Origin: an uncultured Candidatus Saccharibacteria bacterium | Lineage (GTDB): Bacteria > Patescibacteriota > WWE3 > UBA101185 > UBA10185 | Length of the DNA: 24,000 bases | Assembly (NCBI GenBank): GCA_964496005.1 | Contig: CAZBWW010000013.1 | Span: forward strand, 4,099-28,098 | Direction: 5' to 3' | Part shown: positions 1 through 24,000 of the stretch, piece after piece | How positions within the stretch are numbered: the stretch's first letter is position 1 | Layout of the letters: the number at the start of each line of letters is the position of its first letter | Made by a program: the position numbers and the translations under genes | The notes under the pieces: generated by a model | Databases searched by the model: none | Told to the model about the DNA's origin: nothing | The model's input: only the letters and a program-made list of their open reading frames with translations

Positions 1-1
1 A

Positions 2-1129
2 AATTCCGTCACCGGAAAATATTTAGCGGGGAAAAAAGTTGTGGGAGATGGGGTTGTATTAAACGGAAAAGAAGAGCTGTATCTTGATGTCGAATCACCG
101 GGAAAAATTGCGGAAAAGATTACCGGGAAAAGTTTGACATTAGTTGGTGCAAAAGGAAGAAATTTAAAAAACATTACGGTTGAGTTCCCCCTGGGAAAGT
201 TTATTTGTGTTACAGGTGTTTCGGGTTCCGGAAAATCGACATTGGTAATGGATACTTTATACTCTGCGTTACGGCAGGACTTTGGATTAAAGACCGACCA
301 GAGACCTGAACCATATACCGGCGTTACCGGAATTGACTATTTAGACAAAGTAATTGCAATAGATCAAACACCAATTGGGAGGACTCCTAAATCTAATCCG
401 GCCACATACACAAAAGCATTCGATGGAATACGCGAGCTATTTGCGAAAACACAGGAAGCTAGAATTCGCGGGTATCGCCAAGGACGGTTTAGTTTTAATG
501 TTAAAGGCGGAAGGTGTGAAGCATGTCAGGGGCAGGGGCAAATTAAGATTGAAATGCAGTTTATGCCCGATGTGTACGTAAATTGTGAAGTGTGCGAAGG
601 AAAGAGATATAACCGAGAAGCATTAGAAATAGAATATAAGGGCAAAAATATTTCTGAAGTACTAGATTTGACTATTGAAGAAGCGCTTGCTTTTTTTGAC
701 AATATTCCACAAGTTCGCCGAAAGATCCAGACACTGTACGATGTAGGCCTGGGATATATTAGATTGGGTCAACCGGCCACTACGTTGTCGGGCGGAGAAG
801 CTCAACGCGTAAAGTTGGCGTTGGAGTTATCTAAGGTTGCCAGGGGAAGCTCACTTTATATACTGGATGAGCCCACAACCGGATTACACTTCGAAGATCT
901 CGAAAGGTTAATTAACATTATCAAACGCTTGCAGGCAAAAGGGCACACAATTTTAGTAATTGAGCACAACATAGATATTATTAAGAACGCCGATTGGATA
1001 ATTGATTTAGGCCCCGAAGGCGGTGACGAAGGCGGGAAATTGGTTTTCTCGGGCCCCTTAGAAACTTTACTCCAAAATAAAGAATCGTACACAGCACAAG
1101 CATTGAGACAGCTAGTGCCAAGTATGTAG
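2..1129 (+). CDS. uvrA: Excinuclease ABC subunit UvrA, C-terminal half (5'-truncated by window edge)
   Basis: The frame is open to the window edge ([12 protein letters not shown] precedes the track's GTG at 41). Motifs seen: Walker [10 protein letters not shown]; zinc module [32 protein letters not shown]; ABC signature [12 protein letters not shown]; Walker [13 protein letters not shown]; IEHN H-loop. The C-terminus [11 protein letters not shown] resembles normal UvrA ends. Confidence 0.95.
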
Positions 1130-2948
1130 GTAAAGGACTTTCTATATAAGCATTTTTAATTTCGGGCTCAATCTCGTAATTCTTTCCAGTCGCGTCTTTT
1201 ACATACACAACTGTTTTTTCTTGGGGTACATATACAGCTATATGATTTCCTGGCAAAAGTGGCACATCCCGTTTATTAATTTGTGCGTATACGGTATTGT
1301 CGCTCTCATTTTTTAACGCGAATTTTTGGTGCTTTTTGATGTAGCTCAGCACATTAGTATTTGGTGTGTTGTAAAATGCTAATTTTGGTTCAAAATCTTC
1401 AAGATTTGAATTTTGGGCAAATGTAACGTCCACCTGTTTTTGCTTATCTGAAAATTTATATGCACCGGCAGGTAACGGGAATTGTGGATCAATACCTTTT
1501 ATTACAAATACTAAATGGTTAGTATCAAGTTTTGTGAAATAATCAATGCCCGAAGTGCTTTCCCAGGTTGGATCAACAGGTACCCAGCCAAATTCTTCGT
1601 CGTAAAATTCAGCCCATGAGTGTAGCAAATCACCACCTTTAAGGTTTATCGATAGCGGTTGTGAAGCTCCATTATCATTAGCAATAGCGTATCCGTTAAG
1701 TTCTCTCGCGGGAATGCCCATTGCACGCACAAGTGAAATAAATAAATCAGTGAATTCCATACACCCAATGTTTTCTTTTGAGTCAAGCGCGCTAACTGCT
1801 CCTTTTCGCTCTACAGTTTCGTTATCAAGAATTTCAAAATCATATTCTAAATTTGTAACTACAAAATTGTACGCGCTTTGTGCATTTTGAGCCGCACTTT
1901 TTGCAGGATCGTAAAGTTTCTGGGCTATTTCTTGAATTTTTGGATTAGTAACCTGCCAGTAGTTATTTCCCCTCGTATACTGTGAAATTAGCTTATCTGA
2001 GATTTGGACTTTGCTAAGTCCTAATTCCGGATTTATCTGTTTACCTAAAATTCTTGCCGTTCCCATTAATTTAATAAGCAGTTCTTCATCCCCGCGTAAT
2101 TCGTAGACTGCTATCGTGTTACCATCTACATCTTGCTTTAGCATTGTCGGTTGCGGGTCAAGAGCCGAATACACAACCTGCTGGACATCTGGAATATCCG
2201 GTGGGAGAGCTATTTCCCGGGTTTGTGTAAAATGGGTGTCGTTTTTTAGGTGATAGTCGAGCATAAAGTTTAAAACCTGAAAACTGCCAAAAGACGCAGT
2301 AATACCGGTTTTGGCTAATGTTTCCTTGTCAAATCCGTAAGTTACAGCTGTTGAGCTTTCTTCGCGTATTGGCGGTTCCGGTGACACAAAAATTTCCGGT
2401 CCGTACTCAAGTGGTACATGTATTTTTGCGTTGTAAGCTTCGGTTGTGTCCAATAAATTTACACGCGGGATGTTAACATTCCATACCTCACCAACTTTGG
2501 ATGCAATATCCTTAGTTTTGTAGTTTATTGTGAAGTTATTTTCCTTACCCTCACCTATAATTGTGTCTTCAAACTCAACAGCTATTGTAGTTTTATCACC
2601 TTCTTCGACAACTGTTGTTTCCAGCTTGTCGCCTTTTTCTGAAACTGCCGATACATCATAAATAACCATGTGTCTAACTGTTAACGCGTAGTTAGTAGCA
2701 ATAACATCTCTTTGTTTATTTACTATTTGAATGTCTTGGTCTACTTGAGCCTCACCGTTTTGTGCAAGTGTATATTGCACGGTGTAGTTTGTGGCAAACT
2801 GTTCATGAGACGGGGGTTGGTCCTGCTGTGCGTGTGCTTGGTTTAGGGCTAAAAATGCCAAAAAAATGACGATCCCGGACACGGACTGTTTGCTTATAGC
2901 TTTGGCGCTGTGTAGCTTGTTATGCAGTTTACTTTGTACAGTAGGCAC
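981..2948 (-). CDS. Secreted, C-terminally membrane-anchored transglutaminase-like (Cys-His-Asp core) protein
   Basis: GTG start (cac at 2946-2948). Signal peptide [17 protein letters not shown]. Transglutaminase-core context: GC(396)[25 protein letters not shown](443)SWAEFY, GWVPVD(459)PT. C-terminal TM helix [22 protein letters not shown] followed by a basic tail. The long N-terminal beta-rich region has no family I can name. Confidence 0.85.
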
Positions 2949-2954
2949 ATGTAA

Positions 2955-2963
2955 ATTCTAACA
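2955..2963 (-). promoter_or_regulatory. Extended -10-like element TGtTAGAAT, 6 nt upstream of the transglutaminase-like GTG start
   Basis: The reverse complement of 2955-2963 reads TGTTAGAAT. A 6-nt spacer (ttacat) separates it from the GTG at 2948. No SD-like purine tract lies between them. Confidence 0.3.
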
Positions 2964-3009
2964 AATTTTGTCTTATTGCGAATAAACCGACCAAATTTGT
3001 TCCGTACTG

Positions 3010-3015
3010 TAAAAT
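3010..3015 (+). promoter_or_regulatory. -10-like hexamer TAAAAT, 6 nt upstream of the uvrC GTG start
   Basis: TAAAAT at 3010-3015 is preceded directly by TG (3008-3009). The spacer agacct is followed by GTG at 3022. No SD is present. Confidence 0.25.
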
Positions 3016-3021
3016 AGACCT

Positions 3022-4422
3022 GTGAATCACACACAACTGCAAAAAACAGAAAAACTAAAAAAAGAAAAGCCAGAAAACCTGGAAAAGCAAAGTCCTTTAC
3101 AAACAAAGGTTGCAAACCTGCCACATACGCCGGGTGTATATAAATTCAAAAATAGTGCTAACAAAATACTGTACGTCGGTAAAGCAAAAAACTTGAAAAG
3201 TAGGGTAGGGTCGTATTTTGTCAAAAATCTCGATCCAGCGTCAAAAACTGCAGTATTGGTAACACAGATTACTGACGTGGAATATGTTGAGACCTTTTCG
3301 GAATTGGAAGCGCTAATTTTAGAGGCTGAGCTCATAAAAAAGCACAAGCCCAAATATAACATTGCACTCAAAGACGATAAATCATATTTGTATATAGTTA
3401 TCAGGCCTGAAAAAGTTGAGTTGAACGGAAAAAAAGTAAATTTGCCAAAAGTGCTGGCAGTACGAGAACCTGACTTGCAAGAAACTGACGCAACTTTTGG
3501 TCCGTATCCGGATTCAGGTACTACAAAGCACGTTGTGCGTACAATACGCAAAGTTTTTCCATATCGTGATTGCTCCAATGCAAAATTCACCAAATATAAA
3601 AAACAGGGACAGCCGTGTTTATATGGGCACATAGGGCTGTGCCAGGCACCGTGTACCGGAAAAATTACACCAGAACACTATAAAAACGACATAAAAAGAA
3701 TAAAAAATATGTTAGCGGGTGAAAGTGTACGCTTATTATCCTCGCTTGAACGGGAAATGAAAACTGCTGCTAAACAACAGCAGTATGAAAGGGCAGCACA
3801 GCTAAGAGATACTCTCCGTAAATTTGAATATGTTCGTACCAGATCAACAACAGCACAAAAATATATTGATAATCCGTATTTAGTGCAGGATTTACGGGAA
3901 AAAGCATTAAATGATTTGGTAAAAGCTATTCCCTCTTTAAACACAATGCCCTTACGCATCGAAACTTATGATATTTCCAATATTTCCGGGAAAGATGCAG
4001 TCGGCTCAATGGTAGTTGCAATAAATGGTGAAGTACAAAAATCAGAATATAAGCGGTTTAAAATTAAAACAAAAGCCGAACCTGATGATTTTGCAATGTT
4101 GACAGAAGTACTTGTCCGCCGCCTAAAAAATGACTGGGAGTTGCCAGACCTGCTAGTTGTTGATGGCGGTAAGGGGCAGGTGTCCGCTGCAATAGACGCT
4201 CTAAACCAGCTGAATATGCAGTTACCCGTTATTGGGCTCGCAAAGAAATTTGAAACTATTGTATATGTTGCTGATACTCCAACAGGTCAGTATGAATTTA
4301 AGGAATTAGTATTAACGCGTGATAACAATGGGTTAATGTTGCTTCAGCGCTTGCGTGATGAAGCACATAGATTTGCGCAGAGTTACCACCATAAGTTAAG
4401 ATTAAAACAACTCACTGAGTAG
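3022..4422 (+). CDS. uvrC: Excinuclease ABC subunit UvrC, short form lacking the C-terminal (HhH)2 domain
   Basis: GIY-YIG motif (PGVYKFKN..ILYVGKAKNLKSRVGSYF). Cys-rich segment CSNAKF..CLYGHIGLCQAPC. UVR domain (QQQYERAAQLRDTLRKFEYV). RNase H-like endonuclease domain (IETYDISNISG, VVDGGKGQV, RDEAHRFAQSYH). The ORF stops about 15 aa after DEAHRFA, giving 466 aa. Confidence 0.9.
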   Translation: MNHTQLQKTEKLKKEKPENLEKQSPLQTKVANLPHTPGVYKFKNSANKILYVGKAKNLKSRVGSYFVKNLDPASKTAVLVTQITDVEYVETFSELEALILEAELIKKHKPKYNIALKDDKSYLYIVIRPEKVELNGKKVNLPKVLAVREPDLQETDATFGPYPDSGTTKHVVRTIRKVFPYRDCSNAKFTKYKKQGQPCLYGHIGLCQAPCTGKITPEHYKNDIKRIKNMLAGESVRLLSSLEREMKTAAKQQQYERAAQLRDTLRKFEYVRTRSTTAQKYIDNPYLVQDLREKALNDLVKAIPSLNTMPLRIETYDISNISGKDAVGSMVVAINGEVQKSEYKRFKIKTKAEPDDFAMLTEVLVRRLKNDWELPDLLVVDGGKGQVSAAIDALNQLNMQLPVIGLAKKFETIVYVADTPTGQYEFKELVLTRDNNGLMLLQRLRDEAHRFAQSYHHKLRLKQLTE

Positions 4423-4456
4423 CCGTTTTTTTAGGTGAGGTGGTTAGTTATAAATT

Positions 4457-4870
4457 ATGAAGGCTATTTTAAGAATTTTCACATTTTGCGGTATTGCGTT
4501 GTATGTAACCCAGTACATTATAAACGGCTTCGAAATAACTGGAGAAACTAACATCACAATATTTTTGGTGCTTACAGCTATCGCACTGCTTTATTTGTTT
4601 GCGCCTCTTATTTTTAAGTTAATTTCACTGCCGTCTGAAGGCTTAGGATCTGCTTTTTTATTACTTGTTCTGACAACGGCGGTATTTTTTGTACTTGCTA
4701 CCCTTCTTCCAACGTTCTCAGTAATCCCGACAGCTATGCCGGAGTTGCTAATTTTTGGGGTTGTGCTACCATCTAAAAACTTAAGTGCTACCGAGTCACT
4801 GTTATTTTCTGCTCTAGTATTTGTTTTAATCGTAAATTTTTTAAGGTGGCTCTGTGTCAGTAAGAATTAA
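4457..4870 (+). CDS. Small integral membrane protein with about 4 TM helices; family uncertain (layout reminiscent of YvlD/PF04020-type 4-TM proteins)
   Basis: Four hydrophobic segments. SD-like GGTGAGGTGG at 4434-4443. An in-frame stop at 4451-4453 fixes the ATG. The family suggestion rests only on overall layout. Confidence 0.6.
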   Translation: MKAILRIFTFCGIALYVTQYIINGFEITGETNITIFLVLTAIALLYLFAPLIFKLISLPSEGLGSAFLLLVLTTAVFFVLATLLPTFSVIPTAMPELLIFGVVLPSKNLSATESLLFSALVFVLIVNFLRWLCVSKN

Positions 4871-4873
4871 AGT

Positions 4874-5098
4874 ATGACCGCATTAGTTGGCGCACAAATT
4901 ATTCAAATAATTATCTCAGTTTTTTTAGTGCTTTTGGTTTTAATTCAGGGTAAAGGTGGTGGTTTGTCCAGTTCTGTAGGTGGTTCCATGACTTCATATA
5001 GATCACGCAGAGGCGTAGAACGCGTAGTTTTTTTGCTGACAATAATAATGGGAATCGCACTGGTCGTTAATTCCATTGTTATTATTGCACTAAGCTAA
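4874..5098 (+). CDS. secG: Preprotein translocase subunit SecG
   Basis: 74 aa with two TM helices flanking the glycine-rich loop LIQGKGGGLSSSVGG that is typical of SecG. Its stop abuts the murA ATG. Confidence 0.8.
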   Translation: MTALVGAQIIQIIISVFLVLLVLIQGKGGGLSSSVGGSMTSYRSRRGVERVVFLLTIIMGIALVVNSIVIIALS

Positions 5099-6427
5099 AT
5101 GACAAAAATTGAAATTAAGGGCGGTATTCCGCTTTCAGGTACGGTTAAAACTGCAGGAGCAAAAAATTCTATATTAAAACTTATTCATGCCGCAATGTTT
5201 AGTAACGAGGATGTAGTGCTGGAAAATGTACCGAGAATAAAAAATGTTGAAGTAGATCTGGAAATTATTGAGGCACTTGGCGGGACTTATGAATGGTTGG
5301 CAGGCGAAAAACTGAGACTTAACGGCTCAGGTATTTCCTCTTACGAAATTCCGCAGGAGCTTGGTGCAAAGTATCGGACAGCCGCATTACTTGCAGCCCC
5401 ATTAGTTTATAGATTTGGAAAAGCTGTTGTTCCGCTTCCGGGCGGGTGCAAAATTGGGTCAAGGCCAATTAACAGATGGATAGAAACCTGGCAGTTGCTT
5501 GGGTATAACGTAAAAGAAGCCGAAAAATTTGTGTATTTGGAAGCTAAAACTATTTCTGGCGGGAATATAAATTTTAAAGTAAATACACATATGGGCACGG
5601 ACAACGCAATCTTATCTGCATTATGCGGGCGTGATGAAACAATAATAAAAAATGCTGCGCAAGAACCCGAAGTAGATGATTTGATTAAATTTTGTAATTT
5701 ACTGGGTGGAGAAGTTGTGAGGGAAGAGCCCGGTGTTATTAGAGTTACGGGTAAAAATGTGTTTACAGGTGGTACATTTAAAGTAATGCCCGATCGAAAC
5801 GAAGTTGTTACTTATGCTGTGGCAGCACTTGTTACCGGCGGTAATATAAACATTCAAGGAGTAAATAAATCGGATTTACTTGCGTTTACTAGTGTATTAA
5901 CAAATATGGGCGCCAAGTTTGAGTTTTCAGGTGATGAAATGCGCGTTTGGCATACAAGTGAGTTTTTTAAACCTACTAACATAACTACAGCACCGGCGCC
6001 TGGTTTCATGACCGATTGGCAGCCGCTGATTACACTTCTCCTTACACAAGCTGACGGTGAGAGTTTAGTACACGAGACTGTGTACACTGATAGATTTGGA
6101 TATGTTCGGGAGCTAAACGGTTTGGGGGCAAAAATTAATATTGTTAAACCGTCTGAGGTTGGGTTGGAAATGGCGGTAAGTGAAGATTCATACGATGTAA
6201 AAACTATGGGTGAGCCAAGTACCGTTGCGCAGATTCACGGGCCGACTAAATTAAGGGCAGGTAGAATGCAAATTCCTGATTTAAGAGCCGGTGCAACACT
6301 TGTATTAGCCGGACTGGCTGCTGAAGGAAAAAGCGAATTGTTTGGGTATGAGCATGTAGATCGCGGCTACGAAAATTTTGTTGGAAAACTAACAGACCTT
6401 GGAGCTCACATTACTATTTTGGATTAA
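5099..6427 (+). CDS. murA: UDP-N-acetylglucosamine 1-carboxyvinyltransferase MurA
   Basis: Full-length MurA pattern: GTVKTAGAKNSILKLIHAAM; active-site loop LPGGCKIGSRPINRWIE with the catalytic Cys retained; C-terminal DRGYENFVGKL. Confidence 0.95.
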   Translation: MTKIEIKGGIPLSGTVKTAGAKNSILKLIHAAMFSNEDVVLENVPRIKNVEVDLEIIEALGGTYEWLAGEKLRLNGSGISSYEIPQELGAKYRTAALLAAPLVYRFGKAVVPLPGGCKIGSRPINRWIETWQLLGYNVKEAEKFVYLEAKTISGGNINFKVNTHMGTDNAILSALCGRDETIIKNAAQEPEVDDLIKFCNLLGGEVVREEPGVIRVTGKNVFTGGTFKVMPDRNEVVTYAVAALVTGGNINIQGVNKSDLLAFTSVLTNMGAKFEFSGDEMRVWHTSEFFKPTNITTAPAPGFMTDWQPLITLLLTQADGESLVHETVYTDRFGYVRELNGLGAKINIVKPSEVGLEMAVSEDSYDVKTMGEPSTVAQIHGPTKLRAGRMQIPDLRAGATLVLAGLAAEGKSELFGYEHVDRGYENFVGKLTDLGAHITILD

Positions 6428-6436
6428 GCGCATTTT

Positions 6437-7735
6437 ATGGACAATACTTCAAACACACTTACTTTTCTGTCAGACTTAGCAACTGTTCCAAATGTGCCGT
6501 TTTTACCTAAACCACGGATTAATTATTTAACCGAGTTATTTTCACGACATAAGATAACGTATACCCAAAACGCATATTCAATAATAGTTGAAAGTAACAG
6601 CACGCCCGGGGCTTCCAAACTGGTATTTATGACGCATTTGGATCATCCGGGGATAGCATTAAGAACTGCAACACGCGGAAAGTTTTTTGGATCAGCGGGT
6701 TTTGTGACAATCGGTACCGAAAGGCTACATGAATTTTTAAAAGACAAACCGGCTCCACTTGCAATTTTTGATACAGAAGGTAACTTTGCCGGTAAAGGAA
6801 AATTAGTTGGTGTAAGTACTGATGCCAGACAAGATGTGCAAATCGAAACCAGCGTTGAGGTAAAACCAAATTATATGGCTCAATGGGAAATGCCGTGGTA
6901 TGAAGAAAAAGCTGATCATGTATATGTATATAGCGCGGACAACGACGTGCCTACTGCGGCAATGTTATCGCTCATACTAAATCCGCAGCATAGTAGTGAT
7001 TGGCATATTGTATATGTGTTTAATTTTTTTGAGGAAGCACACCAGATTAGTTCGTATCAATTGGCAAAACAAAATATGCTTGGACTTACTGCCAAAGATT
7101 TTGTTGTAAATCTGGAGTGTAAAGAAATTTTTATAGGTGAGCGGGAGATTGTTAACGGGGTTGTGCTTCAGCTTGGAGAGTCCGGATGTGTTTATGGGTA
7201 TAAATTTACAGAACCCAATCTAGCAGAGCTTGCGTTTGAGACAATTGCGGCAGAGCAAAAAATAAAGTTAATAACCGGAATTACAAAAGGGTCATGCGAT
7301 GCGCGGTCTTTTTCTAACTTTAAATTAACGCCAAATATTGTGACTCTCGCTGTGCCTAACAAGTTTAAACACAATACCGGTGAAAATAATGAAATAGTGC
7401 AGGAAAAAATTGCCAAACAAGATATTACAGATCTCGAGCAGTTAATGCGGGCAATTGTGCACACAAAACCTGGTGAGGTAAGTAAAAACGGCACAGACAA
7501 AAAAGGGCAGGCATTTGAATATAAGCGCGCTGCTGAAACACCTTCAAATAGTACCAATAAAACACTCATGAAACACAAAAAAGTACTGAATAATCGCTTG
7601 GCACTTGCATATAAAAGGGTTATTAAAGAACAGAAGCCGTATCCGGACAATTTTCGTAGCACCATACTGGATGGAATTTATAAGGCACTATCTTATGCCA
7701 GGTACATATTTGATATACTTACACTAAATGCATGA
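6437..7735 (+). CDS. M42/M28-fold dinuclear metallopeptidase-like protein with a ~90-aa basic C-terminal extension
   Basis: The ordered motif series matches the M42 pattern. FMTH(67)LDH aligns with AHMDEIG. YSADND(170)VPTAAML aligns with KALDDRAG. FNFFE(199)E(200)A aligns with the QEEVG Glu-Glu. GSCDARSF aligns with GGTDAG. VPNKFKH(312)NTGE aligns with PxRYxHSxxE. It overlaps mraY by 8 nt (ATG 7728, TGA 7733-7735). Confidence 0.6.
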   Translation: MDNTSNTLTFLSDLATVPNVPFLPKPRINYLTELFSRHKITYTQNAYSIIVESNSTPGASKLVFMTHLDHPGIALRTATRGKFFGSAGFVTIGTERLHEFLKDKPAPLAIFDTEGNFAGKGKLVGVSTDARQDVQIETSVEVKPNYMAQWEMPWYEEKADHVYVYSADNDVPTAAMLSLILNPQHSSDWHIVYVFNFFEEAHQISSYQLAKQNMLGLTAKDFVVNLECKEIFIGEREIVNGVVLQLGESGCVYGYKFTEPNLAELAFETIAAEQKIKLITGITKGSCDARSFSNFKLTPNIVTLAVPNKFKHNTGENNEIVQEKIAKQDITDLEQLMRAIVHTKPGEVSKNGTDKKGQAFEYKRAAETPSNSTNKTLMKHKKVLNNRLALAYKRVIKEQKPYPDNFRSTILDGIYKALSYARYIFDILTLNA

Positions 7736-8804
7736 ACAACTACTTTTACTTTTAGTCACAGCTCTTATCACGTTTTGTATTTATCCAATTTGGATTAGTT
7801 TTGTATATAAATACCAAATGGGTGAGGAGATTCGCGGAGACGGACCACAGACTCATGCAAAAAAGCAAGGAACGCCGACAATGGGTGGGTTAGTGTTTAT
7901 TTTAACTGTAGCGATAGTAACCCTTATTTTTAACCGCTCCAGAACCCAAACGCTTTTTCCGATTTTTGTTGCGTCGTTGGCAGGGCTATTTGGGCTGCTC
8001 GAAGATTTTTTAAAAGTGTACAGCAGGTCTGCTTTACCTCGAGTGTTTGAGTTAACCGGTAGGGGTGGTACTGCTTCGCGTACAGGAATTGTAAAAATTA
8101 TTATGTGGCCGTGGGACAAATTTAGACGGGTTGCGGACACTTTCGGCAGTTCACCGGGAACGGGGCTGAGCTCTTCCCTGAAACTTTTTTTGCAGGTTTT
8201 TCTTGCAGGGTTTGTGGCGTACTGGGTATATGTAAAATTGGGATGGGATTATATTTGGCTGCCTTTAATCGGGGATGTACATATCGGAGTCGGATATCCT
8301 ATTTTTATCTTTTTTCTGTTTTTAGTAGTATTAAACTTTGTTGCCTTCACTGACGGTATTGACGGGTTAGCCGGCGGTTTGAGCGCCATTGCCTTTACCG
8401 CGTTTTGGGTAATAGCAGTAATTTTGTTTTACAATTCTTTAGGGGCGTTGGCAGCGACGTTTGTTGGTGCAATTATTCCATTTTTATACTTCAATATTCA
8501 TCCGGCGAGAATTTTTATGGGTGATGTAGGTTCACATGTGCTGGGCGCTTCACTTGTTGTTTTTGCGATTGTGCTCCACAGGGAAGTGGCTATGCTCATT
8601 ATCTTAGCAGTTTTCCTAATCGATGGTTTATCTAGCCCATTACAGCAACTTTCCGTAAAGCTGACAAAAAAGAGGTTATTTAGAATGGCGCCCCTGCATC
8701 ATCATTTTGAGCTGTTAGGTTGGCCAGAATCTAAAGTAACCGAACGGTTTTGGCTTTTTGGAGTTATGTGTGCATTTGTTGGTGTTTTTGTCGCACTTTT
8801 ATAA
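7728..8804 (+). CDS. mraY: Phospho-N-acetylmuramoyl-pentapeptide transferase MraY
   Basis: Motifs KKQGTPTMGG, NFVAFTDGIDGLAGG, FMGDVGSHVLGA, MAPLHHHFEL. It carries an extra cytoplasmic-loop segment and ED in place of the usual DD (see findings). Confidence 0.95.
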   Translation: MHEQLLLLLVTALITFCIYPIWISFVYKYQMGEEIRGDGPQTHAKKQGTPTMGGLVFILTVAIVTLIFNRSRTQTLFPIFVASLAGLFGLLEDFLKVYSRSALPRVFELTGRGGTASRTGIVKIIMWPWDKFRRVADTFGSSPGTGLSSSLKLFLQVFLAGFVAYWVYVKLGWDYIWLPLIGDVHIGVGYPIFIFFLFLVVLNFVAFTDGIDGLAGGLSAIAFTAFWVIAVILFYNSLGALAATFVGAIIPFLYFNIHPARIFMGDVGSHVLGASLVVFAIVLHREVAMLIILAVFLIDGLSSPLQQLSVKLTKKRLFRMAPLHHHFELLGWPESKVTERFWLFGVMCAFVGVFVALL

Positions 8805-8814
8805 AGGTGCCATT

Positions 8815-8869
8815 CTTAAGAGTTAATTAGCAACTTAAGAGTTAGGTAGTAAACTTAGTAAGATAAGTT
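8815..8869. repeat. Tandem 19-bp direct repeats (two near-identical units plus one degenerate unit) in the mraY-ftsW spacer
   Basis: Unit 1 is CTTAAGAGTTAattagcaa (8815-8833). Unit 2 is CTTAAGAGTTAggtagtaa (8834-8852). The 11-nt cores are identical and the units match at 16 of 19 positions. A degenerate third unit CTTAGTAAGATAAGTT lies at 8854-8869. Confidence 0.8.
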
Positions 8870-8885
8870 CCATAATTACAACTAT

Positions 8886-10064
8886 ATGAAGAGAACCGCA
8901 AACCGAAAAAAATATGCAGGGCAAAAAAAAGTGGACAAGGGACTCCTTTCGTTAATTGCAGCCTTTTTACTTTTTGGGTTAATTATTATTTACGATGTTA
9001 CAGTTGTGCTTTCTCAAGGGCTATATGGAAATGCTTATGGTTTTGCGGTATTGCAGCTGGCGTGGATTTTAGTCGGGTTAGCGGGTTTTTTTGTGTTTTT
9101 GAAACTTGACCTGGAAGTCATTAAAAAATTATCTGTAGTATTGTTTGGCATTACTTTATTTTTTTTGATTGTTTTGGCGTTTTTTGGTGTTCTTCCGTGT
9201 GATGTTGATTTTATATTCGCTCCATGTGTAAACGGTGCAAATAGATGGATTTATTTTAATCCACCGCCTTTGCCTAGCCTTCCTATTTTGGGTGTTTTGG
9301 GCTTTCAGGCTAGCGAGCTTGCTAAATTCTCACTAATCTTATTTTTATCCGCGAGTCTGGAAAAAGCGATAAAAGAAAAAAGAAACGCATTTGTGGTTTT
9401 TGCCGGAATTACGGGATTAACCGCGGTACTAATATTATTACAGCCAAACCTGTCTACTGCCGCGCTTGTCTTTGCGATAGGTACTGTTATTTATTTTGCT
9501 TCCGGTGCAAGTTTAAAACCAATTTTGATTTCTTTTCCAATAATCGGTGTTATCGGACTAACTGCCATGCTTACATTTTCTCATACACGTGAAAGATTGA
9601 TGACCTTTTTTGCATTCGGCGGCGGTAGTACTGATTTATCAACAGGCTATCATATCAAACAAATTTTAATCGCACTTGGGTCGGGTGGTTTTTTTGGGTT
9701 AGGCTTTGGGCAATCACGGCAAAAATTTCAATATTTACCGGAAGTCTTTTCGGATTCTATCTTTGCGGTAATAGGAGAAGAATTAGGTTTTGTTGGCACT
9801 ACTTTTTTAGTTCTATTATTTGTCGCGTTAATTTATAAAGGATATATTATTGCAAAAAATACCGACGGTTTATTTGAGAAAATGGCGGCAGTTGGAGTGA
9901 CCACCTGGATCGCATTACAGTTTTTCGTAAATGTCGGTGCGATGACCAAAATAATTCCGCTTACAGGTATCCCGTTGCCATTGATTTCATATGGCGGCTC
10001 GTCCCTCGTCTTCATGCTTATGGGACTTGGTGTTCTAGCTAATGTGTCTAAAACACGACAGTAA
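8886..10064 (+). CDS. ftsW: SEDS-family peptidoglycan glycosyltransferase FtsW
   Basis: About 10 TM segments. Motifs FQASELAKFSLILFLS, QPNLSTAALVF, SDSIFAVIGEELGFVG, PLTGIPLPLISYGGSS. The position between mraY and murG favours FtsW over RodA. Confidence 0.9.
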   Translation: MKRTANRKKYAGQKKVDKGLLSLIAAFLLFGLIIIYDVTVVLSQGLYGNAYGFAVLQLAWILVGLAGFFVFLKLDLEVIKKLSVVLFGITLFFLIVLAFFGVLPCDVDFIFAPCVNGANRWIYFNPPPLPSLPILGVLGFQASELAKFSLILFLSASLEKAIKEKRNAFVVFAGITGLTAVLILLQPNLSTAALVFAIGTVIYFASGASLKPILISFPIIGVIGLTAMLTFSHTRERLMTFFAFGGGSTDLSTGYHIKQILIALGSGGFFGLGFGQSRQKFQYLPEVFSDSIFAVIGEELGFVGTTFLVLLFVALIYKGYIIAKNTDGLFEKMAAVGVTTWIALQFFVNVGAMTKIIPLTGIPLPLISYGGSSLVFMLMGLGVLANVSKTRQ

Positions 10065-10065
10065 G

Positions 10066-10074
10066 TGCTAAAAT
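10066..10074 (+). promoter_or_regulatory. Extended -10 element TGcTAAAAT, 6 nt upstream of the murG ATG
   Basis: TG at 10066-10067, c at 10068, TAAAAT at 10069-10074. The spacer ctactc is followed by ATG at 10081. It lies immediately after the ftsW stop (10062-10064). No SD is present. Confidence 0.35.
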
Positions 10075-10080
10075 CTACTC

Positions 10081-11184
10081 ATGAAACTTGTAATAACAGG
10101 TGGACATCATAGCTCAGCACTGCCAGTTATCAAAAAACTTAAACTTAAGTATCCGCAGCTGGAAATTGACTGGTTAGGGCATAAGCATTCTGCCAAGGGT
10201 GACAAAACGCCTACACTTGAATTTCAGGAAATTACAGGTATGGGTATCCCGTTTCACAATCTGTACGCGGGTAAGTTGTATCGTACATATAATCCGGTGA
10301 GATTGGCTAAAGTACCTTTTGGAGTTTTGCATGCTTTATATTTACTAATTAAATTACGGCCGACGGTAATTTTATCTTTTGGTGGTTATTTAGCTGCACC
10401 TACGGTTATTGCTGGATACATATTAAGGATCCCATCACTTACACATGAGCAAACAGTGGTAGCGGGCTATGCAAATAAAATAATAGCTAAATTTGCACGC
10501 AAAATTATGATTTCCTGGCCTCAATCTGCTAAGCATTTTCCACAAGAAAAGGTAGTTTTTACCGGAATTCCCTTACGACCGGAAATTATGACGGCTACCT
10601 CGGATTTACTCGAATTAACTCCGGATCTACCCACCTTATATATCACTACGGGTAAAACCGGAGCGCATAAAATTAATTTGGCTGTTGAAAACAGTCTCGA
10701 TCAGCTACTAGGTATATGTAACATAATTCACCAGTGCGGATCGCATTCACAGTATAAGGACTTTGAGACATTGACACAGCAATGCAAAAATATCACACCT
10801 AAACCTGCTGGCAAATACGTTTTAAAAAAATTTATTTTTGAAACTGAAATAGGTGAAGTGTTTCATAAAGCTGATGTATTGCTTACACGGGCTGGTGCGC
10901 ACATAACCGCGGAAGTACTTGCTTTAGAAAAACCGGCAATTTTGGTGCCGATTCCGTGGGTGTCGCATAACGAACAGTATGAGAACGCAAAAATTGTAGA
11001 GTCAGCTGGACTCGGTGTCATATTAGAAGAAAAGGATCTAACCCCGCGAACGCTTTATAATACTGTGAAGCAAGTCCTTGTTACCAGGAATCAGTTTAAA
11101 ATTACAAGCGCTGAGACAAAAATGCTTGTAAGGTCAGATGCAGTTGATTTAATAGTTGAGCAGGTTTCCCAGTTTTTAAAATAA
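10081..11184 (+). CDS. murG: Undecaprenyldiphospho-muramoylpentapeptide beta-N-acetylglucosaminyltransferase MurG
   Basis: N-terminal VITGGHHSSALPV (divergent G-loop), THEQTVVAGYANK, LTRAGAHITAEVLALEKPAILVPIP, HNEQYENAK. Sits in the dcw position after ftsW. Confidence 0.9.
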   Translation: MKLVITGGHHSSALPVIKKLKLKYPQLEIDWLGHKHSAKGDKTPTLEFQEITGMGIPFHNLYAGKLYRTYNPVRLAKVPFGVLHALYLLIKLRPTVILSFGGYLAAPTVIAGYILRIPSLTHEQTVVAGYANKIIAKFARKIMISWPQSAKHFPQEKVVFTGIPLRPEIMTATSDLLELTPDLPTLYITTGKTGAHKINLAVENSLDQLLGICNIIHQCGSHSQYKDFETLTQQCKNITPKPAGKYVLKKFIFETEIGEVFHKADVLLTRAGAHITAEVLALEKPAILVPIPWVSHNEQYENAKIVESAGLGVILEEKDLTPRTLYNTVKQVLVTRNQFKITSAETKMLVRSDAVDLIVEQVSQFLK

Positions 11185-11211
11185 AAATTACCAAAAAAGT
11201 CTATTTTCAAA

Positions 11212-12018
11212 ATGATTAGAACTACACAGATCTATCAAGAAAAAAAAGCCCCAAAAAGAAGAAAAATTCCCCATGGGGTAGATAAAAAAAGGATTTTTTG
11301 GCGGAAATTTGGCAAAGTGGTTAAAGCATTAATTATCAGTCTTTCAATATGCGGTTTTGTTTTGGCATTTTATGAAATTGTTCTGAATTCGGGTACATTC
11401 AGGGTGTCAAAAATTGAGATATCGGGTACTAATACTTTTGTGAACGAAACTGATTTGGAAAATCTTGTGCATGGGAAGGTGAGTGGAAAACATATTGCCT
11501 CACTTAATACAGAAATTGTCCAAAATTTGCTTAAAGATAACTTTCTTGGTGCAAAAAATATAACTGTGACAAAAAAACTGCCTAATACTGTTGTTGTTAC
11601 TGTTCAGGAACGAGTACCGCTTGCTGTTGTGAAGAGTGAGAAAGGCAACGATTACTTTATGGTTGATGAAGATGGGTACGTGTTGGGGTTAGTAAATGCG
11701 GAAACTACAAACCTGCCGAAAATTGCGTATGAGGGTGAGCTATATGTTGGGTATTTTATTGACAAAGATCTAATTCCTCTTTATCTTGGATTGTTGACCA
11801 ACCTGGATTCCGAAAAAATTCCAGCAAGTTCGGTCAGTGTAAGCGATAGGTACGTGAGTTTTTATATTGCTGGACCGACTCAGGTATTTGTAGGTAAAGA
11901 TAAAGATATTATGAGCTCAATAAAACTACTTGCGGAATTGGTGAAACAACTTGGTTTAGAAGGAAAAGACGTCAGGAAAATTGATTTGCGGTATGATAAA
12001 GTAATAGTACAATATTAA
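11212..12018 (+). CDS. ftsQ: Cell division protein FtsQ/DivIB (POTRA domain)
   Basis: Basic N-terminus, a single TM helix (VVKALIISLSICGFVLAFYEIVL), and a POTRA-like segment FRVSKIEISGTNTFVNETDL ... NITVTKKLPNTVVVTVQERVPLAVV. Located between murG and ftsA. Confidence 0.8.
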   Translation: MIRTTQIYQEKKAPKRRKIPHGVDKKRIFWRKFGKVVKALIISLSICGFVLAFYEIVLNSGTFRVSKIEISGTNTFVNETDLENLVHGKVSGKHIASLNTEIVQNLLKDNFLGAKNITVTKKLPNTVVVTVQERVPLAVVKSEKGNDYFMVDEDGYVLGLVNAETTNLPKIAYEGELYVGYFIDKDLIPLYLGLLTNLDSEKIPASSVSVSDRYVSFYIAGPTQVFVGKDKDIMSSIKLLAELVKQLGLEGKDVRKIDLRYDKVIVQY

Positions 12019-12029
12019 ATATTGTCTTT

Positions 12030-13283
12030 ATGCCCAGGGAAAAAATTATTACAGGTATAGATATCGGCTCCACGAAAATCAGCACCATAATTGTTGCGCT
12101 AAATGAGAGTAAAATTTCAGTAATTGGGGTGTCAGGCGCTGTTCCATCAAAAGGAGTAAATAAAGGATATATTGTTGATATAGACGATACAGTAGAGTCC
12201 ATTTCTAAAAGTTTGGAACGCGCAGAAAGAATGGCGGGCGTGTCAGTATCTTCGGCATTTGTAACAGTCAGCGGAAGTCACATAAAAACTCAAAATTCTC
12301 ACGGTGTTGTTGCAGTTTCCGGACCTAACTCCGAAATCACACAAGAAGATGTATACCGGGTAACCGAAGCTGCACAGGCCATAAGTTTACCTTCTACCGA
12401 AGAGCTAATTCATGTTATTCCGCGGGACTTTGTGGTTGATTCCCAAGACGGTGTGCGAGATCCGGTAGGAATGAGCGGTATTCGGATGGAAGTGGATACA
12501 AACATAATCTATGGGTCATCAACCTCGATGCGTAATTTGGCAAAGTGTGTACAGCAGGTGGGGGTTGAGGTACAAGACATGGTGTATACAGGCTTAGCAT
12601 CTTCGGAGGCGGTATTGACTGATACCGAACGAGAATTAGGTACATTACTAATTGATATCGGTGGTGGAACTACTGCCATTATTGCGTACACAGATGGTAG
12701 TCCATGTTATTCTGCGGTTTTACCTATTGGTGCGAGGCATGTGACACACGATTTAGCCATTGGTTTGCGTACACGGTTGGACGAGGCAGAAAGAATCAAA
12801 CTTAAGCTAAGCGAAGGAAAAAATACCTTTATGTCGATCGATCATGGCAGAGACGACGACTTTTTAGACGTGTCGGAATTTGGACTCGAAGAAGAACGGC
12901 TCCCCAAAAAATTTTTATATGAAGTAATTGATGCAAGATTAAACGAAATCTTTAAATTAGTATCATTGGAAGTTGAAAAAGCAGGGCTTACAGGAAAGCT
13001 TCCTGCAGGTGCAGTTATTACCGGTGGTGGGGCTCTTACCGCTGGTGTGGAGCGTGTTGCGAAACGGTCACTGAAAACCCCGGTTAGAGTCGGAGCTCCA
13101 CAAGGCGTTACCGGGTTAATTGACGAAATTCAAGGCCCTGCGTTTTCGGCATCAATTGGCGCTGTTTTGTATGGCTATAAAGCTATTAGAAGCGGTAACG
13201 ACTTGTCATTTGATGCCGGCAAGGGTAATATAGTAGGTGCTTTTAAGAATATATTTAAAAAAATAAGATCATTCCTGCCCTAA
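12030..13283 (+). CDS. ftsA: Cell division protein FtsA
   Basis: Actin-fold motifs ITGIDIGSTKIS, LLIDIGGGTTAIIAY, AVITGGGALTAGV. C-terminal amphipathic tail GNIVGAFKNIFKKIRSFL. Confidence 0.95.
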   Translation: MPREKIITGIDIGSTKISTIIVALNESKISVIGVSGAVPSKGVNKGYIVDIDDTVESISKSLERAERMAGVSVSSAFVTVSGSHIKTQNSHGVVAVSGPNSEITQEDVYRVTEAAQAISLPSTEELIHVIPRDFVVDSQDGVRDPVGMSGIRMEVDTNIIYGSSTSMRNLAKCVQQVGVEVQDMVYTGLASSEAVLTDTERELGTLLIDIGGGTTAIIAYTDGSPCYSAVLPIGARHVTHDLAIGLRTRLDEAERIKLKLSEGKNTFMSIDHGRDDDFLDVSEFGLEEERLPKKFLYEVIDARLNEIFKLVSLEVEKAGLTGKLPAGAVITGGGALTAGVERVAKRSLKTPVRVGAPQGVTGLIDEIQGPAFSASIGAVLYGYKAIRSGNDLSFDAGKGNIVGAFKNIFKKIRSFLP

Positions 13284-13302
13284 TGTTAGTTTGTAATTTT
13301 TT

Positions 13303-13335
13303 GAAATGTACTTTCGTTGGTGATAGTACATTTTT
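13303..13335 (+). promoter_or_regulatory. Perfect 9-bp inverted repeat (hairpin) in the ftsA-ftsZ spacer
   Basis: AAATGTACT (13304-13312) pairs with AGTACATTT (13325-13333). The loop is 12 nt (ttcgttggtgat). The 3' arm runs into a T tract (13331-13335). It lies 15 nt upstream of the ftsZ ATG and overlaps a TTGAAA -35-like hexamer (13301-13306). Confidence 0.4.
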
Positions 13336-13349
13336 ATGTGTGGTGAGCA

Positions 13350-14453
13350 ATGTTTGTTAAACCAGAGATTGAAAGATTTGCAAAAATAAGAGTCGTAGGC
13401 GTAGGTGGTGCCGGGTGTAATTTTTTAAATACGCTTATAGAATCAAAACAAATCCAGGGTGTTGAATTTATTGCAATAAATACGGATGCTCAGGCGCTTT
13501 CAATTAATAAATCCTTTGTCAAAATTCCAATCGGACAGGAACTTACCGGCGGTTTAGGTGCCGGGGCAAACCCCGATATTGGCAAAAAAGCTGCCGAAGA
13601 GTCTGAAGATCAGATCCGCGCAAATTTAGCGGATTCGGATATGGTGTTTATTACTGCAGGTATGGGTGGCGGAACCGGAACCGGGGCAGCTCCCGTTGTA
13701 GCCAGAATTTCACACGAATTAGGCGCTTTAACTATAGGGGTTGTTACAAAACCGTTTTTATTTGAAGGTGTAAAAAGACTGGAAAATGCTGAAGCAGGTA
13801 TTGCTGAGCTAAAACGTGAAGTCGATGCGCTAATCGTAATACCGGATGAAAAACTGTTAGAAATTGCTGACGAAAAAATGTCAATTATTGATGCATTTAA
13901 AATGTCGGACAGTGTGCTAAGCCAGGGCGTACAGGGAATATCCGACTTGATAGTAATGCCGGGGTTAATAAATGTGGATTTTGCGGATGTTAAGGCAATT
14001 ATGAAAGATGCAGGGTCAGCATTAATGGGTATTGGTATCGGAACCGGAGATAATCGGGCAGTAGAAGCCGCGCAAGCCGCTATTTCATCACCGTTGTTGG
14101 AAGTATCTATTGATGGCGCGACCGGAGTGCTTTTTAACGTTATTGGAAGTTCTAATCTTACGATGAGAGAGGTTAACGATGCGGCGAAAATTATTAATGC
14201 AGAGGCCAGTCCGGACGCAGACATTATTTTTGGAACAACTATTGATGAAAGTATGGGTGATCAGGTAAAAATCACAGTTATTGCAACCGGGTTTGATCAG
14301 GATGCACAGCTTCGCAGCAGGCTGACTGTAGTACAAAGTCCGCAACAAACACCACCGCCGGTAACTTCTACAAACCAACCCAAACAAGATAAGGAAGCGC
14401 AAGATGAAAAAGATAGTCAATACGATATTCCGGCGTTTTTGCGTGGCAGATAA
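13350..14453 (+). CDS. ftsZ: Cell division GTPase FtsZ
   Basis: Motifs [22 protein letters not shown], tubulin signature [15 protein letters not shown], and the conserved C-terminal peptide YDIPAFLR after a P/Q-rich linker. SD-like GGTGAG sits 5 nt upstream. Confidence 0.97.
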
Positions 14454-14634
14454 GCTTTAAATCATAATTTTTCCATAACATTATAATTGCGGTTAGTGGT
14501 TTACGGGATTCTAATATGCTTATATTAATAAGTCTGGTTTGCAGTAAAAATAGGTTAAAAAGTTAATCGATTTCCCAGATCAATAGTCTTCTCGGCAGTG
14601 TAAGCTTATTGATCCGTGATATCCTCGTTTTTTT

Positions 14635-17169
14635 ATGAATTGGCTAAACCCAAAATCTTTGCCGAAGTCTACCGATGTTAAAAAATTGGCAGCCGGAGCT
14701 AAAGCAGAAAAAAATAGCACGATTGAATTAAGTGAAAATTCCAGGACAATTTTAGAAAAAAGATATTTACTGAAAAACCCGGACGGAACACCTGCGGAAA
14801 CTGTAGAGCAAATGTTTGAGAGAGTGGCAACGGTTGTTGCAGCGCCTGACGCACCTTACCGAGATGTTAAAACCACCGAAATTGAATTTTATAATTTATT
14901 AAGCACAAAAAAGTTTTTTCCTAACTCACCTACATTTAGTGGTGCGGGTACTCCTTTAGGGCAGTTAGCAGCCTGTTTTGTTTTACCCATTTCTGACGAT
15001 TTAGGCAAAGAACGCGATGGAATTTTTACAACTTTGCATGTTGCCGCTCTAATACAGCAAACAGGCGGCGGAAACGGATTTTCTTTTTCAAGTTTAAGGG
15101 AACGAGGTGCGAATGTTTCGTCCAGTAACGGGAAAGCAACCGGGCCTGTTGGCTTTATGAGTGTGTACGACCGCGCATTTGGGGAAATTGCACAGGGCGG
15201 AACGAGACGCGGTGCCAATATGGGAGTTTTGAGAGTAGATCACCCGGATATTAGAGAATTCATTAAGTGTAAAGCAGAAGAAGGTTCGATTTCTAATTTT
15301 AATATTTCAGTCGCAATTACTGATGAGTTTATGAAAGCAGTTAAAAATGACGAAACTTACAATTTGGTAAGTCCTAATACAGGTAAAATTATAGAGTCTC
15401 CGCGCGCACGGGAAATTTTTGAAATGATAGTTGAGTATGCATACACGAATGGAGAGCCCGGAGTATTATTCATAGATGCTGCCAATAGGACAAACCCTGT
15501 TCCGCACCTTTACAAACTGGAAGCTACAAATCCATGTGGTGAGCAGTGGCTTGGGCCTTACGAAAATTGCTGCTTAGGGTCTATAAATTTAGGTCAACAT
15601 TTAGATGAAAATGGCATCCTTGATTGGGATGCGTATCAGGAATCAATAGAGCTGTCCACACGCTTTTTGGATAACGTTGTAACCGCAAACGGTTTTGTCC
15701 CTGAAGTTCCGGAATTACGTGAGGCCGCAGACAATTGTAGAAGGATTGGACTTGGGTTTATGGGTTTAGCTGATGTTATGTACTCAATGGGTATTAGATA
15801 CGGTAGCGAAGAAGCCCAAGAATTTGCTGCCCAAGTAACCGAGTTTATGCGTTTCCATTCAATGAAAACATCAATAGAGCTGGCACGTGAACGTGGACCA
15901 TATTTAAAAATTGGAGGAAGCATTTATGATCCAAATAATATGGCGTGGGTTACACCTCAGCCGTTAAAACCGTACACAAGAAATTTTGGCAGACCGCAGA
16001 TTGATTGGGCTGAAATCTCATCGGGTATTAAGAAATATGGCATAAGAAACGCCGCAACAACTACAGTTGCCCCGACAGGTACAATCTCAACAGTCGCAGG
16101 CGTAGAAGGGTACGGGTGTGAACCTGTTTTCGCATTGGCATATATGAGAAACGTATATCAAGCGGCCGGAAATCAGGAAAAACTAACATTGACCTATGTA
16201 AGTCCGGCATTCGAGTATGCGATAGATACACTTGATCTGCCAAAGGAAGCAAAAGAAAAAGTAATAGAACAGGTCGTACAAACCGGTACGGTTCAAGGAA
16301 TTGAGGAGCTTCCGCAAAGACTAAGAGATGTGTTTGTTGTTTCGGGTGATGTTACAGCAGACGAGCATATTTTGATGCAGGCATCAATCCAGGCATTTAT
16401 AGATAACTCCATCTCAAAAACATGTAATTTTCCTGAAACGGCTACTAAAGACGATGTAGCGAAAGCCTATATGCGCGGGTGGGAGCTTGGGTGCAAGGGT
16501 TTGACGGTTTACGTTGCCGGAAGTAGACAAGAAGTAGTTTTAGAGACGAAAGCCACACAAGAAAAGAAAAGCTCAATTGACGCGCCTGTTAAACCACACG
16601 TTACTGATAGGGGATATAAATTAACCGGGTGCACTTATAAAGTGCGTACACCTCAAGGTACAGCATTTATTACAGTGAATAGAGATCAAAATGAACAACC
16701 GTTTGAAGTTTTTGTAAGTGTGGGTAAGGCGGGTACGGATTTGGGGGCGCTGTCCGAGGCTCTTGGTAGAGCGCTATCCGGATGGTTGCGTGCATCTTAC
16801 GAACCAATCTCTACAGTAAAAGAAATAATATCGCAATTAAGCGGAATTGGTGGAGCAAGATCTATAGGGTACGGCAAAAGTAAGGTTAGCTCAATGCCAG
16901 ACGCTGTGGCCAAAGTTTTAGCGGAAGAATTTGGAATTGAAGTTATGAATAATGGAAATGGGAGCAATGGGCATGTTGGACACGATGACAGTGAGAAGGT
17001 TCTCGGCGCAAATAACAGTCAAGCAGAGCAACCTGTGGGTCAATCTGATATATCTTACAAAAACGAGCTGTTTACGCACATAGACATGTGTCCAGACTGT
17101 GGAAACGCTTCTTTAATAAAAGAAGAGGGGTGTGCAAAATGCTACGAATGCGGTTATAGCGTGTGCTAA
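14635..17169 (+). CDS. nrdJ: Class II (adenosylcobalamin-dependent) ribonucleoside-triphosphate/diphosphate reductase NrdJ
   Basis: Motifs [14 protein letters not shown] and QLAACFVLP; active site [21 protein letters not shown]; [15 protein letters not shown]-like segment [32 protein letters not shown]. Cys-rich C-terminal tail [18 protein letters not shown]. No ATP-cone and no intein-sized insertion. Confidence 0.95.
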
Positions 17170-17238
17170 GACAGAGGTGAGCAGTTTTTCTTGTTAACTA
17201 CTAGCTGCGTGACTTTATTTCCAAAACTAACCTATAGG

Positions 17239-17247
17239 TGATATTAT
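17239..17247 (+). promoter_or_regulatory. Extended -10-like element TGaTATTAT, 9 nt upstream of the adenosyltransferase ATG
   Basis: TG at 17239-17240, a at 17241, TATTAT at 17242-17247. A 9-nt spacer precedes the ATG at 17257. Confidence 0.3.
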
Positions 17248-17256
17248 GCATAGCGT

Positions 17257-17805
17257 ATGGCAATATATACAAAAAGAGGCGATAAAGGTAATACCGAGCT
17301 TGTAGGCGCGCGTGAATGCTCTAAAGCGGATCCGGTTTTTGATGTACTTGGAAATATGGATGAACTAAACGCAAGTTTAGGATTTCTTTCCAAATCACGT
17401 CTTACGGATGTTATTAAAATAATTGACGGTATTCAAGACGACTTGTTCTGGATTGGGGCGCGCCTTGCGAACAAAACCACACAAGAAAAAGACTTTGATC
17501 CTATTCTTCTTCGAGTTTCCGAGATTGAGAAAACAATCGATACTTACGAGGCTAAGCTACCGAAGTTAACAAATTTTATTTTGCCCGGTGGTACGGAGCC
17601 TGCCGTCAGGTTGCACTTTTGTCGAGTTGTTTGTAGAAGGTGGGAACGATCTGCGGTAAAATATTTTACACGTAATCCTGGTGCAAGTGGTAGGGAACCG
17701 GTACTAATTTACGCAAACAGATTGTCAGATTTATTATTTGTACTCGCGCGCTATGCGAACAAAAAAAATGGTGTAAAGGATAAAATCTGGAAAGGGAATT
17801 TATGA
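17257..17805 (+). CDS. PduO-type ATP:cob(I)alamin adenosyltransferase
   Basis: Motif set IYTKRGDKGNTEL, MDELNASLGF, IQDDLFWIGARLA, FILPGG, LHFCRVVCRRWER, NRLSDLLFVLARY. This is typical of the PduO/MMAB-type adenosyltransferase domain. Confidence 0.9.
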   Translation: MAIYTKRGDKGNTELVGARECSKADPVFDVLGNMDELNASLGFLSKSRLTDVIKIIDGIQDDLFWIGARLANKTTQEKDFDPILLRVSEIEKTIDTYEAKLPKLTNFILPGGTEPAVRLHFCRVVCRRWERSAVKYFTRNPGASGREPVLIYANRLSDLLFVLARYANKKNGVKDKIWKGNL

Positions 17806-17918
17806 GTTTAAGATACAAAATCTTGTTTTTAGTCTTAGTATTAGTAGCAATTATTATTACTGTTGGGCTTGTGTACCGCGCCTATACCACTGATTTATTA
17901 TTAGCAGGTTTGGTCTAA
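17802..17918 (+). CDS. Unannotated 38-codon single-TM micro-ORF (MSLRYKILFLVLVLVAIIITVGLVYRAYTTDLLLAGLV)
   Basis: Not in the ORF track because of its length. Its ATG at 17802 overlaps the adenosyltransferase TGA (17803-17805) as ATGA. SD-like AAAGGGA lies at 17791-17797. It has one clear hydrophobic helix flanked by R/K and R. I checked the translation codon by codon. Confidence 0.4.
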   Translation: MSLRYKILFLVLVLVAIIITVGLVYRAYTTDLLLAGLV

Positions 17919-17922
17919 ATAG

Positions 17923-17951
17923 TTCATTTTTTATACCGTCTGATATATAAT
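17923..17951 (+). promoter_or_regulatory. Candidate sigma70-type promoter of the ileS leader (TTCATT, 17-nt spacer, TATAAT)
   Basis: A perfect TATAAT lies at 17946-17951. TTCATT at 17923-17928 gives a 17-nt spacer. An alternative reading is TGaTATATA at 17941-17949. Confidence 0.4.
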
Positions 17952-17961
17952 CTAAAAATAT

Positions 17962-18000
17962 ATGGCAAGCAAGAAATTAACAGTAATAATTATTGGTTAG
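17962..18000 (+). CDS. Candidate 12-codon leader peptide MASKKLTVIIIG with three consecutive Ile codons
   Basis: ATG at 17962 is 10 nt downstream of the TATAAT. Codons are GTA ATA ATT ATT (17983-17994), then GGT and TAG (17998-18000). A hairpin and an intrinsic terminator lie immediately downstream, with ileS 105 nt after the stop. Confidence 0.35.
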   Translation: MASKKLTVIIIG

Positions 18001-18003
18001 ATA

Positions 18004-18025
18004 GCGGGGTTGGTGAACTCTCCGC
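18004..18025 (+). promoter_or_regulatory. GC-rich leader hairpin (GCGGGG / CUCCGC, 10-nt loop UUGGUGAACU)
   Basis: Pairs are 18004-18025, 18005-18024, 18006-18023, 18007-18022, 18008-18021 (G-U) and 18009-18020. It can be extended by GGUUAG (17995-18000) pairing with CUAA-(G)-CC (18027-18033), which overlaps the 5' arm of the terminator. Confidence 0.45.
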
Positions 18026-18028
18026 GCT

Positions 18029-18052
18029 AAGCCCTTTTGTAAGGGCTTTTTT
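18029..18052 (+). terminator. Rho-independent terminator or attenuator
   Basis: AAGCCCTT (18029-18036) pairs perfectly with AAGGGCTT (18041-18048). The loop is TTGT. The T run continues to 18052, giving six consecutive T from 18047. It lies 52 nt upstream of the ileS ATG. Confidence 0.8.
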
Positions 18053-18104
18053 AATACAGAATTGCTTCTTGTAAAAGTTACAAAGGATTAATAATAAAGG
18101 CAAA

Positions 18105-20975
18105 ATGACGAAAAAATTTAAAGAACTACAAACAGTGCCGGACTTTCCTGCCATGGAAAGAGACATAATAAAGTATTGGGAAAGCCTAGACATTGTACAG
18201 CTGTTGAAAAAGGCCAGAGCAGGTAGTGAGGAAAAAGTTTATTATGATGGGCCAATTACTGCAAATAACATGCCACACTATGGTCACACTGTTCAGTGGA
18301 CGATTAAAGATCTTGTTCCCCGCTATTGGAGTATGAAGAATTATTTTGTTTCCCGCAATATGGGGTGGGACTGCCAAGGTATACCGGTTGAATACGAAGT
18401 CGAAAAAGAGCTAAAGTTTGAAAAAAAGGAAGATATTGAAGCATTCGGGATAGCTAAATTTAACGAGTTGTGCAGAAAATCAGTCGAAAAGTACAAAGAT
18501 TCTATTTTTCATTATGAAACCAGACTCGGTAGGTGGTTTGATGTAACCGATATGTATTCCACAATGGATAAAGATTATATCGAAAGTATGTGGTGGTCGC
18601 TCAAAGAATTGTATAAAAAAGACTTGTTGTATGAAGGACACAAAGTAGTCGCATACTCAACCCGTGCTGGTACAACGCTATCTACTCATGAGGTAAATGC
18701 CGGCGGCTATGCGGATATTGAAGATCCTTATGTAACCGTCAAGTTTAAGATTTTAGCACCGGATTTTGCCGGCACCTTCTTTTTGGCGTGGACTACTACT
18801 CCATGGACAATGCCGGGAAACTTGCTGCTAGCTGTTGGAAAAGATATTACTTATGCTTTGGTTGAGGCAAATTCCGAAAAGTATATTTTGGCAAAAGAAG
18901 TAGTAGACACCGTTTTTAAAGAACAAAAGTACAAGATCCTAAAAGAGTATTCGGCTGAAGAATTAGTAGGGTTGGACTATAGCCCGCCGTTTACCTATTT
19001 TGCGGACAAAAAGAATGAGGGGTGTTTTAAAGTTGTAGCCGGAGAACATGTAACTACAGAAGAAGGTACGGGTATTGTGCATTTAGCCCCTTACGGTGCG
19101 GAGGATTTTGAAATTTTTATGAATTTAGGCATTAGCCTGTTTGACTATTTAGATGACACTGCACATTTTACAGAGTTAGTGCCGGAGTATGAAGGAGAAT
19201 TTTATTTAACAGCAAACGAAAAAATTATTTCAGTATTAGCTGAAAAGGAAGTGTTGTTTAACACGGGTAAAATAGTACATCGCATGCCGATGTGTTGGCG
19301 AACTGACACACCTTTAATTTATAAACCGATAAAAAGCTGGTATGTGGCAGTAACCAAAATAAAAGCTAAAATGGTGGCGGAAAACGCCCGGATTAAGTGG
19401 ATGCCGGAACATGTTGGTAAAGGACGTGCAGGTGAATGGATAGCAAACGCTAAAGATTGGGCACTTAGCCGAAGCAGGTATTGGGGTACGCCGTTGCCGG
19501 TATGGGTTAACGACAAAACGAACGAGAAAGTGTTTATTGGCTCATTTCAGGAATTAAAAGAATTGGCAGGTGTTGAGCTTGAAGATCCTCACCGGCCATT
19601 TGTAGATGAAATTACCTGGGAAGATAAAAAGAACGGCGGCACATTCAAAAGAGTAAAAGATGTTATTGATGTGTGGTACGACTCAGGGTCAATGCCATTT
19701 GCACAACTTCATTATCCGTTCGAAGGTCAGGAACTATTTGACCAAAAAGTACCGGCGGATTTTGTGTGTGAAATGCATGAACAAGCCAGGTTGTGGTTTT
19801 ATACCATGCTGGTGATTAACGTCGCGCTTTTTGATAAAGTGCCGTATGAGAATGTGGTAGCGCACGGGGTAATGCTGGATAAAGACGGGAAAAAACTAAG
19901 TAAAAGTAAGCGGAATTTTCCGCCAATGGATGATGTACTAGACCAGTTCGGCGGTGATATCCTTAGATACTTTATCTTAAATTCACCTATAGTACAGGCC
20001 GAAGGTGCTAGGTTTCACAACGAAGTTTTAGATGAAGCCAGAAAAGAGTTTTTTATTCCTTTGTGGAATTGTGTGAAATATTTTAGTACTTTTGCAAATC
20101 TCCATAATTTTGTGCCAACAGGCAAAAAACCCGCAGTCGAAAACGTATTGGACAAATGGATACTAGCAAGATTGCAGCAAACTGTTAATGTAATGACCGA
20201 AAATTTGGACGTATATAATATTTTACCTGCCACTAGAGAGGTCAGACCGTTTATAGATGATTTATCTGCGTGGTATATAAGACGTTCTCGGGATCGAATA
20301 AGCAGTGGGGAACCAGAGGCTTTGCAGACCTTACATTATGTGTTAGCTGATTTTACGAGATTATTAGCTCCGTTACTGCCGTTTGTGTCCGAAACATTAT
20401 ATGAGAACCTTGGGTTAAGAGAATTGACTGGTTTGGTATCTGTACACTTAGATTTTTACCCCGAACCAAACGAACTTACGCCCGAACAAGTGGAAATTCT
20501 AGCCAATATGGCGCAAGATCGGGAGACCATCTCACTCGCACTGTCGATACGGGTAAGTACCGGAATAGGTGTTAGGCAGCCGCTAGACGTGTGCGCGACT
20601 GCAAATAAAGTTTACTCCAAGAGACTTATTATGGATGAGGTAAACGTTAAAAGTGTGGTAGCGGAAATTTCGCTGTCTGACTTTATAAAAGAAAATGCTG
20701 CGCAAAAACCCATCACTGATGCTAGTCAAACAGTGGCGCTGACAACCGAGTTATCGGAAGATCTTTTGGTAGAGGGTGCAGCTAGAAATTTAATTAGAAA
20801 AATTCAGGGGCTGCGCAAAAAACAGGGGTTAAATGTTGAGGATTCAATAGAAGTTGTATATGTTTCAGATGACCTTACCGAAAAGGCAATTAAGCTGTTT
20901 GAAACAGATATTAAAACAACAACTAATGCCACTAACTTAACTGCAGGTACAGAATTTAAAATAGAGCCTAAGTAG
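18105..20975 (+). CDS. ileS: Isoleucyl-tRNA synthetase, type 2 (eukaryote/archaeal-like)
   Basis: HIGH motif PHYGH, GWDCQGIPVE, editing-domain TTPWTMPGN. The KMSKS motif appears as GKKLSKSKRNFPP, the type-2 pattern. There is no C-terminal Cys4 zinc module. Length is 956 aa. Confidence 0.97.
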   Translation: MTKKFKELQTVPDFPAMERDIIKYWESLDIVQLLKKARAGSEEKVYYDGPITANNMPHYGHTVQWTIKDLVPRYWSMKNYFVSRNMGWDCQGIPVEYEVEKELKFEKKEDIEAFGIAKFNELCRKSVEKYKDSIFHYETRLGRWFDVTDMYSTMDKDYIESMWWSLKELYKKDLLYEGHKVVAYSTRAGTTLSTHEVNAGGYADIEDPYVTVKFKILAPDFAGTFFLAWTTTPWTMPGNLLLAVGKDITYALVEANSEKYILAKEVVDTVFKEQKYKILKEYSAEELVGLDYSPPFTYFADKKNEGCFKVVAGEHVTTEEGTGIVHLAPYGAEDFEIFMNLGISLFDYLDDTAHFTELVPEYEGEFYLTANEKIISVLAEKEVLFNTGKIVHRMPMCWRTDTPLIYKPIKSWYVAVTKIKAKMVAENARIKWMPEHVGKGRAGEWIANAKDWALSRSRYWGTPLPVWVNDKTNEKVFIGSFQELKELAGVELEDPHRPFVDEITWEDKKNGGTFKRVKDVIDVWYDSGSMPFAQLHYPFEGQELFDQKVPADFVCEMHEQARLWFYTMLVINVALFDKVPYENVVAHGVMLDKDGKKLSKSKRNFPPMDDVLDQFGGDILRYFILNSPIVQAEGARFHNEVLDEARKEFFIPLWNCVKYFSTFANLHNFVPTGKKPAVENVLDKWILARLQQTVNVMTENLDVYNILPATREVRPFIDDLSAWYIRRSRDRISSGEPEALQTLHYVLADFTRLLAPLLPFVSETLYENLGLRELTGLVSVHLDFYPEPNELTPEQVEILANMAQDRETISLALSIRVSTGIGVRQPLDVCATANKVYSKRLIMDEVNVKSVVAEISLSDFIKENAAQKPITDASQTVALTTELSEDLLVEGAARNLIRKIQGLRKKQGLNVEDSIEVVYVSDDLTEKAIKLFETDIKTTTNATNLTAGTEFKIEPK

Positions 20976-21007
20976 GCTTTTCCAGACTTCCACAAACGCC
21001 CAAAACT

Positions 21008-21016
21008 TGGTATATT
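21008..21016 (+). promoter_or_regulatory. Extended -10 element TGgTATATT, 7 nt upstream of the ATG at 21024
   Basis: TG at 21008-21009, g at 21010, TATATT at 21011-21016. The spacer ttaaggt is followed by the ATG. Confidence 0.35.
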
Positions 21017-21023
21017 TTAAGGT

Positions 21024-22388
21024 ATGGATTTGGTTGTATCTATAAATGAGAATAAGCTAAAGCTAAGTGTTAATACAAAAGATGGATTTAAAGCATTAAC
21101 AGGAGACTTACCACCGGAAGCGGTTGACGATTCCAGTATAAAAGATACCAACACAGTTGCGCAGGAATTATCAAGATTAATAGCTCAACTCCCAAACATA
21201 AATAAGAAACAGTTGCAGGCGGTTTTTTTGGTAGAGCCGCGGGAATCACTTTTGTTGTTTGTAACTATTGGTAAAACCGATGATGCCAACAGTGATGAGC
21301 ATGTAATTGCCGAGATTCGCTCCAAATTGGAAAATGTAAAACTTGAAGACTTGTATTTTTCCTATCAAAAGATTGCTCCTTTTGTGTATCAATTTGTGTG
21401 TGTGAGAAAAGAGATACTCGACAGTTATTTACAGATTGCGACTACTGCCGAGGTATCACTTAAAGCAGTTGTTCCGTGGGTGCTGTTATTACCTAAATTT
21501 TTGGAAAGCAATGATCCGGCTATCTTTATTATTCGTACCAAGGATCGGCAGAGTGTCGCACTTGCTGAATTAAACGGAATTTACTATTGTGAGGATTTTG
21601 AGCTTAACCGCAACCCAAAAGAAATACTTGGTTTGATCCAGAAATTATCAGTTTATAAAAGAGCTGAACCGATTCACAAAGTATTTACAGTCATTGACAA
21701 TGATTTACAAATGGGAGATGGATTTGATGTAAGTCCACTTATAGAATTATCTGATGATTTTAAACAAGCTGCCGGATATGAAGTACATTTATTAACAGAT
21801 GACGTATTGGCAAATTATCCTGATTACTTACTTACACAAGTTAATTTGCTAAATCTATTACCTGTACCCGTTGTCCAAAAAAGCGCAAAGCCTATGGTTT
21901 ATGCCGGTGTGGCTGCAGGATTACTGTTGTTAGCGTTAGCCGGATTTGCGGCATTTTCGTACTATTCCGGTCAGGGAAGTACAGAAGGCGAACTTGCTCT
22001 TGAAGGGGAAAGCTCACCTACAGTTTTAAGCGAAAATGAGACCGCTGAAAGTACTGAAACCGAAGGAACTCAAGAAGAAGAATCGGACGAAAACAACCCT
22101 GAACTCGATAAAACCGAATTAGTGATTCGCATAGAAAACGGGGCAGGAATACCTGGAATCGCGGGCGAAGCTCAAACGTTTTTAGAGGAAAAGGGCTATA
22201 CAATTTTGGATGTGGGTAATGCGGATGAACAGGATAGGCAGGATACAATGCTTAAATTTAAAGATACTAAACTTGGGTATAAGGATCTGCTTGTTAAAGA
22301 TATGGAAGAAAGCTATGAGCTTGTGGTTGAGCAGGGGTTAGGTGAGGAGTTAGAGTACGATGTATTAATAGTGATCGGAGCTAACTAG
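21024..22388 (+). CDS. Bitopic membrane protein: PilM-like N-terminal domain, PilN-like NLLP motif plus TM helix, acidic linker, C-terminal LytR_C domain
   Basis: The N-terminus follows the PilM sequence pattern (LVVSINENKLKL.., DLPPEAVDDSSIKDTNTVAQELSRLI, QAVFLVEPRESLLLFVTIG) but lacks the DxG phosphate motif. VNLLNLLP lies at residues 273-280, followed by the TM helix MVYAGVAAGLLLLALAGFAAFSYY. An E/T/S-rich linker follows. The LytR_C-like domain reads ELVIRIENGAGIPGIAGEAQTFLEEKGYTILDVGNAD. Confidence 0.6.
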   Translation: MDLVVSINENKLKLSVNTKDGFKALTGDLPPEAVDDSSIKDTNTVAQELSRLIAQLPNINKKQLQAVFLVEPRESLLLFVTIGKTDDANSDEHVIAEIRSKLENVKLEDLYFSYQKIAPFVYQFVCVRKEILDSYLQIATTAEVSLKAVVPWVLLLPKFLESNDPAIFIIRTKDRQSVALAELNGIYYCEDFELNRNPKEILGLIQKLSVYKRAEPIHKVFTVIDNDLQMGDGFDVSPLIELSDDFKQAAGYEVHLLTDDVLANYPDYLLTQVNLLNLLPVPVVQKSAKPMVYAGVAAGLLLLALAGFAAFSYYSGQGSTEGELALEGESSPTVLSENETAESTETEGTQEEESDENNPELDKTELVIRIENGAGIPGIAGEAQTFLEEKGYTILDVGNADEQDRQDTMLKFKDTKLGYKDLLVKDMEESYELVVEQGLGEELEYDVLIVIGAN

Positions 22389-22389
22389 T

Positions 22390-22707
22390 ATGTCGGCAAA
22401 AAACTCTTTTCTGTGTTTAAAATGCGGGAAGAATGTGCTGGAAATAGCACCCGGTACAAAAAACCGCAACCATTGTCCGCACTGTCTATATTCTCTACAT
22501 GTTGACATTGATGTAGGTGATAGATTAGCCACTTGTAAAGGCTTGATGAAACCTATAGGAAAAATATTGAAAAAAGATGGCGAAGAAAGCCTAATCCACA
22601 AATGCGAAAAATGCCTGAAAATAAGCAAAAATCGAATTGCGGGAGACGACAGTGTTCGGTTGGTGGCTGATTTAAAGCTAGTTGATGACCTCAAAGATAC
22701 AGGTTGA
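22390..22707 (+). CDS. RNHCP domain-containing zinc-ribbon protein
   Basis: FLCLKCGKNV..GTKNRNHCPHCLYSLHVD contains the eponymous RNHCP motif and paired CxxC motifs, with a further CEKC. Its ATG follows the upstream TAG after a single nucleotide. Confidence 0.8.
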   Translation: MSAKNSFLCLKCGKNVLEIAPGTKNRNHCPHCLYSLHVDIDVGDRLATCKGLMKPIGKILKKDGEESLIHKCEKCLKISKNRIAGDDSVRLVADLKLVDDLKDTG

Positions 22708-22732
22708 TATGTATAAGTTGTTGTTGTAATAT
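22704..22732 (+). promoter_or_regulatory. Candidate strong promoter for rplU-rpmA (TTGATA, 17-nt spacer, TAATAT)
   Basis: TTGATA at 22704-22709, a 17-nt spacer, then TAATAT at 22727-22732. The rplU ATG lies 10 nt further on. The same bases form a 9-bp inverted repeat (22704-22712 with 22729-22737). Confidence 0.5.
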
Positions 22733-22742
22733 ATCAAGGCTT

Positions 22743-23171
22743 ATGAAATACGCAATTATCCAGCTTGGCGGTAAGCAGATGAAAGTCTCTGAAGGAGATA
22801 TATTTGAAATTGAACGCCAGGAAAAACTAAATATAGCTGTTTTATTATTCTCCGAAAACGGCACGGTGCAGATTGGCGAACCGATTTTGGCCGATATTGA
22901 AGTTACGGCTAAGGTAGTTGAGGATAAAATGGATAAAAAGGTTAGAATTGCCAGGTATAAATCAAAATCCAGATATAGGAAGAAGAAAGGGCACCGTCAA
23001 CCTATAAGTGTAGTTAAAATTGAAAAAATCGGCAAAAAAGGCGCGAGCAAGGACGCTAAGGTCGAGGCTGTTGCAAAGGCTAAACCATCAGCCAAAAAAA
23101 CTACTCCAAAAGCAAAAGAAAATACAGCGAAAGTAAAACCTACGGCTAAAAAAAAGGAGGCAAAAGGATAA
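22743..23171 (+). CDS. rplU: 50S ribosomal protein L21 with a Lys/Ala/Pro-rich C-terminal extension
   Basis: I chose the ATG at 22743 (MKYAIIQLGGKQMKV, the canonical L21 N-terminus) over the track's TTG at 22704. The core ends near VVKIEKI and is followed by about 45 basic residues. Confidence 0.9.
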   Translation: MKYAIIQLGGKQMKVSEGDIFEIERQEKLNIAVLLFSENGTVQIGEPILADIEVTAKVVEDKMDKKVRIARYKSKSRYRKKKGHRQPISVVKIEKIGKKGASKDAKVEAVAKAKPSAKKTTPKAKENTAKVKPTAKKKEAKG

Positions 23172-23174
23172 CAT

Positions 23175-23444
23175 ATGGCACATAAAAAGGCCGGCGGCGC
23201 TAAAGCACGCCAACGAGGAAATGTAAGCGGAAAAAGACTTGGGTTAAAAGTATTTGGTGGAGGTGTTGTAAAACCAGGTCAAATAATTGTGCGGCAGCGT
23301 GGTCGTACTTTTGTACCTGGTAATAATGTTGATATGGGTAAGGACTTTACAATTTTTGCTAAAGTTGCGGGTGTTGTTGAATTTAAGAATCACACAAAAA
23401 GGCAAAAGAAGATTAATGTTATTGAAACTACTGCACCGAAATAA
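23175..23444 (+). CDS. rpmA: 50S ribosomal protein L27
   Basis: [55 protein letters not shown]. There is no N-terminal propeptide. SD-like AAAGGA sits 7 nt upstream. Confidence 0.95.
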
Positions 23445-23982
23445 GCCTGAAATTTTCCCACGGGTGGTAAACTAAAAAAGCTCTGCCAACAAGTAAATCT
23501 CTAGTAATAGTCCCAAAAGTACGGGAATCACTGCTATTTTCGCGGTTATCCCCCATCATAACAAACGAGTTGGCCGGAATAGTAAACTCTTCACCCTCTT
23601 TAATAGCTTTCTTGCCTACGGTTGCGGTTCCGGCTTGTAGATATGGTTCAACTAACAACTCACCGTTAATGTAAACCAGCCCATCTTTAAGTTCTAACTG
23701 TTCATTGGGTAAACCTACAATCCGCTTAATTAACAGCACATCATTTTTATCAGGACTTCTAAATACGACAATTTCGCCCCGTTTTGGCTCTTCGAAGTTT
23801 ATAGAGATTTTCTCGGCAATAAGCTGTTCTTTATCTAGTAACGTGGGTACCATAGATTTACCCGTTACTTCCAGCGGTTCAGCTAAAAAAAACCACAAAA
23901 GTGCGAAGATGCCAACAGCAACAACCAGTAACTCAAAAAAATCAGCTAATATTTGCGAATACTTTTTTTGTACTTTCGGCAT
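23428..23982 (-). CDS. lepB: Signal peptidase I
   Basis: N-terminal TM helix. Ser box [17 protein letters not shown], Lys box [20 protein letters not shown]. Its 3' end overlaps the rpmA 3' end by 17 nt (convergent). Confidence 0.9.
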
Positions 23983-24000
23983 AAATGTACATAAGTATAC

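Follow-up and report, generated by a model that had tools for sequence, protein, structure and literature searches.

Background

The textbook case of a leader-peptide attenuator acting on an aminoacyl-tRNA synthetase operon is pheST of Escherichia coli, with its pheM leader peptide, and leader peptides containing Ile, Val and Leu codons are known from the ilvGMEDA and ilvBN leaders of enterobacteria. The Patescibacteria (CPR) are uncultivated organisms with reduced genomes, which must import amino acids, and to our knowledge almost nothing is known about the regulation of their genes.

PMC1262725 refers to the attenuation of pheST as the precedent. Outside the Proteobacteria, predictions exist of classical attenuators for trpS and leuS of Streptomyces (PMC1262725) and of leader peptides with His codons upstream of hisS paralogues in Bacilli (PMC2965389), and a T-box controls ileS in Firmicutes, with a translational variant in Actinobacteria (PMC1262725). 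Here we analyze the region upstream of an ileS gene from the Patescibacteria and propose that it is probably a ribosome-mediated (leader-peptide) transcription attenuator, which would sense the supply of charged tRNA(Ile).

The ileS locus and the elements of its leader

The window (the whole stretch of DNA that was analyzed, 24 kb) encodes at 18105..20975 of the + strand a protein of 956 aa with the Pfam domains tRNA-synt_1, Anticodon_1 and DUF5915, whose homologues are named isoleucine--tRNA ligase; this ileS gene is the presumed target of the regulation. It is preceded on the same strand by a gene for a class II ribonucleotide reductase (nrdJ, 14635-17169), a gene for a PduO-type cobalamin adenosyltransferase (17257-17805) and a 38-aa membrane ORF (17802-17918), the last ORF upstream of the ileS spacer. 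The window also carries a dcw cluster, ftsZ and rplU-rpmA; this gene content and the nearest relatives of its IleRS assign it to Patescibacteria/CPR. The spacer that precedes ileS comprises 186 nt and has a G+C content of 31%, which makes Ile codons cheap in it. A sequence-only reading of this spacer had listed four elements, namely a pair of -35 and -10 hexamers, an ORF of 12 codons, a hairpin and a terminator, and all of them are present in the sequence in that order.

The promoter-like site (17923..17951, + strand) consists of a weak -35 element TTCATT (17923-17928), 17 nt, and a perfect -10 element TATAAT (17946-17951), which ends 10 nt upstream of the leader ATG at 17962. It scores 9/12 against a sigma-70-like consensus; as its -35 element matches at 3/6 positions only, it was not listed by a stricter promoter scan of the region, and shuffled sequences contain promoter-like sites just as often as the region does. 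Comparable 9/12 sites precede the leader ATG by 8 and 12 nt in two of the related lineages described below (L087 and L001), and none of the leader ORFs is preceded by a Shine-Dalgarno (SD) sequence. Because 9/12 sites stand 8-12 nt before the ATG and the ORF has no SD, the leader ORF would begin close to the start of the transcript, which is probably leaderless or nearly so; with no SD, the translation of these ORFs presupposes such a leaderless start.

The leader ORF itself (17962..18000, + strand) comprises 12 codons and a TAG stop and encodes the peptide MASKKLTVIIIG. The codons that precede the stop are GTA ATA ATT ATT GGT, and the putative regulatory ones, ATA ATT ATT (Ile-Ile-Ile, 17986..17994), end 7 nt before the base of the following hairpin (U18002). 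The tripeptide III occurs once in the 6448 codons of the window's genes. The sequence-only reading had cautioned that Ile codons are common in AT-rich DNA. By itself the single sequence does not go beyond chance, and it is the comparison with relatives that decides.

The GC-rich hairpin after the stop codon (hairpin A, 18002..18029, + strand) has the core GCGGGG...CCGCGC at 18004-18027, a predicted energy of -10.7 kcal/mol, and begins 1-3 nt past the stop; a ribosome that reaches the stop would have to open its 5' arm. It had been seen in the sequence-only reading with an end at 18025, which is 2-4 nt short, since the core reaches 18027 and can be extended to 18002-18029. As a single sequence, the leader has an unremarkable folding energy compared to shuffles (z = -1.4 over 17955-18062, z = -0.9 over the entire spacer). 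The intrinsic terminator (18029..18052, + strand) is composed of AAGCCCTT-TTGT-AAGGGCTT at 18029-18048 and TTTT up to 18052, i.e. an 8-bp stem (4 G-C) with the loop UUGU and a U-tract that ends 52 nt before the ileS ATG. It had been called a textbook terminator from inspection, and it ranks first among all terminator-like sites of the window.

Recurrence of the leader in other Patescibacteria

We collected ileS loci from genome and metagenome collections and added the contigs that encode 12 of the closest IleRS proteins (55-65% identical). The same layout of ORF, hairpin, terminator and ileS, with the Ile-rich short ORF for which the sequence-only reading had proposed to search related genomes, was found in five further lineages of Patescibacteria (L087, L021/L047, L079, L001 and L086), the IleRS proteins of which are 55-65% identical. 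Their leader peptides are MLTYVNHSVIIIC in L087, MAIITSTKVIIIK in L021 (the same in L047), MFNLNLQRTIVIII in L079, MNTKVSKTIIII in L001 (a Nomurabacteria MAG) and MYYGIMIINFLNIIIM in L086. The leader ORFs start with ATG and have 12-16 codons in all six lineages, the window included. The peptides cannot be aligned except at their ends, where the pattern (V/T/N)-I-I-I-(X)-stop, with III or IIII in 6/6 lineages, is their sole conserved feature. The Ile run (3-4 codons) is situated 0-1 codon before the stop and is written ATA ATT ATT in most lineages, with a synonymous ATA ATC ATT in L086.

The likelihood of such ORFs arising by chance was estimated by shuffling. With the conserved nonamer taken as given, and an ATG at least 5 codons upstream of it required with no intervening stop (the upstream parts of the ORFs being unalignable), a stop-free, in-frame ATG was found in 2-16% of the dinucleotide shuffles per sequence, which yields a product of ~2e-7 over the six lineages, their independence being approximate. 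Among ~70 ileS loci scanned for an ATG-ORF with a terminal III only the six lineages match, and the feature is absent upstream of ~60 other ileS genes, many of them AT-rich, including those of Saccharibacteria. Viral contigs were searched as a negative control with the DNA pattern of the motif, and none of the 59 matches is near an IleRS gene. Judged from these sequence comparisons, the recurrence of ORF, hairpin and terminator is far beyond chance.

The distribution of the leader is patchy (6 of the 16 close lineages sampled). In six of those without it (L048/49, L078, L082, L084, L085 and L088) ileS is fused to the nrdJ-PduO-small-ORF operon, in L080 and L081 it follows tRNA-Lys, in L148 there is a 54-nt divergent gap upstream of ileS, and in L083 a terminator overlaps the stop of the small ORF, 25 nt before ileS. 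The leader element is thus dispensable, as 10 of the 16 sampled relatives do without it, with ileS co-transcribed. An RCGGG arm of the hairpin and an AACCCUU arm of the terminator are shared among lineages with the leader, which suggests a single origin followed by repeated loss.

Conservation of the hairpin and alternatives to codon reading

The post-stop hairpin starts 1-4 nt after the leader stop in all six lineages; in L086 it overlaps the terminator. The 5' arm of hairpin A reads RCGGG in 5/5 lineages that have it. Its pairs were tabulated from folds of the individual sequences (a MAFFT alignment misplaced the hairpin), and double changes were found at two stem positions (G-C/A-U at position 1 and G-C/A-U/C-G at position 6). 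In the terminator, RNAalifold applied to the six lineages recovered the stem with compensatory changes at 3 of 7 consensus pairs, and recovered no other stem. Compensatory stem changes, which the sequence-only reading had suggested looking for in relatives, are hence seen in both structures. The loops of hairpin A vary among the lineages, and a comparison revealed no common tRNA-like, anticodon-like or protein-site motif among them.

One alternative is a T-box-like riboswitch, in which uncharged tRNA(Ile) would bind the leader, with UGGU at 18011-18014 pairing with its ACCA end. In Firmicutes and Actinobacteria ileS is a typical T-box target (PMC1262725), and in the window UGGU does fall into the loop part of hairpin A; the tetranucleotide is however UGGA in L021 and UGGC in L001, and is missing from L087 and L079, and the leader of ~95 nt has neither a Stem I nor a specifier domain. 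The window and five related loci have no match at the gathering score to the T-box family (RF00230) or any other Rfam family, and at E<=10 the segment 17700-18300 gave no T-box, only sub-threshold matches to terminator-like sRNAs. We regard the T-box as extremely improbable: the absence of Rfam matches, the short leader and the non-conserved UGGN essentially refute it. Together with the conservation in six lineages, the Rfam result supports the interpretation put forward in the sequence-only reading, namely an Ile-sensing leader-peptide attenuator and not a T-box.

A different alternative holds that the AT-rich element is a signal at the level of nucleic acid, with the palindrome AATAATTATT acting as a DNA operator or as a protein-binding RNA site and the ORF being incidental; hairpin A and the terminator would then be controlled by a protein (e.g. 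IleRS or another RNA-binding protein on hairpin A) or form a constitutive attenuator. In the window, L087 and L001 the run does form a perfect palindrome of 10 bp, the 15-nt palindrome of L086 (ACATAAT-C-ATTATGT) reaches two nt past the Ile codons, ATAATTATT is conserved beyond what is expected from synonymous drift, and the constant 5' arm of hairpin A, as well as the 3/6 lineages for which no antiterminator is predicted (see below), would also fit such a signal. However, ATA-ATT-ATT is palindromic by construction, and all six lineages keep the reading frame, the stop-free upstream ATG and the stop 0-1 codon past the run, with ORFs that vary in length and sequence (the 2e-7 given above). The variable loops of hairpin A also have no tRNA-like or protein-site motif in common, and it would be a strong coincidence for the codon run to match the amino acid of the very enzyme encoded downstream. 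We therefore consider a nucleic-acid signal unlikely, and favor the reading of the Ile codons by a ribosome.

Position of the terminator and the operon boundary

The terminator lies 0-3 nt downstream of the post-stop hairpin across the lineages, apart from the overlap in L086. The distance from its U-tract to the ileS ATG is 11 nt in L001, 14 in L086, 20 in L087 and 21 in L021, and these gaps hold the SD-like sequence of ileS (AGGGGG, AGGAGA, AAGGAA). Since the gap has only 11-21 nt, an ileS mRNA with a usable SD must, in these four lineages, traverse the terminator. In L079 ~88 nt follow the terminator, with TATAAA-like sites, so that a second promoter downstream of the terminator, for which there is room both there and in the window (52 nt), may exist in these two lineages. 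The context upstream of the leader varies, with nrdJ-PduO in the window, nrdD-nrdG in L021, genes on the opposite strand in L087 and a tRNA-like gene, also on the opposite strand, in L086.

The sequence-only reading had itself offered a rival explanation, by which the terminator closes the nrdJ operon and a promoter further down (e.g. TTGTAA-17-TAATAA) drives ileS. In its full form, the nrdJ-PduO-small-ORF operon would end at this terminator, the promoter of ileS would lie within 18053-18104, and the ORF would be due to chance in AT-rich DNA. In the window the terminator does follow an operon on the same strand and leaves 52 nt for a promoter, in L083 the small ORF ends in a terminator, with ileS 25 nt further on, and the longer gap of L079 would accommodate such an arrangement as well. 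The explanation is countered by the presence of the same layout downstream of opposite-strand genes (L087 and L086) and behind nrdD-nrdG (L021), by the four gaps of 11-21 nt, which contain an SD only, and by the six in-frame Ile-run ORFs, for which chance cannot account. An ordinary operon boundary is in our view very unlikely. The divergent upstream genes and the short, SD-filled gaps support the notion that the terminator functions as an attenuator of ileS and not merely as the end of an operon.

Predicted antiterminator and the switching step

Alternative pairings were analyzed by folding the leader truncated just before the 3' arm of the terminator, with the ribosome represented by a mask over the A-site codon and a further 7 or 10 nt, and with explicit hard constraints. 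In the window, the predicted antiterminator (18006..18034, + strand) pairs 18006-18015 (GGGGUUGGUG) with 18025-18034 (CGCUAAGCCC), so that 6 of the 8 nt in the 5' arm of the terminator are tied up. A pairing of GGGGUU (18006-18011) with AAGCCCU had been proposed from the letters alone, which was roughly right in its partners; the best register is the one given here. With the ribosome on any of the Ile codons the antiterminator is the minimum free energy (MFE) structure at -12.2 kcal/mol, and with the ribosome at the stop it is reduced to -5.5/-2.4 kcal/mol, or -0.7/+0.4 with the CCC core forced paired. With the ribosome on the last Ile codon and the longer mask of 10 nt, hairpin A loses stability (-5.8 and -7.7 kcal/mol) and the antiterminator is unaffected.

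An antiterminator that depends on the position of the ribosome is predicted in 3/6 lineages. In L021 it is formed by GGGGUC:GACCCC and is the MFE structure on the Ile codons (-13.5 kcal/mol), with -3.5 kcal/mol or less when the ribosome is at the stop; in L086 the post-stop hairpin, which itself overlaps the terminator, has -9.0 kcal/mol, is the MFE structure on the Ile codons and is lost at the stop. For the window and L021, the antiterminator pairing (a:c duplex) ranks above 97-99% of shuffles matched in composition (97% in the window). In no ribosome state was an antiterminator reaching into the terminator predicted for L087, L079 or L001; in these lineages hairpin A lies 3 nt from the terminator and has -9 to -13 kcal/mol, against which the a:c pairing reaches -3 to -4 kcal/mol. 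The masked folding that the sequence-only reading had recommended thus yields the expected switch with ribosome position in the window, L021 and L086, and not in the other three. With the terminator 3' arm included, hairpin A together with the terminator is the MFE structure in all lineages, and the computed barrier from antiterminator to terminator is low at 4-7 kcal/mol (~7 in the window). The lack of a predicted antiterminator in three lineages, this MFE structure and the low barrier count against the proposed attenuator, as do the leader ORFs without SD, the non-significant fold and promoter scores of the single sequence, and the dispensability of the leader. By these models the leader would have three states as in trp: hairpin A and terminator with no ribosome, antiterminator with a ribosome stalled on Ile codons, and terminator with a ribosome at the stop.

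Several other pairings were rejected. The helix GGUUAG:CUAA(G)CC, named in the sequence-only reading as a competing pairing, loses in folding to the register 18006-18015 x 18025-18034; helices of this type, in which the base of hairpin A is extended over the stop codon, can be drawn in L001, L079 and L087 (3-5 bp, A-U), and not in L021, and are too weak and driven by A/U content. Pairings of the start-codon region with the terminator flank (GUUUA:UAAAC in L079 and GUUAA:UUAAC in L087) appear in the ribosome-free MFE structures, are likewise A/U-rich, and are not general. Inspection by eye of the hairpin A 3' arm against the terminator 3' arm or the ileS SD gave 3-4 bp at most, which are not conserved.

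In half of the lineages the post-stop hairpin has no nucleotides in common with the terminator, yet its abutting position is kept (0-3 nt from the terminator and 1-4 nt from the stop). It is conceivable, if improbable, that the leader is a non-classical attenuator, in which the folded hairpin that abuts the terminator hinders the completion of the terminator stem inside RNA polymerase and a ribosome at the stop melts the hairpin and lifts the hindrance, with a leaderless ORF and no alternative helix. Taken together, both ends of the proposed attenuator are well supported, the sensing by a ribosome that reads Ile codons and the output by read-through of the terminator, and for the switching step between them the antiterminator is a prediction in 3/6 lineages.

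Proposed mechanism

The leader has an ORF with start and stop, a conserved cluster of codons cognate to the downstream enzyme, and a terminator between the ORF and ileS, which are the features expected of an attenuator; how these are ordered and spaced, and that six lineages have kept them, can be read directly from the sequences. From a transcription start that we infer to lie a few nt before the ATG at 17962, a ribosome would translate the 12-codon leader. If Ile-tRNA is ample, the ribosome would run to the TAG and cover the 5' arm of hairpin A, which starts 1-3 nt past this codon, leaving the terminator 5' arm free, so that the structure at 18029-18052 would fold and most transcripts would end before ileS. 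If Ile-tRNA is scarce, the ribosome would stall within ATA-ATT-ATT, at a distance of 7-15 nt from the hairpin. The segment 18006-18015, which is rich in G, would then be exposed and could pair with 18025-18034, by which the terminator would be pre-empted and RNA polymerase would enter ileS.

Comparison with known systems

A full-text search of the literature, the coverage of which is incomplete, turned up neither a leader peptide described for ileS nor an attenuator of any kind from Patescibacteria. Within the literature searched this is the first candidate attenuator for ileS and for Patescibacteria, the regulatory class itself being well known. If the prediction is correct, Patescibacteria regulate through the coupling of transcription and translation, and IleRS is tuned to tRNA charging despite the import of amino acids. 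The compact (~95 nt) and probably leaderless attenuator would be amenable to in vitro testing, its patchy occurrence (6/16) provides a natural series of gain and loss, and a variant way of switching might come to light in the lineages that have no obvious antiterminator.

The closest parallel is pheST, with which the ileS leader shares a short ORF carrying a run of cognate codons, followed by an intrinsic terminator before the synthetase gene, and by analogy more enzyme would be made when the charged tRNA is scarce. The two differ in amino acid, gene and phylum and have no sequence relationship. Unlike in pheST, the codon run of the ileS leader is at the extreme C-terminus of the peptide (0-1 codon from the stop), the ORF lacks an SD and probably sits on a near-leaderless transcript, and the post-stop hairpin abuts the terminator instead of overlapping it, so that for half of the lineages no classical 1:2 / 2:3 / 3:4 scheme can be drawn up. 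The use of Ile codons as the sensor in ribosome-mediated attenuation is shared with ilvGMEDA and ilvBN; those leaders however control biosynthetic operons, contain mixed branched-chain codons over ~32 codons and have well-defined alternative hairpins.

As to the kind and strength of evidence, our case equals those of trpS and leuS in Streptomyces and of hisS in Bacilli, which are also predictions by comparative genomics of leader peptides for aminoacyl-tRNA synthetases outside Proteobacteria; synthetase and phylum are different. Finally, the T-box of ileS acts on the same gene in response to the same signal (the charging of tRNA(Ile)), and in Firmicutes its output is also read-through of a terminator. 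The T-box, however, binds the tRNA directly and has a structured leader of >200 nt with a specifier codon and the T-box sequence, whereas the leader described here has ~95 nt, a translatable ORF and no Rfam match; if our interpretation holds, ileS joins the short list of synthetase genes that are governed by leader peptides and not by T-boxes.

Gene neighborhood of ileS

Upstream of the isoleucyl-tRNA synthetase gene ileS, one class of ribonucleotide reductase (RNR) has replaced another at a conserved position: in L021/L047, a relative whose ileS carries the leader (a short ORF ending in an Ile run, a hairpin and an intrinsic terminator), ileS is preceded by nrdD-nrdG (class III anaerobic RNR and its activase; L021 41-2839), whereas in the window (14635-17805) and in the relatives L079, L083-L085 and L088 it is preceded by nrdJ-PduO (class II RNR and a PduO-type adenosyltransferase). 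In the window, the stop of the adenosyltransferase gene is overlapped by the start of a single-pass membrane ORF of 38 aa (17802-17918, + strand), for which the Pfam search returned no family. At least 8 relatives have homologous ORFs of 36-58 aa in the interval from the adenosyltransferase gene to ileS, and the motif L..RA...D is invariant in these ORFs. The 38-aa ORF appears to encode a conserved micro-protein that belongs to the nrdJ-PduO operon and lacks annotation.

In L083 (~1340-1500), the TAG of the small membrane ORF is contained in a terminator-like hairpin (AGGCTCTTTAGTTTAAAGCCT followed by T7), and the ileS ATG is located only 25 nt further. This locus has no leader ORF. This arrangement may represent a different, translation-coupled gating of read-through into ileS.

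The Ile run of the leader ORF forms, together with its flanks (window 17983-17996), a DNA palindrome AATAATTATT, which is the same in the relatives L087 and L001 and is inherent in the codons ATA-ATT-ATT. The equivalent in L086 is the palindrome ACATAAT-C-ATTATGT, which reaches past the Ile codons, an extension for which the inherent symmetry does not account.

At the start of the window, two long ORFs on opposite strands (41-1129, +, and 981-2948, -), encoding an ABC/SMC-like ATPase and a transglutaminase-like protein, overlap by ~150 nt; one of the two starts, probably a GTG, may have been set too far upstream.

In two relatives without the leader, the gene directly preceding ileS is tRNA-Lys(UUU) (L080 48-122; L081 1368-1442); in L080, a GC-rich inverted repeat and a T-run are found between this gene and ileS. 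L086 exhibits an Rfam tRNA match (52-117, - strand, 46 bits) in a region where ARAGORN, unlike Rfam, calls no tRNA. Its T-arm is short and its anticodon loop is TTTTAAA, which implies the anticodon UUA, one that would read the stop codon UAA; TAA still terminates a neighboring gene. The putative tRNA could be suppressor-like or degenerate.
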